From: Candidatus Latescibacterota bacterium
GTDB taxonomy: Bacteria; Latescibacterota; UBA2968
Assembly (NCBI GenBank): GCA_965204745.1
Contig: OZ242010.1
Coordinates: forward strand, 5,216,001 to 5,280,000
Length of the DNA: 64,000 bases
Direction of reading: 5' to 3'
Shown: piece by piece, positions 1 to 64,000 of the stretch
Position numbering within the stretch: position 1 is the stretch's first letter
Layout of the letters: every line of letters starts with the position of its first letter
Program-made: the position numbers and the translations under genes
Notes under the pieces: model-generated
Told to the model about the DNA's origin: nothing
The model's database searches: none
The model's input: only the letters and a program-made list of their open reading frames with translations

Positions 1-2109
1 ATCCCAAAAGCCGAAAACCCGCGTGTTCGCACCGCCTATACCGTGCCCGATCACGCGGAAACCCTGTTTGCTATCGCAACGGATCCGGAAAATTCTCGAT
101 CCTCCGTATCCGTTTATTTTCTGCGAGAAGTCGCGCCCGAAGGCACAGTGGAAAATTATCGCAGCATGTTGATTCGGAGCATGTTCAACAGCATGCTCAA
201 CCAGCGTTTTGACGAAATGATCAAAAAGCCTAATCCGCCGTTTCTGGGCGCGGGGTCCAGCCACGGAAATCTGGTCAGAACCAAAGCCGCCTACATCTTG
301 GGCGCGGGCGTCGAAGAGCGCGGGATTGAACGCGGCCTAGAAGCCATCCTAACAGAAGCCCTGCGCGTGCAGCGTCACGGCTTTACCCTATCGGAAGTGG
401 ATCGCTTAAAAACCAACATGTTGCGGAGCATTGAACAGGCGTACCGCGAGCGCGACAAACGGCGTTCGGGCGGTTTTGCATCCGAATACATCCGCCACTT
501 CTTGACGGACGAACCCATCCCGGGCATTGAAATCGAACGCGCGTTATTCCAAAAATTGTTGCCGGGCATCCAAGCCGAAGAAATCAACCGCTTGGTCGGG
601 GAATGGCTTACCGACGAGAATCGCGTCATCGTGGTCAGCGCGCCCGAAAAAGCGGGCTTGCCCATCCCCTCTGAAGCCGAATTGTCGGGCATTCTCAACG
701 CGGTGCAACAAAAAGAGGTCGAACCATACAGGGAAGAGGTGTCAGACGATCCCCTCATCGCGCATCTCCCCACGCCCGGCCCTGTGGTGCGCGAAACGAC
801 TATCGACACATTTGGCGTCACGGAATGGACCTTGAGCAATGGGGTCACAGTGGTGATGAAACCCACGGATTTTAAGAACGACGAAGTTCTGTTCACCGCA
901 TTCAGCCCGGGCGGTCACTCGCTGGCAAGCGACGAAAATTACATCGCGGCCTCCACCGCGACTGCCGCCATCATGGAAGGCGGGTTGGGCGAGTTCAGCC
1001 AGATCGACTTAAAAAAGAAATTGGCAGGCAAAGTGGTGCGCGTGTCTCCCGGCATCAGCGGCCTGAGCGAGCGCGTGTCAGGCAGTGCGTCTCCCGAGGA
1101 TTTGGAGACCATGTTCCAACTCATCTATCTCATGTTCACCGAGCCGCGGGCAGATTCGCTGGCATTTCGCGCGTTTCGAGATCGCTATCGGGCCGTGTTG
1201 CAAAATCGCGGGATGAGGCCCGAGACCGCTTATTCGGACACGATCCAAGTGACGATGTCGCAATACCATTTCAGATCGCGGCCGTTGTCGAATGAAATCC
1301 TATCGGAAATGGACCTGCAAAAATCCCTGGCCTTTTACAAAGATCGATTCGCCGACGCCAGCGACTTTACCTTTGTGTTCGTCGGCAATTTCGCACCCGA
1401 AAAAATCAAGCCCCTAATCGAGACCTATCTCGGCGGTCTGCCCGCGCTCAACCGCACAGAGACCTGGCGCGATACGGGCATCAGACCCCCCAAAGGCGTC
1501 ATTGAAAAGACCATACGCCGAGGGCGCGAACCCAAAAGCAGGACGCGCCTGATCTTCACCGGGCCTTTTGACTGGGATGATCGGTTCGGGCGGTACGCCT
1601 TCGATTCTATGGGCGATGTCCTAAACATCAAGTTGCGCGAGGTCTTGCGAGAAGACGAGGGCGGCACTTACGGCGTGGGCGTCCGCACCTCCGTGTCGCG
1701 CTGGCCCGAGGGCAAATACAGCATTTCGATCAGCTTTGGATGCGATCCCGACCGGTTGGAGGAACTGACCCAACTCGTCTTTGTCCAGATCGACAGCATG
1801 AAACAAAAACCCGTCGATCGATCGTACATCGACAAAGTGACCGAAATGGACTTGCGCCGCCGCGAAACGAACCTCAAAGAAAACCGCTATTGGCGCAACA
1901 CCTTGCAGTGGTACTACCAACACGACAAGGACATGATGGCCCTGCTGAAGTACGAAGACGAGATCGTCAAAAAACTGACCGCAGAGGATGTCCAACAAGC
2001 CACACAGCAGTATTTCAACATGAAAAACTACGGCCGATTTGTGTTGCTGCCGGAAGGCGAAACCAAAAAATCAAAAGCAACCACAGAGGAAAAACGGAGC
2101 GCGGATTAA
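1..2109 (+). CDS. M16 family zinc peptidase (PqqL-like), 5'-truncated by the window edge
   Basis: Motifs WTLSNGVTVVMKPTDFKNDEV and LREVLREDEGGTYGV are typical of the C-terminal half of PqqL-like M16 proteases; the frame is open from the window start. Confidence 0.85.
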   Translation: MPKAENPRVRTAYTVPDHAETLFAIATDPENSRSSVSVYFLREVAPEGTVENYRSMLIRSMFNSMLNQRFDEMIKKPNPPFLGAGSSHGNLVRTKAAYILGAGVEERGIERGLEAILTEALRVQRHGFTLSEVDRLKTNMLRSIEQAYRERDKRRSGGFASEYIRHFLTDEPIPGIEIERALFQKLLPGIQAEEINRLVGEWLTDENRVIVVSAPEKAGLPIPSEAELSGILNAVQQKEVEPYREEVSDDPLIAHLPTPGPVVRETTIDTFGVTEWTLSNGVTVVMKPTDFKNDEVLFTAFSPGGHSLASDENYIAASTATAAIMEGGLGEFSQIDLKKKLAGKVVRVSPGISGLSERVSGSASPEDLETMFQLIYLMFTEPRADSLAFRAFRDRYRAVLQNRGMRPETAYSDTIQVTMSQYHFRSRPLSNEILSEMDLQKSLAFYKDRFADASDFTFVFVGNFAPEKIKPLIETYLGGLPALNRTETWRDTGIRPPKGVIEKTIRRGREPKSRTRLIFTGPFDWDDRFGRYAFDSMGDVLNIKLREVLREDEGGTYGVGVRTSVSRWPEGKYSISISFGCDPDRLEELTQLVFVQIDSMKQKPVDRSYIDKVTEMDLRRRETNLKENRYWRNTLQWYYQHDKDMMALLKYEDEIVKKLTAEDVQQATQQYFNMKNYGRFVLLPEGETKKSKATTEEKRSAD

Positions 2110-2170
2110 ACGGATTACACGGATTACACGGAGGAAAGGCGGATCGCGGATGGCGCGGATTACACGGATT
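2099..2170. repeat. Short 9-mer tandem repeat (CGGATTACA-like)
   Basis: gcggattaaacggattacacggattacacgga...gcggattacacggatt; related reversed units near 18910-18935 and 34065-34087. Confidence 0.75.
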
Positions 2171-2202
2171 GTGTTGCCAAAATTAGCTAATCGGGAGGTT
2201 GT

Positions 2203-2913
2203 ATGGGTGCTGAACTGAGCCGCCTGAAAAACGCCACCTATCCCGGGCGGGGGATTGTGATCGGGCAAACGCCTGATGGCGCCGCTCTGGTTCAGATCTA
2301 TTGGATTATGGGGCGCAGCGCGAGCAGTCGCAACCGCGTATTTGTGCGCGAGGGCGATGCTGTAAAAATCGACGCCATAGACAAATCCCAAGCCATCGAT
2401 CCCTTGACCCTGTATTACCCCATCAAGGTCTGGCGCGACGCCCACATCGTCACCAATGGCGATCAGACAGAAACAATCGTCCAAGCCCTGCAAAATGCTG
2501 GGTCCTTTGAATCGGCCTTGCAGACGCGCACCTTTGAACCCGACGCGCCCAATTTCACACCGCGCATTTCCGGCCTCGTCAAATCGGGAGACGCGCACGC
2601 CTACCGGCTGGCAATATTGAAAACCGTCAACGGCGATGCGCGTTATTGCTCGCGTCAGTTCTTCAACTGCGAAACCGCGATTCCGGGAACGGGGCATTGC
2701 ATCACGACGTACATGGACGACGGCAATCCCTTGCCCTCATTTGAAGGCGAACCGTTTGCGGTCGTTTTATTTGACGATATCCACCAAACAGCGGACGTAT
2801 TTTGGAACGCATTAAACAGCGACAACCGCGTCTCCCTGCTCGTAAAATTCATCCATCCCAAAACTTCCGATCTGGTAATCGTGAACAAATATGGGGAAAA
2901 CAATGACGATTAG
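2203..2913 (+). CDS. IMP cyclohydrolase-like protein (PurO-type Ntn hydrolase)
   Basis: YPGRGIVIG, YWIMGRS..SRNR, IVTNGDQT, FEPDAPNFTPRISG; RBS ggagg. Confidence 0.85.
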   Translation: MGAELSRLKNATYPGRGIVIGQTPDGAALVQIYWIMGRSASSRNRVFVREGDAVKIDAIDKSQAIDPLTLYYPIKVWRDAHIVTNGDQTETIVQALQNAGSFESALQTRTFEPDAPNFTPRISGLVKSGDAHAYRLAILKTVNGDARYCSRQFFNCETAIPGTGHCITTYMDDGNPLPSFEGEPFAVVLFDDIHQTADVFWNALNSDNRVSLLVKFIHPKTSDLVIVNKYGENNDD

Positions 2914-3610
2914 TGCGTTGACATTTGACGTATTTGGCACGGTGGTGGATTGGCGCAGTTCGGTTATCCGCGATGGCGAGCGGTTGGTCGAAGGCAAGGG
3001 GTGGCAGGTGGATTGGGCCGCTTTTGCCGATGCGTGGCGCGCGGGCTATGGCCCGTCCATGAATCGCGTGCGTACCGGCGACTTGCCGTGGACCAAGATC
3101 GACGATCTGCACCGCCTGATCTTGGACGACTTGCTACCCGAATTTGGCATTGAAGGACTGACCGAGCACGAGATCGAAACCTTTAACCGGGTGTGGCATC
3201 GCCTGGATCCATGGCCCGACGCCGTCGGGGGCTTGTTGCGGTTGAAATCCCGATACACCATCGCCACCTTGTCCAATGGCAACGTCTCCCTGCTCGCCAA
3301 CATGGCGAAATACGCGGGCCTGCCGTGGGATTGCATCTTGTCTGCTGAATTGGCGCGGCACTACAAGCCCGACGCCGAGGCGTATTTGAAAGCCATCGAG
3401 TTGCTCAGTTGCGACCCGTCCGAAGTGATGATGGTGGCCGCACACCAAGGCGACTTGCGCCACGCAGCACAGGTGGGCATGAAAACGGCCTTTGTGTTGC
3501 GCCCCTTCGAGCGCGGCCCCGATAGAGAGAAGGACTTGACGCCCGATCCGGATTTCGACATTATGGCGTGCGACTTTCACGACTTGGCGGACAAATTGGG
3601 GTGCTATTGA
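2903..3610 (+). CDS. Haloacid dehalogenase type II (HAD superfamily)
   Basis: FDVFGTVVDW, LSNGN, YKPD and MVAAH..DL motifs. Confidence 0.9.
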   Translation: MTISALTFDVFGTVVDWRSSVIRDGERLVEGKGWQVDWAAFADAWRAGYGPSMNRVRTGDLPWTKIDDLHRLILDDLLPEFGIEGLTEHEIETFNRVWHRLDPWPDAVGGLLRLKSRYTIATLSNGNVSLLANMAKYAGLPWDCILSAELARHYKPDAEAYLKAIELLSCDPSEVMMVAAHQGDLRHAAQVGMKTAFVLRPFERGPDREKDLTPDPDFDIMACDFHDLADKLGCY

Positions 3611-3624
3611 AAGAGGAGGCTGTC

Positions 3625-4899
3625 ATGATTCAAAGCGGCGTTGCAACCGGAGACATCACGCCCGAACCGGGCCTTGTGCTTCAGGGACATTGGAACACCA
3701 ATCCATCGCATGCGGTGCTCTATCCGCTCGAGGTGCGGGCCATTGTGTTTGCCGAAGGCGACTCGCAAATCGCCATTGCCACCCTGGACGTCATCGGCGT
3801 GACCAAGGACACCACGGATCGGATTCGCGCACAGGTGGCAAAGACATCCGGCATCCCCGAAGCTGGCGTGATGATCGCGTGTAGCCACACGCATTGCGCG
3901 CCCGCCACCTTGCCGTGTTTGGGCATGACGCCCGATCCCAAATTCATGGATCGCCTCGTCAACACCACAGCCGCGTGCATTGCCGAAGCGGCCCGCGCGC
4001 TTCAACCCGTGACCTTTGGCCTGGGCTGTGGGTCCGCGCATTTCAACATCAACCGCCGTCCCCTGCCCGGCTCGTCGGGCATGACATTGAATTACGGCGG
4101 GATTGTGGACCGCCGCGTGCGCGTGTTGCAGGTGTGCAAAGCGGACAGCGCGCCCCTCGCCGCGTTGTTCCACTACTCGTGCCATCCGACCACCTTAAGC
4201 GGTTCGCACGGCCTCATCTCACCCGACTTTCCGGGCATTGCCCGCAACCGAATCGAACGCGCCCTCAACTGCAAAGCCCTGTTTTTGAGCGGATGCTTTG
4301 GCAACATCCGCCCCGCCATTTTGAGCGAGACCGGGGGATTCGCCTCGGCCACCAAAGAACAGTTGGACGCTTGCGGGTACGAGTTGGGCGACGAGGTGTG
4401 TCGCGTGGCCGCAGAGCTGGATCCCAAAAGCGCGACGGGCATTCGCGCTCGGCGCACGGGCATGGCACTTCCCTTTGGCGACCCGATGCCCGAAGATCAG
4501 TTGATGGAGATGGCGGCAGATGAGACCGAGAGAGGGCAGTTGTTGACAGGCCCTTGGGCCGAGCAGGTGCTGGCGATGATGACAGCAGGTAGCGTACCGG
4601 CTGAAAAGCCCACCGAGATGCAGATGATGCAACTAGGCCCGCTGATGCTGATCGCCATCCCGGGCGAGCCCGTGCAGGAAATCGGGCACGCCATAGAAAA
4701 ACGGCTGCGGCACCTGAGCGCGGATCTGTGGCCCGTGGGCTACGCCAATGACGAGGTGGGATATTTGTGTACAGCGCGGCACTACGAAGAGGGCGGGTAC
4801 GAACCCAATGCCTATCCGTACTACGGAGAACCCGCACCCTTTCACGGCGAAGAAACGGTCATTTTGAAAACCGCAGACGCTTTGGCACGAGGCGCGTGA
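3625..4899 (+). CDS. Neutral/alkaline ceramidase-like hydrolase
   Basis: DITP, CSHTHCAP, YSCHPT, ISPDFPG, IPGEP, GYAND, GGYE; RBS gaggagg. Confidence 0.75.
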   Translation: MIQSGVATGDITPEPGLVLQGHWNTNPSHAVLYPLEVRAIVFAEGDSQIAIATLDVIGVTKDTTDRIRAQVAKTSGIPEAGVMIACSHTHCAPATLPCLGMTPDPKFMDRLVNTTAACIAEAARALQPVTFGLGCGSAHFNINRRPLPGSSGMTLNYGGIVDRRVRVLQVCKADSAPLAALFHYSCHPTTLSGSHGLISPDFPGIARNRIERALNCKALFLSGCFGNIRPAILSETGGFASATKEQLDACGYELGDEVCRVAAELDPKSATGIRARRTGMALPFGDPMPEDQLMEMAADETERGQLLTGPWAEQVLAMMTAGSVPAEKPTEMQMMQLGPLMLIAIPGEPVQEIGHAIEKRLRHLSADLWPVGYANDEVGYLCTARHYEEGGYEPNAYPYYGEPAPFHGEETVILKTADALARGA

Positions 4900-4972
4900 T
4901 GAATCGCTTATGGGTGGGGTTCTTCACAATGGTAACGGCTCCCGCGATCTCCACACCCTCAAGGTGACACCC

Positions 4973-5950
4973 ATGCCAAACAACAAACAAATCGTCCGTC
5001 AATTGGATATCCTCCGGGAATTTAGCACTCGGAAATACGGCGTGACCATTCGAGAACTTGCCGAGGGACAAGGCGTCTCGACGCGCACAATACACAGGGA
5101 CCTCAACGACCTGCAAGAGGCGGGCTTCTTTCTCGATGCAGAGGTGCGAGAGGGTCAAAAATACTGGAAGTTCGATCAAAATACGGACTTGCTGTCCCTG
5201 AAGTTTCCCATCGACGAAATCATCGCCTTGAAGTTTATCGAGGGCATCGTCAGTTCGCTTGCGGGAACGCCATTCAACGAGGCATTCAACAAAACCCTGA
5301 ACAGAATCCGAACGACGCTTCCCGAGGACATGCGCACGTTTTTAGCACGGGCAGGCACCGCTTATTATCCACACCAGCGCGGGCAAAAGGCGCAAATCCC
5401 GCCCGAAATATTCGCAACGGCCCATCGCGCCATCAAAGAACGCAAAATTTGCAACGTCACCTATCGCGCGATCACCACCGGGCAAACCAAAACCTACCCC
5501 ATCACGCCCTTCAGATTGTTGTATTATCACAATGGATTTTACCTTTTGTGCCGCAATCCGAATTACGGCGATTTGCTCACCCTGGCCGCAGAGCGCATTC
5601 AGGCGCTCGAAATCACAGCGCAACCCTTTGGGTATCCGCACGATCTCGACATAGAAGGCCGCGTTCAACAGGCATTCGGCATCGTCCTTGAGGACCCCAT
5701 ACCGATCAAAGTTCGATTTTCCGCATCGCAAGCCCCTTATGTCAAACAACGGATTTGGCATCCCTCGCAAGAGATCGAGGAATTGGACACCGGCGAGATC
5801 ATCCTGTCGTTTCGAGCTGGCGGCCTTCATGAAATCAAATCGTGGATCTTAAGCCACGGTGCCGAGGCAGAAGTCCTCGAGCCGCCCGGCCTGCGCGAGG
5901 AAATCACCGCGGAACTCAAAAAAAATCTGCATTTTTATCAAAAAACCTGA
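4973..5950 (+). CDS. HTH-WYL-WCX transcriptional regulator
   Basis: N-terminal wHTH (VSTRTIHRDLNDL), WYL region (PFRLLYYHNGFYL..ERI), WCX (WILSHGAEAEVLEPPGLREEI). Confidence 0.9.
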   Translation: MPNNKQIVRQLDILREFSTRKYGVTIRELAEGQGVSTRTIHRDLNDLQEAGFFLDAEVREGQKYWKFDQNTDLLSLKFPIDEIIALKFIEGIVSSLAGTPFNEAFNKTLNRIRTTLPEDMRTFLARAGTAYYPHQRGQKAQIPPEIFATAHRAIKERKICNVTYRAITTGQTKTYPITPFRLLYYHNGFYLLCRNPNYGDLLTLAAERIQALEITAQPFGYPHDLDIEGRVQQAFGIVLEDPIPIKVRFSASQAPYVKQRIWHPSQEIEELDTGEIILSFRAGGLHEIKSWILSHGAEAEVLEPPGLREEITAELKKNLHFYQKT

Positions 5951-5955
5951 TTACC

Positions 5956-5989
5956 TACGACACACCTCGTCATATCCCTTCTTTATCTT
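5956..5989 (+). promoter_or_regulatory. Putative WYL operator / WYL-activated promoter
   Basis: Near-palindrome TACGAC-N7-GTCATA, then CGTCATAT-N8-TATCTT, resembling the PafBC-type TGTCRGTG-N8-TAnnnT layout. Confidence 0.5.
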
Positions 5990-6046
5990 TAAGGCGCGTT
6001 CCAAAGAATGCGTCTTTTTTTGTGATCTATCCCCCCGGGCCCCTTT

Positions 6047-7355
6047 CCTAATCCAAAACCGACAAAAGGGGATCAACATCCTCCTCTACGGCCCTCCGGG
6101 CACGGGCAAAACCGAGTTTGCGCGCACCCTTTGCGGCGCGGTCGGAACGCGGCTCTACGCTATCGGGGACAACGAGGTCGGCGCCGAGGCGCGCCTGAGC
6201 ATCAACCGCTCACAGACCTTGGACTACGCACTCGAAGCCCTCGCAGACGAGCAGAACGCCGCGATCCTCTTCGACGAGATGGAGGATTTTCACCGCGTTG
6301 AAAAACTCTGGCTCAATCGCATTGTCGAGGAAAATCCCGTGCCGATTATCTGGGCGTGCAACGCCATTGGCTACTACCGCGTGATGCAGCCGTTCTTCAT
6401 CGACCGCATGTTGCACGCCATAGAGTTTCGCCACATGTCTGCCCAAGCGCGGCAACGCGTGTACACGGACATCCTGCACGAGACGCACCTGCCCGCCCCT
6501 GAAACGCGCCAACTCGCCGAGGAATTGGCCCGCAACGCCAAGGTCACGCCGCGGCAAGTCGCGATGGCGGTCGACCAAGCCGCGATGGTCAACGGGGATC
6601 CCGAAACCATCCGGCGCAGCGTTGCCCAAAAGGAGAAATTGCGCTATGGCATCCGCCCGCCCGACGCGCGGCCCATCGCGCAATACGATCCGTCATTGGT
6701 CCACGCCGATATCGACATGGCGGAATTGGCGGCCCGGATGGTCGCGTTGGGCCCGCGCCGGTTCGCGCTCTGCTTGAGCGGGCCGCCGGGCACGGGCAAG
6801 ACCGCGTTTGCGCGCCACATCGCCGAGCAGATGGGGATCGACATCCTGCCCAAGCGGGCGTCTGATCTTTTGGGCAAATACGTGGGCGAAACCGAGAAGC
6901 AGATCGCGTCGGCATTTGCCGAGGCGATTGAGACGCGGTCGTTTCTGGTGTTCGACGAGGTGGATTCGCTCCTCATGGATCGGCAATCTGCCCAGCGGTC
7001 GTGGGAAGTGAGCATGGTCAACGAGTTGCTCAGCCAGATGGAGCGACACCCCCTCCCCTTTGCCTGCACCACGAATCAGCGCGACGCCCTTGACCCTGCC
7101 GCTGCGCGCCGCTTCTTGTTCCGCGCCGAGTTCCGCTATCTCGATCCGCCGCGCATTCGCCGCGCGTTCGACTTGTTCTTCAATGCCAAGGCCCCTGCCC
7201 CTGTGCTCGCGCTGACCAAACTCACCCCCGCGGATTTCGCCAACATACGCGAACGCGCAGAGGTGCTCGGCTTCTTGGACGCCCCAAACCGCATCGCATC
7301 CGCCCTCGCCGACGAATGCCACGCAAAACCCGGCAACACCCCAACGGGCTTCTGA
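6047..7355 (+). pseudogene. Tandem AAA+ ATPase, N-terminally truncated
   Basis: Two Walker A (GPPGTGKT) and two Walker B (LFDE, VFDEVD) motifs; no credible start or RBS; homology begins right after a repeat fragment at 6029-6050. Confidence 0.65.
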
Positions 7356-7459
7356 CAACGGAGCGAGATACAACGGGCCGCTTTCCAAGCCCGTTCATCG
7401 CCGAATCGGAGCACAACCGCGTAGCAGTTCATTGAGGCGAGTACGTGATTATGCGGTTG

Positions 7460-7657
7460 AGTGGCCCTCTCGCCTCTCGCCTCTCCCGTCTCCCCTGCGG
7501 AGCGGTTGTGCGGTTGTGCGGCTGGTGGCCGTCTCCCCTCTTGCCTCTCCCGTCTCCCCTGCGGAGCGGTTGTGCGGCGGGGCGGACTGACCACTGACCA
7601 CTGACCACTGACCACTGGTTTTAGGCGGTTGAGTGGCAGGGTGGCCGTCTCCCCTCT
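7460..7657. repeat. Cluster of heptamer repeats (CCTCTCG/CGTCTCC/CCTCTTG; ACTGACC; GCGGTTGT) containing IS110 target sites
   Basis: Visible tandem units; the cluster continues after the IS at 8951-8995. Confidence 0.8.
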
Positions 7658-7671
7658 TGTATCTTGGAAGT

Positions 7672-7856
7672 AAGGGTTAATTAGGAGTTGCGCCCTCGTA
7701 TCGAGATAAGCCATCTTGATGCCCGGCTCGGGGAAGGCCGGCCCCTCTTGAAGGCGATGACCTTGTAGGTAAGATAGGCCCCCCGACCGCCGGGTCTATG
7801 CCGAAGAGTATCTAAGCCCCTTGAGGCTGCATATACAAGACCGGTAGACTTGGCGT
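7672..7856 (+). ncRNA. IS110 bridge RNA, copy 1 (ends approximate)
   Basis: 5' hairpin ATCGAGAT/ATCTTGAT; target loop guides CCCCTCT 7742-7748 and AGGTAAG 7767-7773; donor loop guides AGAGTATCT 7805-7813 and ATACAAG 7833-7839. Confidence 0.9.
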
Positions 7857-7924
7857 CAATGGTCGGGACGCGACCCCGAGCGCGCACCAGATCCCTTACA
7901 ACCCCCTCATCACAGGAGGCCCCC

Positions 7925-8932
7925 ATGTCGAAATCTCACCCCGCTTTTGCCGGCATTGATGTCAGTGCCCGCACGTTGTCCGTTGCCCTGTCCAGACCCG
8001 GACAAGCTGTCATGCAAGCGACCTTTGCCAATGATCCCCAAGCGCATAAGCGGTTGCTGAAGTGGCTCACGAAGGGCGGGCACATGGTCTCTGTGTGCCT
8101 CGAAGCGACCGGGCTTTACAGTTTGGGGGTGGCCTTGGCCTTGCATCGGCATCGCCACACAAAGGTCATGGTCGTCAATCCCAAAGCGATGAGCAAGTAC
8201 GCCCAAGCCTGCATGCAACGGGCGAAGACGGATGCGAAGGATGCGTTGTTGATCCTCGACTATGCCGAGCGCATGCCTTTTGTGCCTTGGCAAGCGCCGA
8301 GCGAGCAACGGCTTCAACTGCAAGCCCTCACCAGACGCATTGACCAACTCAAGCAGGAGATCATCCGCGAACAGAGCCGCAACCACGCGCAGAGCTACCA
8401 CATCCGCAGCACACGTCTCATCGCACGCGATATTCAGGTGAATATTCGACACTTCAAACGCCGGATTGCATACTTGGAAAGCCAAGCCCTCGATCTCGTT
8501 TTGCACGATGAGCCCCTCAAGCGTGCCTACCAACGCCTCTGCTCGACGCCTGGCATCGCGCAAACGAGTGCCTTGCGGCTCTTGGCCGAGTTGACCCTTT
8601 TGCCAGAGGAGATGCAACCGCCCCAGTGGGTCGCACATGCAGGCCTGGATCCCAAACCCAAACAATCCGGAACCGCCAATCCACAAAGACGCATCTCGAA
8701 AACCGGGAATAAGTACCTCCGCCATGCCCTCTATATGCCTGCCTGGGTGGCCATCAGACACGAAGGCCATGTCAAAGCCTTCTATGACCAACTCATCGCC
8801 CGCGGCAAGAAACCTTTGCAGGCTATCGTTGCGGTGATGCGAAAGTTGCTCCATTCGATCTGGGGCATGTTGCGCCATGACCAAGATTTTGAGGGCGAAA
8901 AATTCTATCGAATCACCCCGAAAACCCCTTGA
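7925..8932 (+). CDS. IS110 family transposase / bridge recombinase
   Basis: DEDD RuvC-like motifs GIDVS, CLEATG, KTDAKD; Tnp-domain QSG serine; ISKTGNKYLR; RBS aggagg. Confidence 0.97.
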   Translation: MSKSHPAFAGIDVSARTLSVALSRPGQAVMQATFANDPQAHKRLLKWLTKGGHMVSVCLEATGLYSLGVALALHRHRHTKVMVVNPKAMSKYAQACMQRAKTDAKDALLILDYAERMPFVPWQAPSEQRLQLQALTRRIDQLKQEIIREQSRNHAQSYHIRSTRLIARDIQVNIRHFKRRIAYLESQALDLVLHDEPLKRAYQRLCSTPGIAQTSALRLLAELTLLPEEMQPPQWVAHAGLDPKPKQSGTANPQRRISKTGNKYLRHALYMPAWVAIRHEGHVKAFYDQLIARGKKPLQAIVAVMRKLLHSIWGMLRHDQDFEGEKFYRITPKTP

Positions 8933-9052
8933 CCTTTTAAGAGAGTATCTTGCCTCTTGCTTCTCCCCTCTCCCCTGTGGTTGTGCGGCGGGGCGGCGGC
9001 GAAGCCTACCATTTTTATCTTGATTTCGTTCAAATAATCGCTAACTTGGGGT

Positions 9053-9260
9053 TGTCAACCATCGAGCAGAGCCCGCATGTCGGGTAGCCTGCTGAATAGA
9101 ATAGCCTACTCAACTGGCGGCGGGTCGCTCCCGGCACCAAGGCGAATAAGTAGGACCCTTCCCGCATCTCTCTGCGTGATGGTTGACACTGCCCGGCCCC
9201 TATGCTGGCGCAGCGTCAACCTGCCTTCAATCTGTCAACCATCCACGTCAACACGCAAAG
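9053..9260 (+). ncRNA. Putative structured leader RNA with alternative pairings
   Basis: TGTCAACCATC at 9053 and 9233, its complement at 9178, hairpin 9181-9221; promoter-like TTGATT-16-TAACTT at 9020-9047. Confidence 0.5.
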
Positions 9261-9545
9261 GAGAGATGCCATGTTCATGTTCAAGAACACCTTCACTTAA
9301 CCCCCCGCAACGAGTTCCATTCTCTTTTTGTCTGACCTAACGCAATGGTTTGCACCACGCGCTCTTGCGCCCCTGCGTCGCGTCAGTCACCAACTTTCTC
9401 AAATTCCCCGTGCGTCCAAAAGTGGGCTTGATTTTGGACAGGGGAAATCATTCTGCTATGTACCCCAATCCGAAACAGAAAGCGTTGTTTGGGTTGGGCA
9501 ATGTCGCACGAGTCGCAAACCACCTGTTTCAAAGGAGATGTGTCA

Positions 9546-10495
9546 TGACGATGCAAGCACAACTCAACCAGTATTACAAGGATGTTGGTATCGCGCCTGT
9601 GGTCCCTAAGGATGTTGGCATCACGCCTGTGGATTCTATGGAAGACATCCAAAAAAAGATGTTCTGCGAGTTTCCGTGCGAAAAGAGGGCCGACTGCCGG
9701 GAAGCCTGCCTTGGAGCTTGGAACAAAAAAGAAGAGTTTGTGTTTGAACCTCGTATTGATGGCGTTACCGTCAGCCAAGAATATCAAGCCGGAAAGTACC
9801 ACGGGGACAGAATCCCCCGGATTGTGGTTCTCTCTCTGTCCGCTCCACAGCCTAGTCCTGGGCAAATTCTGTCCATTCCACAGCCGAAGGAAGAGCAAGA
9901 TAAGCCTGCCGCAAATTCCAAGACTCGCTGGCGGGCCTCTCACTGGCCTGAAACTTTGGCGATGGTCCGGAGCTTTCTTCTTTCCTTCATTGCATGTGAG
10001 AACTTTCCAGGGCCAGCGACGTACCAGGAAGCCAAAAGTAAAAAGGAGATCGAAAAACTCTTTGTTCATGTGCGAACGGCAAAGTGTTGCTCCAATGCCA
10101 AAGGAACCAGTCAAGAGCCTGGTAAAGTGTACGAGAATTGTGGCGGTTATCTCGGGAAGGAACTGAGCATTCTTAAACCCGACGTGATCGTTACCCAAGG
10201 CAACCAAGCACATTGGAGGGCAGTAGAGCATGCTTTTGAGGAAAATGCAAATATCTCAGTTGAGGAAGTAAGAGGTATTGAGACCAAGAATTGCATCGCA
10301 TGCATCGTGAATCTAAAGGAAGGCAACCAGCGCGTCTATTGGCTACCGTTGTACCATCCTCGTGCTGTACGCTATTATTATCCCCAGGCTGGTGATAAAA
10401 TTGACTGTGAGAGCAATGTTGGGAGTTGGAGTGCAATGCGGAAGAACCTCGTGCGCTATGGCGAGGCGATCAAGGATTTCATCAACGATAGATAA
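9546..10495 (+). CDS. Uracil-DNA glycosylase superfamily-like protein, divergent
   Basis: AKCC..NCGGYLGKELSILKPDVIVTQG and LPLYHP resemble UDG-fold motifs; RBS aaaggag; lower GC than flanks. Confidence 0.6.
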
Positions 10496-10506
10496 TGTGA
10501 TGAGAA

Positions 10507-10545
10507 AGGGGGTGATACCTTGTGCTGTCATCTCCTTTTAACTTT
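10507..10545 (+). terminator. Intrinsic terminator of a shared family
   Basis: GGGGGTGATA-CCTTGTGC-TGTCATCTCC-TTTT; near copy at 15370-15402. Confidence 0.7.
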
Positions 10546-11248
10546 TCATTGTTTCGAGCAGTTTCACGCGAGCGGCGAGGAGCGCAACGTGATCGAAGAA
10601 TGGCGCAAACGCGCTGGACGCAGGTGATGTGAACGCTTTATCTGTTGTGCGGAAAACAACAGACACACTCATTTTTTTTGCTCTTATTGGAGGCAGTCAT
10701 GAGTCGTTTGCTCGGTTATCTCGCAATTCTTGCCCTCGCGCTGGCAATGCACTATTCCGTAGCAGCACAAAACAATGCCAATGCCGACTTTGATGGCGAT
10801 GGCACGGTTGGCTTTTCAGACTTCTTGGCGTTTGCAGGGCAATATGGCACCCAGCGCGGAGACGGCAGATACCAAGCCAAGTACGATCTGAATAGCGATG
10901 GCATGATAGACTTTGCCGACTTCCTGCTCTTTGCCAGCAGTTTTGGCAACACGCACATTCCGGCCGCCAATTCGGGCCAACCCGTCGTTGACCAAAACAT
11001 CGATCTGCCGGCTGGGAATTACATTCAATTCCGCTTTACTGTCGATACAGACACACAGCAAAACGTCGTTCTCCAAGGCGAGTTCAGCGTTGAGAACGGC
11101 ACCGTGCAGATGGCTGTGATGAACGAATCCGAATTTCGGACATGGCAAACAGGGGGAATGCCCGGCGTGCTTTATAGCCCGGGCAATACCTCTGGCGAGA
11201 CCTTTCGCCTGCCCATTGACGATAGCGACACCTACTATATCGTTTTTA

Positions 11249-12066
11249 GGTTCTGTTGACATTTTGTTTTAGAGCGATGAGCGTGGCCGCAAAAGCGAGA
11301 AAGCCTCGATAACTCGTGCTGAGTTTCTCAAAGCGAGCAAATATCCTGCGATACTGCTTCATTTTTCCAATCAACCGCTCAATCAAATTGCGTTGCTTAT
11401 ACCGATGGCGATCATAATCACGCGGGGTCTTGCGATAAGACCGGGGCGGAATCACGGCAACCTGTCCATGGTGAGAAAGGACGTCCAGAAACGCTTGTGA
11501 ATCATAGCCCTTATCCGCGATGACAGATCGGCTCTCATACCCAGCGATTAACGCTTCGGCTTGCGTGATATCGTGGGTTTGTCCCGGTGTGAGTCGAAAC
11601 CGGAGCGGGAGGCCACGCGCATCTGTGCAGAGATGGATTTTGGTGCTGAACCCGCCTCGGCTCTTGCCGAGGGCTTGCGCGGCTTGCCCCCCTTTTTTTT
11701 TGAGGCACCCGCTGCACAGGCATGAGCACGCACGACAGTGCTGTCAATGATCAGACATGCCAAGTCTGGATCAGACGTAAAATGCTGGTGCATGCGTTCC
11801 CACACGCCATACCGGCACCAGCGAGCAAAGCGTTTATAGACTGTGTTCCACTTCCCGTACTGTGCGGGCAACTGACGCCACTGACCACCCGAGCGCATCA
11901 CCCACAGAACCGCTTCAATGAAGCGTTTGCAACCGGCTTCCTCGCCGACATAGACGCGAGGGCATTCGCGGATGAATGCGAGAATTTTAGGCCACTGGTT
12001 CGCAGAAAGAATAAGGTTTGACATACACACAGAGTAACTCAAAATATCCCAAATGTCAACAGAACC
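11249..12066 (-). mobile_element. IS5-family element (IS427-like), 818 bp, two-ORF transposase with slippery A-run
   Basis: TIR GGTTCTGTTGACA; TA flanks; WRQLP..YGKWNTVY.RF, IDST, YKQRNLIERL; A9G6 at the ORF junction; near-identical to 62260-63077. Confidence 0.92.
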
Positions 12067-12068
12067 TA

Positions 12069-12109
12069 ATCAGTCCATAACGCTAAAAAAATAAAATGTC
12101 AACACGACC
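12069..12109 (+). mobile_element. Right-end remnant of a second, related IS5 element
   Basis: Ends TGTCAACACGACC-TA; reads ..LKK*NVNTT* versus ..LKQNVNRT* of the intact IS. Confidence 0.7.
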
Positions 12110-13568
12110 TAGCAACAGGGGGTCAACTGCTGTTACGATTGAGGCCGATATTTCCCTGGGTCCTGACGGTGGGGACGGTGGGGACGGTGGGGATAGCGAG
12201 ACAGTTGTCATTTCCGATTCCACGCTACGCGCTGTGATTTCGGGCAATTTAGGCAAGGCACGCCGTGCGCCTATCACCCGGGCTGACATGGCGACCTTGA
12301 GGCGGATTTACGCACGATATGAGAATATTAACGATTTGACAGGGCTTGAGTTTGCAACCAACCTGACAAGGTTAGACCTTGGCTACAACCAAATATCGGA
12401 TATCACCGCGCTAGCGGGATTAACCAAACTGACATGGTTAGACCTTCACGACAACAAGATATCGGATATCACCGCGCTAGCGGGATTAACCAAACTGGAC
12501 ACGTTAGACCTTGGCTACAGAAACCGAATATCGGATATCACCGCGCTAGCGGGATTAACCAAACTGACATGGTTAGACCTTTCCGACAACCGAATATCGG
12601 ATATCACCGCGCTAGCGGGATTAACCAAACTGACATGGTTAGACCTTCGTAGCAACCAGATATCGGATATCGCCGTGCTAGCGGGATTAACCAAACTGGA
12701 CACGTTAGACCTTGGCGGCAACCAGATATCGGATTCGGATATCGCCGCGCTAGCGGGATTAACCAAACTGACATGGTTAGACCTTGGCTATAACCACCTA
12801 TCGGATATCGCCGCACTATCGACCTTAACCAACCTGGAAGGGTTAAGGCTTTACGAGAACCACCTATCGGATATCGCCGCGCTAGCGGCCTTAACCAACC
12901 TGACAAGGTTAGACCTTCACTACAACCAAATATCGTATATCGCCGTGCTATCGGGATTAACCAAGTTGACAAGGTTAGACCTTCGCTACAACCCGTTGAG
13001 TGCCACATCAATCAACACGCACATTCCGGCCCTTCGGGCCAGAGGGGTTAGGGTGTATTTTTAGTTCAGTGGACAAGGCTTGCACCGCGAAAGGGGGTGA
13101 CTGATGGCAAAAAAGTTGCCTTCGTTCCGATTCGGGCGTAGGGTTAGGGCGTTGTTCGATTATTATTTTTCAAAAGGGGGAATTTTTCCCCGTTTATCGA
13201 ATGCTCGTGGGGCCTGGGAATCCCGTGCGGTACGGCATTCGGAAAATCACTCTCAATAGTTTTAGGTGGTCCCACCCGGCCTTCTAATTCCTCGTTTTGA
13301 GAGTGACGAGTGAATTAGAAGGCTTTTCTTGTGGGGGATTGCAATGGATGCTGTTCGTATATCCTTTGATCGTTTGGCGTGTATGGAGGGGCCCCAATAG
13401 TTGTCTAAGGAGTATTTGTGGGCGATAGCGCGGGCAATCACCGAGGCTCCTTTTGCGGAATTGCGCGGGGGGCTTTGTGATTCGATGGAGAGTCGCTATT
13501 ACGACTATGAAAAAAAGATTAAAGCGGAAGGGGCGTATCAACGCTTCTTGCAGGAAGAAGGAGGTTAG

Positions 13569-13880
13569 ATGGAAAATTTTAGACGTGTGGTTTCGTGGAT
13601 CGCCTTCGCCGTTTTGGTGATCGTCACCCTTGGTTTTTTTGGTTTCTATCCACGCGATAATTTTCGTGAGGCTTCGGCAGTCCAGATCATAATTGGGTGG
13701 ACTTTATATTTGGGGATACTCATTTCGGTCTATTATCTGGCTTCGGATTCTAAGATTGCCAAGCGGTTGCGTAGGGATGAGGAGAGGGAAATGCATGAAC
13801 TTTTTGAGGCCGTGCGCGAGCGGTGGCCGAAGGCGAGCGAGAGGAAGGCGAAGGTACCAAAAAGTGGTACGACTGATTAA
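13569..13880 (+). CDS. Small two-TM hypothetical membrane protein
   Basis: Strong RBS aaggagg; two hydrophobic segments; charged tail. Confidence 0.65.
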   Translation: MENFRRVVSWIAFAVLVIVTLGFFGFYPRDNFREASAVQIIIGWTLYLGILISVYYLASDSKIAKRLRRDEEREMHELFEAVRERWPKASERKAKVPKSGTTD

Positions 13881-14033
13881 AAAAAGCGTCACCGGGTGGG
13901 GTAACCTGGCGACGCCACGTCCTCAAAAGCCTCTGGCCCGTAGATGCCCTCAAGTTGGCAGAACGCTTGCTTTCGCCCGATGTATGACACCCCCGCCTAA
14001 CCGCGCCGAAATAGACAGAGAGCGTTTTGCCAC

Positions 14034-14062
14034 TTGACATAGCACAGATAGTACTATATACT
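14034..14062 (+). promoter_or_regulatory. Sigma70 promoter
   Basis: TTGACA-17-TATACT; palindrome ATAGTACTAT overlaps the spacer and -10. Confidence 0.8.
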
Positions 14063-14126
14063 GTATCTAACCGCCGAAGCAGAAAGCGTTGTTTGAGATA
14101 GATTCATTCACAGGAAAGGAAGGGCT

Positions 14127-15206
14127 ATGTTATTCAGACTCATTCGCACGGATCAAAAGCCCATATTTCAGCGGTTTATGAAATGTAAGGCATCAGATTT
14201 GAACCTGAAAGAAAAGGATGTAGAAAACTGGCTAGCAGAGAACCCGGAGTTGTTGTTCGGCGTCGAGCAGGTATTAGTGATTACACAATCTATCGGGGGT
14301 CAACATATGGCCGACATAATGGCTTTGGACGCCGATGGGCGTCTGGTCATTGTGGAAATAAAACGGGACCGGTCTAACAGAGAGACAGTTGGGCAGTTGC
14401 TTGAATATGCTGCTGCCAGAGTAGGAAGTAACTATGAGGACCTAGAAGAATTGCACCGGAAGTACTGGCACCAGTGCAAAAAAAAAGATCCATACGTTTC
14501 CTTAATTGAGCAATTTCGAGCTCTAACCGATGACCCCAAAGCTGATCAGAGGGACATTCCCAAATCTCGGCAAGGTCATCGGATTTGTATTGTGGCGCCC
14601 AGTTCTGATGAGGGTTTGTCTCGAATTGTAGAATGGTTAAAAGAGTATGGTGTGCCGATTAGCTTTGTGCCTTTCACGCTCTATACAGACAGAGATAACG
14701 ACGACATTCTACTGGACATAGAGCCCCTACCTGAGCCGTTGCCTGAAGGTCATGCGACCCAAAAAAATGTTATGGAAGACCGAGACCGATTATTCAATAC
14801 AAATGAAAAAAACGCACAGGGGGCTTACAAAAAGATGTTTGAGAAAGGTGTAATCGCTATTTATGGCTATGAGACAGGCCCTCAGAATCTAATGGGAAGT
14901 GTCAAAGGCCAGCGGGTATTTGCTTATGTCAATGGCAAGGGAATTTTGGCAGTTGGAAAGATCGTTAATTCTGAACCCGTGGCTGTGGCTGGTGACACTG
15001 ACACTGTCTTTGGTGTAGGTGAAGAGTTTCAGGTAGAAGTTGATTGGGAGACAATCGTAGATGAAGATAAGGGCGTAACAATCACGCAAGTCAAAAAGCA
15101 ACACGGCTATAGGCTCCCTGTCCGCAATGTCTTTTGCAACATGTATTGTCCTTCTGATGTCACAAACTGGATTTTTGAAGAGCTTCAACGCAACGCAAAA
15201 AAATAA
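14127..15206 (+). CDS. NucS-like PD-(D/E)XK endonuclease with putative C-terminal EVE/PUA-like domain
   Basis: EKDVENWL.ENP, ADIMALD...VIVEIKR, GQLLEY; C-terminal GILAVGKI..VEVDW; AT-rich. Confidence 0.7.
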   Translation: MLFRLIRTDQKPIFQRFMKCKASDLNLKEKDVENWLAENPELLFGVEQVLVITQSIGGQHMADIMALDADGRLVIVEIKRDRSNRETVGQLLEYAAARVGSNYEDLEELHRKYWHQCKKKDPYVSLIEQFRALTDDPKADQRDIPKSRQGHRICIVAPSSDEGLSRIVEWLKEYGVPISFVPFTLYTDRDNDDILLDIEPLPEPLPEGHATQKNVMEDRDRLFNTNEKNAQGAYKKMFEKGVIAIYGYETGPQNLMGSVKGQRVFAYVNGKGILAVGKIVNSEPVAVAGDTDTVFGVGEEFQVEVDWETIVDEDKGVTITQVKKQHGYRLPVRNVFCNMYCPSDVTNWIFEELQRNAKK

Positions 15207-15369
15207 TGACCGCTTCAATTTGCGCGGTTCATGGAAGATGTGATCGACAACCGCGCAACCGAATGCGTTGAAAGAAATGGAACGAACAGGAGAAAGCCCT
15301 ATTCCATGGGCAAGCATCAAAAAAGAGATCGGATTGTAGCGTACACCCCGGTAAGTATTCATTTTTCGA

Positions 15370-15410
15370 GGAGGTGACACCTTGTGCTGTCGCCTCCTTT
15401 TCATTTTATT
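15370..15410 (+). terminator. Intrinsic terminator of a shared family
   Basis: GGAGGTGACA-CCTTGTGC-TGTCGCCTCC-TTTT. Confidence 0.7.
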
Positions 15411-15467
15411 AACCACTGCATCGTATTTGACATATATTTTTTTTATTACGATTCAATTGGATGACTT

Positions 15468-15791
15468 ATGGATGCGAAAAAGAAAAAACACCTCGAATCT
15501 GCCGGGTGGCGCGTTGGTTCAGCAACAGATTTTCTCGGCCTGAGTGAAGGAGAAGCCGCGTACATCGACCTCAAGCTCACGTTGAGTGAGAAAGTGCGTC
15601 AATGTCGCAAGCGAAAAAAATTGACCCAGACCCAACTGGCGCAACGCCTCAAATCCAGTCAGTCTCGCGTTGCCAAAATCGAAGCGGGCGACCCCTCTGT
15701 TTCGCTGGATTTGTTGATCCGATCCTTGCTCACCCTGGGCGTCACCAAAACCGCTCACTGTTCCCCCCTTCCTCGCAGGAAGGGGGGCTAG
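15468..15791 (+). CDS. XRE-family HTH antitoxin-like protein (orphan; C-terminus supplied by a repeat)
   Basis: GWRVGS..DFLGLS..E and LTQTQLA.RL.SSQSRVAKIEAGDPSVSLDLL. Confidence 0.8.
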   Translation: MDAKKKKHLESAGWRVGSATDFLGLSEGEAAYIDLKLTLSEKVRQCRKRKKLTQTQLAQRLKSSQSRVAKIEAGDPSVSLDLLIRSLLTLGVTKTAHCSPLPRRKGG

Positions 15792-15804
15792 GGGGGTAGG
15801 TCCC
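15746..15804. repeat. Palindromic repeat family A, half element
   Basis: ccccccttcctcgcaggaagggggg..gggtaggtccc matches 23424-23516. Confidence 0.8.
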
Positions 15805-15821
15805 AATAAAAGGAGCGGGAC

Positions 15822-17174
15822 ATGGCTGACCATTACGACGTCATTGTCGCGGGTGCGGGCATTGGGGGGTTGTGCGCGGCTTTGCGTGCTCGGGAAAACG
15901 GGGCGTCTGTTGCCATCCTCGAAAAAGCCGACCAAATCGGCGGATCAGCCGCGGCATCGGGCGGCACGATCTGGTGCGCGTCAACCATAAGCGAATGGCT
16001 CAAAGTGCAACCCCATGGCGATAGGGCCCTCGGCAGCGCGCTGATTGACCACTTCCGCCTGGGCATAGACTGGCTCATCAAGCAGGGCGTTTCCCTGCAA
16101 GCGCGTGCCGAACCCAATCCCTACAAATTCCAGCGCACCATTTATCAACTCCTGCCCGACGCGCGCGCGGCAATGGAAACATTGAGCGACCGATTTCGCG
16201 CAAGGGGTGGGCGCATCTTCACAAACACCGCCCTGACCGGATTGCTCGGCGGCAATGGCGCCCCCATCGCAGGCGTTCAAACCGCGCATTCGGAATGGAC
16301 ATCCCGCGCTGTCATCCTATCGACCGGCGGCTTTCAGGGCAACCCCAAGTTGCGGGCGCGGTATTTTGGCGTGCAATCCGATCACATGATCGTGCGCGGC
16401 GTGCCGCAAAACACCGGGGGCGGCTTTCAAAGCGCGCTCGCCGCAGGCGCGCAACCCGTCGGCCCATTCAACCGCTTCTACGGCCACCTCTTGCCCGCGC
16501 CGCCCGCGCGAGTTGGCCTGCACAACTTTCTCGCTATCAAACCCGACTTCAGCGAATACGCGGTGTTGATCAACCTCAACGGCGAGCGATTCGACGACGA
16601 ATATTTGGGCGACGAAGTCACCTGCCACTCCCTCGTGCAACAACGCAACGCCACCGCCATCCTCGTCTTTGACCAACACATCCGCGACAACCAAGCCGCG
16701 CTCTCCCAATGGCCCGCCCCAGATAATGACCGCGTCACCAACATCCGCGAAGCAGGCGGCGAAGTCCTCGAAACACCCTCTTTGCATGAGCTCGCCCACG
16801 CCTTGACCAACCGCTGGCACATCCCCTTCCACGCATTCCAAACCACAATGACCGACTACGCCGCGGCCTGCGCTTCGGGCAATGGGCAAACCCTGTCCAT
16901 CCCAAAATCCGGCGGCCTCATCCCGCTCGACACGCCCCCCTATTACGCCATCCGAACCGTGCCCGGCATCACCTTCACGTACGGCGGGGCCAAAGTCGAT
17001 GCCAACGCACAAATTTTGGACAAAACCGACTGCCCCATCCCCGGCCTCTTCGCGGCCGGCGCCGACTGCGGGGGCATCTACACCCGCGGCTACACGGGCG
17101 GCTTGAGCATGGGCCTCGCCTACGGCCTCATCGCAGGCGAAGGCGCGGCCCAACACGCTCGGCTTTCGGGTTGA
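15822..17174 (+). CDS. FAD-dependent oxidoreductase (fumarate reductase/succinate dehydrogenase flavoprotein family)
   Basis: GAGIGG, LSTGGF, NTGGG, NLNGERF.DE, TFTYGG, IPGLFAAG. Confidence 0.85.
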   Translation: MADHYDVIVAGAGIGGLCAALRARENGASVAILEKADQIGGSAAASGGTIWCASTISEWLKVQPHGDRALGSALIDHFRLGIDWLIKQGVSLQARAEPNPYKFQRTIYQLLPDARAAMETLSDRFRARGGRIFTNTALTGLLGGNGAPIAGVQTAHSEWTSRAVILSTGGFQGNPKLRARYFGVQSDHMIVRGVPQNTGGGFQSALAAGAQPVGPFNRFYGHLLPAPPARVGLHNFLAIKPDFSEYAVLINLNGERFDDEYLGDEVTCHSLVQQRNATAILVFDQHIRDNQAALSQWPAPDNDRVTNIREAGGEVLETPSLHELAHALTNRWHIPFHAFQTTMTDYAAACASGNGQTLSIPKSGGLIPLDTPPYYAIRTVPGITFTYGGAKVDANAQILDKTDCPIPGLFAAGADCGGIYTRGYTGGLSMGLAYGLIAGEGAAQHARLSG

Positions 17175-17234
17175 CAGATCCGGATTGCGTGCGTATATCA
17201 ACGATCACCTCACATCCTCAACCTGGAGACAGCC

Positions 17235-18773
17235 ATGCGACCCAACATCGTCTTTGCCTTTGCCGACGACTGGGGGCGTTATGCCAGTGCTTATGCACAC
17301 GTGGAAGGCCCCTATTCGCTCAACCACCTCATCGACACCCCCAACTTTGACCGCATTGCCCGCGAAGGCGCGTTGTTCACCAACGCCTTTGTACCCGCGC
17401 CGAGTTGCACGCCCTGCCGCAGTTCCATTCTCTCGGGGCAATACTTTTGGCAAACCGGCCTCGGCGCGATTTTGCAAGGGGCATTGTGGGACGAGAGCAT
17501 TCCCACGTACCCGCTCGAACTCGAAAAAGCCGGCTACCACATCGGGTACACGTACAAAGTCTGGTCCCCCGGACAAACCGCCAATGCTCCTTATGGCGCG
17601 GACCGAACGCGCTATGAACCCGCCGGCACCAACTACCGCCGATTCTCCCATTGGGCCACCGAACACGCCGAAGACTTGGGCGTTGAAGGCGCGAAACGCG
17701 TTCTCTTGGACGAAACCCGCGACAACTTCAACGCCTTCCTCAACGCCAGGCCCGCGCATAAACCCTTCTGCTACTGGTGGGGGCCAACCAACACGCATCG
17801 CTCATGGGAACGCGGCTCTGGCAAAGCCCTCTGGGGCCTCGACCCGGATGATCTCAAAAGCCGATTGCCCGACTTCTTGCCCGACGTCCACGCGGTTCGG
17901 GAAGACGTGTGCGACTACTTGGGCGAATGTCAGGCGGTTGATGCGGGCTTGGGCGTCTTGATCACCTGCCTTGAAGACATGGGCGAACTCGACAACACCC
18001 TCATCGTCGTCAGCGGGGACCACGGCATCCCGGGCTTTCCGCGTGGCAAGTGCAACCTCTACGACATCGGTTGCGAAGTGGCCCTGGCCGCACGCTGGCC
18101 CAAGCACATCCCCCCAGGGCGCACTGTCCACGACTTTGTCAACCTCATGGACCTCGCGCCCACCTTCCTCGAAGCCGCAGGTGTGGATATCCCCGCCACC
18201 ATGACCGGCAAAAGCCTGCTCCCGGTCCTCAAAAGCAAACAGAGAGGACAGGTCGATCCCCAGCGCACCTTTGTGGTCACCGGGCGCGAGCGACACGTTG
18301 CCACCGCACGAGAAGGCCAACTGCCCTATCCCCAACGCGCCATTCGCACGGGCGACTTTCTCTACATCCACAACTTTGCCCCAGGCCGCTGGCCCATGGG
18401 CGACCCACAGGGACTCGACGACCCCCGTGCAGAAGCCCCGTCTGTCGAAGCCCTCGCGCAGAACACGCGCATCGCCTATCCCGACTTGGACGCCAGCCCC
18501 ACGAAAGCCTACATGATTCACCACCGCGCAGAAGACGCCATCCGCCCCTTATTTGAAATTGGCTTTGGCAAACGGCCGCGCGAAGAACTCTACGACCTGC
18601 ACGCCGATCCCCACTACATGAACAACCTCGCCGCTGCCCCCGAATACGATTCCATCCGCGAAGAATTCGCGACCGCCCTCATGCAAATCCTGCGCGCCCA
18701 AAACGACCCCCGCCTCACCGAATCCCCCTGCCGCTTTGAACGCGCGCCGTATGCCGGCCCCGTACAAGACTAG
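17235..18773 (+). CDS. Cys-type sulfatase (N-sulfoglucosamine sulfohydrolase-like)
   Basis: RPNIVFAFADD, CTPCRSSILSG, GDHG, GRERH, EELYDL..DP. Confidence 0.92.
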   Translation: MRPNIVFAFADDWGRYASAYAHVEGPYSLNHLIDTPNFDRIAREGALFTNAFVPAPSCTPCRSSILSGQYFWQTGLGAILQGALWDESIPTYPLELEKAGYHIGYTYKVWSPGQTANAPYGADRTRYEPAGTNYRRFSHWATEHAEDLGVEGAKRVLLDETRDNFNAFLNARPAHKPFCYWWGPTNTHRSWERGSGKALWGLDPDDLKSRLPDFLPDVHAVREDVCDYLGECQAVDAGLGVLITCLEDMGELDNTLIVVSGDHGIPGFPRGKCNLYDIGCEVALAARWPKHIPPGRTVHDFVNLMDLAPTFLEAAGVDIPATMTGKSLLPVLKSKQRGQVDPQRTFVVTGRERHVATAREGQLPYPQRAIRTGDFLYIHNFAPGRWPMGDPQGLDDPRAEAPSVEALAQNTRIAYPDLDASPTKAYMIHHRAEDAIRPLFEIGFGKRPREELYDLHADPHYMNNLAAAPEYDSIREEFATALMQILRAQNDPRLTESPCRFERAPYAGPVQD

Positions 18774-18949
18774 GTGGTCGCGTCCAAGTGTTCAAAAAAA
18801 AACGGCCTCTCTCTTGAGAAGCCGTTTTTTATCCCAATAGGACTTACGCAACGAAAACCCATCCTCATTTTTTACTAGGGGATAGGGCTTGCGGTAGGGC
18901 GGTGTGGGGTAATCCGCGCAATCCCCTAATCCGCGATTCAGACACGGAG

Positions 18950-19126
18950 GGGTGGAACGGATGGGCACGCACGGGCGGTTGGGTGGAACGCACGGGCGGT
19001 TGGGTGGCGCGGATGGGCACGCACGGGTGGTTGGGCGGAGTGGGCACGCACGGGCGGTTGAAGATTGCGGATTGATCACTGAGAACTTATTATATACAAG
19101 GACAAGCACAGGGCCCTGTCCCTACG
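18950..19126. repeat. Tandem GCACGCACGGGCGGTT units plus a GTAG-type REP-like palindrome
   Basis: Four degenerate units at 18964-19060; minus-strand GTAG-GGACA..TGTCC near 19100-19125. Confidence 0.65.
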
Positions 19127-19260
19127 GGGCTTGGGGATGGATGAACTGGCTACTGACGACTTGAGCGAGCGCGGTTGCCTTCTCCCTTCTCCCCTCTCCC
19201 CTCTCACGCCTTTCGGCCGGGGGGTTGGGTGGACTGACCACTGACCACTTGGAGATCTTC

Positions 19261-20337
19261 ATGCACGAACTCATAAACGGCATTGTGCCGACAGAGCCGG
19301 GGGAACAGGAGCGATTGATCGGACTCGGCGATCTGAAGAAAACCGCGCAGGGGCTGTACGAAGCTGCGGGCGTGCCAACCGCAGACGCGCAGTTGATGGC
19401 GCAGTTGCAGGGCGAAACCGATGTGCGCGGGGTTCACTCGCACGGCACGCGACACTTGCCCGGGTACTTGAAGCGCATCCAAACCGGGCACACCAATCCA
19501 AAACCCGAAATCCGCGTCGTGCGCGAAGGGCCTGCGTGGGCCACTGTGGATGGCGATGGCGGCTTGGGGCACTTGCCCTCGTATCGGGCCATGCAACTGG
19601 CAATCGCCAAAGCAGAGCACATGGGCATTGCCGCGACGACGGTGATCAACAGCCGGCACTACGGCGCGGCGGCCTGTTATGCCACCATGGCATTGGAACG
19701 CGACATGATCGGCTTTTGCGTGTCGAGCAGCAGCCGAGGCGTCGCGCCTTATGGGGGCATCGACCGCTTGTTGGGCAACCACGCGCTGGCTTATGCGATC
19801 CCCGCGGACAGGGAATATCCCATTGTGCTGGACATGGCAACGGGCCGCTCGGCCTGGGGCCGCGTGGCAACCATGCGCTTGTACGGGCAAAAATTAGAAG
19901 GCGCGTGGGTGTTAGACGAGGATGGGCAACTAACAGATGATCCGCATCGCGCCCACGCCTTGGTGGCGCCCGGCGGCGCGAAAGGCTCTGGGCTAAACGT
20001 CGTCATGGACGTGTTGAGCGGCATTCTCCCCTTTGGCTTGGCCACGGTGAATCGGGATCCCGAACTTCAGGGACAACGACGGGCTAGCCACTTTTTTCAG
20101 GCGATCAAAATCGAAACCTTTTGCGCTGTATCGGACTTCAAACGCGAAGTGGATCGCATGATCCAAACGATCCGCGCATCCCGGCCGCGCAGAGGCGTGG
20201 ACCGCATCTACGTGCCGGGGGAAATCGAGTGGCTAAAAAAGGCAACGTGGGAAAAGACCGGGATTCCCCTGCACAAAACGCATGTGGAAAGTTTGGAAAC
20301 CACAGCCGCAGAACTGGGCGTCGAGGTCGCGTGGTGA
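19261..20337 (+). CDS. Ldh_2 family (malate/L-lactate/ureidoglycolate-type) dehydrogenase
   Basis: DVRGVHSHG, NSRHYGAA, LDMAT, KGSGL, YVPGEIE. Confidence 0.9.
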   Translation: MHELINGIVPTEPGEQERLIGLGDLKKTAQGLYEAAGVPTADAQLMAQLQGETDVRGVHSHGTRHLPGYLKRIQTGHTNPKPEIRVVREGPAWATVDGDGGLGHLPSYRAMQLAIAKAEHMGIAATTVINSRHYGAAACYATMALERDMIGFCVSSSSRGVAPYGGIDRLLGNHALAYAIPADREYPIVLDMATGRSAWGRVATMRLYGQKLEGAWVLDEDGQLTDDPHRAHALVAPGGAKGSGLNVVMDVLSGILPFGLATVNRDPELQGQRRASHFFQAIKIETFCAVSDFKREVDRMIQTIRASRPRRGVDRIYVPGEIEWLKKATWEKTGIPLHKTHVESLETTAAELGVEVAW

Positions 20338-20342
20338 GGGAC

Positions 20343-21401
20343 ATGGACGACAAAAACACCCCTGTGGTCTCGATCATCATCCCCCATTACTTGGGAGATA
20401 TTCTCTCCGAGTGCCTGACGTTTGTGTACGAACGCACAGCCGACGGTTCCTTTGAGGTCATCGTGGCCGATGATCAGCCCTATCCCGACGGCAGCTTGGC
20501 GCGTGCCAAAGCGCGGTTTCCGGACATTCGCATCGTCAAAACCGGCGGGGGAAATGGCACGCCGAGCAAGGGCATGGGCGCGGGTTGCAACCGCGGCCTA
20601 GAAGTGGCGCGAGGCGCGTACGCGATGTTGCTCAATTCCGATGTGGAGGTGGGCGAGGGCTGGTTGCCGCCCCTGATCGATGCCCTGAGTTCTGACGCGG
20701 GGATTGGCGCGTGCCAGCCTAGGGTGCGATCCCTGCGCGACCGCAACATGTTCGATTACGGCGGCGCCGCGGGCGGCCTGATGGACCGCTGGGGATTTAC
20801 GTTTTGCCAAGGCCGAATTTTTGAGTTTGTCGAAGAGGATGTGGGGCAATACGACCATCCCCGCGATATTTTTTGGGCCATAGGAGGCGCGATGTTTTTG
20901 CGAATGGCGTGCCTCGAGCAAACGGGCCTGATGGACGAGGGCTTTTTCATGCACATGGAAGAAGTCGACTTGTGCTGGCGATTTCACTTGGCCGGGTATC
21001 GCCTCGTGTACGTGCCGGACGCTATCGTGTACCACTACAACGGCTTCACCCTCAGCGCGGACAGGTACAAAAAAGCGTATTTCAACCACCGCAATCAACT
21101 CGTGACACTGCTGAAAAACCTCTCCCTCTCGCGCCTGCTGTACAAAATCCCCATTCGCGTGGGCATGGAACTGGCAAATGTGTTGCTGCTGCTGAAGGGC
21201 AACTGGAAACACCCAGTCGCGGCACTCGCCGGCCTGCTGTGGGTCTTGTTGCACCCGGTCGACATCCTGCGGCGCAGGCGCGAAACCCAAAAGATGCGAA
21301 GCGTGGGCGATGGGGAGATAGAACGCAAGTTGTTTCAAGGCTCTGTGGTGTACCGCCATTTCATCCGCGGCGCGAAAACCGTGCGCGATTTGGGGGCTTG
21401 A
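20343..21401 (+). CDS. Glycosyltransferase family 2
   Basis: VSIIIP, GAGCNRG, LLNSDVEV, FDYGGAAGG, HMEEVDLCWR. Confidence 0.9.
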   Translation: MDDKNTPVVSIIIPHYLGDILSECLTFVYERTADGSFEVIVADDQPYPDGSLARAKARFPDIRIVKTGGGNGTPSKGMGAGCNRGLEVARGAYAMLLNSDVEVGEGWLPPLIDALSSDAGIGACQPRVRSLRDRNMFDYGGAAGGLMDRWGFTFCQGRIFEFVEEDVGQYDHPRDIFWAIGGAMFLRMACLEQTGLMDEGFFMHMEEVDLCWRFHLAGYRLVYVPDAIVYHYNGFTLSADRYKKAYFNHRNQLVTLLKNLSLSRLLYKIPIRVGMELANVLLLLKGNWKHPVAALAGLLWVLLHPVDILRRRRETQKMRSVGDGEIERKLFQGSVVYRHFIRGAKTVRDLGA

Positions 21402-21458
21402 GACCAGAGGTATGGGCGCGATAGAGAACGTGCAACAGCGGTAAAAAGTCACAGGATT

Positions 21459-21838
21459 ATACCAAATTGATTTTAGGTTGTCCGTATCCTGCCTCCTATC
21501 AAGGAGGAATGAGGAACAGACGTTCCGTACGGATCATGCGGTGCTTGTCTAAAGCGTTTGGTTCTGCATTCTCGTTTGTTGCCTTCAATGCCTTCGGCGA
21601 CCTACTTTTTTTCAACAGCAAAAAAAGTAGGCAAAAAATGCCGCTCTCAAACGCCGAGGGGCTTGCACAGCGCAAATCGCTTTTGTAGCAGTACGACATG
21701 AGACAGCCTGCAAAGGGGGTTGCATTATGGATGTGGGTTGCGAGACGGACTTGCGCGCTGTGCGTGATGGCTTTAGCTGATGGTGTTTTGCGAGGGCATG
21801 GTTGCAAGGGTTTCTCTGAATGACTGCGGAACGTCAAA
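21459..21838 (+). repeat. Non-coding dispersed repeat family B, copy 1 (~380 bp)
   Basis: Homologous to 33735-34061 (reverse) and 46031-46405; internal hairpin CCTACTTTTTTT..AAAAAAAGTAGG. Confidence 0.85.
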
Positions 21839-21857
21839 TGAGCGGAGCGAGGAGTAG

Positions 21858-23033
21858 GTGAATGTCATGAAAGCGATTGGTCTCATGTCTGGCACGTCTG
21901 CGGATGGGGTGGATGCCGCGCTCGTGGAACTCCACGCCTCCGCTGGGCGCGTGTCTCTGCTCGGGTATTGCGAAGTGCCGTTCTCCGCGGCTGTTCGACG
22001 CGAAATTTTGTCCCTTTGCGAAAGCGGGCGCGTAGATGCGATCTGCCGCATGGACGCCGCATTGGGCGAGTGGTTTGCAGAAGCGGCCCTGCGCGTGTGC
22101 GAACAAGCGGGCATCGGCGCGGAAGAAGTCGATGTGATCGGATCGCACGGGCAAACCATCCACCACTTGCCCGCGCTCGGACAAAGTGCCGGCAAACGGG
22201 TGCGGTCAACCCTGCAAATCGGCAACCCCTCGGTCATCGCAGAGCGCACGGGCATCACCACCGCCTCGGACTTTCGGTCGCGGGATATGGCCGCAGGCGG
22301 GCAGGGCGCGCCGCTCGTGCCGCTGGTGGATTACCTTTTGTTTCGCGCTGAAAACGCGGGCCGCGTCATGCTCAACATCGGCGGCATTGCCAACGTCAAT
22401 GTGTTACCCGCAAGGTGCGACCTATCAGATGTATTCGCGTTCGACACCGGGCCTGGGAACATGGTCATCGACGGCGTCATACGAGCACTCACCCGCGGCA
22501 AACGCGCTTATGACCAAAACGGCACCTGCGCGGCCCAAGGGCGGGTCCGCCAAGCCCTGTTGGACGACCTCATGGCGCATCCCTTCTTCGACCTGCCCCC
22601 TCCCAAATCGACCGGACGCGAGGACTTCGGGGATGCCGTGGTCCGCAAAATCCTCAACTGCGGCGGCAACCCGGCAGACCTCATCCGAACAACGACGCAA
22701 TGGACCGTGCAAACCATCGCTCTCGGCCTCGAGCGATTCGTCTTTCCCAAGTGCGAAATCCGCGAAGTCATCGCAAGCGGCGGCGGCGCGCACAACCCGA
22801 CCCTCATGGCGCTCTTGGCCCGCGCACTCGGTCGCATCTCCCTGCGCCGCCTGGACGACTTGGGCATGGCATCCAACGCAAAAGAAGCCATCGCCTTCGC
22901 AATTCTGGCCTGCCAAACCGTGCGGGGCCTGCCCGGCAATGTGCCGAGCGTAACGGGTGCGTCCAAACGAGTGATCCTGGGCAGCATTACCCCGGGCCGT
23001 CGCCTGCGGATAAAAGTTGATTCAACGCGCTGA
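21858..23033 (+). CDS. anmK: Anhydro-N-acetylmuramic acid kinase
   Basis: IGLMSGTSADGVD, GSHGQT, DFRSRDMAAGGQGAPLVP, NIGGIAN, FDTGPGN, PPKSTGRE, KEAIAFA. Confidence 0.95.
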   Translation: MNVMKAIGLMSGTSADGVDAALVELHASAGRVSLLGYCEVPFSAAVRREILSLCESGRVDAICRMDAALGEWFAEAALRVCEQAGIGAEEVDVIGSHGQTIHHLPALGQSAGKRVRSTLQIGNPSVIAERTGITTASDFRSRDMAAGGQGAPLVPLVDYLLFRAENAGRVMLNIGGIANVNVLPARCDLSDVFAFDTGPGNMVIDGVIRALTRGKRAYDQNGTCAAQGRVRQALLDDLMAHPFFDLPPPKSTGREDFGDAVVRKILNCGGNPADLIRTTTQWTVQTIALGLERFVFPKCEIREVIASGGGAHNPTLMALLARALGRISLRRLDDLGMASNAKEAIAFAILACQTVRGLPGNVPSVTGASKRVILGSITPGRRLRIKVDSTR

Positions 23034-23046
23034 GTTGGGTAATTTT

Positions 23047-23110
23047 CAGTGGTCAGTGGTCAGTCAGTGGTCAGTGGTCAGTAGTCAGTAGTCAGTAGTC
23101 AGTAGTCAGT
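23047..23110. repeat. Heptamer tandem repeat (CAGTGGT/CAGTAGT)n
   Basis: Reverse complement of the ACTGACC arrays near 7586, 19234 and 32851-33033. Confidence 0.85.
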
Positions 23111-23217
23111 CCCCGCCCAACCCCTACCGCTATGTTCGTTAGAATTAGGTTGTGTTGACATTTCATTTGTTCCTTTGATGGCTTCTCGCTCTGGTTGCTC
23201 TGATGGCGTTGCGCGGG

Positions 23218-23516
23218 GGGACCTATCCCCCCGGCCCCCTTTCCTACGAGGAAAGGGGGAGCGCATGGCTTTCTTGAAGGGTTGTCTCCCTGGCTGTTCT
23301 GATGGCTTTGGGCGAATGGATCACGCCATAGAAACCCAAACCCCCATCGCGCAATCCCTCGGAAAACCACTCACAGTTCCCCCTTCCTCGCAGGAAGGGG
23401 GTTAGGGGGTAGGTCCCACCTCGCAAAACCGCTCTACAGTTCCCCCCTTCCTCGCAGGCACAGGCGTAGCCTACAACGAAGCGAAGCGAGTAACGGGGGC
23501 CAGGGGGGTAGGTCCC
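23218..23516. mobile_element. MITE-like palindromic element, family A
   Basis: Terminal IRs GGGACCTAYCCCCC..GGCCCCC; inverted homolog at 46464-46683. Confidence 0.75.
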
Positions 23517-23594
23517 GATAAGGAGCGACTATTCCAGTTTCTCAAGGGGAGGCAGGGTGGCCCTCTTCCGTCTCCCCTCTTGTATCTTGGAAGT

Positions 23595-23779
23595 AAGGGT
23601 TAATTAGGAGTTGCGCCCTCGTATCGAGATAAGCCATCTTGATGCCCGGCTCGGGGAAGGCCGGCCCCTCTTGAAGGCGATGACCTTGTAGGTAAGATAG
23701 GCCCCCCGACCGCCGGGTCTATGCCGAAGAGTATCTAAGCCCCTTGAGGCTGCATATACAAGACCGGTAGACTTGGCGT
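23595..23779 (+). ncRNA. IS110 bridge RNA, copy 2 (ends approximate)
   Basis: Same as 7672-7856, offset +15923. Confidence 0.9.
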
Positions 23780-23847
23780 CAATGGTCGGGACGCGACCCC
23801 GAGCGCGCACCAGATCCCTTACAACCCCCTCATCACAGGAGGCCCCC

Positions 23848-24855
23848 ATGTCGAAATCTCACCCCGCTTTTGCCGGCATTGATGTCAGTGCCCGCACGTT
23901 GTCCGTTGCCCTGTCCAGACCCGGACAAGCTGTCATGCAAGCGACCTTTGCCAATGATCCCCAAGCGCATAAGCGGTTGCTGAAGTGGCTCACGAAGGGC
24001 GGGCACATGGTCTCTGTGTGCCTCGAAGCGACCGGGCTTTACAGTTTGGGGGTGGCCTTGGCCTTGCATCGGCATCGCCACACAAAGGTCATGGTCGTCA
24101 ATCCCAAAGCGATGAGCAAGTACGCCCAAGCCTGCATGCAACGGGCGAAGACGGATGCGAAGGATGCGTTGTTGATCCTCGACTATGCCGAGCGCATGCC
24201 TTTTGTGCCTTGGCAAGCGCCGAGCGAGCAACGGCTTCAACTGCAAGCCCTCACCAGACGCATTGACCAACTCAAGCAGGAGATCATCCGCGAACAGAGC
24301 CGCAACCACGCGCAGAGCTACCACATCCGCAGCACACGTCTCATCGCACGCGATATTCAGGTGAATATTCGACACTTCAAACGCCGGATTGCATACTTGG
24401 AAAGCCAAGCCCTCGATCTCGTTTTGCACGATGAGCCCCTCAAGCGTGCCTACCAACGCCTCTGCTCGACGCCTGGCATCGCGCAAACGAGTGCCTTGCG
24501 GCTCTTGGCCGAGTTGACCCTTTTGCCAGAGGAGATGCAACCGCCCCAGTGGGTCGCACATGCAGGCCTGGATCCCAAACCCAAACAATCCGGAACCGCC
24601 AATCCACAAAGACGCATCTCGAAAACCGGGAATAAGTACCTCCGCCATGCCCTCTATATGCCTGCCTGGGTGGCCATCAGACACGAAGGCCATGTCAAAG
24701 CCTTCTATGACCAACTCATCGCCCGCGGCAAGAAACCTTTGCAGGCTATCGTTGCGGTGATGCGAAAGTTGCTCCATTCGATCTGGGGCATGTTGCGCCA
24801 TGACCAAGATTTTGAGGGCGAAAAATTCTATCGAATCACCCCGAAAACCCCTTGA
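23848..24855 (+). CDS. IS110 family transposase / bridge recombinase
   Basis: Protein identical to 7925-8932. Confidence 0.97.
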   Translation: MSKSHPAFAGIDVSARTLSVALSRPGQAVMQATFANDPQAHKRLLKWLTKGGHMVSVCLEATGLYSLGVALALHRHRHTKVMVVNPKAMSKYAQACMQRAKTDAKDALLILDYAERMPFVPWQAPSEQRLQLQALTRRIDQLKQEIIREQSRNHAQSYHIRSTRLIARDIQVNIRHFKRRIAYLESQALDLVLHDEPLKRAYQRLCSTPGIAQTSALRLLAELTLLPEEMQPPQWVAHAGLDPKPKQSGTANPQRRISKTGNKYLRHALYMPAWVAIRHEGHVKAFYDQLIARGKKPLQAIVAVMRKLLHSIWGMLRHDQDFEGEKFYRITPKTP

Positions 24856-24894
24856 CCTTTTAAGAGAGTATCTTACCTCTCACGCCTTACCGTC

Positions 24895-25716
24895 ATGTCC
24901 GACATCCTACTCATAACAACCGCCAGCGCGTACATCGCCAGCGCGATAGGATACGCCCTCCATTTCCACCGGCCCAAAGCGCTGTGGCGCGGGTTGAGCA
25001 CATGGGGCCTGTGGGCCGGGTGGGGCCTGCACACCGCGTTGTTGGGCGCGATTGCGATGGCCACGGGCGGCATCCCCTTGACCAATCAGGTCTTGCCCTC
25101 ATTGTGCGCGTGGTTGGTCGTGGTCGTTTACGCGTACCTCGAAGTGAGTAGCCGAGATCGCTCCTTGGGCGCGCTCATCGTGCCCATTGTGGTGATCTTG
25201 CACCTGTTGACCCTGTCCAAATTGTTCGGCGTCGAGCATATCCAAGGCACGGGATACAGCGGCGGCTGGTTCAAACTCCACGTCCTGGCCTATCTCCTCG
25301 CGTACACGGCATTTGCGATTTCCTGCGTCGGGGGCATCATGTACCTCGTGCTCTTGGGCGAAATTCAGGCCAAGCACTTTGGGTTTTTCTACGGCCGATT
25401 GCCGTCGCTCGAGGTGTTGAACCAGATCACCAACCGCGCCGCCACTTTTGGCTTTGTCTTCTTGACGAGTGGGTGCATTGCCAGTTCGGTGTGGGCGTTT
25501 CAGCACTTCTCGCAGGTCTCGATTTGGCGCGAGCCCGTGTTTTTGCCCGTGCTCATCGCTTGGATCATCTACGCGGGCAACCTCGCGGCGCGCTGGTGGG
25601 GCGGCTGGCAGGGCAAGCGGGCCGCGTTTTTGTCCATCATCGGGTTCGCACTCGTGGTGCTGGCCTTTCCCGTGGTGGGCGTTCTCTTTTCCGGCCCCCA
25701 CAACGTAGGGCCTTGA
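24895..25716 (+). CDS. Cytochrome c assembly protein (CcsA/HemX-like)
   Basis: Multi-TM; HV...LLAY, LPSLE.L, W..W.GKRAA; sits upstream of hemA. Confidence 0.85.
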   Translation: MSDILLITTASAYIASAIGYALHFHRPKALWRGLSTWGLWAGWGLHTALLGAIAMATGGIPLTNQVLPSLCAWLVVVVYAYLEVSSRDRSLGALIVPIVVILHLLTLSKLFGVEHIQGTGYSGGWFKLHVLAYLLAYTAFAISCVGGIMYLVLLGEIQAKHFGFFYGRLPSLEVLNQITNRAATFGFVFLTSGCIASSVWAFQHFSQVSIWREPVFLPVLIAWIIYAGNLAARWWGGWQGKRAAFLSIIGFALVVLAFPVVGVLFSGPHNVGP

Positions 25717-25718
25717 CC

Positions 25719-26357
25719 ATGCGCTATCCCGTGTTTTTGAAATTGGATGACAAACCCTGCGTCGTAATCGGCGCGGGCCGGGTTGCCGAACGCCGGGTGC
25801 GCGGCCTGTGCGACGCCAAGGCGCGCGTGAAAGTCGTGGGGATGACCGCGACCCCGGGGATCCTAACTCTGGCCGACGCGGGCGCGGTTCGCCTGTACCG
25901 ACGGGCGTTTGAACCGGGAGACGTGGATGGTTGCTTTCTCGCCATCGCCGCGACCGACAACGCCTGCGTCAATCGGGCCGTGCAGAAGGCAGCGCGGCGC
26001 AAAGGCGTCTTGTTCTGCGGCGCGGATCATCACTCGGACGGCGATTTTACCGTGCCCGCAGTGGTGCGGCACGGCGCATTGCAACTGGCGATCTCCACCG
26101 GGGGCGGCAGTCCCGCGTACGCCGCGTTGTTGCGCCGAGAACTCCACGCCTTTTTGGACGCCGGGCACGCGCAGTTGTTGGACTTGCTGTGCGATTTGCG
26201 ACCCAAAATTTACGCGCGATTTCCCGACTCGCCAGAGCAGCGGCAAAAGTTCTGGCAGCAGATCGTCACACCCGATACCCTGACCATGGCGCGCAATGGT
26301 CAATGGGCTGAACTCGAGAAACGGATACGAGCATGTCTCTCGTCGTCATTGGACTGA
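25719..26357 (+). CDS. Precorrin-2 dehydrogenase / sirohydrochlorin ferrochelatase (CysG N-terminal, Met8-like)
   Basis: YPVFL, VVIGAGRVAERR, AATD, AISTGGGSPA. Confidence 0.9.
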   Translation: MRYPVFLKLDDKPCVVIGAGRVAERRVRGLCDAKARVKVVGMTATPGILTLADAGAVRLYRRAFEPGDVDGCFLAIAATDNACVNRAVQKAARRKGVLFCGADHHSDGDFTVPAVVRHGALQLAISTGGGSPAYAALLRRELHAFLDAGHAQLLDLLCDLRPKIYARFPDSPEQRQKFWQQIVTPDTLTMARNGQWAELEKRIRACLSSSLD

Positions 26358-27613
26358 GCTACCGCACCGCGCCGGTTGAAATCCGAGATGGCGTCGCGGT
26401 GTTGCCCCATGCATTGGAAGGGGTCTTGCAAGGCTTTGCCACCGTGCCCGAAATCGCCGAATGCGCGGTTTTATCCACTTGCAATCGCTCGGAAGTCTAT
26501 TGCGTAACGCACGATACCCACGCGGCCCGAGACGCGGTGATCGCCAAGTGGTGCGACCAAAGCGGGCTGGCGCCGGACGCGCTGTGCCGGCATCTGTTCG
26601 TCTATCGGGACGCAGACGCCGCGCGCCACCTGTTTGGCGTGGCCGCCGGGCTGGATTCGATGGTGATGGGCGAACCGCAAATCGCCGCGCAGGTCAAAGA
26701 GGCCGGGGCCGCCGCGCTCTCTGCTGGCGCGAGCAAAACCGTGCTCAACCGCCTGTTTCGCGCCGCGACCGAGGCGTCCAAGCGGGCGCGCACAGAGACC
26801 GAGATCGCGACCGGCGCCGTGTCTGTGAGCTTTGCTGCGGTGGAACTCGCGAAGAAAATTTTTGGGCACCTAGACGGGCAAACGGCCTTGGTGCTCGGCG
26901 CGGGCGAGATGAGCGAATTGACTGCGCGACATCTCGCGGACCAAGGCGTGAAATCCTTGTTGGTGACGAGCCGCACGTTTGCGCGGGCGCGCGATTTGGC
27001 GATGCGCGTGGGCGGGCGCGCCATCCACTTTGCCGAGGGCATGGACAATTTGCACGCCGCAGACGTGATCATCAGTTCCACGAGCGCGGAGAATTACGTT
27101 TTGGAACGCCATCATGTCGCGTCGGCCATGCACCAGCGCAAGAACCGCTCCATGTTTTTGATCGACATTGCCGTGCCCCGCGACATCGACCCGGCAGTGG
27201 GCGATCTGTACAATGTGTTTCTCTACGACCTCGACGATTTGGAATCCGTCGTCGGTGCGAATTTGGAAAAGCGAAAAACCGAAGCGGAAAAGGTCAATGC
27301 GATTTTAGAAGGAGAAGTGAGGGCGTTTTCCGCGTGGGTCAATTCCCTCGACGTGGTGCCCGCTATCGTGGCCCTGCGCCGGCACTTTCAATCGTTCATG
27401 GACGCCGAACTCGCGCAGGCCAAGTTGGCCGAGTTTTCAGACGACCAACGCGCACAAGTCGCCAATGTGGTGCGCCGATTTATGAACAAAGTGTTGCACA
27501 AACCCGTGATACGCCTCAAGGAAGCAGCCGAAGAAGAAGACAGCGGCGCGTACGTGGCGGCCCTGTCCTACTTGTTCGATCTCGCGGTTGAAAAAAGAAA
27601 GATGGAAGTTTAG
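26333..27613 (+). CDS. hemA: Glutamyl-tRNA reductase
   Basis: LSTCNRSE, GLDSMVMGEPQI, GAGEM, DIAVPRDI. Confidence 0.97.
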   Translation: MSLVVIGLSYRTAPVEIRDGVAVLPHALEGVLQGFATVPEIAECAVLSTCNRSEVYCVTHDTHAARDAVIAKWCDQSGLAPDALCRHLFVYRDADAARHLFGVAAGLDSMVMGEPQIAAQVKEAGAAALSAGASKTVLNRLFRAATEASKRARTETEIATGAVSVSFAAVELAKKIFGHLDGQTALVLGAGEMSELTARHLADQGVKSLLVTSRTFARARDLAMRVGGRAIHFAEGMDNLHAADVIISSTSAENYVLERHHVASAMHQRKNRSMFLIDIAVPRDIDPAVGDLYNVFLYDLDDLESVVGANLEKRKTEAEKVNAILEGEVRAFSAWVNSLDVVPAIVALRRHFQSFMDAELAQAKLAEFSDDQRAQVANVVRRFMNKVLHKPVIRLKEAAEEEDSGAYVAALSYLFDLAVEKRKMEV

Positions 27614-27717
27614 CCACAAAAGGCACAAAAGGCACAAAAGGCACGAGCGGGGTACAACTGGCGATAGCCAGTTCAAAGGCACGAGCGGGGTACAACTGGC
27701 GATAGCCAGTTCAAAGG
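27614..27717. repeat. CACAAAAGG 9-mer array carrying two 30-bp hairpin modules
   Basis: GAGCGGGGTACAACTGGCGATAGCCAGTTC at 27645-27674 and 27683-27712. Confidence 0.85.
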
Positions 27718-27778
27718 TGAGCAATGTGTGTAGGGGATGCACCCGTGCTCGCCCAAAGAGACAAGAGGGACAAGGATA

Positions 27779-28702
27779 ATGATCATCGGTAGCCGAGGAA
27801 GCGCGCTGGCTCTGTGGCAGGGCAACTGGGCAAAGCGAAAATTAGAGGACGCACATCCCGAACTCAAACCCGAGATCGCGGTGATTAAGACGCAGGGGGA
27901 TCGCTTGTCCGAAACCCCGCTGTCCCAAATCGGCGGCAAAGAGGTGTGGACCAAAGAAATCGAGAATGCCCTGTTGGCCGGGCGCATCGATCTGGCGGTT
28001 CACAGCTTGAAAGACCTGCCCGCGCAGTTGCCGAATGGATTGGCCCTCGGCGCGATCAGCCTGCGCGAGGACGTGCGAGATGTGTTGGTGAGCAAGCGCG
28101 ATCAGGGGTTTTGGGATTTGCCAAAAGGCGCGGTGCTCGCAACGAGCAGTTTGCGGCGGCAAGCCCAACTGCGGCACGCACGCCCTGACCTGCGTTTCGT
28201 GGAAATGCGCGGCAATGTGGATACGCGCCTCAAAAAATTCCGCGCGAAAAATATAGACGGCATCGTCCTCGCCGCCGCCGGTTTGAAGCGGTTGGGCTTG
28301 GAAACCCACATCGCGGATTATCTCGACCCTGCCCTGTGTTTGCCCGCGCCCGGTCAAGGCGCGCTCGGCATCGAAATACGCGCAGGTGACCGCGAGGTTT
28401 TGCGATGGATCGCCGTTTTGAACCACGCGGAAACCCAGCGCGCTGTCACCGCAGAACGCGCCATGCTGGCGGCCCTGGGCGGAGGCTGCCGCGTCCCTAT
28501 CGGTGGTTTGGCGACCTGTGATGCGTCCCTATCGCGCTTGCGCGCAGTCGTGGCCTCGGCCGATGGCAAGCGGATCATCCGATCACAACGAGCGAGCACC
28601 AAAGACACCCCCGACCAACTAGGCCACCGCGTCGCCCAAACCCTCCTCGCCCAAGGCGCGTCAGAAATTTTGGCATTGGAACAACGCGGCGATAGACGAT
28701 GA
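27779..28702 (+). CDS. hemC: Hydroxymethylbilane synthase (porphobilinogen deaminase)
   Basis: GSRGSALALWQ, DLAVHSLKD, TSSLRR, RGNVDTR, GGGCRVPIG. Confidence 0.97.
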   Translation: MIIGSRGSALALWQGNWAKRKLEDAHPELKPEIAVIKTQGDRLSETPLSQIGGKEVWTKEIENALLAGRIDLAVHSLKDLPAQLPNGLALGAISLREDVRDVLVSKRDQGFWDLPKGAVLATSSLRRQAQLRHARPDLRFVEMRGNVDTRLKKFRAKNIDGIVLAAAGLKRLGLETHIADYLDPALCLPAPGQGALGIEIRAGDREVLRWIAVLNHAETQRAVTAERAMLAALGGGCRVPIGGLATCDASLSRLRAVVASADGKRIIRSQRASTKDTPDQLGHRVAQTLLAQGASEILALEQRGDRR

Positions 28703-28745
28703 TCTCCTGTTGCGGGGAGATCGAGAAGGCACAAAGAGGTTTGGA

Positions 28746-29000
28746 GTGGACTACGAATTGACGCAACACGCCCGAGAAAGTCTCCGGATTCGTCCCAATA
28801 TCCAAATAGCGTGGATCGAGCGGGTACTCAGTTCCCCCGAACTCATAGTGCCTGATCGCGTGGATCCGGACTTGGAGCACAGGCTGGGGCGGATTGAAGA
28901 ATATGGCGGGCGCGTGTTGCGCGTGATTATTCGGACAAACACCACGCCATTGCGATTGATTACCTTTTACTTTGATCGCACAATGAGGAACCGGTTATGA
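28746..29000 (+). CDS. DUF4258-like putative RelE-fold toxin
   Basis: YELTQHA..R.I..WIERVL..P, GRVLRV, ITFYFDR; ATGA overlap with the next gene. Confidence 0.7.
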   Translation: MDYELTQHARESLRIRPNIQIAWIERVLSSPELIVPDRVDPDLEHRLGRIEEYGGRVLRVIIRTNTTPLRLITFYFDRTMRNRL

Positions 29001-29221
29001 AACTCCAAATTGACGAAGAAGCCGATGCGTTGCATCTGCGCCTGACCGATGGGCCGGGCGTAGCGTCCGAGGAAGTCGCTCCCGGCATTATCCTCGACTA
29101 CGACGCCGACGATCAAGTGATCGGCGTTGAAATTCTGTATCTCTCCAAACGGCCTCATCCCATCAATTTGATGGACTTTCAACTCGAGACGCGGCGAACC
29201 AAACTCGCAGAAAGCGCGTAA
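28997..29221 (+). CDS. DUF2283-like putative antitoxin
   Basis: DEEADAL.LRL, SEEVAPGIILDYD....IGVEIL. Confidence 0.8.
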   Translation: MKLQIDEEADALHLRLTDGPGVASEEVAPGIILDYDADDQVIGVEILYLSKRPHPINLMDFQLETRRTKLAESA

Positions 29222-29265
29222 GTCCCCTCGTCGTCGTGGTCGTCATTCGCATTGAGAGCGAACCC

Positions 29266-30798
29266 ATGCAAACTGGATGCGTATATCTCGTCGGTGCCGG
29301 GCCGGGCGATGTGGAATTGCTCACAGTGAAGGGCCTGCGTCTCATCCGAGAGGCGGATGTGATCTTGTATGACGGGTTGGCAAATCCCGCGCTATTGAAG
29401 GACGCATCCCCGAAGTGCGAGTGCATCAATGTGGAAAAACGCCCGGGGTATCAGCGCGTGCAACAAGCGGAAATCAACCACCTCATGGTGAACCGCGCGC
29501 AACAGGGCCTGCGCGTCGTGCGCTTAAAAGGGGGCGACCCGATGGTATTTGGGCGCGGGGGCGAGGAAGCCGAGGCGTTGAAAGCACGCGGCATTCGGTT
29601 TGAGATCGTGCCGGGCATCAGCAGTGCCATTGCCGCGCCCGCCTACGCTGGCATTCCCGCCACGCACAGGGGCATCTCCCCCCATGTGACGATAGTCACC
29701 GGGACGACCGCTGCACTCGAAGATCGCGGGGAAGTCGATTGGGAAGGGCTGGCAAAGGTGGGGGGCACGCTCCTCATTTTGATGGGCACGCGAAAACGCG
29801 GTGAAATTGCCCGCCGCCTCATCGCCGGGGGGCGACCACATGACACCCCCGTCGCAGCTATTCAATGGGGGTCTTTGCCCGCGCAACGCACAGTGAGAAC
29901 CACGCTGGCAAAAATGGGCGACGTCGCGATGACCAACCCCGCGGTGATCGTCATAGGAAAAGTCGCGGCAATGGACCTGGATTGGTTTGCGTCCAAGCCC
30001 CTGTTTGGACAGCGGATCGCCGTGACCAGAGCGCGTGTGCAGGCGAGTGACTTGACGCGCCAGTTGCAGGCATTGGGCGCGTGGGTCATCGAAGTGCCGA
30101 CCATTGCATTTGCCGAACCCGAGGATTGGCGCGATGTGGATTGTGCCATAGCAGAGGTGCATGCGTACGATTGGCTCATATTGACGAGTGCAAATGGAAC
30201 GGATCGCTTTTTCGAGCGTTTGTTTCACCAGGGCCGCGACCTGCGCGCATTGGGGAACACAAAAATTGCAACCGTCGGCGCGGCGACCTCGGCCCGAGTG
30301 CGCGCCTGGCATCTCAAGGTGGATCTCGAAGCGGCTGACCGCACCTCCGAAGGCTTGCTCGAGGCACTCGGCGATGATCTCTCCTCACGGCGATTTTTGT
30401 TGCCCCGGCCAGAAAAATCCCGGGGCGTACTCGGCGAGGGGATTCGCCAGCGCCGGGGCCAAGTCCGCGAAGTGGTCGTCTACAAAACCGTGCGGCCCGA
30501 TGCCTTGCCCGCTGAATTTTTGCAGCATCTCGACCGGGATGAGATCGATCTCATCACCTTTACGAGTTCATCCACGGTCACCAATCTCATAGACTCGCTC
30601 GGCGACGCCCTGCAACAACCGGGCAGAGAACGCTTGCGAGCAGCATGCATCGGCCCCATCACGGCCCAAACCGCAACCGCACATGGATTCGACGTGGTCG
30701 TGGAACTCCCCGCATCATCGGCATCCATTTCCGCCTTGGTGAAGGCCATTGAAGCACATGCAAAAAAAAATGCAACTTTTGGGCAAAAATGCGGTTGA
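29266..30798 (+). CDS. cobA: Uroporphyrinogen-III C-methyltransferase / uroporphyrinogen-III synthase fusion (CobA-HemD)
   Basis: VYLVGAGPGD, RLKGGDP..FGRGGEE, VPGISS; C-terminal PLFG.RIAVTR, FTSSSTV, CIGPITA. Confidence 0.93.
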   Translation: MQTGCVYLVGAGPGDVELLTVKGLRLIREADVILYDGLANPALLKDASPKCECINVEKRPGYQRVQQAEINHLMVNRAQQGLRVVRLKGGDPMVFGRGGEEAEALKARGIRFEIVPGISSAIAAPAYAGIPATHRGISPHVTIVTGTTAALEDRGEVDWEGLAKVGGTLLILMGTRKRGEIARRLIAGGRPHDTPVAAIQWGSLPAQRTVRTTLAKMGDVAMTNPAVIVIGKVAAMDLDWFASKPLFGQRIAVTRARVQASDLTRQLQALGAWVIEVPTIAFAEPEDWRDVDCAIAEVHAYDWLILTSANGTDRFFERLFHQGRDLRALGNTKIATVGAATSARVRAWHLKVDLEAADRTSEGLLEALGDDLSSRRFLLPRPEKSRGVLGEGIRQRRGQVREVVVYKTVRPDALPAEFLQHLDRDEIDLITFTSSSTVTNLIDSLGDALQQPGRERLRAACIGPITAQTATAHGFDVVVELPASSASISALVKAIEAHAKKNATFGQKCG

Positions 30799-30823
30799 CA
30801 TATCCGAAAAGACACAGTAAATT
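30795..30823 (+). promoter_or_regulatory. Sigma70 promoter
   Basis: TTGACA-17-TAAATT. Confidence 0.7.
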
Positions 30824-30868
30824 TAGGTCGAAATGAAAATCGATCACCTTTTTCACAGGAGGAGCGTT

Positions 30869-31675
30869 ATGAAGCGTATGATGGTTGCTGTAGGTCTGGG
30901 GCTGAGTTTGGTTGGCTCGGCCATTGCCGGTCCCTTGACACAGGGGCTGGAATTTACGGGCGGGGAGAATAGCCTGGCCAATCTCGTGTTGCAACGTGCA
31001 CAGAGCATTGTCGCCGAAGATGGCATGTTGAAGTTGCAGGTCACGATCAGCCACGCCCAAAAGTTGAAGGGCTATGGCTTTGTGTTGCAGTACGATCAGG
31101 CCAAGTACGAATTTGTCGAAGCGCGCGAAGTCGATCAAAATCTGCTCAACACCGGCAACGGGCAACCCGCGCTGTTTCTCGCATCCACCAAAACCCCCGG
31201 CCAAGTGGCTGTTGGGTCGATGAAGGTCGATGGGCAGGGGGCAAGCGGCGACGGCAGTTTGGTCGAGTTCGCGTTTAAGACCACGCACACGCCAGTGCCC
31301 ACGGATTTCCAAATTCTCGACGGCGTCATGGTCGATCTGTCCGGCGGCATCGATGCGATTACCAACATCGAAATTGGCAATCTCAAGCCCGTGCCCATGG
31401 ATTACGCCCTCAATCAAAATATCCCCAATCCCTTTAACCCCTCTACCACCATCAACTACCAGTTGCCCGAAGCCAGCGAAGTCCAACTGGTGATCTACAA
31501 CCTGCTCGGGCAGGAAGTCCGCACCCTGATTCGGGAATCTATGGACGCGGGTTTTCACTCGGTCGTTTGGGATGGCATGGACGAATACGGCAAGCAAGTC
31601 GCCAGCGGGATTTACATTTACCGCTTGTCCGCCACCAACTTCACGCAGGTGCGCCGCATGATGTTGCTGAAGTAA
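30869..31675 (+). CDS. Secreted cohesin-like domain protein with Por/FlgD-Ig C-terminal sorting domain
   Basis: Signal peptide; GYGFVLQYD...EFV and GDGSLVEFAF; QNIPNPFNPSTTI..IYNLLGQ..WDG..MMLLK. Confidence 0.75.
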   Translation: MKRMMVAVGLGLSLVGSAIAGPLTQGLEFTGGENSLANLVLQRAQSIVAEDGMLKLQVTISHAQKLKGYGFVLQYDQAKYEFVEAREVDQNLLNTGNGQPALFLASTKTPGQVAVGSMKVDGQGASGDGSLVEFAFKTTHTPVPTDFQILDGVMVDLSGGIDAITNIEIGNLKPVPMDYALNQNIPNPFNPSTTINYQLPEASEVQLVIYNLLGQEVRTLIRESMDAGFHSVVWDGMDEYGKQVASGIYIYRLSATNFTQVRRMMLLK

Positions 31676-31696
31676 TGGCGCGTTTGAAGTTTTCAA

Positions 31697-31730
31697 GGCC
31701 GCTTACCTCTGGTAGGTGGCCTTTTTTTTT
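31697..31730 (+). terminator. Intrinsic terminator
   Basis: GGCCGCTTACC-TCT-GGTAGGTGGCC followed by T9. Confidence 0.85.
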
Positions 31731-31742
31731 GGAGATCCCATT

Positions 31743-32810
31743 ATGATTCGCGTTGGTCTGGTCGGATATGGCTTGGGCGGCAAAGTCTTTCACGCGCCGC
31801 TGATCGACCTCGCGCCCGACCTCGCGCTGTACGCGGTCTGCTCGCGGTCCTCGGCAAAACGCTCGGCAGCAACGGCGGATTTTCCCTCGGTCAAGACTTA
31901 TGGCACGTATGACGCGCTGTTGGACGACGACAATGTCGATCTCGTCGTACTCGCCACGCCGCACGACACCCACGCGCCGATGAGCATCCAAGCGATGGAT
32001 GCGGGCAAACACCTCGTCACGGACAAAATCATGTGCTTAAACGAGGCCGAAGCGCGAGGCATGATCCAAGCGTCCAAGCGCAATGGGGTGTTCTTGAGCG
32101 TGTTTCAAAATCGGCGGTGGGATGGCGATTTTTTGACCTTGCAACGCCTGCTCGCATCCGGCGTCTTGGGCGATATTTACACTATCGAGTCCAACATCAC
32201 GACCTTTGGCGGGCCGCACAGCGGGTGGCGCGCGTGGAAAAAATACGGCGGTGGGCGCGTCCTCGATTGGGGCGCGCATCTCATAGATCAGGCCCTTCGG
32301 TTATACGGGCCGACAGTGGAAACCGTTTTTGCGGATTTGCAATACCGCTATCCCAAAGACAAAGCCGATGTCGAAACCCTAGCCCTCATCCACTTGCGAT
32401 TTGCAAACGGGACGCGCTTTTTCATCGAATTGGGCAGCGCGTGGATGTACGCCAAGCCCCGGTTTCAGGTGCGCGGTTCTCGCGGCAGTTTCAGAAAATA
32501 CGGGGTGGATCCCCAAGAGGCGGCGATGAAGGCAGGCGTTTTTGGCATGCCCATACCGGAAGACCCGGCGCGTTATCACCTGCGCGTGACAGACGACCAC
32601 GGGCAAACCGTGGAACGATCCGTATCGCCCGAGTTCGGCGAGTACCGCACGTATTACGACAACGTGGGCGCGGCACTTGTGCGTGGGAAAGAATTGCTGG
32701 TCAAACCCGAGGAATGTTTGGAAGCCATTCGCGTCATCGACGCCATCCGCCGCTCGGCAGAACGCGAAGAAGTGGTCGTGCTAAATGAAAACGAAGACCA
32801 AAGCGAGTAA
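31743..32810 (+). CDS. Gfo/Idh/MocA oxidoreductase
   Basis: GLVGYG..GKVFHAP, AGKHLVTDK, FQNRRWDGDF, GGRVLDWGAHLIDQ. Confidence 0.92.
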   Translation: MIRVGLVGYGLGGKVFHAPLIDLAPDLALYAVCSRSSAKRSAATADFPSVKTYGTYDALLDDDNVDLVVLATPHDTHAPMSIQAMDAGKHLVTDKIMCLNEAEARGMIQASKRNGVFLSVFQNRRWDGDFLTLQRLLASGVLGDIYTIESNITTFGGPHSGWRAWKKYGGGRVLDWGAHLIDQALRLYGPTVETVFADLQYRYPKDKADVETLALIHLRFANGTRFFIELGSAWMYAKPRFQVRGSRGSFRKYGVDPQEAAMKAGVFGMPIPEDPARYHLRVTDDHGQTVERSVSPEFGEYRTYYDNVGAALVRGKELLVKPEECLEAIRVIDAIRRSAEREEVVVLNENEDQSE

Positions 32811-32829
32811 TCAACGCAGTGCGTCGGAT

Positions 32830-33035
32830 TTTGGGGGCTGTTGGGCGGGGACTGACCACTTGGCGGTCAGGGGTTGGATGGGAACTGACCACTGACCCTT
32901 ACCTCTTCGGGCGGGCACGGGAGCACCGCCCCTGCGGTCTCAATGTTTCGATTTTGGGGTGGCTAGGCGGGGACTGACCACTGACAACTGACCACTTGGT
33001 GGTCGGGGATTGGATGGGAACTGACCACTGACCAG
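32830..33035. repeat. Duplicated intergenic block with ACTGACC heptamers and a REP-like palindrome
   Basis: 32827-32898 resembles 32951-33033. Confidence 0.7.
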
Positions 33036-33048
33036 AAAGGAAATTTCT

Positions 33049-33204
33049 ATGCTGTGGGGCATTGCGCTATTTGTCATTTTTACGATCTGTTATCTCGGGC
33101 AGTCCATCTCTTCTGGCCTGGGTGGAAAGCGCGGATGGTCCTTGCAATGGTTGTGCTGGCTCGTCGCGAGTTTGACCATGCTGATCTGCTACCTCATCGT
33201 ATAG
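33049..33204 (+). CDS. 51-aa two-TM small protein (absent from the ORF track)
   Basis: RBS aaagga; MLWGIALFVIFTICYLGQSISSGLGGKRGWSLQWLCWLVASLTMLICYLIV. Confidence 0.6.
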   Translation: MLWGIALFVIFTICYLGQSISSGLGGKRGWSLQWLCWLVASLTMLICYLIV

Positions 33205-33214
33205 GGGTGCCGCC

Positions 33215-33703
33215 GTGTTGTTCTGTGAATCGAAACGCCACCTCGACAAGCCCGATGAAGAATACATGTGTGATTTGGTGACACGCGGCGCAGACTGGGT
33301 GGTGCTGGCCTACGTATCCCGTCGCCCGTGGCAAGTCGCGGGCATCCATCTGCCAGCGGGTTCGCAAACACTGGCGTTTTACCAAACCGGGATCGAGCGC
33401 GTTTTGTGGCGCATGTGTGCCCCTTCAGGTGAACTGAAGGGGCATTTGTTTCATGTATGCCGAGATGTGCGCGTGGGGGAAAACGAGGTGAGCTATCTGG
33501 ACCTGCTCTTGGACATCTGGATCAACGCCGATGGCACTGCCCATGTCTTAGACCGAGACGAGGTCGCCGCCTGTCGCAAAGCGGGCAAATTATCCGCCGC
33601 GGACCTACAAATCATCGCAACAGAAGAAAAACGCATCGCGTCGCACTGGCCCAAATTCGTGCGCGAGTTGGAGGGAAAAATCATTGACTTTCTATTGGCC
33701 TAA
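33215..33703 (+). CDS. DUF402 (FomD-like) domain protein
   Basis: YLDLLLDIWI..DG...VLD.DE motif. Confidence 0.75.
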   Translation: MLFCESKRHLDKPDEEYMCDLVTRGADWVVLAYVSRRPWQVAGIHLPAGSQTLAFYQTGIERVLWRMCAPSGELKGHLFHVCRDVRVGENEVSYLDLLLDIWINADGTAHVLDRDEVAACRKAGKLSAADLQIIATEEKRIASHWPKFVRELEGKIIDFLLA

Positions 33704-33734
33704 TGTGATGCGATATGCAGATAGCAAATGATCC

Positions 33735-34061
33735 TTTTGACGTTCTGTAATCATTCAGAGAAGCCATGACAACCATGCCATCGCAAAAGACCATCAAAAA
33801 AGCCATCACGCACAGCGCGCAAGGCTGTCTCGCAACCAACATCCATTATGCAACCAACTTTGCAGGCCGGCGCATGTCGTGCTGTTACAAAAGCGATTTG
33901 CGCTGTGCAAGCCTCTCGGCGTTTGAGAGCGGCATTTTTGAACTGCTGGGGCAGTTGTACCCCGCTCGCCTACTTTTTTTTGTTGTTAAAAAAAAGTAGG
34001 TCGCCGAAGGCATCGGAGGCAACCAACGAGGCTGTAAGGCCAAACGTTTTAGACAAGCACC
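33735..34061 (-). repeat. Repeat family B, copy 2 (partial), with hairpin module at 33940-33967
   Basis: Reverse-complement homology to 21540-21838. Confidence 0.85.
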
Positions 34062-34068
34062 GTTGCGT

Positions 34069-34968
34069 TTATCTGCGTTCATCCGTGCTTTCTCCTCGCT
34101 TTTCGAGCATGGGCGCGAGTTCTTTGAGGTGGGTGAGAAAATCTTCGGCAATGGCCGGATGCTCGAGGGAAAGGGCCACCGTGGTCTTGAGGTAGGACAG
34201 GAGATCGCCGACTGTGTGCCACTCGCCTTCGATGGCACAGGCGTACACCACACGGGATTGGATCATCAGTTCAATGGCGTCTGTGAGTTGGTACTCGCCA
34301 TTCTCGGCCGGATTGATCTGTTCGAGGAAGTCGAAAATATCCGGTTCAAAAATGTATCGGCCTAGGGTGGCGAGATTGGATGGCGCGTTTGCCGGGTCGG
34401 GTTTTTCGACGAGGCCCTTGACGAGATACACATCGTTGATGCGCTTCGCCCGAATCACGCCGTAGTTGCCGATGTGTTCTGGCAGCACTTCTTTGACCGC
34501 GAGGATCGAACTGCTGTACCGGTTGTAGTGATCGATCATCTGCCCGATGCACGGGGTTTGCGACACCACGAGGTCGTCGCCGTACAGAACCGCAAAGGGT
34601 TCGTTGCCGACGTGTTTGCGGGCTTTGAGAACCGCGTGCCCGGTGCCCAACTGGTCTTTTTGCCGCACGTAGTGGATGTCGGCCAATTCTTCGATGCGCT
34701 CCAGGGTTTCGATCATGCCCGAGTCCGCGCGCTCGCGCAAGGCATGCGTGATTTCGATGTTGCGATCAAAGTGATCTTCAATCGCGCGTTTCCCCCGGCC
34801 CGTGATGATCAAAATGTCCTCAATGCCCGAATCCACGAGTTCCTCGATGATGTACTGAATCGCGGGTTTATCGACAATGGGCATCATTTCTTTGGGCAGG
34901 GCCTTGGTCGCGGGTAGCATGCGACTCCCGTGCCCCGCGGCTGAGATAACTGCTTTCCGAATTTGCAA
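34069..34968 (-). CDS. galU: UTP-glucose-1-phosphate uridylyltransferase
   Basis: IRKAVI.AAG.GSRMLPATKA.PKEM, RQ...LGTGHAV, VEKP, EYQLTDA; probable TTG start with RBS ggagg. Confidence 0.93.
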   Translation of the reverse strand: MQIRKAVISAAGHGSRMLPATKALPKEMMPIVDKPAIQYIIEELVDSGIEDILIITGRGKRAIEDHFDRNIEITHALRERADSGMIETLERIEELADIHYVRQKDQLGTGHAVLKARKHVGNEPFAVLYGDDLVVSQTPCIGQMIDHYNRYSSSILAVKEVLPEHIGNYGVIRAKRINDVYLVKGLVEKPDPANAPSNLATLGRYIFEPDIFDFLEQINPAENGEYQLTDAIELMIQSRVVYACAIEGEWHTVGDLLSYLKTTVALSLEHPAIAEDFLTHLKELAPMLEKRGESTDERR

Positions 34969-35275
34969 CGCGCCCTCCAATGACCCGCCCCCGCCCCGAG
35001 AAGCGAAAGCGAGGGGGTAGGTCTCATTAAATTTCTTCAAGTGATCGACTTCCAAATTTCAGACCGCCCCCCAAAAATGTCAAGGGTATTTTCCGGTTTC
35101 GCGCTGTTTCGCGTTGCTTGACTTTATCGGGGCAACCATGTATCATTCAAGCGAACCGTTGTTTTGCCGCATCTGTCGGGGCGGTTTATTTTTTTATTGC
35201 ATCCCGAACCCGCACACCCCGTTTTTTAACCGATTTTGCCGGATAGCTCACGGCTTCCGGTGGGAGAGATGGTCT

Positions 35276-36295
35276 ATGGCTTTTTGGTTTTCGAGTTGGT
35301 TTTCAAACGACATTGGCATCGATTTGGGAACCGCCAATACACTGGTTTACGTCAAGGGGCAGGGCATTTTGATCGATGAACCCTCCATTGTCGCCCTCGA
35401 GCGGCAGTCGCGCAAGCCGCTGGCGATAGGCACGCAAGCCAAGGAAATGCTCGGCCGCGAAAAACCGGATATCGAGGTCGTGCGCCCCCTGCGCGATGGC
35501 GTGATCGCCGATTTTGACGTGACCGAGGAAATGCTGCGCTTTTTTATTGCCAAAGTGCAAAAGAACAAGTTGCTGGTCCGCCCGCGCGTGGTGATTTGCG
35601 TACCCTCTGGCGTCACGCCCGTAGAGATGCGTGCGGTCAGGGAAGCCGCGGACCGCGCAGGCGCCCGCGAGGTCTATTTGATAAAAGAACCCATGGCCGC
35701 GGCGATTGGCGTCGGCCTGCCCGTGGACGAGGCATTGGGGTCGATGGTCGTGGATATCGGCGGGGGGACGACCGAGATCGCGGTGATTGCCCTGTCCGGC
35801 ATCGTGACGTCCAAATCGATCAAAATCGCAGGCGACGAAATGACGGAAGTCATCGTGCAATTCCTCAAGCGCAAACACAATCTGCTGGTGGGAAGCCGCA
35901 GCGCAGAGCAAATCAAGTGCGCCATTGGCGCGGCCTGCGAGCTCAAAGAAGAATTGCAACACACCTGCCGCGGTTTGGAACAACTACAAGCCATTCCCAG
36001 AACCATTGTCGTGGATTCCAAAGAAATCAGCGAAGCCCTGGCCGAGTCCGTGACCGCGATTATCAACGCAGTGCGGCAAACACTCGAACAGACCCCGCCC
36101 GAACTGGCCGCGGATATCCTCGACCACGGCATCATCTTGACCGGCGGCGGCGCCTTGTTGCGCGGCCTGGATCAGCGGTTGAAAGAGGAGACCGGCCTGT
36201 CCGTGATCGTGGCCGACGCCCCCCTGGAATGCGTGGCGAACGGCACGGGGAAAGTCCTCGCAGACCTCAACAACTACAAGAGCGTTTTGGAATGA
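35276..36295 (+). CDS. mreB: Rod shape-determining protein MreB
   Basis: IGIDLGTANT, RPLRDGVIADF, EPMAAAIG, DIGGGTTE, LTGGGALL. Confidence 0.97.
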   Translation: MAFWFSSWFSNDIGIDLGTANTLVYVKGQGILIDEPSIVALERQSRKPLAIGTQAKEMLGREKPDIEVVRPLRDGVIADFDVTEEMLRFFIAKVQKNKLLVRPRVVICVPSGVTPVEMRAVREAADRAGAREVYLIKEPMAAAIGVGLPVDEALGSMVVDIGGGTTEIAVIALSGIVTSKSIKIAGDEMTEVIVQFLKRKHNLLVGSRSAEQIKCAIGAACELKEELQHTCRGLEQLQAIPRTIVVDSKEISEALAESVTAIINAVRQTLEQTPPELAADILDHGIILTGGGALLRGLDQRLKEETGLSVIVADAPLECVANGTGKVLADLNNYKSVLE

Positions 36296-36296
36296 C

Positions 36297-37103
36297 ATGC
36301 AGCGATTTTACAGTTTCTTGAGCAATCGCCGCGAGCAAGTCGTGCTAGGCATTGCGATTTTTATTTCACTGGTCTTGATGCTGTTCGATCCCGCAACGCA
36401 GATGCGCGTTGCAAACCGAGTCGCGTTTGGGCTGACGGCTTTGGGGCATCGGGTTTTTGCCTGGCCGATAGAACTCTCGTCCCTGCGCTACGAAAACGAG
36501 GTGCTGCGCGACCAGAATGCGCGCCTTTCTCTGGAGTTGCACAAACTCCGAGAAGCCCGTCTCGAAAACGTACGCCTCTACGAGTTGCTGCATTTCAGGT
36601 CCCAACAAGAGACCGCAGAATCCTATCGCATTGCCCGGGTGATCGCACGCAATCCCGCGCGCGTGTCCAGCACAGTGTTGATAGACGCGGGGCGCGATGA
36701 GGGCATCCAAGTCCGCATGCCCGTCGTAACCGCAGATGGCTTGGTGGGCCGCGTTTTGGCGGTGCACGACCACTCGGCTATCGTGCAGTTGCTCATCGAC
36801 CGCAACTGCCGGGTCAGCGCAGTGGTGCAGCGCGAAAGCCGAACCAACGGCATCGCGTCGTTTGAAGATGGCGCGTTCTACCTAAAAAATGTACCCCTCC
36901 GCGCCGATATCGAAGTCGGCGATTTGGTGGTGTCCTCCGGCTTGGGCGACCTGTTTCCCAAAGGGCTTTCCGTGGGGCAGGTCGTCGAGATCGGCGACGA
37001 AGCACAGGGGTTGTTCCGCGAGGTGATCCTCGCCCCCTCCGTGAATTTTCACAACTTGGAGGAGGTCTTTGTGCTCACGACCCGTTCGCAGATCAAAAAG
37101 TAG
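36297..37103 (+). CDS. mreC: Rod shape-determining protein MreC
   Basis: N-terminal TM, coiled coil, GLVGRV, VSSGLG.LFPKG; follows mreB. Confidence 0.93.
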   Translation: MQRFYSFLSNRREQVVLGIAIFISLVLMLFDPATQMRVANRVAFGLTALGHRVFAWPIELSSLRYENEVLRDQNARLSLELHKLREARLENVRLYELLHFRSQQETAESYRIARVIARNPARVSSTVLIDAGRDEGIQVRMPVVTADGLVGRVLAVHDHSAIVQLLIDRNCRVSAVVQRESRTNGIASFEDGAFYLKNVPLRADIEVGDLVVSSGLGDLFPKGLSVGQVVEIGDEAQGLFREVILAPSVNFHNLEEVFVLTTRSQIKK

Positions 37104-37183
37104 ACCGGCTCGCCTATTCGTTCCACCGCTGTTATTTGGGCGCTTGAACCGCATTCAAGCGCTTTTTTTGCCGAGAGGCGAGG

Positions 37184-38353
37184 ATGAAAGATCAAAACGC
37201 CCAAAGAGAACGCGCCCACCTGCTACGGCGCATTGCCAAATTGGAATCGGAATGCCGCACGTTGGAAGAGACGGCAAGCCAGTACAAGGCGATTTTGGAA
37301 ACCACGGTCGACGCGATCATTACCATAGACAGCCATGGCATCGTCCAATCATTCAATGTTGCAGCCGAGCGCGTTTTCGGCTATCGCGCCTCGGAAGTGA
37401 TCGGCAACAATGTGGCCATGCTGATGCCCGAACCCCATCGTAGCCGCCACGACAGCTACATCGCCCGGTACTTGGAAACGGCCGTGCCCAAAATTATAGG
37501 CTACGGGCGGCGGGTAAATGGCCTGCGGAAAGACGGGACGAAATTCCCCATGGATTTGGCAGTCGGTGCGGTGATCCTAAAAGACAAGCACTTGTTCACG
37601 GGCATTGTGCGCGACCTGACCGAGCAGGTGTTGTTGGAGGAGCAAGTGATACAATCCGTCAAGGAGGCGGCACTCGGGCATTTGGTCAGTGGAATAGCCC
37701 ACGAGGTGAACAATCCGGTGGGCATTATTGGCGTACATCTGACCAATATGATGCGCGAGGTGAAAAATCAGCCCGTGTCAGCGGATATGATCGATGCGAT
37801 AGAGACCATCCAACGGCAAAACGATAAAATTGCCCACATCATCTCCGATTTGCTGTCCTTTTCCCGTCAATCGTCTTTCGCGCCCCGATTGACCGATATC
37901 AACGAGACGGTGCGCCGTGCCGAGAGGCTGGTCAAAACGGCGCTGAAAGACCGCGCCATAGCGTATCGCGCCAAATTGAAAATCGGATTGCCCAAGTTGT
38001 GGTTCGACCCCATCAACATCGAGCAGGTGCTGATCAATTTGTTCGACAATGCAATAGACGCGATGCCCAAGGGCGGTATTTTGACGGTTTCAACGGCACG
38101 GGAGACGGACGCATCAGATCGCGACTGGGTGGTGATCCGCGTGGCGGATACGGGCGAGGGCATCTCCGAAGAGGATCTCGACCATGTGTTCGATCCCTTT
38201 TTTACCACCAAGGATGTGGGCAAAGGCACGGGCTTGGGTTTGTCGGTGAGTTACGGGTTGATCCAAAAGCACGAAGGAAAAATTGAGGTGAGCAGTCAAC
38301 CGGGCAAAGGCAGCGCGTTTCGGATTTGCCTTCCCATAGATGAAGCGGAGTGA
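37184..38353 (+). CDS. PAS-domain sensor histidine kinase (NtrB-type)
   Basis: FixL-like PAS (MPEPHRSRHDSYI); H-box AHEVNNP; N, G1, F (FDPFFTTK) and G2 (GTGLGL) boxes. Confidence 0.93.
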   Translation: MKDQNAQRERAHLLRRIAKLESECRTLEETASQYKAILETTVDAIITIDSHGIVQSFNVAAERVFGYRASEVIGNNVAMLMPEPHRSRHDSYIARYLETAVPKIIGYGRRVNGLRKDGTKFPMDLAVGAVILKDKHLFTGIVRDLTEQVLLEEQVIQSVKEAALGHLVSGIAHEVNNPVGIIGVHLTNMMREVKNQPVSADMIDAIETIQRQNDKIAHIISDLLSFSRQSSFAPRLTDINETVRRAERLVKTALKDRAIAYRAKLKIGLPKLWFDPINIEQVLINLFDNAIDAMPKGGILTVSTARETDASDRDWVVIRVADTGEGISEEDLDHVFDPFFTTKDVGKGTGLGLSVSYGLIQKHEGKIEVSSQPGKGSAFRICLPIDEAE

Positions 38354-38355
38354 GC
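38307..38355 (+). repeat. 49-bp direct repeat (3' end of the kinase gene), copy 1
   Basis: Identical to 54135-54183. Confidence 0.9.
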
Positions 38356-38423
38356 GTTGTCAACGGGGGTATCCCCCTTTGGGTTAGATCTTATTTTTTT
38401 GCATAATCGGCGCGTTGAAGGGA

Positions 38424-38668
38424 TGTATCCCAAAGTATGCAGTGCGCCTTTTTGTATGCACTTTGTTTAAGTTTCTATGAATCAGTGGGTTATGTGTATT
38501 TGAAGCAAATAATCGGCTATTAGATGTATCCCGTTGTATGCACTCGCGCCTCGATGTCGCCTTTGCAAAGTTCATGCGCGTCAAATTTTATCTTTTTGTT
38601 TCTCAAGCACTTGGATCAATTTCAAGTGCTTTTTTTTGTGCAAAAAAATTTCTGGCATACATTTTGCA
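38424..38668 (+). promoter_or_regulatory. Sigma54 promoter with putative enhancer and IHF sites
   Basis: TGGCAT-N5-TTGCA at 38653-38668; TGYRY-N8-ATGCA at 38424, 38443 and 38525; IHF-like AATCAGTGGGTTA near 38480. Confidence 0.75.
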
Positions 38669-38730
38669 ATTAAAAGGGCGAAAGCAGTCCCAAATTTTCG
38701 CAGTGATTGACTTTAACAAGGAGAGACGTC

Positions 38731-39381
38731 ATGAAGAAACTTTTGTTCATCGTTGTATTCGGTCTGTTTTGGGGTGAGACACCTGCTCGGGATCCCCATT
38801 CCTTGCCCCTGTATGCAGGGAAAAATATCATCGCGATTGGACTCGCCAATGAGTCGAAAACCGTGGTTAAGTCGCTCAAGGTGATGCCCGATGCTGAGAA
38901 ATTTCCCCATGGGGTGCGCGTTGAGGAAACCGTCATTCCCGTGGATTTTACGTCAGAGACACTTGAACTGCGACTTCAGATCACCGTCGACCCGGGCCAT
39001 GAAGGCACTGTTGTCGCCTTGCCGCTCATCTTGATCGGTGACACGGGCCATCGTTGGTATGTCGCGCTTCCTGTAACCATTGAAGTCCGCCCAATCGCCA
39101 AAACCGAACTCCTGCCCAACCAACCCAACCCCTTCAACCCCGAGACGACCATTCATTATCGCCTGGCCGGAAGCGAAAAGCAAGAGACCCAACTCGTGAT
39201 CTACAATATCATAGGCCAAAAAATTCGCACGCTCGTTCAAGAATACCAAGAGCCGGGAGAATATGCGGTGCGTTGGGATGGCACCGACGATCACGGGCAA
39301 AAAGTTTCGAGTGGCATCTACATTTATCATCTGACATTCGGCGATTTTGCCCAGACGAGAAGGATGATGCTTCTCAAATGA
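38731..39381 (+). CDS. Secreted protein with Por/FlgD-Ig C-terminal sorting domain
   Basis: Signal peptide; PNPFNPETTI..IYN.IGQ..WDG..SSGIY..MMLLK. Confidence 0.8.
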   Translation: MKKLLFIVVFGLFWGETPARDPHSLPLYAGKNIIAIGLANESKTVVKSLKVMPDAEKFPHGVRVEETVIPVDFTSETLELRLQITVDPGHEGTVVALPLILIGDTGHRWYVALPVTIEVRPIAKTELLPNQPNPFNPETTIHYRLAGSEKQETQLVIYNIIGQKIRTLVQEYQEPGEYAVRWDGTDDHGQKVSSGIYIYHLTFGDFAQTRRMMLLK

Positions 39382-39415
39382 AGGACTTCCTCTCTCTTTC
39401 AATGGAGGCTTAGCG

Positions 39416-41215
39416 ATGAAACAGGTAATCTATCTGATGATGTGGCTGGTGATTGCCGCACCGGCAAAAAGCCTGGCCTATCAAAGCGTGCTCGTGGCTG
39501 GTTCCTCGGGCATCGTGGTAGATGGCAGTTTGGAGGACTGGCAAGTCTATAAATTGCCCGTGCAGAAACTCGAGTCCTGGCGAGCACTGCCCCATAACCT
39601 AGCGGGAACGCCAACCTCGGAACGGGATCTGTCTGCAACTTTGCAGGTGTTTGCAGACGCGGAGCATCTGTACTTCGCCGTTGTGGTGAGCGATGATGCG
39701 GTCGTTTTTGAACGGGCGGTCTTTGGACAAAACTGGTGGGATGATGCGGTCTGGCTAGAATTTGACGGCTGCTTTCTCGAGGTTACCCAGCGAGCTTCTG
39801 GCGAGGTGGTCGTCGAAAGTCTCTTGGAGATTGCAGGGAAAAAGATCAGCGTGCCCTATCTGGACAAAGCCCTGGGGGTTGACGCTGCCATCTCACCCAC
39901 GGCATCGGGGTACACCGTCGAAGCAAAAGTGCCGCGTCAGATCGTTCAACCCCGCGTTTTTGAAAAAGGTTCGCGCTTGGTGTTGAATGTGTCTGTTTTG
40001 GATCACGACGATGCGGGGATCCAGGAACACAGGTTGTCGCTCGGCGAGGAGATTTCGCCTTCCATTGTGCTCGGTCAAACGATCCACGCACCCGTTCGGC
40101 CTGAAAATGGCCCGAGGCGTCATCCGTCTGCCAAACAATCCCTGCCGCCAACAGGTGCGCCACTGCCCGCGAAATCGGGGTTCAATAACCAGGGGCAATT
40201 TGTGATTACCCTGTTGGGAGACACTGCATTTGATCGACTCGACTTGGCGCAGAGACACGCCATTGACACAGCGTCAATCCTCGCAAAATACCATGCCGCA
40301 ACACAGGTCGATCAACCCAATCCAAAGACCGAGATCTGGACGGGTGGGCTTGCGGGCATCTTGGCGGTTCAAGAAGGTCATTATCGGATCTTCTCGAATA
40401 GATTTCGGGCGATTCAAAAATTTGATGATCCATATATCTTAGGCTGGGCGTCGCTGTACATGACGGGATACAAACGCGGTTTTGCAAGAACGACGCCCAA
40501 ACTGCCCGACGCGGTCGCTCGGCTTCGCCTTGAGGAAGCCTTGCTGGTTGCAAACGAGACGCGAGACCACGCATTTTATTTTCAATTCCTGAGTGCTTTG
40601 CACAACGTGCAACAAAGGGCACAATTGCCCGTCGCTTCCATGCTCGAACAGGGGATTCGCCATGCGATGCGCCTTGTGGATCAATTTGGAACCGACAAAA
40701 TGGGACAGTTGGCAGCGCGGAATCGCCTCAAATACCGGCTGTTATTGCTCAAAGACCACCGGTTTTTTGATGTTCACACTCGATTCGCCAAACGGGAGAT
40801 TGTGAGTTATTCAGAAAATTTCAACCTCGGCTCTGACGAGCATCTCGATTTTCTCAATCAAGTCGGCAATATTTATCGCGAACTCGAAATGGATCGGGAT
40901 GCGTTGGAATTTTACGAAAAAATATCAGACCTCGGCCAAACACCCGCTCATGCCGTGACAGCGCGCATTGGTATGGCCCATGTTTATTTGGACATTGCGA
41001 AAAACAGAACGGCAATGGCAAAGTTGCGAGAGGCCGAGAAAATTTTGACCGATCCTCAAACCAGAGACGAGAGAGCCGTTTTGGCGCATCTCCACCTGAC
41101 CTTTGTTCGCGCCCATGATGAATGGTATGACTACAAAAGAGTCCGCGAGCACCTGAAACTTTTACAGGCGTATCTTCCGCCCGATCCTTCCAGGCAAGCG
41201 AGAACCACCCGCTAA
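39416..41215 (+). CDS. Secreted CBM9-like (DOMON) domain + TPR-like protein
   Basis: VDGSLEDW..DLSA...DAEHLYFAVVVSDD..GYTVEAKVP; helical C-terminal repeats. Confidence 0.65.
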   Translation: MKQVIYLMMWLVIAAPAKSLAYQSVLVAGSSGIVVDGSLEDWQVYKLPVQKLESWRALPHNLAGTPTSERDLSATLQVFADAEHLYFAVVVSDDAVVFERAVFGQNWWDDAVWLEFDGCFLEVTQRASGEVVVESLLEIAGKKISVPYLDKALGVDAAISPTASGYTVEAKVPRQIVQPRVFEKGSRLVLNVSVLDHDDAGIQEHRLSLGEEISPSIVLGQTIHAPVRPENGPRRHPSAKQSLPPTGAPLPAKSGFNNQGQFVITLLGDTAFDRLDLAQRHAIDTASILAKYHAATQVDQPNPKTEIWTGGLAGILAVQEGHYRIFSNRFRAIQKFDDPYILGWASLYMTGYKRGFARTTPKLPDAVARLRLEEALLVANETRDHAFYFQFLSALHNVQQRAQLPVASMLEQGIRHAMRLVDQFGTDKMGQLAARNRLKYRLLLLKDHRFFDVHTRFAKREIVSYSENFNLGSDEHLDFLNQVGNIYRELEMDRDALEFYEKISDLGQTPAHAVTARIGMAHVYLDIAKNRTAMAKLREAEKILTDPQTRDERAVLAHLHLTFVRAHDEWYDYKRVREHLKLLQAYLPPDPSRQARTTR

Positions 41216-41232
41216 ACGCGAGGAGTTTTGCA

Positions 41233-42312
41233 ATGAAAAAATACCTCTTCACCCTGTCCGTTGGCATCGGCATCGTGTTGTTTGGCACGGACATCGCGCT
41301 TGGCGACGATGTGAGCTGTCGCCGAAAGCGCGTGCCCATTGGATCTGATTGTTGGTTGGAATGGAGTTACACTTCCAGAGAGTGGACTGTTGATTGTGGG
41401 ACATTGCCCGAAATCGAAGTGGTCGCGGCGGCTCCTCCGCCCGCTGAAGATATTTATCACCATGTAGGCGCGCCCTGGTGGCATGTCGATCTTTTTGGAA
41501 ATCCATATCGCTGGGATCCCTCTGCGAGTTTGTGGGAACCAACACCTGTTTCCGCTGTGCCATTAGAAGTATTTCTCGATCTCGCGCCTGGCCAATCAAC
41601 CACGATTGATTGTGCGCCGAGAGGGTATTCGGATATACGCAAGCGCGATCTGATCGTTAAGACGGTACCCCTCTTTAACGATCTGGAGATTACGATTGAG
41701 AAAATAAGAAAAACCTCGCCCCACTATGGACACCATCACGCCCCCGACAACAGTAAGGATCTTTGTCGGGGTGCCACGAGTGTTGATGATGGCGTGACAA
41801 ATAAAGATGGTGTGTTCCAGTTTTTCTATCGCGGTCCAGAAGCCGCGGGCAGAACGGTTGTGACGGTCAATTGGCGAGATCTACGAGATGGTGGAGAAAC
41901 GGGATCCGTATCCATGACCTTTGAAAACAGACACGATGGCTTGGTAGAAATCACGGGTGGAACAGGGATATCTTTAACGGGCCATGATACCCACCATCGC
42001 GCCGGAGACATCCACTGGGTCACCCCGACCACAAAGACCCGCATCGCTTCTCTTGCGAGACTCTATCATGCAGAATACAATGAGAATCTGATGGTGAATG
42101 ACGGCTCTTTGAGATATGGCGGTTTGTATGATTTCAATGAAACTTGGAGACCACCTCATTGGGGGCATCGGGATGGCACGAATGTGGATATTTATCCAAC
42201 TACAGTGAGTGCTGCGAAGTGGAAATTTCTCATACGAAAGATAGATGAACTAGGAAGTACCTACTTAAATAAAATCAACACGGACGATCCACATCTTCAC
42301 TTTAAGCAATGA
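41233..42312 (+). CDS. Secreted protein with C-terminal MepA/M74-like LAS metallopeptidase domain
   Basis: NDGSL.YGG, HWGHRDGTNVD (H-x6-D), C-terminal HLH. Confidence 0.65.
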   Translation: MKKYLFTLSVGIGIVLFGTDIALGDDVSCRRKRVPIGSDCWLEWSYTSREWTVDCGTLPEIEVVAAAPPPAEDIYHHVGAPWWHVDLFGNPYRWDPSASLWEPTPVSAVPLEVFLDLAPGQSTTIDCAPRGYSDIRKRDLIVKTVPLFNDLEITIEKIRKTSPHYGHHHAPDNSKDLCRGATSVDDGVTNKDGVFQFFYRGPEAAGRTVVTVNWRDLRDGGETGSVSMTFENRHDGLVEITGGTGISLTGHDTHHRAGDIHWVTPTTKTRIASLARLYHAEYNENLMVNDGSLRYGGLYDFNETWRPPHWGHRDGTNVDIYPTTVSAAKWKFLIRKIDELGSTYLNKINTDDPHLHFKQ

Positions 42313-42355
42313 GACAAGGCTGTTTTCGTGAAACCCCAAAAGAAAGGAGCACGCA

Positions 42356-43264
42356 ATGAAAGCGGTAATCTTTGCAACCTTGGTGCTGGTGCTCGCGGCC
42401 GGTTCAGGCCGGGCAGAGCGCAAGCCACTCGATAAAATTCACCGGGAGATCAAGCCCGGTGCCACAGTCATCAAAGTGCCAAATCCAAGGCGGCGTGATG
42501 GCTATGATCTCGCTGAAAAAAAGCATGAAGTGACCTACGACGAGGCGACCGGGCTTTATACCTACCGGTTTTGGCAGACCTATGTCGATTTGCTTTATGA
42601 ACCTTCTAACCGACTGGATGTGACCGTGGCATGCACAGTGACATATAATAGCGAAAAGGATGAATACACCTATACGTACCACCTCGTCAATAGCAAGGAC
42701 AGTGTACAGTCCTTAGAGATATTCGCTTTAGATATAGATCGCAACCTCGTGCTTCGGACTGAATCTGAACCATGGCGTTATCACTCTACGAGTGAGCCGC
42801 CACCCGGTTCACCCAAATGGGCATTTTGGGGATCAATGGGCGGACACATCCCACCGGGTGAATCAATTTCTCTGACGCTTGTAAGTAAACTCGGTCCGGT
42901 CATTGCAACCTGTTATTCCAAAGGTTATGGTCAAACTGTTCAGTCGTCTATTGGACCAATAGATGAACTTGCAGTTTATCCGCCGAATGTAGAGGGGCTG
43001 AAAGGTCAGACCCTTGCGCCCGGCAGTTTGGGGGATAGCAGTCCCAAAGCGCAGTTTGAAGCCTTTCTCGCTATTGCCGAGACCTGGGGATGGGTCAACA
43101 AGGACAAAAAGGACGCGGCATTGCTCCACATTTCTAAGGGCTTAGACCAGACCGCGTTCATCGCGTTGAAGAACGAACTGAATTTGGTTCAGGGCAAGGT
43201 GGAAGGTGAAGTGACTGCCTTCTTGGAGCATTTGGGCAAGGACCAAGGGTTCAGCGATGAGTGA
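42356..43264 (+). CDS. Secreted hypothetical protein, paralog 1
   Basis: Signal peptide; RBS aaaggag; highly similar to 55681-56598. Confidence 0.8.
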   Translation: MKAVIFATLVLVLAAGSGRAERKPLDKIHREIKPGATVIKVPNPRRRDGYDLAEKKHEVTYDEATGLYTYRFWQTYVDLLYEPSNRLDVTVACTVTYNSEKDEYTYTYHLVNSKDSVQSLEIFALDIDRNLVLRTESEPWRYHSTSEPPPGSPKWAFWGSMGGHIPPGESISLTLVSKLGPVIATCYSKGYGQTVQSSIGPIDELAVYPPNVEGLKGQTLAPGSLGDSSPKAQFEAFLAIAETWGWVNKDKKDAALLHISKGLDQTAFIALKNELNLVQGKVEGEVTAFLEHLGKDQGFSDE

Positions 43265-43274
43265 GGAGCACGCA

Positions 43275-43643
43275 ATGAAAGCGATGATAGTTGCAACCTT
43301 GGTGCTGGTGCTCGCGGCCGGTTCAGGCCGGGCAGACCGCAAGCCGCTCGATAAAATTCACCGGGAGATCAAGCCCGGTGCCACAGTCATCAAAGTGCCA
43401 AATCCAAGGCGGCGTGATGGCTATGATCTCGCTGAAAAAAAGCATGAAGTGACCTACAACGAGACGACCGGGCTTTATACCTATCGGTATTGGCAGACCT
43501 ATGTCGATTTGCTTTATGAACCATTCAATCGACTCGATGTGACCGTGAGGTTTTGTTTCGCGGCAAGTTCAATTTTAGTGGCATATAAAAATCTTGCCCT
43601 TCAATTCATGGGGCAGACCTGTAGGCTTGCCCATTTTGTATAG
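43275..43643 (+). pseudogene. 3'-truncated tandem copy of the preceding secreted protein
   Basis: Near-identity stops after RLDVTV (~43546). Confidence 0.8.
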
Positions 43644-43655
43644 GAAGGTCGCGCT

Positions 43656-45977
43656 ATGGTGCGGAGTTATTTCACTTTGGCGATTCGGAATCTGATCAGA
43701 CACAAGATGATCTCGGTCATCAACATCGTCGGCATGTCCATTGCGATGGCGTTTGTCATTCTCGCGTTTTTGTTTGTCGAGCACGAATGGACGTATGACC
43801 GCTTTCACGCGCATGCACACCGCATTTACCGGCTGGGACTGCAAAACAGATCTGACATGAATTGCAACACGCCAGGCCCTCTCGGCCCTGCTGTTGCACG
43901 GGCGTTTCCCGATGTACAGGTCGCGAGAGTCTATCACACCGGAGGCATAACGCGCTACGGGGCGCGATCTTTTCGCGTGAAACTGAAATACGTGGATGCC
44001 GCATTTTTGGACATCTTCACCTTTCCGCTGTCGATGGGCGATGCGGCGAGTGCCCTGCGCGATTTGCGTTCTGTTGTCCTCACAGAGGAGATGGCTCAAA
44101 AATTGGGGCTGGGTGCTCAACCCATCGGTAAGGTCGTGACCATCGCGGAAAAGGGCTATCTCGTTTCGGGGATTGCAACCGATATTCCCGAAAATTCCAG
44201 CCTTGCATTTGATGGCCTACTGCCGTTTGATGCCGCGGAAAATCCCAATCTCAAGTCGTGGCGTGCAAGGGATAATACCAGTACTTATGTGCTGTTGCCC
44301 GAACGCGCCGAACGCGCCCAAATAGAGGCGCGCCTGCAAGATGTCATTCGGGAAAGATGGGAAGATACCCAACTGTTTTTGCAACCCCTTGGGGATGTTC
44401 ATTTCAATCGACAAATACGGGGGATCGAGAGGGTCAGCAATCCCATTTATTTTGTCGTGATTTTGGGCATCGCGCTGATCGTCGTGCTCATTGCGAGCGT
44501 CAACTTTATCGCCCTGTCTATCGGTCGTTCCTCAATCCGCGCCAAAGAAGTGGGCATTCGCAAATTGATCGGCGCAGGCAGAAGGCAGGTGATCGTTCAG
44601 CATTTGGCCGAGTCCATTTTGGGGGCGTTGCTCGCGATGTGGCTCGGCATTGGCGTGGCGGAACTGCTGTTGCCCAGTTTCAATGCGTTTGTCGGCATGA
44701 AATTGTCGCTGTTGGAACACGGCAACTCGTCCAAGCTCTTGGTCATTGGGATGCTCTCGGTGGTCGTCGGCGCGATGGCAGGGCTGTATCCGGCCTTTGT
44801 TTTCTCGCGCTTTCAAGCGGTGGAAATTTTGACCGCACGCACCAAGCGTTTGTCCCCCGGCGTTCTGATTCGCACGATGGGCGTTTTTCAGTTTGCAATG
44901 TCCATGGCGTTGATCATGGGCGCGCTTGCAATGGTGGCACAAATTGAGTTTCTCAAAAACAAATACGTCGGCTTCGATACCGAGAACCTCGTGGTGATTC
45001 AGGGGTATGGCCCAGAGGGAGTGCTCGATTCAAAAAAATTATATCTCTATCAAGACGGGATTTCATCCTATCCCGCTGTTATAGAGGCGACGCGAGCGGG
45101 ACATGAGTTGAGCAATCGGAGTAGCATAAGGGGATATGTGAAGGCAGAGGGAAAGCAAATTGCGGTAGAAAGTATCGGTGTTGGACATAACTACTTAAGG
45201 ACCGTGGGGCTCGATCTCCTTGAAGGCAGAGACTTTTCAAAGACGATGGAAACCGATATGGATAGGTCGATCATCGTCAATGAAACATTCGTCAAACGGT
45301 TTGGATGGCAACGGGGTGCCGGCAAAACAGTGCTGACGACATTCTCTTTGGGCGAGACAAAAATTATTGGGGTCGTGAGGGATTTTCATTTTCGGTCATT
45401 GCACGTTGAGGTGGCACCTGTTGCTTTGATTTTACGACCTGTGTGTGACAGACTTCTCGTGCGAATCGCGCCCGACGAGATTGCCAGCACAGTCGCTATG
45501 CTCAAAACCGAGTGGGAAAAAGTCGCACCCGATATCCCTTTTCGATTGGCCTTTCTCGAGGATAACCTCGCCAGTCAATACGAAAAAGACCAACGGTGGT
45601 TCCACCTCATTGTCTTTTCTGCGGTTCTCGCCGTGTGCCTGGCTTGTTTGGGGGCGTTTGGCCTGACCGCCCTCTCTGTGGCGCGAAAAACCCATGAGAT
45701 CGGGATTCGCAAAGTCCTGGGGGCTTCTGTGCCTCAGTTGATGATGTTGCTCTCGCGCGATTTCATCGTCTTGCTCCTCATCGCCAACGCGCTGGCTTGG
45801 CCTGTGGCCTATTACTTCCTAGGCGAATGGCTTCGAGCATTTGCCTATCAAATTGATTTGACCCTGCCGCTTTTTACCGGCGGCATGCTGACCCTTGCTG
45901 TCGTGCTCATCACAGTCAGCATTCAGACGTACAGAACCGCAACCCGCGATCCAGTTCAAACGCTCCGCCATGAATGA
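43656..45977 (+). CDS. MacB/FtsX-type duplicated ABC permease
   Basis: AIRNL.RHK, R.KEVGIRKLIGA, EGRDFS, GVVRDFH, EIGIRKVLGA, DPVQTLRHE. Confidence 0.92.
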   Translation: MVRSYFTLAIRNLIRHKMISVINIVGMSIAMAFVILAFLFVEHEWTYDRFHAHAHRIYRLGLQNRSDMNCNTPGPLGPAVARAFPDVQVARVYHTGGITRYGARSFRVKLKYVDAAFLDIFTFPLSMGDAASALRDLRSVVLTEEMAQKLGLGAQPIGKVVTIAEKGYLVSGIATDIPENSSLAFDGLLPFDAAENPNLKSWRARDNTSTYVLLPERAERAQIEARLQDVIRERWEDTQLFLQPLGDVHFNRQIRGIERVSNPIYFVVILGIALIVVLIASVNFIALSIGRSSIRAKEVGIRKLIGAGRRQVIVQHLAESILGALLAMWLGIGVAELLLPSFNAFVGMKLSLLEHGNSSKLLVIGMLSVVVGAMAGLYPAFVFSRFQAVEILTARTKRLSPGVLIRTMGVFQFAMSMALIMGALAMVAQIEFLKNKYVGFDTENLVVIQGYGPEGVLDSKKLYLYQDGISSYPAVIEATRAGHELSNRSSIRGYVKAEGKQIAVESIGVGHNYLRTVGLDLLEGRDFSKTMETDMDRSIIVNETFVKRFGWQRGAGKTVLTTFSLGETKIIGVVRDFHFRSLHVEVAPVALILRPVCDRLLVRIAPDEIASTVAMLKTEWEKVAPDIPFRLAFLEDNLASQYEKDQRWFHLIVFSAVLAVCLACLGAFGLTALSVARKTHEIGIRKVLGASVPQLMMLLSRDFIVLLLIANALAWPVAYYFLGEWLRAFAYQIDLTLPLFTGGMLTLAVVLITVSIQTYRTATRDPVQTLRHE

Positions 45978-46030
45978 ACGCGATACAAAACGCAGACTGG
46001 GCCTTATCACGTCGCTTCCCATGAGTAGTA

Positions 46031-46405
46031 ATACCAATTTGATTTTAGGTTGTCCGTATCCTGCCTCACATCAAGGAATGAGGAACAGACTCAGGCGGTG
46101 CTTGAGCGTTTGGTCCTACAGCCTCGTTGGTTGCCTTTGATGCCTTCGGCGACTTACTTTTTTTCAACAGCAAAAAAAAGTAAGCGAAAAATGCCGCTCT
46201 CAAACGCCGAGGGGCTTGCACAGCGCGAGCGGGGTACAACTGCCCCAGCAGTTCAATCGCTTTTGTAATCGCACGACATGCGCCAGCCTGCAAAGTGGGT
46301 TGCATAATGGATGTTGGTTGCGAAACGGACTTGCGCGCTGTGCGTGATGGCTTTATCGAATGGTCTTTTGCGAGGGCATGGTTGCCATGGCTTCTTTGAA
46401 TGAAT
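46031..46405 (+). repeat. Repeat family B, copy 3, with hairpin module at 46227-46254
   Basis: Homology to 21459-21822. Confidence 0.85.
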
Positions 46406-46463
46406 GTGTAACCCCAAGGGATCAATCGCTGGTAATGCGAATAAAGCGTTGAATCCATTTATT

Positions 46464-46683
46464 GGGACCTACCCCCCTGGCCCCCGTTACTCGCTACGCT
46501 TCGTTGTAGGCTACGCCTGTGCCTGTGAGGAAGGGGGGAATGGCGAGAGGTTGTGCGAGGGGTTTGGGTTTCCAGGGCGTGATCTATTCGCTCAAAGCCA
46601 TCAGAACAGCCAGGGAGACAAACCTTCAAAAAGCCATGCGCTCCCCCTTTCCTTGTAGGAAAGGGGGCCGGGGGGATAGGTCC
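46464..46683. mobile_element. MITE-like palindromic element, family A
   Basis: Inverted, internally shorter homolog of 23218-23516. Confidence 0.75.
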
Positions 46684-46875
46684 TACGAGGAAGGGGAAGA
46701 ACCTCTCTCGTTGCGGAGAGGCACCGGATGACTCGTCCATGTCTTTGGGCGATTGGTCTCGGCTTGATTCCTACTCGCTTTCTACTCTTAATTCGCATTG
46801 GTAGCAGATCGCATCACATCAGGACAACAGCAATTCACTTTGGTATCATAATTCTACAACCGAAAGGAGTACGCG

Positions 46876-49224
46876 ATGGCCCTGTTCATTCGCATCGGAT
46901 TGATCGCGCTGATCTATCTCGCTCATTTTGGATCGGTCAGAGGCGAAACGTCGATTGACGTGCAGTTTCAAGCGGTTGAGAAAGAGGTTGGTGAGGTGAG
47001 TCACACGGAAAGCATTGAGGCTTTTGAGGTGATTCTTTCACGCGATTCGGATTACGCCCCGGCATACCACGCATTGGCGAATCTGTATCTACAGATCAAT
47101 ACCGTGAATAGCCGACAGCGCGCTATGCAGATGATTCAGAAAGCGATGATGATCGATCCCAACAACGCGGTCTATGGCCTGACACACGGAAAAATTTTAT
47201 GGACGCAAGGCTTTCGATTTCGGGCATTGAACCAATACGAGGAGGTGATCAAAAAACATCCGGAGAATCAGGAAGCTCTCGATGGTGTGGGTATGTATTG
47301 GGTCTATGATTTCCTGGCACAAAAGGACAATCGCCGTAAAAGAACTTTTAAGCAATATGCCCAGCAATCAAAACGAGCAGCAGAGGAGGTGTTGCGAGAA
47401 AGTATGGCTTTGGATGCGATGAATCAGAACCCGTATTATTTGTTGGGCATACTTTACTTTGAAGACGAGGAATGGGAGGCGTTTCACGCCTTGATGCAAG
47501 AACTTTACGCGCACTATCCAAAAGATAAAAATGTGTTGTTGTTTTGTGGTCTGGCTGCATATCAGATCGGCGAATACAACAAGTCGCATGAATTTTATGA
47601 ACGCGCTTATGATTTGATGAGTCTTGAAGAACGCGAGTTGTTGGAATCCATTGATCTGCTCAAGCCCGCAGATGATTCTATCCCGCGCTATGCGCTGACC
47701 GAGTCTGATGAGGGCTTGGCGCGTGACGTATTTTGGAAGAGCCAGGATCCGCTCTATTTGACTGATTTCAACGAAAGAAAGCTGGAACACTTCGGTCGCC
47801 TGGCTTATAGCAATTTGCGGTTTAGGCGATTTTCGGCTGATGTGGAGGGTTGGCAGACGGATATGGGGAAGACCTATATCAAATTCGGAAGATATAAACG
47901 TAGATTTTCAACATATAAAAAAGACTGGGATTCTCGCGAGTCCATGACTACTGCCCTGTTCGAGTTCTGGTATTACGAGAAATTTAAGGTCAAGTTTTGT
48001 GGCAGTACGGATGATATTTGGCATTTTTGCGGTGGTTCTTGGGTCTATGTCAGTCAACGTCTTCCAATCAAAGTCAGTGCCTTCAGAGAACACCGCGAAG
48101 GGCTTGATTTTGCTTTGAGACGAACTTCATTTTCATTTTCCTCTCGTCCCTTTGAAGAAGCCTCGCATCGCACCTTCCGCAAAACAGCACAGCGGTTTGT
48201 CGATCCCTATCTCAACCGAAAATACACCCTGCCCTATCAGGTTGCCGCCTTTGAGGAACGAGACAGTGTGCGCGTGGAACTCAGCTATATGATCCCCAAA
48301 GATCGCCTCAAAGAGAACGCCGAGACAGGGAAAATAAGTTTCTGGGATGGCGTGTTCTTATTCGACGAGCAGTGGCAAGACGTGTATAAACATCGCAAAT
48401 CCGTGACCTTCGCCTTGCCACCGCCCAAGCCAGTGCAAAATGCAGGCGCGAGGCATCGCAACGATCATCTGCTGGTCTCGCGCATGGTGACCGTCCCGCA
48501 GGGGAACTATCTCATGGCCGTGGAATTGTTGGATCAGACATCCGGAGCCATCGGTGTGGCACGCCATCGAGATCGGTTTGTAGCTGACAGCGCGACCTTT
48601 CACTTGAGCGATCTACTGGTCGGCAGTGACATTCGACCGCGACATGCATTCCCAGAAGGCCGGGACGATCTGATCATCACGCCTAATCCGGTTCGCACGT
48701 TTTCGCAGTCCGAATCGATCTTTATCTATCTGGAATTGTACGCCCTTCAACGCAACTTCTTTGGTCGCACGAGTTACGAGATCGCCTACACCATCGGCAA
48801 GCCAGAGGTGGATACGCTATCGCCCACCCTGTTCGCGTCTCAAAGCGTGATTGATACGATAGGCAAAACGCAGATTGATCTGCGTCAGGAATCGGATCAA
48901 CGCCCGCAGCAACTAACGCAGGCGTCGGATGATGAAGGGATTGGCACCGATAGGGATATGTGGGGCGAGACAAAGGTCTATACGAGTGGTGGGCAAGTCC
49001 ATCACGTCGCCGCCGAAAAGCTAAAGGTCAAGCGATCCTCTGATGGCGACCTAACCCGCACCGTGACCGCGAATTACGAAGGGGAGCGCGCGACGGATTT
49101 CACGTATTTGCAGATCGATGTGGCGCAAGTGCCCACAGGGATTTACCAACTGACCATCTCGGCACGGGACAAACACACGGGACAGACCGATGAGAAATAC
49201 ATTTACTTTCGCATTACCGATTAA
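46876..49224 (+). CDS. TPR + GWxTD domain protein, copy 1
   Basis: Signal peptide; TPRs; FWKSQDP..NERKLEH..R..Y..GWQTDMGKTYIKFG. Confidence 0.85.
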   Translation: MALFIRIGLIALIYLAHFGSVRGETSIDVQFQAVEKEVGEVSHTESIEAFEVILSRDSDYAPAYHALANLYLQINTVNSRQRAMQMIQKAMMIDPNNAVYGLTHGKILWTQGFRFRALNQYEEVIKKHPENQEALDGVGMYWVYDFLAQKDNRRKRTFKQYAQQSKRAAEEVLRESMALDAMNQNPYYLLGILYFEDEEWEAFHALMQELYAHYPKDKNVLLFCGLAAYQIGEYNKSHEFYERAYDLMSLEERELLESIDLLKPADDSIPRYALTESDEGLARDVFWKSQDPLYLTDFNERKLEHFGRLAYSNLRFRRFSADVEGWQTDMGKTYIKFGRYKRRFSTYKKDWDSRESMTTALFEFWYYEKFKVKFCGSTDDIWHFCGGSWVYVSQRLPIKVSAFREHREGLDFALRRTSFSFSSRPFEEASHRTFRKTAQRFVDPYLNRKYTLPYQVAAFEERDSVRVELSYMIPKDRLKENAETGKISFWDGVFLFDEQWQDVYKHRKSVTFALPPPKPVQNAGARHRNDHLLVSRMVTVPQGNYLMAVELLDQTSGAIGVARHRDRFVADSATFHLSDLLVGSDIRPRHAFPEGRDDLIITPNPVRTFSQSESIFIYLELYALQRNFFGRTSYEIAYTIGKPEVDTLSPTLFASQSVIDTIGKTQIDLRQESDQRPQQLTQASDDEGIGTDRDMWGETKVYTSGGQVHHVAAEKLKVKRSSDGDLTRTVTANYEGERATDFTYLQIDVAQVPTGIYQLTISARDKHTGQTDEKYIYFRITD

Positions 49225-49298
49225 ATGACCATTCACTAGCTGGCGGGCGAAGGCCGAATAGCCGAATATCATTATCACACAACCGAAAGGAGTACGCG

Positions 49299-51650
49299 AT
49301 GGCCCTGTTCATTCGCATCGGATTGATCGCGCTGATCTGCCTCTCCTACTTTGGCTCGGTCAGAGGCGAAACGTCGATTGACGTGCAGTTTCAAGCCGCA
49401 GTGGATCAGATCGGCGTGGTGAGTCGTGCGGAAAGCATCAAAGCGTTTCGCGCCATTCTTTCACGCGATTCGGATTACGCCCCTGCATACCACGCATTGG
49501 CGAATCTGTATTTACAGATCAATACCGTGAATAGCCGCCAGCGCGCTATGCGGATGATTCAGCGAGCAATCGCGCTTGACCCCAACAACGCGGTCTATCG
49601 CCTGACGCGCGGAAAAATCTGGTGGACACAGGGGTTTCGATTTCGGGCATTGAACCAATACGAGGACGTGAACCAAAAGCATTCAGAGAATTCGGAAGCC
49701 CTCGATGGTGCGGGTATGTATTGGGTCTATGATTTTTTGGCACTGAAAGATGAACGTCTAAGTTTGAGGGACTATGCCCAAGAAGCCGAACGAAAAGCAG
49801 AGGAGGTGTTGCGAGAAAGTATGGCTTTGGATTCGGCCAACCAAAAACCGTATTATTTGTTGGGCATCCTTTACTTTGAAGACGAGGAATGGGAGGCGTT
49901 TCACGCCTTGATGCAAGACCTTTACGCGCACTATCCAAGGGATAAAAATGTGTTGTTGTTTTGCGGTCTGGCTGAATATCAGATCGGCGAATACAACAAG
50001 TCGCATGAATTTTATGAACGCGCTTATGACTTGATGAGTGCTGAAGAGCGCGAGTTGTTGGAATCCATTGATCTGCTCAAACCCGCAGATGAGGCTATCC
50101 CGCGCTATGCGCTAGCCGCGTCAGATGAGGGCTTGGCGCGTGACGTATTTTGGAAGAGCCAGGATCCGCTCTATTTGACTGATTTCAACGAGAGAAAGCT
50201 GGAACACTTTGGTCGCCTGGCTTATAGCAATTTGCGGTTTAGGCGATTTTCGGCTGATGTAGAGGGCTGGCAGACGGATATGGGGAAGACCTATATCAAA
50301 TTCGGAAGATATAAACGTAGATTTTCAACGTACAAAAAAGACTGGGATTCTCGCGAGTCCATGACTACCGCCCTGTTCGAGTTCTGGTATTACGAGAAAT
50401 TTAAGGTCAAGTTTTGTGGCAGTACGGCTGATATCTGGCATTTTTGCGGTGGTTCTTGGGTCTATGTCAGTCAACGCCTTCCAATCAAAGTCAGTGCCTT
50501 CAGAGAACACCGCGAAGGGCTTGATTTTGCTTTGAGACGAACTTCATTTTCATTTTCCTCTCGTCCCTTTGAAGAAGCCTCGCATCGCACCTTCCGCAAA
50601 ACAGCACAGCGGTTTGTCGATCCCTATCTGAACCGAAAATACACCCTGCCCTATCAGATCGCCGCCTTTGAAGAACGCGACAGTGTGCGCGTGGAACTCA
50701 GCTATATGATCCCCAAAGATCGCCTCAAAGAGAATGCCGAGACAGGCGAAATAAGTTTCTGGGATGGCGTGTTCTTATTCGACGAGCAGTGGCAGGACGT
50801 GTATAAACATCGCAAATCCGTGACCTTCGCCTTGCCATCGCCCAAGCCAGTTCAAAACGCAGGCGCGAGGCATCGCAACGATCATCTGTTGGTCTCGCGC
50901 ATGGTGACCGTCCCGCAGGGGAACTATCTCATGGCGGTAGAACTGTTGGATCAGACATCCGGAGCCATCGGTGTGGCACGCCATCGAGATCGGTTTGTAG
51001 CTGACAGCGCGACCTTTCACTTGAGCGATCTCTTGGTCGGCAGTGACATTCAACCGCGACATGCATTTCCAGAAGGCCGGGACGATCTGATCATCACGCC
51101 TAATCCGGTTCGCACGTTTTCGCAGTCCGAATCGATCTTTATCTATCTGGAATTGTACGCCCTTCAACGCAACTTCTTTGGCCGCACGAGTTACGAGATC
51201 GCCTACACCATCGGCAAGCCGGCGGTGGATACGCTATCGCCCACCCTGTTCGCGTCTCAAAGCGTGATCGATACGATAGGCAAAACGCAGATTGATCTGC
51301 GTCAGGAATCGGATCAACGCCCGCAGCAACTATCGCAGGCGTCGGATGATGAAGGGATTGGCACTGATAGGGATATGTGGGGCGAGACAAAGGTCTATAC
51401 GAGTGGCGGGCAAGTCCATCACGTCGCCGCCGAAAAGCTAAAGGTCAAGCGATCCTCTGATGGCGACCTAACCCGCACCGTGACCGCGAATTACGAAGGG
51501 GAGCGCGCGACGGATTTCACGTATTTGCAGATCGATGTGGCACAAGTGCCCGCGGGGATTTACCAACTGACCGTCTCGGCACGGGACAAACACACGGGAC
51601 AGACCGATGGGAAATACATCTATTTTCGCATTACCGACCCCATTCGCTAA
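49299..51650 (+). CDS. TPR + GWxTD domain protein, copy 2
   Basis: Tandem paralog with the same RBS context aaaggagtacgcg. Confidence 0.85.
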   Translation: MALFIRIGLIALICLSYFGSVRGETSIDVQFQAAVDQIGVVSRAESIKAFRAILSRDSDYAPAYHALANLYLQINTVNSRQRAMRMIQRAIALDPNNAVYRLTRGKIWWTQGFRFRALNQYEDVNQKHSENSEALDGAGMYWVYDFLALKDERLSLRDYAQEAERKAEEVLRESMALDSANQKPYYLLGILYFEDEEWEAFHALMQDLYAHYPRDKNVLLFCGLAEYQIGEYNKSHEFYERAYDLMSAEERELLESIDLLKPADEAIPRYALAASDEGLARDVFWKSQDPLYLTDFNERKLEHFGRLAYSNLRFRRFSADVEGWQTDMGKTYIKFGRYKRRFSTYKKDWDSRESMTTALFEFWYYEKFKVKFCGSTADIWHFCGGSWVYVSQRLPIKVSAFREHREGLDFALRRTSFSFSSRPFEEASHRTFRKTAQRFVDPYLNRKYTLPYQIAAFEERDSVRVELSYMIPKDRLKENAETGEISFWDGVFLFDEQWQDVYKHRKSVTFALPSPKPVQNAGARHRNDHLLVSRMVTVPQGNYLMAVELLDQTSGAIGVARHRDRFVADSATFHLSDLLVGSDIQPRHAFPEGRDDLIITPNPVRTFSQSESIFIYLELYALQRNFFGRTSYEIAYTIGKPAVDTLSPTLFASQSVIDTIGKTQIDLRQESDQRPQQLSQASDDEGIGTDRDMWGETKVYTSGGQVHHVAAEKLKVKRSSDGDLTRTVTANYEGERATDFTYLQIDVAQVPAGIYQLTVSARDKHTGQTDGKYIYFRITDPIR

Positions 51651-51690
51651 CTTCCGCATATCATTATCACACAACCGAAAGGAGTACGCG

Positions 51691-54039
51691 ATGGCCCTGT
51701 TCATTCGCATCGGATTGATCGCACTGATCTGTCTCGCTCATTTTGGATTGGTCAGAGGCGAAACGTCGATTGACGCGCAGTTTCAAGCCGCAGTGGATCA
51801 GATCGGCGTGGTGAATCGAGAGGAGAGTGTCAAGGCTTTTGAGGTGATTATTTCACGCGATGCAGATTACGCCCCTGCATATCACGCATTGGCGAATCTG
51901 TATTTACAGATCAATACCGTGAATAGCCGACAGCGCGCTATGCAGATGATTCAGAAAGCGATGATGATCGATCCCAACAACGCGGTCTATGGCCTGACAC
52001 ACGGAAAAATTTTATGGACGCAAGGCTTTCGATTTCGGGCATTGAACCAATACGAGGAGGTGATGAAAAAACATCCGGAGAATCAGGAAGCCCTCGATGG
52101 TGTGGGTATGTATTGGGTCTATGATTTCCTGGCACAAAAGGACAATCGCCGAAAAAGAACTTTTAAGCAATATGCCCAGCAATCAAAACGAGCAGCAGAG
52201 GAGGTGTTGCGAGAAAGCATGGCTTTGGATGCGATGAATCAGAATCCGTATTATTTGTTGGGCATCCTTTACTTTGAGGACGAGGAATGGGAGGCGTTTC
52301 ACGCCTTGATGCAAGAACTTTACGCGCACTATCCAAGGGATAAAAATGTGTTGTTGTTTTGCGGTCTAGCTGAATATCAGATCGGCGAATACAACAAGTC
52401 GCATGAATTTTATGAACGTGCTTATGACTTGATGAGTCTTGAAGAACGCGATCTACTCGAATCCATTGATCTGCTCAAGCCCGCAGATGATTCTATCCCG
52501 CGCTATGCGATGACCGAGTCTGATGAGGGCTTGGCGCGTGACGTATTTTGGAAGAGCCAGGATCCGCTCTATTTGACTGATTTCAACGAAAGAAAGCTGG
52601 AACACTTTGGTCGCCTGGCTTATAGCAATTTGCGGTTCAGGCGATTTTCGGCTGATGTGGAGGGCTGGCAGACGGATATGGGGAAGACCTATATCAAATT
52701 CGGAAGATATAAACGTAGATTTTCAACTTATATAAAGTCGTGGAGTTCTCGCGAGTCCATGACTACCGCCCTGATCGAGTTCTGGTATTACGAGAAATTT
52801 AAGGTCAAGTTTTGTGGCAGTACGGCTGATATCTGGAATTTTTGCGGTGGTTCTTGGGTCTATGTCAGTCAACGCCTTCCAAGATCAAAAAGTGCCTTTG
52901 AGGAGCATCGCATAGGGCTTGATTTTGCTTTGAGACGAACTTCATTTTCATTTTCCTCTCGTCCCTTTGAAGAAGCCTCGCATCGCACCTTCCGCAAGAC
53001 AGCACAGCGCTTTGTCGATCCCTATCTCAACCGAAAATACACCCTGCCCTATCAGGTTGCCGCTTTTGAAGAACGCGACAGCGTGCGCGTGGAACTCAGC
53101 TATATGATCCCAAAAGATCGCCTCAAAGAGAACGCCGAGACGGGCGAAATAAGTTTCTGGGATGGCGTGTTCTTATTCGACGAGCAGTGGCAAGATGTGT
53201 ATAAACATCGCAAATCCGTGGCCTTCGCCTTGCCATCGCCCAAGCCAGTTCAAAACGCAGGCGCGAGGCATCGCAACGATCATCTGTTGGTCTCGCGCAT
53301 GGTGACCGTCCCGCAGGGGAACTATCTCATGGCGGTAGAACTGTTGGATCAGACATCCGGAGCCATCGGTGTGGCACGCCATCGAGATCGGTTTGTAGCT
53401 GACAGCGCGACCTTTCACTTGAGCGATCTCTTGGTCGGCAGTGACATTCGACCGCGACATGCATTCCCAGAAGGCCGGGACGATCTGATCATCACGCCTA
53501 ATCCGGTTCGCACGTTTTCGCAGTCCGAATCGATCTTTATCTATTTGGAATTGTACGCCCTTCAACGCAACTTCTTTGGCCGCACGAGTTACGAGATTGC
53601 CTACACCATCGGCAAGCCGGAGGTGGATACGCTATCGCCCACCCTGTTCGCGTCTCAAAGCGTGATCGATACGATAGGCAAAACGCAGATTGATCTGCAT
53701 CAGGAATCGGATCAACGCCCGCAGCAGCTATCGCAGGCGTCGGATGATGAAGGGATTGGCACCGATAGGGATATGTGGGGCGAGACAAAGGTCTATACGA
53801 GTGGTGGGCAAGTCCATCACGTCGCCGCTGAAAAGCTAAAGGTCAAGCGATCCTCTGATGGCGACCTAACCCGCACCGTGACCGCGAATTACGAAGGGGA
53901 GCGCGCGACGGATTTCACGTATTTGCAGATCGATGTGGCACAAGTGCCCGTGGGGATTTACCAACTGACCGTCTCGGCACGGGACAAACAGACGGGACAG
54001 ACCGATGAGAAATACATTTACTTTCGCGTTGTGGAGTAA
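51691..54039 (+). CDS. TPR + GWxTD domain protein, copy 3
   Basis: Tandem paralog with the same RBS context. Confidence 0.85.
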   Translation: MALFIRIGLIALICLAHFGLVRGETSIDAQFQAAVDQIGVVNREESVKAFEVIISRDADYAPAYHALANLYLQINTVNSRQRAMQMIQKAMMIDPNNAVYGLTHGKILWTQGFRFRALNQYEEVMKKHPENQEALDGVGMYWVYDFLAQKDNRRKRTFKQYAQQSKRAAEEVLRESMALDAMNQNPYYLLGILYFEDEEWEAFHALMQELYAHYPRDKNVLLFCGLAEYQIGEYNKSHEFYERAYDLMSLEERDLLESIDLLKPADDSIPRYAMTESDEGLARDVFWKSQDPLYLTDFNERKLEHFGRLAYSNLRFRRFSADVEGWQTDMGKTYIKFGRYKRRFSTYIKSWSSRESMTTALIEFWYYEKFKVKFCGSTADIWNFCGGSWVYVSQRLPRSKSAFEEHRIGLDFALRRTSFSFSSRPFEEASHRTFRKTAQRFVDPYLNRKYTLPYQVAAFEERDSVRVELSYMIPKDRLKENAETGEISFWDGVFLFDEQWQDVYKHRKSVAFALPSPKPVQNAGARHRNDHLLVSRMVTVPQGNYLMAVELLDQTSGAIGVARHRDRFVADSATFHLSDLLVGSDIRPRHAFPEGRDDLIITPNPVRTFSQSESIFIYLELYALQRNFFGRTSYEIAYTIGKPEVDTLSPTLFASQSVIDTIGKTQIDLHQESDQRPQQLSQASDDEGIGTDRDMWGETKVYTSGGQVHHVAAEKLKVKRSSDGDLTRTVTANYEGERATDFTYLQIDVAQVPVGIYQLTVSARDKQTGQTDEKYIYFRVVE

Positions 54040-54134
54040 GACGCGCCAAGCGAGGATGATCGAAGTGCCATTGGGCTGTTGGGCTACGCCTGTGCGTGCG
54101 CTTTTGGCGTGATGACTTTATTTTTTTTGCGGGC

Positions 54135-54183
54135 AAGGCAGCGCGTTTCGGATTTGCCTTCCCATAGATGAAGCGGAGTGAGC
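54135..54183 (+). repeat. 49-bp direct repeat (kinase 3' end), copy 2
   Basis: Identical to 38307-38355; ends 1 nt before the response regulator ATG. Confidence 0.9.
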
Positions 54184-54184
54184 A

Positions 54185-55534
54185 ATGGCCCAAACGAAAA
54201 TTCTATTGGTGGACGACGAGGTCGATCTGTTGCGCGGTTATCACAAGTTTTTGACCGCCGAGGGGTATGCGGTTGTCACCGCCGCATCGGGACAGGAGGG
54301 CCTCGCGCAGTTCAATGCCGAAGCCCCGGATGTGACCGTTGTGGATTTGAAGATGCCCGGCATGGATGGCATGGCGGTGCTCAAACGCATTTTGGCACGC
54401 GACCCGGATGCGGCGGTGATCGCGTTCACCGGCCATGGTAGCATCGACAAGGCCGTCGCGGCACTCAAGGCCGGCGCATCCGATTTTATCCAGAAGCCGT
54501 TTGATCTCGCCGCATTCGCCATAGCGATAGAACAGGCATTGAAGACGCGGCGGTTGAAGGCGGAAAACCGGGCGTTGAAGCAGGTGTTGGCAACGCAACC
54601 GCGGTTTGAGAACATCATCGGCAAGAGCGAGGCGATGGCGCGGGTTTTTGACCTGATGCGGAAAGTCAGCGATTTGGATGCCCCTGTGCTGATCACGGGC
54701 GAGAGTGGAACCGGGAAGGAACTGGTGGCACGCGGGATTCACGCCCACAGCCGGCGGCGTGCCGAGCCGTTTGTCGCGCTCAACTGCGGGGGCTTGCCCG
54801 ATCACTTGGTCGAAAGCGAGTTGTTCGGGCATGTCAAGGGGGCGTTCACCGATGCGAGACAGGATCGCACGGGTTTAATCGAACATGCGCGTGGGGGGAC
54901 GTTTTTCCTCGATGAAATCGGCGACTTGCCGATGCCGCTTCAGGTGAAATTTCTGCGCGTGTTGGAGGATCACCAAATTCGCAAGGTGGGCAGCAACCGC
55001 GAGGTGTCTATCGACATCCGTCTCATCTGTGCGACCCATCGGGATCTCAAGGAATTGATAGCAACCGGCGCGTTTCGGGGGGATTTGTTTTACCGGATCA
55101 ACACCATCGAGATTCACCTGCCGGCACTGCGCCAGCGTCCGGGCGATATCGAGCTTCTCGCCACGCACTTTTTGACCCACTTCGCCGAGGCTCAGGGCAA
55201 GGCGATAACCGGGCTATCGCCCGATGCGCTCGCCGTGTTGCGCGCCTATTCTTGGCCTGGCAATGTGCGGGAATTGATACATGCGATGGAACAGGTCGTC
55301 GCCCTATCCGACGGTGCGGTGATCCAGCGCGCGGATTTACCCGAAACCATCGCGCTCAAGACAGTCGAAGTCGGAGGGCCTTTGCAAGCGCGAGTCGCAG
55401 CTTATGAAAAGCAGGTGATTCGAGATGCGCTCGAGGAACACGCGGGCAATATCACGCGTACAGCCAAGGCATTGGGGTTGACGCGCAGTGGCTTGCAAAA
55501 GAAGATCGGCCGTTTGGGCGTGAGAGAGCCGTGA
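54185..55534 (+). CDS. Sigma54-dependent response regulator (NtrC family)
   Basis: REC ([15 protein letters not shown]), [28 protein letters not shown], Fis-type HTH. Confidence 0.95.
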
Positions 55535-55567
55535 ACAGGGGATGCTTTATTTTGGTCAGATAATTGG

Positions 55568-55670
55568 CGCGTTGAAAAACGAACTGAATTTGGTTCAGGG
55601 CAAGGTGGAAGGCGAAGTGACTGCCTTCTTGGAGCATCTGGGCAAGGACCAAGGGTTCAGCGATGAGTGA
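55568..55670 (+). pseudogene. C-terminal fragment of the secreted paralog family
   Basis: Matches 43162-43264. Confidence 0.8.
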
Positions 55671-55680
55671 GGAGCACGCC

Positions 55681-56598
55681 ATGAAAGCGATGATAGTTGC
55701 AACCTTGGTGCTGGTGCTCGCGGCCGGTTCAGGCCGGGCAGAGCGCAAGCCGCTCGACAAAATTCACCGAGAGATCAAGCCCGGTGCGACAGTCATAAAA
55801 GTGCCAAATCCAAGGCGGCGTGATGGCTATGATCTCGCTGAAAAAAAGCATGAAGTGACCTACAACGAGACGACCGGGCTTTATACCTATCGGTATTGGC
55901 AGACCGACAGCACCTATGTCGATTTGCTTTATGAACCTTCTAACCGACTGGATGTGACCGTGGCATGCACAGTGGTCTATGATGGCGAAAAGGATGAATA
56001 CACCTATACGTACCACCTCGTCAATAGCAAGGACAGTGTACAGTCCTTAGAGATATTCGCTTTAGATATAGATCGCAACCTCGTGCTTCGGACTGAATCT
56101 GAACCATGGCGTTATTACTCTACCAATGAGCCGCCGCCCGGTTCACCCAAATGGGCATTTTGGGGATCAAGAGGCAGGTACGTTCTTCCAGGCGAGTCAA
56201 TTTCTCTGACGCTCACGAGCAAATTCGGTCCGGTCATTGCAACCTGTTATTCTCAAGGTCGTGCTCAACCTGTTCAGCCATCTATTGGAGCAATAGATGA
56301 ACTTGCAGTTTATCCGCCGAATGTAGAGGGGCTGAAAGGTCAAACGCTCGCGCCCGGCAGTTTGGGGGATAGCAGTCCCAAAGCGCAGTTTGAAGCCTTT
56401 CTCGATATTGCCGAGACCTGGGGATGGGTCAACAAGGACAAAAAGGACGCGGCATTGCTCCACATTTCTAAGGGCTTAGACCAGACCGCTTTCATCGCGT
56501 TGAAGAGCGAACTGAATCTGGTTCAAGGCAAGGTGGAAGGCGAAGTGACTGCCTTCTTGGAGCATCTGGGTAAGGATCAAGGGTTCAGCGATGAATGA
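55681..56598 (+). CDS. Secreted hypothetical protein, full-length paralog 2
   Basis: Paralog of 42356-43264 with clustered substitutions. Confidence 0.8.
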   Translation: MKAMIVATLVLVLAAGSGRAERKPLDKIHREIKPGATVIKVPNPRRRDGYDLAEKKHEVTYNETTGLYTYRYWQTDSTYVDLLYEPSNRLDVTVACTVVYDGEKDEYTYTYHLVNSKDSVQSLEIFALDIDRNLVLRTESEPWRYYSTNEPPPGSPKWAFWGSRGRYVLPGESISLTLTSKFGPVIATCYSQGRAQPVQPSIGAIDELAVYPPNVEGLKGQTLAPGSLGDSSPKAQFEAFLDIAETWGWVNKDKKDAALLHISKGLDQTAFIALKSELNLVQGKVEGEVTAFLEHLGKDQGFSDE

Positions 56599-56656
56599 GG
56601 CGTACATCAAAAAGCAGATGGCTGTTGTCTAACAGGCTCTCAAGGAGGGAAAGGTC

Positions 56657-59044
56657 ATGGTGAAAAATTACTTCATCGTTGGGATTCGCTATTTGATGCG
56701 GCACAGGCTCTACACCTTCATCAATCTGTTTGGGCTGGGGTTGGGGATCGCCTGCTGTCTCATGATGGCTTTGTTCGTCAAACGCGAATGGTCGGTTGAT
56801 CGCTTTCACAAAAACAAGGACGAACTCTTTCGCGTGGTGAAGCAACGGTTGCTCCCAAATGGCGAAGCGGTCGCATTCGGGACATTTGATACGCTATATC
56901 CGCCTTGGGTTGTCAACGCCTTGAAAGACGACATACCGGACGTGAGATACGCCAGTCGGTTTATGAGTGCCACCGGACAGATTACAGTAGAAAAAAACAC
57001 ATTTCGGAGGTCAGTCGGATTTGTCGATCCCGATTTTCTTGAGATGTTCACGTTTCCATTTTTGGCAGGCGATCCGGCAACCGCTTTTGTCCGTCCCGAT
57101 GGCGTGGTGCTGGCCGAAAGCCTTGCGCGGCAACTATTCGGTCATGTCACCGAGAATTACAGCACGCTGATAGGACAAGCTGTGGTGTTGCAGAAAAAGT
57201 CGTTTGTGGTGACAGGCGTCATGGCGGATGTGCCTGCGACATCGAGTCTTCAGTTCAAGCTGTTGGTTTTGGCTGAAAGCGCGGAAAGCCTTACTGGTTT
57301 TCGCAGTTTTGCGACAATGGGTTATGCTACTGGGTCTGTTAGATATGGGTCTCTCTACGTGCAAATAGACGAGGTGCCGGGCGTGCTTGACAAGTTCAAT
57401 CGCTGGGAGGAGAAAGGCAGGTTGCGAGATGATGACTTTAGACTCCTGTTGCAACCCTTGAAGGAGGTGTACTCGAATACAGAAATTCCCAATAAATACG
57501 AATCCCAAGGCAGTCAGACAGGGGTTTATATTTTGTGGGGCATCGGTTGGATTGTGTTGCTGATTGCGTGCAGCAATTTTGTGTCCCTCTCTGTTGCCGC
57601 ATCATCCGGACGCATCCGGGAAGTGGGCTTGCGGAAGGTGTTGGGCGCCAGTCAAGGACAGATTGCACGCCAATTCTGGAGCGAAACCCTCTTGTTGAGT
57701 GTTCTCGGCTTGGGTTTGGGCCTCGTGCTCGCCGAACTGTTTTTGCCCGCGTTCAACAGCTTTGTCCAGCGCGACTTGCAAATCCCCTATTTTGACGATG
57801 GCGCGTTCTTGTTTTTGTTGATTTTGTTTGTCGTTGGGCTTGTTGCCGGCGGCTATCCTGCTGTGATGCTGTCCCGGTTTCAGCCTGCCTCCGTCCTCCA
57901 GCGCGGGGGCAACCTCGGGGGGCAAAACCGTTTCACGCGCCTGTTGCTCGTGTTGCAATACACCGCGTCTATGGTGCTTCTCATCTGTACGGGTATCATC
58001 GTCCAGCAACAGGAGTATCTCAAAAACAAAAACTTGGGATACAACGAGGAACAAATCCTTATCATTGGGGGGCCTGGGAATCGAGAACTGATTCAAAGGT
58101 ATAAACGGGAGATTTTAAGGGATCCGCGCATCGCTGGCGTTGCCATCAGCGACCGCACCTTTACCAATGGCTGGTCTTCAAGGACGTGCCATTTGTCAGA
58201 TGGTTCGACAGTTAATACGCGCATCATTGGCGTGGATGCCGATTACCTCTCTACATTGGAAATCTCTCTGCTCGAAGGCCGCAATTTTTCCGAAGACCGG
58301 GCACAAGACCGGGATCAAGCGGTCTTAATCAACGAAACACTGGCAACGCGCTTAGGCGCAGAGGGAAAGGTGGGACAAATTCTGAACATCGAAGGCGGGA
58401 GCCTTAAGGATCCCGTGATCATCGGCATCGTGCGCGATTTTCACACCGATGCCCTGTACAAACCGATCCAACCCGTGGTCTTGCTGATGAGCCAATTCAA
58501 TAATCGGCCGGCGTTTTTCGTTCGCATGCGTGCCGATCACCTGTCCGAAACACTGGATATGCTCAAAGACACCTGGAAAGCCGTTGTCCCGTCAAGCCGC
58601 TTTCAATTTTCATTTTTAGATCGCAACCTGCATCGGCAGTATGAACGCGAAGAACGCTGGCGTGAGATCGTCAGCTATTCGGCCTTGTTTGCCATCGTCA
58701 TCTCGTGCTTGGGGCTGTTCGGCTTGGCTTCGCTGGCGGTTGTGCAACGCACCAAAGAGGTGGGCATTCGCAAAGCGTTGGGTGCGTCCGAGGGGAACTT
58801 GGTCTGGCTGTTGTCCAAAGATTTTGCCAAACTGCTTTTGCTCGCCAATGCCATCGCTTGGCCTGCGGCCTATTGGATCATGGACGAGTGGTTGACCACC
58901 ACATTTGCCTATCACATGGACTTGGGCATCGGCGTTTTTGTTCTCGTTGGCGCGTTGACTTATGGCATTGCCCAACTGACCATTTTGGGCCACATCCTCA
59001 AAGTGATCCGCCAAAACCCAGTCCGGGCACTCCGATATGAGTAA
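56657..59044 (+). CDS. MacB/FtsX-type duplicated ABC permease
   Basis: RIREVGLRKVLGA, EGRNFS, GIVRDFH, RTKEVGIRKALGA, NPVRALRYE. Confidence 0.92.
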   Translation: MVKNYFIVGIRYLMRHRLYTFINLFGLGLGIACCLMMALFVKREWSVDRFHKNKDELFRVVKQRLLPNGEAVAFGTFDTLYPPWVVNALKDDIPDVRYASRFMSATGQITVEKNTFRRSVGFVDPDFLEMFTFPFLAGDPATAFVRPDGVVLAESLARQLFGHVTENYSTLIGQAVVLQKKSFVVTGVMADVPATSSLQFKLLVLAESAESLTGFRSFATMGYATGSVRYGSLYVQIDEVPGVLDKFNRWEEKGRLRDDDFRLLLQPLKEVYSNTEIPNKYESQGSQTGVYILWGIGWIVLLIACSNFVSLSVAASSGRIREVGLRKVLGASQGQIARQFWSETLLLSVLGLGLGLVLAELFLPAFNSFVQRDLQIPYFDDGAFLFLLILFVVGLVAGGYPAVMLSRFQPASVLQRGGNLGGQNRFTRLLLVLQYTASMVLLICTGIIVQQQEYLKNKNLGYNEEQILIIGGPGNRELIQRYKREILRDPRIAGVAISDRTFTNGWSSRTCHLSDGSTVNTRIIGVDADYLSTLEISLLEGRNFSEDRAQDRDQAVLINETLATRLGAEGKVGQILNIEGGSLKDPVIIGIVRDFHTDALYKPIQPVVLLMSQFNNRPAFFVRMRADHLSETLDMLKDTWKAVVPSSRFQFSFLDRNLHRQYEREERWREIVSYSALFAIVISCLGLFGLASLAVVQRTKEVGIRKALGASEGNLVWLLSKDFAKLLLLANAIAWPAAYWIMDEWLTTTFAYHMDLGIGVFVLVGALTYGIAQLTILGHILKVIRQNPVRALRYE

Positions 59045-59444
59045 CCAAAATGTCCGATCATTCCGTTTCAATCCCATGCCGCTGCTGGCGAAGGAACGCT
59101 TACGACGGCGATAACCAAGCGGTAAGCCTAAAATCTCCTGCCAGCGTAAAATCCACAGGAATAGATGGTTACAACCAACTATCACTTGGGCGGCAAGCTC
59201 TGCCGATCAAGTAAAAAACGGACGTGGAGGCGTTGTAAGACGGACAAGAGGCTATAAGTGCTTGGACGCTGACCCGATGAAGCGTCAACTTAATCGTATG
59301 CGATTGAGTCGATTTCATACGATTTGAGAGAGCGGTGCGAATGCAACATGACAACACCCGTCTTGTATCTTACCTCACTCGCGTTGGAATAGGCGATTAG
59401 ATTTTCTAAGGCGAGGACCTGATCGACACGGGCACGTTCTCATT

Positions 59445-59870
59445 TCAAGATTCTTCTTCTAACACCTCAAGTAGCCTCCGAACTTTCCTCAGAGGCTCTT
59501 TTTTTTGCAATCGAAGAAGCACTGAAAGCGCGGCCCTGCCCTCTTTAGCCTCCAATAGCGTTTTCAGTTCCCCGAGTTGTTGTCTGGTAAGCACATCGGT
59601 CATGTTGCTTATGAGATCATTCAAACTGGGGTCGTCTTCTTGGAGGCAAATGATGGTCTTTTCAGCACTGGAATTGACACCCAAAAGCGCATCTACTGAA
59701 ACACCTAATGCAACCGCGATAGCAGAGAGCGTGTCGGTTCGAGGTACTTTTGTCTCTGCTTCAATTCGAGATACGGTCGCTTGGTCTATATTGGCGGCAT
59801 TTGCCAAGTTTATCTGAGACCAATTTTTGTGGCGTCTCAAGTCTCTTATTTTTCTTCCGATTGTAGGCAT
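59445..59870 (-). CDS. XRE-family (phage repressor-like) HTH regulator
   Basis: IGRKIRDLR..WSQINLA..IDQATVSRIE...P..DTL.AIA.ALGVSVDALLG. Confidence 0.88.
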   Translation of the reverse strand: MPTIGRKIRDLRRHKNWSQINLANAANIDQATVSRIEAETKVPRTDTLSAIAVALGVSVDALLGVNSSAEKTIICLQEDDPSLNDLISNMTDVLTRQQLGELKTLLEAKEGRAALSVLLRLQKKEPLRKVRRLLEVLEEES

Positions 59871-59901
59871 AAAAAAAAATATAAAAAATCATTTGCTTTT
59901 G

Positions 59902-59956
59902 TATGTATTTAGACATATATTCCGTGTATAAAATCGGATTTATGCACAAAGACATA
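59902..59956. promoter_or_regulatory. Putative paired operators
   Basis: TATGTATTTAGACATA (59902) and TATGCACAAAGACATA (59941), both TATGY-N6-ACATA. Confidence 0.5.
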
Positions 59957-60305
59957 TCCAAAAACTGCTGAATGTAACGCCTGTTTATAGAGATGAAACC
60001 TTTATGGCATTCGCCATCAAACAGCCTGAATCTGAGAATGAAATTAAGCTACGGGGCTTTGGGTTTGTAATACCAAATGGCGTTGTTGCATAAATGTTAT
60101 CGTGGCTAAGTTCATCCCTTTCCCGCGAGATTTAAGCCCCTCTTTCTATGGGATAGGACACGGGTTTCGCGATCCTCATCATGCGATTGAGCACCGCACA
60201 TCTCAACCGCGCTTCCGTTTTTTGCTTGACAAAACCCACTTGGCTATTTTTTTTAGCCACCCGTGGTGTAAAATTTTCAACGCAGTATAACTTTTGGAGT
60301 TCACC

Positions 60306-63300
60306 ATGACGACCTATCGCCCTTTTAGCTCCGTTCTTCTGCTCTGCACCCTGCTCGTTGTCTGTGGCGAATCCGCCGCGCAGAATACCGCTTCAAGCGA
60401 TGCGGACCTGAGCGGCCTGACGCTCTCGGCAGGGACGCTGGCTCCGGCCTTTGCCCGCGACTCTCTCGCCTACACCGCGACCGTGGCGAACAGCATCGAC
60501 AGCCTGACCGTTATGCCGACGAGCAACCACAACGGCGCCACGATCACGGTGAACGGCACTTCGGTATCGAGTGGCAGTGCGAGCAGTGCCATCTCCCTCA
60601 GTGTGGGCGAAAACACCATTACCATAGTGGTCACAGCAGAAGATGGGAAGATGACGAAAACCTACACAGTGACCGTTGAGCGCGGCGTGAACATCCCCGA
60701 CGCCAACTTGCGTGCTGTCATTGAGGGCGCACTAGAAAAATTGAGCGGTGCGATCATTACCCCAAGTGAGATGGCGACCCTGACGACCCGCCTTGATGCT
60801 GCGTATCAGAACATTAGTGATTTGACCGGGCTGGAGTATGCAACCCGCCTGGATTCTCTGATTCTTCACCACAACCGCATCTCTGATATCTCGGCCCTGT
60901 CGGGCTTAACCAGCCTGAAAGAGCTGGATCTTTGGAGCAACCGCATCTCTGATATCTCGGCCCTGTCGGGCTTAACCAGCCTGACAGCTCTGAATCTTTG
61001 GAGGAACAGCATCTCTGATATCTCGGCCCTGTCGGGCTTAACCAGCCTGACATTGCTGACTCTTTCCGGCAACCGTATCTCTGATATCTCGGCCCTGTCG
61101 GGCTTAACCAGCCTGAAAGGGCTGGATCTTCAACGCATCAACATCTCTGATATCTCTGCCCTGTCGGGCTTAACCAGCCTGACATTCCTGCGGCTTGAAG
61201 ACAACAGCATCTTTGATATCTCGGCCCTGTCGGGCTTAACCAGCCTGAAATATCTGTATATTAACAACAACCACATCTCTGATATCTCGGCTCTGTCGGG
61301 CTTAACCAGCCTGATAGAGCTGTATCTTCACGACAACCACATCTCTGATATCTCGGCTCTGTCGGGCTTAACCAGCCTGAAATATCTGTATCTTGACAAC
61401 AACCGCATCTCTGATATCTCGGCCCTGTCGGGCTTAACCAGCCTGAGCGCTCTGTATATTAAGGGTAATCCCTTGAGCTATCCTTCCTTCATTACCCACA
61501 TCCCGGCTCTAAAGCACCGAGGCGTCAATGTATACTATCATTTTCGACCCCTGGCCAGTTTGGTAAAAATCTCGGGCGATGACCAAACCGGCACGGCTGG
61601 TTCTCGCCTGTCCGATCCGCTCATCGTTGAAGTCCGGGGTGAGAACGACGTTGCCTTTGCCGGGGTGCCGGTCACTTTTTCGGTCACGGCGGGCGGTGGG
61701 TCGCTCAGTACCACAACCGATACAACCGATGCCAATGGTCGCGCCTCGACAAGGTTGACGCTGGGTGCTACGGGCGCAGACACGGTTGTAGCGGCTATCG
61801 ACGTCTCGAACATTGACAAGTCCGTGACCTTCACCACGGCAACAGGTGGGACAGCGGACCTGAAAGGCTTGACACTCTCGGCAGGGACGCTGGTTCCGGC
61901 CTTCGCCCGCGACTCTCTCTCCTACACGGCGACCGTGGCGAACAGCACAACCAGTCTGACCGTCACGCCGACGAGCAATCACAACGGTGCCACGATCACA
62001 GTGAACGGCACTTCGGTATCGAGTGGCAGTGCGAGTAGTGCCATTTCCCTCAGTGTGGGCGAAAACACCATTACCATAGTGGTTGCCGCAGAGGATGGGA
62101 TCACGACGAAAACCTACACAGTGACCGTTGGGCACGGCGTGAACATCCCCGACGCCAACTTGCGTGTTGCCATTGAGGGCGCACTGAAAAAAACGAGCGG
62201 TGCGATCATTACCCCAAGTGAGATGGCGACCCTAACCCACCTTTATGCTAGGGGGATTAGGTTCTGTTGACATTTTGTTTTAGAGCGATGAGCGTGGCCG
62301 CAAAAGCGAGAAAGCCTCGATAACTCGTGCTGAGTTTCTCAAAGCGAGCGAATATCCTGCGATACTGCTTCATTTTTCCAATCAACCGCTCAATCAAATT
62401 GCGTTGCTTATACCGATGGCGATCATAATCACGCGGGGTCTTGCGATAAGACCGGGGCGGAATCACGGCAACCTGTCCATGGTGAGAAAGGACGTCCAGA
62501 AACGCTTGTGAATCATAGCCCTTATCCGCGATGACAGATCGGCTCTCATACCCAGCGATTAACGCTTCGGCTTGCGTGATATCGTGGGTTTGTCCCGGTG
62601 TGAGTCGAAACCGGAGCGGGAGGCCACGCGCATCTGTGCAGAGATGGATTTTGGTGCTGAACCCGCCTCGGCTCTTGCCGAGGGCTTGCGCGGCTTGCCC
62701 CCCTTTTTTTTTGAGGCACCCGCTGCACAGGCATGAGCACGCACGACAGTGCTGTCAATGATCAGACATGCCAAGTCTGGATCAGACGTAAAATGCTGGT
62801 GCATGCGTTCCCACACGCCATACCGGCACCAGCGAGCAAAGCGTTTATAGACTGTGTTCCACTTCCCGTACTGTGCGGGCAACTGACGCCACTGACCACC
62901 CGAGCGCATCACCCACAGAACCGCTTCAATGAAGCGTTTGCAACCGGCTTCCTCGCCGACATAGACGCGAGGGCATTCGCGGATGAATGCGAGAATTTTA
63001 GGCCACTGATTCGGAGAAAGAATAAGGTTTGACATACACACAGAGTAACTCAAAATATCCCAAATGTCAACAGAACCTAGTGATATGACCGGGCTTGAGT
63101 ATGCAATCAGCCTGGATACGCTGAATCTTCGCACCACCAACATCTCTGATATCTCTGCCCTGTCGGGCTTAACCAGCCTGAAAGTGCTGATTATTAGCGA
63201 CAACGGCAACACCACCCCCCTCTCTGATATCTCTGCCCTGTCGGGCTTAACCAGCCTGAAAAAGCTGATTATTGGCGGCTACAGCAACACCAACATCTCT

Positions 63301-64000
63301 GATATCTCTGCCCTGTCGGGCTTAACCAGCCTGACATTTCTGAATCTTGCCGCCAACAACATCTCTGATATCTCTGCCCTGTCGGGCTTAACCAGCCTGA
63401 CATCTCTGGGTCTTCACTACAACCGCATCTCTGATATCTCTGCCCTGTCGGGCTTAACCAGCCTGACAGGTCTGAATCTTTCCTACAACCGCATCTCTGA
63501 TATCTCTGCCCTGTCGGGCTTAACCAGCCTGACAGGTCTGGACATTAGGGCTAATCCCTTGAGCTATCCCTCCCTCACTACCCACATCCCGGCTCTCCAG
63601 AGCCGAGGCGTTTATGTAAGCTACGATACCCGCACCGTGACCAGTTTTATAAAAACCTCGGGCGATGACCAAACCGGCACGGCTGGTTCTAGCCTGTCCT
63701 ATCCGTTCAGAGTTCAAGTGTGGAGTCAGGGCAACTTTCCCGGGTTTGCCGGGGTGCCGGTCGCCTTTTCGGTCACGGCGGGCGGTGGGTCGCTCAGTAC
63801 CACAACCGATACCACCGATGCCTATGGTCGCGCCTCGACGAGGTTGACGCTGGGTGCTGCGGGCGCGAATACAGTTAAGGCAATTATCGACGTCTCGGAC
63901 ATTGACAAGTCCGTGACCTTCACCGCCACGGCAATAGATGTGACAACGGACCTGAAATTGACACTCTCGGCAGGGACCCTGAAATTGACACTCTCGGCAG
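60306..64000 (+). pseudogene. Large secreted cadherin-like beta-sandwich / LRR / Ig-like repeat protein, interrupted by IS5; runs off the window
   Basis: Signal peptide; repeated ADLSGLTLS..TKTYTVTV domains; 22-aa LRRs; IS removal restores ..ARGI-SDMTGLEYA. Confidence 0.88.
62260..63077 (-). mobile_element. IS5-family element, copy 2, 818 bp, TA duplication
   Basis: TIR GGTTCTGTTGACA; TA at 62258-62259 and 63078-63079; about 3 substitutions versus copy 1. Confidence 0.93.

What the first reader, a model, noticed from the sequence alone, without database searches (positions are those of the whole stretch)
7658..8950. IS110 element with a fully decodable bridge RNA (RNA-guided recombinase), present in two copies
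Seen: the ~270-nt non-coding left end folds into a 5' hairpin and two internal loops. Loop 1 (closed by GGCC/GGCC, inner stem AAGG/CCTT) carries CCCCTCT (7742-7748), identical to the left target flank through the CT core. It also carries AGGTAAG (7767-7773), the reverse complement of CTTACCT, the right flank of copy 2; copy 1 has CTTGCCT, explained by one G-U wobble. Loop 2 (GTCTA/TAGAC and CCG/CGG stems, inner AGCC/GGCT) carries AGAGTATCT (7805-7813), the right element end, and ATACAAG (7833-7839), the reverse complement of CTTGTAT, i.e. core plus left end. All four guides thus match the two real insertion sites and the circle junction AGAGTAT-CT-TGTAT. The DEDD and QSG catalytic motifs are intact. 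Known: this is the IS621-type bridge RNA mechanism, so the class is described. Inference: this ortholog and its target specificity may be new; identical copies imply recent activity, making it a candidate programmable recombinase.
Basis: partly seen in the sequence, partly recalled or inferred. Interest (0 to 1): 0.95.

Follow-up and report, generated by a model that had tools for sequence, protein, structure and literature searches.

The report
Bridge-RNA insertion sequence, 52 copies
This is a small jumping gene of the known IS110 type whose own RNA appears to guide it into short seven-base repeats of its host genome; it looks recently active, but it is a new example of a mechanism described in 2024, not a new mechanism.

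Summary
Window 7658-8950 is a 1293-bp IS110-family element, and 23581-24873 is an identical copy. It has a 267-nt non-coding left end and a 335-aa DEDD/Ser recombinase.

The whole genome (a Latescibacterota chromosome, judged from its relatives) holds 52 full-length copies, 30 of them identical, plus 7 truncated ones.

The fold is supported by covariation in 16 left ends from 10 genomes: 16 of 32 pairs show compensatory change, and 0 of 500 shuffles reach the observed values.

The guides covary with the real insertion flanks. Across 87 copies and 17 loop types, cognate pairs score 8.96 of 10 against 5.25 for non-cognate pairs, and 0 of 100,000 permutations reach that. Within this one genome, single-base guide changes track changed targets.

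Targets are heptamer tandem arrays. Perfect sites are 20 of 25 occupied; G-U wobble sites are 17 of 82 occupied.

No RNA or circle-junction data could be obtained.

Verdict: a real, recently expanded bridge-RNA element. It is a new member of a known kind, of moderate interest.

The parts
7658..8950 (+). IS110-family element, copy 1 (1293 bp, counted with one CT core at its right end)
   Evidence: Boundaries come from the identity break between the two window copies and from 52 genomic copies with different flanks.
23581..24873 (+). IS110-family element, copy 2, 100% identical to copy 1
   Evidence: The orthologous site in the related genome G091 has no element.
7651..7657 (+). Left target half-site CCCCT plus core CT of copy 1
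   Evidence: Identical to LTG 7742-7748. 41 of the 45 copies with this target loop have this left flank.
8951..8955 (+). Right target half-site TGCCT of copy 1 (TACCT at 24874-24878 for copy 2)
   Evidence: Complementary to RTG 7767-7771, with one rU-dG wobble for TGCCT. Of 45 copies, 24 have TACCT and 17 have TGCCT.
7698..7722 (+). 5' hairpin of the putative bridge RNA
   Evidence: MFE fold. It is kept in the G000 variants, but no common hairpin is seen among distant orthologs.
7726..7732 (+). 5' strand of a closing helix; it pairs with 7869 and 7876-7881 and encloses both loops
   Evidence: RNAalifold consensus. 4 of the 6 pairs of the main run have compensatory changes.
7736..7780 (+). Target-binding loop module: outer stem GGCC/GGCC and inner stem-loop 7751-7764
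   Evidence: The inner stem is 100% paired, with 2 of 4 pairs compensatory.
7742..7749 (+). Left target guide CCCCTCT (LT plus core), plus one further T that matches the first base of RT
   Evidence: Same sense as the target top strand. Subfamily v5 changes both base 1 and the extra base, and its flanks change to match.
7767..7773 (+). Right target guide AGGTAAG, the reverse complement of CT+TACCT
7774..7775 (+). Handshake guide AU of the target loop; it pairs with donor positions 6-7 (AT of ...GTAT-CT)
   Evidence: Both bases pair in 11 of 12 representative rows. L034 is compensatory (GU with AC). The rule is taken from PMC11208158.
7789..7854 (+). Donor-binding loop module: outer stem 7789-7803 with 7842-7854, inner stem-loop 7815-7828
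   Evidence: 9 of the 13 outer-stem pairs have compensatory changes.
7805..7813 (+). Left donor guide AGAGTATCT, identical to the right element end plus core
   Evidence: In L034 the guide and the right end change together (GAAAACC in both).
7833..7839 (+). Right donor guide ATACAAG, the reverse complement of CT+TGTAT (core plus left end)
7840..7841 (+). Handshake guide AC of the donor loop; its first base pairs with target position 7 (T)
   Evidence: By lineage: 7 Watson-Crick, 2 wobble and 1 mismatch among 10.
7914..7919 (+). Shine-Dalgarno-like AGGAGG
   Evidence: Direct reading. It is conserved in the close relatives.
7925..8932 (+). Recombinase gene, 335 aa
   Evidence: Pfam PF01548 (E 1e-24) and PF02371 (E 5e-20). 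PDB hits to the ISCro4 transposase (E 8e-40) and the IS621 transposase (E 6e-36) over the full length. The ORF is intact in 51 of 52 copies.
8929..8934 (+). TTGACC, the putative -35 box that would face TATCTT (7660-7665) across the circle junction
   Evidence: TTGA is kept at a fixed distance from the right end in 12 of 12 representative rows. The spacer would be 18 nt here and 17 nt in 10 of 12 rows. Inferred, not shown.
8942..8950 (+). Right end (left donor AGAGTAT) plus core CT
7535..7546 (+). Unoccupied cognate target CCCCTCTTGCCT, 112 bp upstream of copy 1, inside a 64-bp duplication
   Evidence: It is the only such site in the window.

Best explanation
The element is an IS621-like member of the IS110 family. 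Its left end encodes a bridge RNA of about 160-210 nt with two internal loops.

The target loop would read 12 bp of host DNA. [quoted passage not shown] The donor loop would read the element's own joined ends, AGAGTAT-CT-TGTAT, in the same two-strand way. Two-base handshake guides after each 3' guide would pair with the opposite DNA after strand exchange.

The DEDD/Ser recombinase would then exchange strands at the CT core and insert the element without duplicating more than the core.

The host genome offers hundreds of heptamer arrays that contain this 12-mer, and the element has multiplied to 52 full copies. Sister subfamilies and orthologs have shifted to other sites by changing only guide bases.

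Shown here: anatomy, conserved fold, guide-flank covariation, copy number, and site occupancy. Inferred by homology with IS621: RNA expression from a junction promoter, a circular or copy-out intermediate, and the catalysis itself.
For: 1. Protein. Both IS110 domains are present. The protein aligns over its full length to the IS621 and ISCro4 recombinases, with the catalytic D/E/D/D and SG in register.

2. Fold. RNAalifold on 16 left ends from 10 genomes recovers the two internal-loop hairpins and a closing helix. 93.5% of cells are paired, against 25-49% when the partners are slid. 16 of 32 pairs carry compensatory changes. 0 of 500 shuffles reach any of the five measures.

3. Guide orientation matches the published rule: the 5' side reads the bottom strand, the 3' side reads the top strand, and the core is read by all four guides (PMC11208160 passages; sequence).

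4. Covariation within the genome.
- Subfamily v5 has LTG TCCCTCT-C and RTG AGGTGAG, and its flanks are TCCCTCT | CACCT.
- Subfamilies v7 and v9 have LTG CGCCTCT and RTG AAGTAAG. Their left flanks are CGCCTCT in 3 of 4 copies and CACCTCT (a wobble) in 1. Their right flanks are TACTT in 3 of 4.
- Subfamily v8 has LTG TGCCTCT and a left flank TACCTCT (a wobble).

5. Covariation across genomes. 87 copies fall into 17 target-loop types. The cognate score is 8.96 of 10 against 5.25 for non-cognate pairs, and 0 of 100,000 permutations reach the observed mean. Right half-sites as different as TTTCT, AACGT, CATAC, CACTT, CACGC and AACGG are each mirrored in their own guide.

6. Donor side. In L034 the donor guide, the right end and the handshake guide change together.

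7. Occupancy falls as guide match falls.
- CCCCTCT+TACCT: 20 occupied, 5 empty.
- CCCCTCT+TGCCT: 17 occupied, 65 empty (Fisher p = 1.2e-7).
- TACCTCT+TACCT: 4 occupied, 83 empty.

8. Recent activity. 30 identical copies lie in different flanks, 51 of 52 ORFs are intact, and the orthologous site in a 95%-identical relative is empty.
Against: - No RNA evidence exists: no listed sequencing run is on record as RNA.
- No circle junction and no empty-site joint appeared in the contigs of four runs. Contigs are poorly suited to show either.
- The promoter scan found no sigma-70-like site in the integrated left end. The junction promoter is inferred only, and its spacer here would be 18 nt rather than 17.
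- 8 of the 45 copies with this target loop lie at imperfect sites.
- Copy v6 (G000 602782) has guides that mismatch its flanks at 3 positions.
- G091 elements pair only about 3 of 5 right-target bases.
- The single-sequence fold is only modestly better than shuffles, with z = -2.25.
- Rfam has no matching family.
- Related copies are not independent, so the permutation figures overstate significance.
Confidence: 0.93

Rival explanations
1. The element is a genuine IS110 copy, but the loop-to-flank matches are a by-product of pyrimidine-rich, low-complexity sequence. On this view the protein, not an RNA, picks heptamer arrays.
For: The targets are simple repeats. Non-cognate guide-site pairs among the heptamer-targeting types still score 7-9 of 10 (matrix). 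No RNA was observed.
Against: Orthologs that insert outside heptamer arrays carry equally matched guides. L030, L031, L032, L034, L035 and L036 score 8-10 of 10 with their own flanks, against 2-6 with others. Single-base guide changes track flank changes inside one genome. Homologous proteins were shown experimentally to be RNA-guided (PMC11208160 and PMC11208158).
Confidence: 0.03
2. The structured left end is mainly a 5' UTR that controls translation of the recombinase, and its guide-like matches are secondary.
For: The structure lies directly upstream of the Shine-Dalgarno site (7914-7919). No terminator separates it from the gene.
Against: A UTR role does not explain why the loop bases, which are unpaired in the fold, covary with DNA outside the element and with the element's own ends. 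The two roles are not exclusive.
Confidence: 0.02
3. The element is now dead. The identical copies arose by gene conversion or segmental duplication, not by recent transposition.
For: No circle junction or polymorphic empty site was seen in the contigs. The junction-promoter spacer is one base longer than in most relatives.
Against: The 30 identical copies have different flanks that end exactly at the element boundaries. 51 of 52 ORFs are intact. Runs from four studies hold the element with differing flanks (loose ends).
Confidence: 0.05

Closest known systems
IS621 (E. coli) with its bridge RNA
   Same: The domain order and catalytic residues match. The non-coding RNA sits in the left end. 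There are two internal loops, with 5' guides reading the bottom strand and 3' guides reading the top strand, a CT core and handshake guides. The donor bases that the IS621 paper names (positions 6, 7, 8, 9, 10 and 12 = A, T, C, T, T, T) are the same here.
   Different: The protein is distantly related: phmmer E = 6e-36, with roughly a third of aligned residues identical by eye. The left target guide pairs 5 LT bases plus the core plus 1 further base, where IS621 pairs 7 plus the core. The right target guide pairs 7 bases, where IS621 has 4. A covarying closing helix encloses both loops; I did not compare this with IS621. The target is a heptamer tandem array. The genome holds 52 copies.
ISCro4 / IS622 (Citrobacter rodentium), the ortholog developed for human-cell editing
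   Same: It is the best PDB hit (9t56, E 8e-40) and has the same architecture according to the preprint passages read.
   Different: It is equally distant in sequence. Activity outside the native host is unknown for this element.
REP-targeting IS110 elements of Pseudomonas putida (ISPpu9, ISPpu10)
   Same: They insert into a multicopy intergenic host repeat (abstracts only). The G082 relatives here also sit in a repeat-like context.
   Different: The repeat used here is a heptamer tandem array, not a palindromic REP. One 12-bp target equals the last five bases of one unit plus the next whole unit.
IS1111 subgroup with seekRNA
   Same: The recombinase family is the same.
   Different: As I recall, the guide RNA of IS1111 elements lies downstream of the gene. 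Here only 18 bases follow the stop codon, and the RNA lies upstream.

Membership tests
IS110 family insertion sequence | N-terminal RuvC-like DEDD domain (PF01548) | tested here: met
   E 1.2e-24, 87 bits against a cut-off of 29. D12, E60, D103 and D106 align with the IS621 DEDD residues.
IS110 family insertion sequence | C-terminal Tnp domain (PF02371) with the conserved Ser-Gly | tested here: met
   E 4.8e-20. S248-G249 align with S241-G242 of IS621.
IS110 family insertion sequence | No terminal inverted repeats; only a 2-bp core is shared by both junctions | tested here: met
   Direct reading of the ends (TGTATCTTGG... and ...AGAGTATCT) and of 52 pairs of flanks. No repeat-finder run was made.
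IS110 subgroup (as against IS1111) | Long non-coding left end upstream of the gene and a very short right end | tested here: met
   267 nt lie before the ATG and 18 nt after the stop codon.
IS621-type bridge RNA | Two stem-enclosed internal loops, each with an inner stem-loop, conserved by covariation | tested here: met
   32 pairs, 16 with compensatory change, 93.5% of cells paired, 0 of 500 shuffles reach the observed values.
IS621-type bridge RNA | The first loop's 5' side equals LT plus core, and its 3' side is complementary to core plus RT | tested here: met
   37 of the 45 copies with this loop lie at the fully matching or wobble-matching 12-mer.
IS621-type bridge RNA | The second loop reads the RE-core-LE junction in the same way | tested here: met
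   There is a compensatory change in L034 and a wobble change in L035.
IS621-type bridge RNA | Handshake guides: the two bases 3' of each 3' guide pair with positions 6-7 of the opposite DNA | tested here: met
   Target-loop HSG: both bases pair in 11 of 12 rows. Donor-loop HSG first base: 7 Watson-Crick, 2 wobble and 1 mismatch in 10 lineages. The second base often does not pair.
IS621-type bridge RNA | A promoter is assembled across the RE-LE junction | tested here: inconclusive
   A -35-like TTGACC lies in the right end at a conserved distance, with TATCTT in the left end. The TTGA overlaps the stop codon, so conservation may have another cause. No expression data are available.
IS621-type bridge RNA | The RNA is made and is needed for recombination; the guides can be reprogrammed | not testable with these tools
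   No RNA run is listed. An experiment is needed.
IS621-type bridge RNA | A circular (or copy-out) intermediate with joined ends | tested here: inconclusive
   no joints in the contigs of 4 runs. Contigs drop rare forms.

The most novel reading that the evidence does not exclude
The element and the host's heptamer arrays may be linked more closely than parasite and landing pad. The element's own joined ends (...AGTATCT|TGTATCTT) are heptamer-like: they share 10 of 15 positions with the target CCCCTCT|TGCCTCTT. Donor and target are therefore near-homologous.

On this reading the arrays are seeded or extended by the element's own strand-transfer reactions. Alternatively, the target loop arose as a lightly edited copy of the donor loop.

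A weaker, more likely version is this. The lineage is a distinct structural variant of the bridge RNA, with a closing helix and a left target guide that reads one base past the core. Its subfamilies partition heptamer variants within one genome.
Probability: 0.07. Interest if true: 0.75.

Novelty: new member of a known kind. Interest (0 to 1): 0.45.

Why it matters
Bridge recombinases are being developed as programmable tools for inserting, deleting and inverting DNA, and few orthologs have been tested.

- This one is compact: 335 aa plus an RNA of under 210 nt.
- It comes from an uncultured Latescibacterota lineage. The runs that hold it are labelled sponge or marine metagenomes.
- It has clearly multiplied recently.
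- Its 45 same-guide insertions, set against 158 counted empty sites of three match classes, give a natural in-vivo measure of how much a U-G wobble or a mismatched half-site costs.
- Its subfamilies show guides being retargeted by single-base steps in nature.

None of this changes the known mechanism.

Tried and rejected
- Rfam 15 scan of 7000-9500 at E <= 1: no family matched. I do not know whether Rfam holds a bridge-RNA family, so this says little.
- Sequencing runs: no RNA holder listed. All 4 runs laid were Logan contigs. The element is present in all four, but no joint, circle junction or element-free bridging contig was reported.
- Promoter and terminator scan of 7500-9100: one promoter-like site inside the ORF, none in the left end, no terminator.
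- Cumulative GC skew gave no clear origin or terminus, so insertion orientation could not be related to replication.
- The strand of the 45 near-identical (over 96% identical) copies is 13 plus and 32 minus. That of the empty sites is 28 plus and 42 minus. The difference is not significant (p = 0.24).
- A 5' hairpin common to all orthologs was looked for and not found. Each folds into some hairpin, but not a shared one.
- The protein search returned 3553 relatives. The only names given were 'transposase' or 'IS110 family transposase'.
- Literature. 'bridge RNA' with 'Latescibacter' gave 0 papers. 'Latescibacter' with 'sponge' and 'insertion sequence' gave 0 papers. In the search on IS110, 'tandem repeat' and 'heptanucleotide', none of the 15 papers listed (of 136 holding at least 2 of the 3 terms) held both IS110 and 'heptanucleotide'.
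- The first regular expression for the donor loop failed on most rows. It was rewritten.
- IS621 DNA could not be fetched, so no direct RNA-to-RNA comparison with the IS621 bridge RNA was made.
Full report
**What is in the sequence.** Window 7658-8950 reads TGTATCTTGG... to ...AGAGTATCT. It is flanked by ...GTCTCCCCTCT on the left and TGCCTCTTG... on the right. A second stretch, 23581-24873, is identical over all 1293 bases. The flanks share 13 bases on the left and 1 base on the right, where copy 2 reads TACCTCT.

The element has three parts:
- a 267-nt non-coding left end;
- a Shine-Dalgarno-like AGGAGG at 7914-7919;
- a 335-aa ORF at 7925-8932, with only 18 bases after its stop codon.

The ORF carries both IS110 domains, PF01548 and PF02371. 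It aligns over its full length with the two bridge recombinases of known structure: the ISCro4 transposase (9t56, E 8e-40) and the IS621 transposase (8wt6, E 6e-36). D12, E60, D103, D106 and S248-G249 stand where IS621 has D11, E60, D102, D105 and S241-G242.

**Copy number and host.** The window lies in a single-contig genome of 5.48 Mb. BLAST of the element against it gives 52 full-length copies:

| Identity to the window copy | Copies |
|---|---|
| 100% | 30 |
| 100% apart from a one-base insertion at the very left end | 1 |
| 99.07-99.92% | 6 |
| 96.13% | 8 |
| 95.7% | 1 |
| 94.8% | 1 |
| 88.5-89.1% | 5 |

There are also fragments. 51 of the 52 ORFs are intact. A covariance model built from the RNA region finds 60 places: the 52 full copies, 7 truncated copies, and one weak donor-loop-only relic.

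The closest relatives of the recombinase lie in two chromosomes labelled Latescibacterota MAGs, at 76-84% identity. 12 of 168 genomes of the phylum have a match at E <= 1e-30. The runs that hold the element are labelled sponge or marine metagenomes, or carry coded organism names.

**The fold.** The single-sequence MFE fold shows a 5' hairpin and two internal-loop hairpins, but it is only modestly better than shuffles (z = -2.25). The stronger evidence is comparative.

I aligned 16 left ends from 10 genomes, whose recombinases are 48-100% identical to this one. RNAalifold then predicted 32 pairs:
- a closing helix, 7726-7732 with 7869 and 7876-7881;
- the outer and inner stems of the first loop;
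- a long outer stem and an inner stem for the second loop.

Counted on the alignment, 93.5% of cells pair, against 25-49% when the 3' partners are slid by 1-3 columns. 16 of 32 pairs show changes on both sides. None of 500 shuffles reaches the observed value on any of five measures. The structure was derived from this same alignment, and the sequences are related, so these controls are generous. Even so, the compensatory series in the closing helix is hard to get by chance: CTCGGG/CCCGAG, CTCTGG/CCAGAG, TGCTGG/CCAGCA and TCCCGGG/CCCGGGA. The loops themselves are unpaired and variable.

**The guides.** The passages I read of Durrant et al. 2024 (PMC11208160) state the rule. [quoted passage not shown] The first loop reads the target and the second reads the joined element ends.

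This element fits on all four counts:
- CCCCTCT at 7742-7748 equals the left flank plus core.
- AGGTAAG at 7767-7773 is the reverse complement of CT+TACCT. It pairs with CT+TGCCT through one U-G wobble.
- AGAGTATCT at 7805-7813 equals the right end plus core.
- ATACAAG at 7833-7839 is the reverse complement of CT+TGTAT.

The passages I read of Hiraizumi et al. 2024 (PMC11208158) add the handshake guides. These are the two bases after each 3' guide, which pair with positions 6-7 of the opposite DNA after strand exchange. Here AU (7774-7775) pairs with the AT before the donor core. The A at 7840 pairs with the T before the target core.

**Natural covariation inside one genome.** The subfamilies differ in their guide bases, and their insertion sites differ to match:

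| Subfamily | Copies | Left guide | Right guide | Flanks |
|---|---|---|---|---|
| v5 | 1 | TCCCTCT-C | AGGTGAG | TCCCTCT \| CACCT |
| v7 and v9 | 4 | CGCCTCT | AAGTAAG | left CGCCTCT (3), CACCTCT (1, wobble); right TACTT (3), TACCT (1) |
| v8 | 1 | TGCCTCT | AAGTAAG | left TACCTCT (wobble); right TACTT |

The v5 case also shows that the base after the core-reading CU (7749) changes together with the first base of the right half-site. In this lineage the left guide therefore seems to read one base past the core. This rests on a single copy.

One copy does not fit. v6 (G000 602782) has guides TGCCTCT and AAGTAAG but flanks TCCCTCT | CACCT. It may have been moved by another subfamily's RNA, or it may have changed after insertion. 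I could not tell which.

**Covariation across genomes.** Orthologs carry quite different loops, each mirrored in its own flanks. For example:
- G082: TCCTCCT | TTTCT.
- G128: AGCATCT | CATAC.
- G120: GAAATAGTCT | CACCT, with 10 of 10 left bases matching.
- G097: TTTCGG-CT | AACGT.
- G152: right side CACTT.
- G151: right side CACGC.
- The Gemmatimonadota contig: right side AACGG.

I scored 5 left plus 5 right non-core positions, with Watson-Crick = 1 and wobble = 0.5. The better of two left-guide registers was allowed for cognate and non-cognate pairs alike. The 17 loop types average 8.96 of 10 with their own sites and 5.25 with other types' sites. 0 of 100,000 permutations reach the observed mean.

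The weakest cognate case is G091, where only about 3 of 5 right-side bases pair.

On the donor side, L034 has changed its right end to ...GAAAACC-CT. Its donor guide and its target-loop handshake guide (GU instead of AU) have changed with it.

**Targets and occupancy.** The sites are heptamer tandem arrays. The genome has about 870 arrays of three or more YNNNTYT units, about 32 kb in all. The 12-bp target is the last five bases of one unit plus the whole next unit.

Of the 45 copies that carry this exact target loop:

| Flanks | Copies |
|---|---|
| CCCCTCT \| TACCT | 20 |
| CCCCTCT \| TGCCT | 17 |
| TACCTCT \| TACCT | 4 |
| CCCCTCT \| CCCGT | 2 |
| CCCCTCT \| TACTT | 1 |
| CCCCTCT \| TGCCC | 1 |

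Counting empty sites on both strands gives these occupancies:

| Site | Occupied | Empty | Share occupied |
|---|---|---|---|
| Perfect (CCCCTCT+TACCT) | 20 | 5 | 80% |
| Wobble (CCCCTCT+TGCCT) | 17 | 65 | 21% |
| TACCTCT+TACCT | 4 | 83 | 5% |

For perfect against wobble sites the odds ratio is 15 and Fisher p = 1.2e-7.

All eight imperfect insertions keep one half-site perfect. That fits the 'half-match' off-target behaviour reported for IS621 in a 2026 preprint, of which I read only the abstract and outline. Loss of a heptamer unit next to the element after insertion would explain some of them equally well.

One empty wobble site lies in the window at 7535-7546, 112 bp upstream of copy 1, inside a 64-bp duplication.

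The site orthologous to copy 2 in a relative whose downstream gene is 95% identical has a heptamer array but no element.

**How it probably works.** By homology with IS621, the element leaves its site as joined ends, either as a circle or by copying out the top strand. I read passages of a 2025 preprint and the abstract of a 2026 preprint; both argue for copy-and-paste.

The right end carries TTGACC (8929-8934). It would lie 18 nt from TATCTT (7660-7665) once the ends are joined. The same arrangement, with a 17-nt spacer, holds in 10 of 12 representative rows. Durrant et al. describe a natural sigma-70 promoter across the IS621 junction whose -35 box lies in the right end.

The RNA made from it would bind recombinase dimers through its two loops. 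It would pair with target and donor and place the two CT cores together. Ser248, with the DEDD site of a partner subunit, would then cleave and exchange the strands.

Thirty identical copies at distinct sites fit a mode of transposition that keeps the donor copy. All of this paragraph is inference. I have no expression data and no junction reads.

**Comparison and novelty.** The element meets every sequence-level feature that defines an IS110-subgroup element with an IS621-type bridge RNA (see the membership table). It differs from IS621 in detail:
- The left target guide is shorter, with 5 bases before the core rather than 7, plus the extra base after it.
- The right target guide has 7 bases where IS621 has 4.
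- A covarying closing helix encloses both loops. I could not compare this with IS621.
- The targets are heptamer arrays.
- The copy number is very high.

I found no paper that links bridge RNAs with Latescibacterota, or IS110 with heptanucleotide repeats. Published ortholog tables are in supplements that I could not open.

The finding is therefore a correct and unusually well-supported identification of a new member of a known kind. Its value lies in the natural specificity data and as a candidate ortholog for testing, not in a new mechanism.

Noticed in passing
whole genome G000; window 7465-7496, 19181-19205: About 870 arrays of three or more pyrimidine-rich heptamer units (TGCCTCT, CACCTCT, CCCGTCT, CCCCTCT, TACCTCT...), about 32 kb in all. 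They resemble the short tandemly repeated heptamers I recall from cyanobacteria. Their origin and function are unknown.
   Followed up: partly
window 7586-7617, 32973-32996, 23046-23110: Other heptamer tandem families (ACTGACC and its complement-like TCAGTRG) sit beside the pyrimidine-rich arrays.
   Followed up: no
window 7452-7577: A 64-bp tandem duplication (91% match) of a composite intergenic module carries the unoccupied target site 7535-7546.
   Followed up: partly
window 12356-12993, 60872-61446, 63120-63540: Long arrays with a 66-bp period (6-9.5 copies, 77-85% match). They may be 22-residue protein repeats. They were not translated or searched.
   Followed up: no
G000:C1:949233-949355 (minus strand): A weak covariance-model hit (35 bits, E 1e-5) that looks like a donor-loop module only. 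It lies beside what looks like a tRNA gene (judged by eye; no tRNA scan was run), and no ORF of 150 aa or more follows it. It is probably a relic of another IS110 element.
   Followed up: partly
G000:C1:1121591-1124180: Two copies (one of the 100% type, one of the 96% type) lie head to tail with only TACCTCT between them. The spacing fits a normal guided insertion next to an older copy rather than a dimer.
   Followed up: partly
G000:C1:602782-604074: Copy v6 carries guides that mismatch its own flanks at 3 positions, yet its flanks equal those expected for subfamily v5. Mobilisation in trans or later sequence exchange between copies is possible.
   Followed up: no
L002 and L005 (G082): Two copies in the related genome have a right end AGAGTTTCT while their donor guide still reads AGAGTATCT. 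These are probably crippled copies.
   Followed up: no
L015, L019, L020, L024 (G091): Short TGTATCTT... stretches followed by unrelated sequence lie inside heptamer arrays near full elements. They may be left-end remnants or ends of another element.
   Followed up: no
window 5859-7355: The ORF upstream of copy 1 (498 aa) shows two GPPGTGKT Walker-A motifs, so it is probably a double AAA+ ATPase. It was not searched.
   Followed up: no

Follow-up and report, generated by a model that had tools for sequence, protein, structure and literature searches.

Probable promoter-leader and terminator copies shared by non-homologous defence-like genes in a Latescibacterota hot spot

Why should two genes whose products are not similar carry the same short sequences in front of and behind them? 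The question is raised by a window of 64,000 nucleotides (the whole stretch of DNA analysed) from the genome of Candidatus Latescibacterota bacterium, here called G000. A sequence-only reading of this window had proposed a standard expression frame into which variable genes are swapped. The relevant features are as follows.

7356..15821, no strand: variable low-GC island (hot spot), from the AAA-ATPase gene (5859-7355) to the FAD-oxidoreductase gene (15822-17174)
9010..9425, + strand: left flank of unit 1, common to relatives (identity to G016 86%, G018 91%, G020 and G009 about 80%)
9424..9544, + strand: promoter-leader copy 1, with decayed promoter hexamers, the inner part of a hairpin and a leader that includes Shine-Dalgarno AAAGGAGA
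9470..9491, + strand: 5' motif copy 1, which forms the hairpin's apex and 3' arm
9545..10495, + strand: gene 1, UDG-superfamily glycosylase-like protein of 316 aa whose N-terminal part is rich in Cys
10504..10548, + strand: intrinsic terminator copy 1 (motif 10508-10539), with a 14-pair stem, 8-nt loop and T run
11246..12110, - strand: IS5-like insertion, with a DUF4096 transposase ORF (Pfam E 2e-20) and terminal inverted repeats I1 and I6
13921..14004, + strand: upstream flank of unit 2, with the flank of the G016 GmrSD cassette as its orthologue (86% identity, 84 nt)
14034..14126, + strand: promoter-leader copy 2, with TTGACA-17-TATACT (14034-14062), leader core and type-B 3' leader ATTCATTCACAGGAAAGG
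14074..14095, + strand: 5' motif copy 2
14127..15206, + strand: gene 2, NucS-like PD-(D/E)XK nuclease with a C-terminal EVE/YTH/ASCH-like (PUA-fold) reader domain
15232..15346, + strand: 3' remnant of a small RelB-like antitoxin gene; other islands have it intact
15368..15410, + strand: intrinsic terminator copy 2 (motif 15370-15401), with a 12-pair stem; the right-border terminator of the island
15468..15791, + strand: XRE-type HTH gene resembling antitoxins or repressors, after terminator 2 and before the FAD gene (Pfam HTH_3 E 1.7e-10)

The 22-nt 5' motif CCGAARCAGAAAGCGTTGTTTG is found before gene 1 (9470-9491) and before gene 2 (14074-14095), and its two copies are 21/22 identical. With up to three mismatches, it matches the window at these two sites only, versus no matches in 100 shuffles. 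The 3' motif GGRGGTGAYACCTTGTGCTGTCRYCTCCTTTT, located at 10508-10539 and 15370-15401, likewise has two matches in the window versus none in 100 shuffles. Both pairs thus lie where they had first been noticed, and both are absent elsewhere in the 5.48 Mb genome. A scan of all 5,482,115 bases, with 4 and 6 mismatches allowed, returned no further site besides one 4-mismatch match at 4,973,871. This match was rejected as a motif copy because it lies within an ORF and has a profile E of 0.19, and it is therefore a chance match. An exhaustive nhmmer scan of G000 yielded just the two window copies below E 1e-5.

Both genes are defence-like, as had been suggested. Gene 1 starts at 9545 rather than 9546. 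Its match to the Pfam UDG model (E 7.6e-5, 23.2 bits) is below the cut-off of 24.3, and no PADLOC model matches it. Its AF2 model (pLDDT 85.5) predicts a UDG-superfamily fold. Among the Foldseek matches listed from the PDB, almost all are UDG family 4, TDG/MUG or UdgX proteins, with a best E of 1.2e-4 and TMt of at most 0.52. Almost all of its 172 homologues are without a name. Gene 2 matches PADLOC model PDC-S11 (E 1e-30), Pfam NucS_C (E 6e-4) and, under the cut-off, NCBIfam NucS (E 1e-9), and genes of the islands in G015 and G017 are about 70% identical to it in DNA sequence. The GC contents of genes 1 and 2 (0.49 and 0.45) are below that of the genome (0.565), in agreement with the AT-richness first reported.

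The proteins have no BLASTP similarity (best E 0.14), so the description of the genes as unrelated holds for the window pair. It does not hold for the wider set, which is modular. The reader domain of gene 2 spans about the last 140-175 aa, and such EVE/YTH-like domains are also fused to UDG-like glycosylases in relatives. The C-terminus of gene 2 is 57% identical to that of the UDG-like fusion in G018, and the model of this EVE-like domain (pLDDT 97) matches EVE, YTH, ASCH and VcaM4I structures.

The 3' motif is a predicted Rho-independent terminator of the ordinary type, with standard anatomy. The predicted RNA folds are -17.7 kcal/mol (z -3.5) for copy 1 and -20.5 kcal/mol (z -6.5) for copy 2, and a U run follows each hairpin. 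By inspection, the four stem differences between the copies are all one-sided transitions that retain G-C, A-U or G-U pairing on the + strand. This bears out the pairing-preserving changes described before, none of which is double compensatory. Both motifs frame the window pair, but the terminator is not obligatorily paired with the promoter-leader. It follows 7 of the 12 units in G000, G016, G018 and G001 and 0 of the 10 units in the other ten genomes, and one copy sits after an unrelated gene elsewhere in G018. In G000, G016, G018, G001, G006 and G008, a family hairpin precedes the FAD gene by no more than about 450 nt.

The promoter-leader as a whole measures 80-130 nt; the 22-nt motif is only its most conserved core, and constitutes a box just downstream of a sigma-70-like promoter. 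The module comprises a -35 element TTGAYC, a 16-17 nt spacer, a -10 element TATATT or TATCTT, the box ACAGAAA(G/A)CGTT(G)TTTG, plus a leader whose Shine-Dalgarno site is strong. This promoter type fits the rrn promoters of the organism (TTGACT-17-TATATT and TTGACT-17-TAAATT). In unit 2, TTGACA-17-TATACT is the best promoter-like site in 8900-15900 (11/12), and the motif indeed begins 12 nt after the clear -10. In unit 1, no sigma-70-like site passes the promoter scan of 8900-15900. The profile matches copy 1 at 9424-9501 (E 1.1e-17; 3.7e-17 in the nhmmer rescan of G000) and copy 2 at 14034-14105 (E 1.4e-6; rescan 5.3e-6). Their closest comparisons in G016 are the leader before an Mrr-type gene for copy 1 (92% identity, 78 nt) and leader 2 for copy 2 (83%, 46 nt).

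A sequence-only profile (R2), built from 20 copies in 13 genomes, was used to search 21 genomes of the genus, all of which are MAGs, where misassembly of repeats can occur. It revealed 25 copies in 14 of the 21 genomes when the best 150 of about 800-1500 first-look candidates were scored per genome, and thus weak copies could be missed outside G000. The same 25 copies were recovered by nhmmer within the island stretches. In the genus, the module is confined to one chromosomal defence hot spot, between the ATPase and FAD genes (22 copies), and one secondary array, called array b, in G018 (3 copies). Nine families are found behind the leader: NucS-EVE, UDG-like, UDG-EVE, EVE alone, Mrr-type, GmrSD, PDDEXK_4, a secreted protein and a 346-aa protein of unknown type. 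No Rfam family matched the promoter-leader, consistent with the earlier remark that the pair has no named family.

The island has a GC content of 0.44-0.53, and its flanks about 0.6. Its bordering genes occur on one contig in 10 genomes of the genus, 6.9-13.9 kb apart, and the gene content between them differs among these genomes. Other features of the island are also variable. Contigs of runs X4, X8 and X13 join 11246 to 12110 and lack the IS5-like insertion. The RelB-like remnant has 73-77% identity to copies of the small gene from nine genomes (ten island stretches), as well as a second, shorter match in G020 (84% over 61 nt). The intact copy of G005 reaches 24 bits against RelB antitoxin models, whose cut-off is 50. 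The XRE-type gene resembles NCBIfam Y4mF/HipB under the cut-off.

In G016 and G018, an extra stretch of about 23 nt makes the box the apex of a 23-26 bp hairpin. Short leaders are without the left hairpin arm, and most copies in the genus are without any hairpin. The hairpin is therefore lineage-specific, and it is also decaying. Three G016 and G018 copies with the hairpin present have fold z values of -4.3 to -5.7, versus -1.43 for window copy 1 (-26.7 kcal/mol), +0.47 for G016 leader 2 and +1.78 for window copy 2, which has no significant fold. The ORFs behind these latter three leaders are intact, and both window copies of the hairpin leader are decayed. The hexamers of hairpin-type leaders are weak (TTGCTT and TATCTT, 7/12 by manual count). 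Together with the lack of a scan-passing site in unit 1, this suggests that some copies may be intercistronic elements and not promoters.

Several observations suggest how genes and leaders came together. For 15 of the 22 units, the leader with the highest similarity belongs to another gene family. The cassette next to the FAD-oxidoreductase gene is NucS-EVE in G000 versus GmrSD in G016, and around this replaced cassette the flank (13921-14004) is 86% identical, the leader core 83% and the terminator 94%. In array b of G018, a 542-nt block comprising an EVE domain and the following leader is tandemly repeated at 85% identity, and this repeat places a leader, Shine-Dalgarno site and ATG before a bare EVE domain. 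Intact leaders are 81-86% identical, the promoter block of short leaders averages 82%, and paralogous coding DNA is 73-85% identical. As judged from these sequences, there appears to be no extra conservation that demands a special mechanism. However, among six type-A units with five gene families, similarity ends no more than about 8 nt from the start codon, which random recombination explains only if selection filters the outcomes.

We therefore consider it likely that the motifs are promoter-leader and terminator copies that are reused within a defence hot spot as sequences duplicate locally and recombine. The swapped-gene expression frame proposed earlier survives in part, given the nine families behind the same leader and the cassette replaced between G000 and G016. 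It has to be amended in that the terminator is uncoupled from the leader and the 22-nt motif is the core of a longer leader.

One alternative, which we regard as possible but rather unlikely, is that the module functions chiefly as a cis-regulatory site common to the units. The spacer or the box with its apical stem-loop would serve as a DNA operator or as a protein-binding RNA stem-loop, through which one trans-acting factor keeps potentially self-toxic nucleases of the hot spot under common control. The box ACAGAAA.CGT is conserved about as well as the -10 element and no part is more invariant than the apical loop, which hints at function beyond descent. Likewise, ACAGAAA.CGT and AAATTAT.TTG are the best-kept columns among 20 copies from 13 genomes, and the apical part persists in decayed copies (G000 unit 2, G016 leader 2 and G005). 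The box also lies at or just past the expected transcription start, where repressors classically bind, and the family is restricted to defence genes of one locus. However, no candidate regulator is consistently linked, as HTH genes are present in some islands only. Overall conservation is not above that of neighbouring coding DNA, the box of hairpin-type leaders lies about 23 nt farther from the -10, and the hairpin has no covariation (0 of 26 pairs changed on both sides). Common control would be compatible with promoter reuse as the origin of the copies.

Nus-factor antitermination, by which a boxA with a boxB-like hairpin would shield AT-rich foreign genes from Rho, had been proposed from the sequence and is improbable. 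BoxA elements are known to protect untranslated CRISPR arrays from Rho. The framed window genes are AT-richer than the genome, and GTTGTTTGA of both window copies, a T-rich box early in the transcript and beside a hairpin, matches 8/9 of the genome's rrn boxA core GTTCTTTGA. However, the C of boxA, usually given as invariant, is G, T or A in 20 of 20 aligned copies, and the A-rich 3' half (GAAAA) has no match. In hairpin copies the box is within a stem of -34 to -41 kcal/mol, and 5 of 9 lack 2 nt of it (GCGTTTTGGG). Strong Shine-Dalgarno translation already couples ribosomes to RNA polymerase on these genes, and CGTTGTTT near mreB, taken earlier as a related site, is at chance level (4 matches versus 2.87 expected). 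Still less probable is that the hairpin acts as an attC-like or otherwise structured recombination site, on which a site-specific recombinase would work in integron-like cassette arrays. The attC consensus is RYYYAAC/GTTRRRY, which the inner stem CCCAAT/GTTGGG resembles on manual reading, and G018 carries tandem arrays of short single-gene cassettes with spacer units of about 130 nt and an imperfect hairpin. Integron cassettes with attC are known to include defence glycosylases (10.1101/2025.10.29.685425), and there, as here, small single-gene defence cassettes, some for UDG-like glycosylases, form arrays with structured repeats between. However, no integron integrase was found in 4 genomes (0/4), where TIGR02249 matches reach at best 85 bits versus a cut-off of 265 and lie far from the islands. 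The R-box-like bases are located mid-stem rather than at the stem base, the element sits 5' of genes and bears a promoter and Shine-Dalgarno site, and the hairpin is mostly absent and decays while ORFs survive. We give the least credence to miniature mobile elements (MITE, REP or ERIC-like palindromes with an outward promoter) inserting upstream of genes. The unit is indeed an imperfect palindrome of 60-75 nt adjoining promoter-like sequence, like Correia or ERIC elements, which have been named as promoter carriers (PMC3575422). However, the copies show no dispersal. Of 31 family genomes, 3 have matches to the hairpin model (R1), at 9 places that all belong to the two arrays; pattern scans of genome contigs match G016 and G018 only, and all 8 metagenome matches are without the flanking leader. 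Neither target-site duplications nor terminal repeats were seen.

Several known systems resemble this locus. Phage morons are genes that have inserted among others together with a promoter and terminator of their own, and like the units here are autonomous, AT-richer than their surroundings and often carry defence or fitness genes. However, no prophage context is seen here, and we know of no morons in which unrelated genes have a promoter and terminator sequence in common. The defence hot spot located between conserved core genes is an established concept, and this locus likewise has one position between two conserved genes with differing defence genes per species, but its genes share a private promoter-leader family. 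Putative mobile promoters are very similar upstream sequences before non-homologous genes in one genome (Nijveen, Matus-Garcia and van Passel 2012; PMC3575422). There, as here, the mobilisation route is not known and there is no Rfam match. However, the family described here occupies one hot spot and one array in 14 species of a genus, extends past the Shine-Dalgarno site to the start codon, and gained a long hairpin in one lineage; the two window copies share 22 nt only and would fail the criterion of that study. A common regulatory sequence also marks functionally related, non-homologous genes in a report on regulatory-sequence-guided discovery in archaeal viruses (PMC11065993), where the genes are viral anti-defence genes and not those of a bacterial chromosomal defence locus.

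If promoter reuse is correct, the module would have spread through local tandem duplication, deletion and recombination, and non-homologous single-gene defence nucleases and glycosylases would therefore come to lie behind near-identical leaders. In the lineage of G000, G016 and G018, an inverted leader duplication (about 23 nt inserted after the -10) may have produced the long hairpin, which is already decaying in both window copies. The common leaders, EVE-like domain and terminators could act as homology patches that permit gene replacement. From the predicted transcription starts and stops, the framing by promoter-leader and terminator suggests that each gene is probably its own small transcription unit, by analogy with phage morons. 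The framed genes are for the most part single-gene nucleases or glycosylases, whose target is probably modified DNA.

The low-GC island of the window holds two copies of each of the motifs that the sequence-only reading had picked out. The 5' motif, CCGAARCAGAAAGCGTTGTTTG, and the 3' motif, a hairpin followed by a run of T nucleotides, each have two matches in the window with up to three mismatches, against none in any of 100 shuffles. A looser scan of the whole 5.48-Mb genome (G000) adds a single match with four mismatches, which we attribute to chance because it lies inside an ORF and its profile match (the third in the genome, a weak one at 4,973,832) has an E value of 0.19. The positions of the motifs, the genes they frame and their surroundings are as follows.

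Features of the window
5859-7355, AAA-ATPase gene at one border of the island (IetA-like by PADLOC, E 1e-28)
about 7356-15821, the low-GC island with the motifs
9470-9491, 5' motif of unit 1
9545-10495, gene 1, UDG-like
10508-10539, 3' motif of unit 1
11246-12110, IS5-like element
12096-13064, leucine-rich-repeat protein
14074-14095, 5' motif of unit 2
14127-15206, gene 2, NucS-like nuclease with a C-terminal EVE/YTH-like reader domain (NucS-EVE)
15370-15401, 3' motif of unit 2
15822-17174, FAD-oxidoreductase gene at the other border
also in the island: an IS110 transposase gene, a protein with a dockerin/EF-hand motif and an XRE-type HTH gene

The two framed genes are AT-richer than the backbone, as had been claimed (GC 0.49 for gene 1 and 0.45 for gene 2 versus 0.565 for the genome), and BLASTP shows no similarity between their proteins. 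Of 21 genomes in the genus, 20 have the FAD gene and 12 the ATPase gene. A single contig carries the two in 10 genomes, spaced 6.9-13.9 kb apart and with different genes between them. The interval is a variable hot spot.

The open frame of the AAA-ATPase gene is 500 aa long in G000 versus 952-1031 aa in the syntenic copy of 11 relatives, and the G000 gene may be truncated or frameshifted. The IS5-like element is a recent, polymorphic insertion, missing from contigs of three other sequencing runs (X4, X8 and X13) in which 11246 is joined straight to 12110. The leucine-rich-repeat protein consists of ten tandem repeats of 66 nt (22 aa), and length variants within the repeats occur in other runs' contigs. 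A segment of 416 nt (9010-9425) is kept at 80-91% in G016, G018, G020 and G009; it holds a 19-nt inverted repeat (9053-9071 and 9170-9188) and a sole ORF of 87 aa with no family match. Positions 15232-15346 are what is left of a small RelB-like antitoxin gene. Relatives have intact versions of it (85-92 aa) in their islands, sometimes two in one island, and one copy in G020 is followed by a 95-aa ORF that is putatively RelE/ParE-like, as judged by eye. In G018, the FAD-oxidoreductase gene carries a stop at codon 5, ATGGCTGACCATTAAGAC (about 15026-15045 of L024, the locus of the first G018 array, a), and no match to it reaches E 1e-100. Direct repeats internal to the island, 90-260 nt long and 87-98% identical, are found in G019, G020, G014, G017 and G005 (loci L042, L043, L046, L047 and L039), some of which take in the small antitoxin-like gene and HTH genes; from these repeats, module reuse seems to be general in the hot spot.

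The 5' motif is part of a longer, predicted promoter-leader. In G016 and G018 it sits inside a unit of about 130 nt with promoter-like hexamers, a long imperfect hairpin and a leader ending in AAACCACCTGTTTCAAAGGAGA, followed by the ATG. A 123-nt BLAST query finds it in 5 of the 21 genus genomes. An alignment of 20 copies from 13 genomes gives the general plan GGCTTGATC, with a -35 hexamer TTGAYC, a spacer of 16-17 nt and a -10 hexamer TATATT or TATCTT; short-form leaders have ACAGAAA(A/G)CGTT(T/G)TTTGAG directly after the -10. Judged from this plan, the motif is a box located at or just past the expected transcription start. In unit 2 the motif begins, as had been noted, 12 nt past TTGACA-17-TATACT, which is the best promoter-like site of the region in a sigma-70-type scan (11/12), and no site of unit 1 passes the same scan. 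The short leaders of relatives read by eye as TTGATC-16-TATATT, and the genome's own rrn promoters share this type.

A sequence-only profile of the 5' region (R2) gives 25 matches in 14 of the 21 genus genomes, 22 of them in the ATPase-FAD hot spot and three in a second array (b) of G018, with the proviso that most of these copies served to build the profile and that 150 first-look candidates per genome were scored. An nhmmer search of the fetched island stretches returns the identical 25 matches, and an exhaustive nhmmer scan of G000 returns two copies, both in the window. A pattern scan of the public genome collection for the leader finds it in G016 and G018 only. A metagenome scan for the leader core yielded eight loci, all taken as chance matches because none has a flanking leader. 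The view that the motifs belong to no named family holds up against Rfam: its covariance models give two chance-level matches, far under the gathering scores, in window positions 8800-15900, and none at E up to 0.1 in L038 (the locus of array b) and L024. The box and the apical loop of the hairpin are the best-kept columns of the alignment. Identity is 81-86% among intact leaders, averages 82% in the promoter block of short leaders and is 73-85% in paralogous coding DNA; nothing in the leader values demands recent horizontal spread or unusually strong selection. We also considered the leader as coding sequence. It is open in frame with the downstream ORFs, but a 2-nt indel breaks the upstream frame, and the openness is trivial given the fixed distance from the Shine-Dalgarno site to the ATG; we rejected this reading.

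The 25 matches represent 24 units, since one is a partial tandem duplicate in G018, and nine kinds of gene follow them. The family-library scans left out the gene behind the G002 unit.

Genes behind the leaders, with the genomes that carry them and the corresponding PADLOC model
NucS-like nuclease with reader domain: unit 2 of the window (G000_u2), G015, G017; PDC-S11
UDG-like: unit 1 of the window (G000_u1), G001, a fragment in G017; no PADLOC model matches UDG-like genes
UDG-like with reader domain: G018, G019; no PADLOC model
reader domain alone: G018; no PADLOC model
Mrr_cat fusion: G016, G018; PDC-S02
GmrSD: G016; HEC-06
PDDEXK_4: G018 twice, G001, G005, G011, G007, G020, G004, weakly G014; PDC-S26
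secreted protein: G018; no family match
346-aa protein: G019; no family match

Residues 19-282 of gene 2 match PDC-S11, a PADLOC candidate for single-gene defence, at E 1e-30, which makes the gene a putative member of that class. Gene 1 scores 23.2 bits with Pfam PF03167, below the gathering cut-off of 24.3. Its structure model (pLDDT 85.5) has PDB matches that are almost all UDG family 4, TDG/MUG or UdgX proteins, with a best E of 1.2e-4 and a modest TMt of at most 0.52. Brig1 is reportedly a defence glycosylase of the UDG superfamily (PMC11078745). Brig2 is another known defence glycosylase of this superfamily, described in a 2025 preprint whose main text leaves PUA domains and fusions unmentioned, its nine word-start matches to 'eve' appearing to be ordinary words such as 'even' (10.1101/2025.10.29.685425). 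Fusions of a UDG-like protein with an EVE/YTH-like reader are encoded at L038:9390-10670 in G018 and at L042:2718-3980 on the minus strand in G019, and proteins P0123 and P0006 are such fusions too; P0006, in which the reader is C-terminal, shares 62% identity with window gene 1.

Between the C-terminal domain of gene 2 and the C-terminal end of the G018 UDG-like fusion, identity is 57%. A model of the stand-alone copy in G018 (pLDDT 97) predicts a PUA-like fold, with 27 PDB matches at E up to 0.001 and TMq 0.51-0.67 that include the EVE proteins 2gbs and 2eve, YTH and ASCH domains, the VcaM4I restriction enzyme and THYN1 bound to 5mC DNA. Pfam EVE matches one relative weakly and otherwise misses the family, which is rare: 77 representatives were found among 1.84 billion proteins, with window positions 14769-15206 and L038:10801-11220 as members. 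The fusion partners in this family are UDG, NucS-like, HSDR_N, TIR, HNH, helicase-HNH, GmrSD, SduA_C, NOV_C and other effectors. The two genes of the window, although not homologous, are parts of one modular set. Together with the other framed genes, they stock the hot spot with enzymes that probably act on modified DNA in the way of type IV restriction.

A further gene, of about 325 aa, follows both arrays of G018 (for array b, see L038:12431-12536). Array a has this gene between the two copies (L024:13396-13509 and 14846-14959) of a direct repeat of 114 nt with 93% identity, which takes in the terminator as well as the 3' end of the gene itself. The protein has no significant Pfam, NCBIfam or PADLOC match, and it may be Rpn/YhgA-like.

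Leaders and genes are uncoupled from each other. Of 22 units, 15 have their closest leader by sequence in front of a gene of another family. The seven same-family cases comprise three reciprocal cross-species pairs, which are probably orthologous, and G018a_1, whose nearest leader is that of its within-genome paralogue G018a_3. The position adjacent to the FAD gene provides a direct comparison of G000 with G016: the upstream flank is 86% identical, the leader core with its type-B 3' leader 83%, and the terminator with the 20 preceding nucleotides 94%, and between these matching flanks lies NucS-EVE in G000 and GmrSD in G016. G001 and G019 each have two mutually similar leaders before different genes. 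Array b of G018 contains a 542-nt block, made up of a reader domain and the next leader, that is tandemly repeated at 85% (L038:10256-10793 and 10806-11343), and this duplication has produced an ORF for the reader domain alone behind a leader. Contigs of run X8 cover 14066-15225 and 8995-9420 and then diverge from the window, and one X4 contig stops at 9542. Judged on the covered stretches alone, such contigs hint at best faintly that junctions at the leaders vary.

The 3' motif has the characteristics of a standard intrinsic (Rho-independent) terminator, as predicted from sequence. The stems have 14 and 12 pairs followed by T runs, have folding energies of -17.7 and -20.5 kcal/mol (z -3.5 and -6.5) and lie 12 nt and 163 nt past the stop codons, and the two are the top terminator-like sites of the region. 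The pairing-preserving changes that had been described are present in the sense that pairing is kept on the plus strand at all four stem differences, but these are one-sided transitions and not double compensatory changes. Upstream of the FAD gene, at a distance of no more than about 450 nt, a hairpin of this family occurs in G000, G016, G018, G001, G006 and G008, which identifies the second window copy as the border terminator of the island and the first as its paralogue. Both motifs do frame both window genes. A terminator of the family stands behind 7 of the 12 units of G000, G016, G018 and G001 and behind none of the 10 units of the other ten genomes, arrays have one terminator in common at their end, and a further copy follows an unrelated gene elsewhere in G018. 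Thus, the 5' and 3' motifs are not an obligatory pair. A search of 61 genomes for the terminator core with up to three mismatches gave five matches outside the genus, which are treated as chance because a reversed control pattern gave seven overall.

The long hairpin of the leader belongs to G000, G016 and G018. Copies in these genomes carry about 23 nt (CTCTGCGACAGCCCAATCCGAA), inserted after the -10, that are the reverse complement of the downstream leader, so that the box becomes the apex of a hairpin; the insert appears to be an inverted duplication. Intact copies fold at -34.5 to -41 kcal/mol (z -4.3 to -5.7), and in nine copies 84.7% of cells are paired versus 30-42% in slid controls. 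Window unit 1 keeps the inner stem alone (z -1.43), and unit 2 (z +1.78) and G016_2 (z +0.47) fold no better than shuffles. None of 26 pairs is changed on both sides, column shuffles do equally well (300 of 500), and RNAalifold on all 11 leaders keeps just a 7-pair apical stem with zero compensatory change. Given the strong folds and high pairing on one side, and the missing covariation and lost stability of the window copies on the other, the palindrome is real but young, and it decays ahead of genes that are still intact. The family can be explained without the hairpin, since most copies in the genus do not have it. A MITE- or REP-like dispersed repeat was rejected, as the elements are not dispersed: the hairpin model (R1) has 9 hits, confined to 3 of the 31 genomes of the taxonomic family, and the 25 places of R2 are all in the hot spot or array b.

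The general idea of a reused expression frame, proposed from the window sequence, was correct. Its proposed mechanism, antitermination by Nus factors through boxA and boxB, fares poorly. The rrn leader of the genome does have a boxB-like hairpin followed by a boxA, TGTTCTTTGAAAA, and the window box, GTTGTTTGA, fits its core at 8 of 9 positions. The boxA consensus (G/U)(C/U)UCUUU holds a conserved C, however, and this nucleotide is missing from all 20 aligned copies. Moreover, the box is paired within hairpins of -34 to -41 kcal/mol and so would be poorly accessible, five of nine hairpin copies have a 2-nt deletion within it, and the framed genes are translated. The CGTTGTTT near mreB is a chance match, with four matches observed versus 2.87 expected and 33 of 100 shuffles reaching four. 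An integron-like cassette or attC array is likewise a weak reading of variable genes next to a structured repeat. In an attC site, the R''/R' core sites form the foot of an imperfect hairpin that lies 3' of an ORF without a promoter. Here, the structured repeat is 5' of the ORF and has promoter-like hexamers and a Shine-Dalgarno site, CCCAAT/GTTGGG lies mid-stem and not at the hairpin base, and most leader copies have no hairpin. The integron integrase model TIGR02249 has no match over its cut-off in four genomes (best 85 bits versus 265, at distant loci).

The superior conservation of the box and apical loop could reflect an operator or RNA-binding site common to the units. The units have no linked regulator, and we consider a regulatory role for the box rather unlikely. 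More improbable still is a dedicated 'socket': an active system that takes up single-gene defence genes targeting modified DNA and/or switches them together, with the private promoter-leader (plus the hairpin in one clade) as its cis element. This role would be comparable to integron attI plus Pc but without an integrase. The trans-acting part could be a factor recognizing the conserved box or loop, or else an uncharacterised neighbouring gene, either the double AAA-ATPase or the gene of about 325 aa that lies between terminator repeats in G018. If this were true, promoter association would identify new defence genes, such as that for the 346-aa protein of G019.

The closest known concept is promoter reuse by putative mobile promoters, defined as upstream stretches of 50 nt or more that are 80% or more identical between non-paralogous genes of a single genome (PMC3575422), whereas the reuse described here is limited to a defence hot spot. 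Leaders of G018 fit this definition; b_1 and b_3, for example, reach 81% over 125 nt before a UDG-EVE and an Mrr-type gene; the copies within G000 fall short of the definition, with just 22 nt in common. A narrow search of the literature on shared promoters of defence islands found no account of such an arrangement, which does not prove its absence. The arrangement belongs with promoter reuse and reveals no new mechanism.

The island shows defence genes turning over singly within one chromosomal hot spot, in an uncultured phylum that is probably associated with sponges. Promoter-leaders and terminators serve as ready-made parts that, like the common reader domain, recur around different effectors. 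As a practical marker, the private promoter labels any gene behind it as a candidate for defence, for instance those of the 346-aa protein of G019 and of the UDG-EVE fusions. With its UDG-like, NucS-, Mrr-, GmrSD- and PDDEXK-type genes, the set indicates that phages with modified DNA exert strong pressure.
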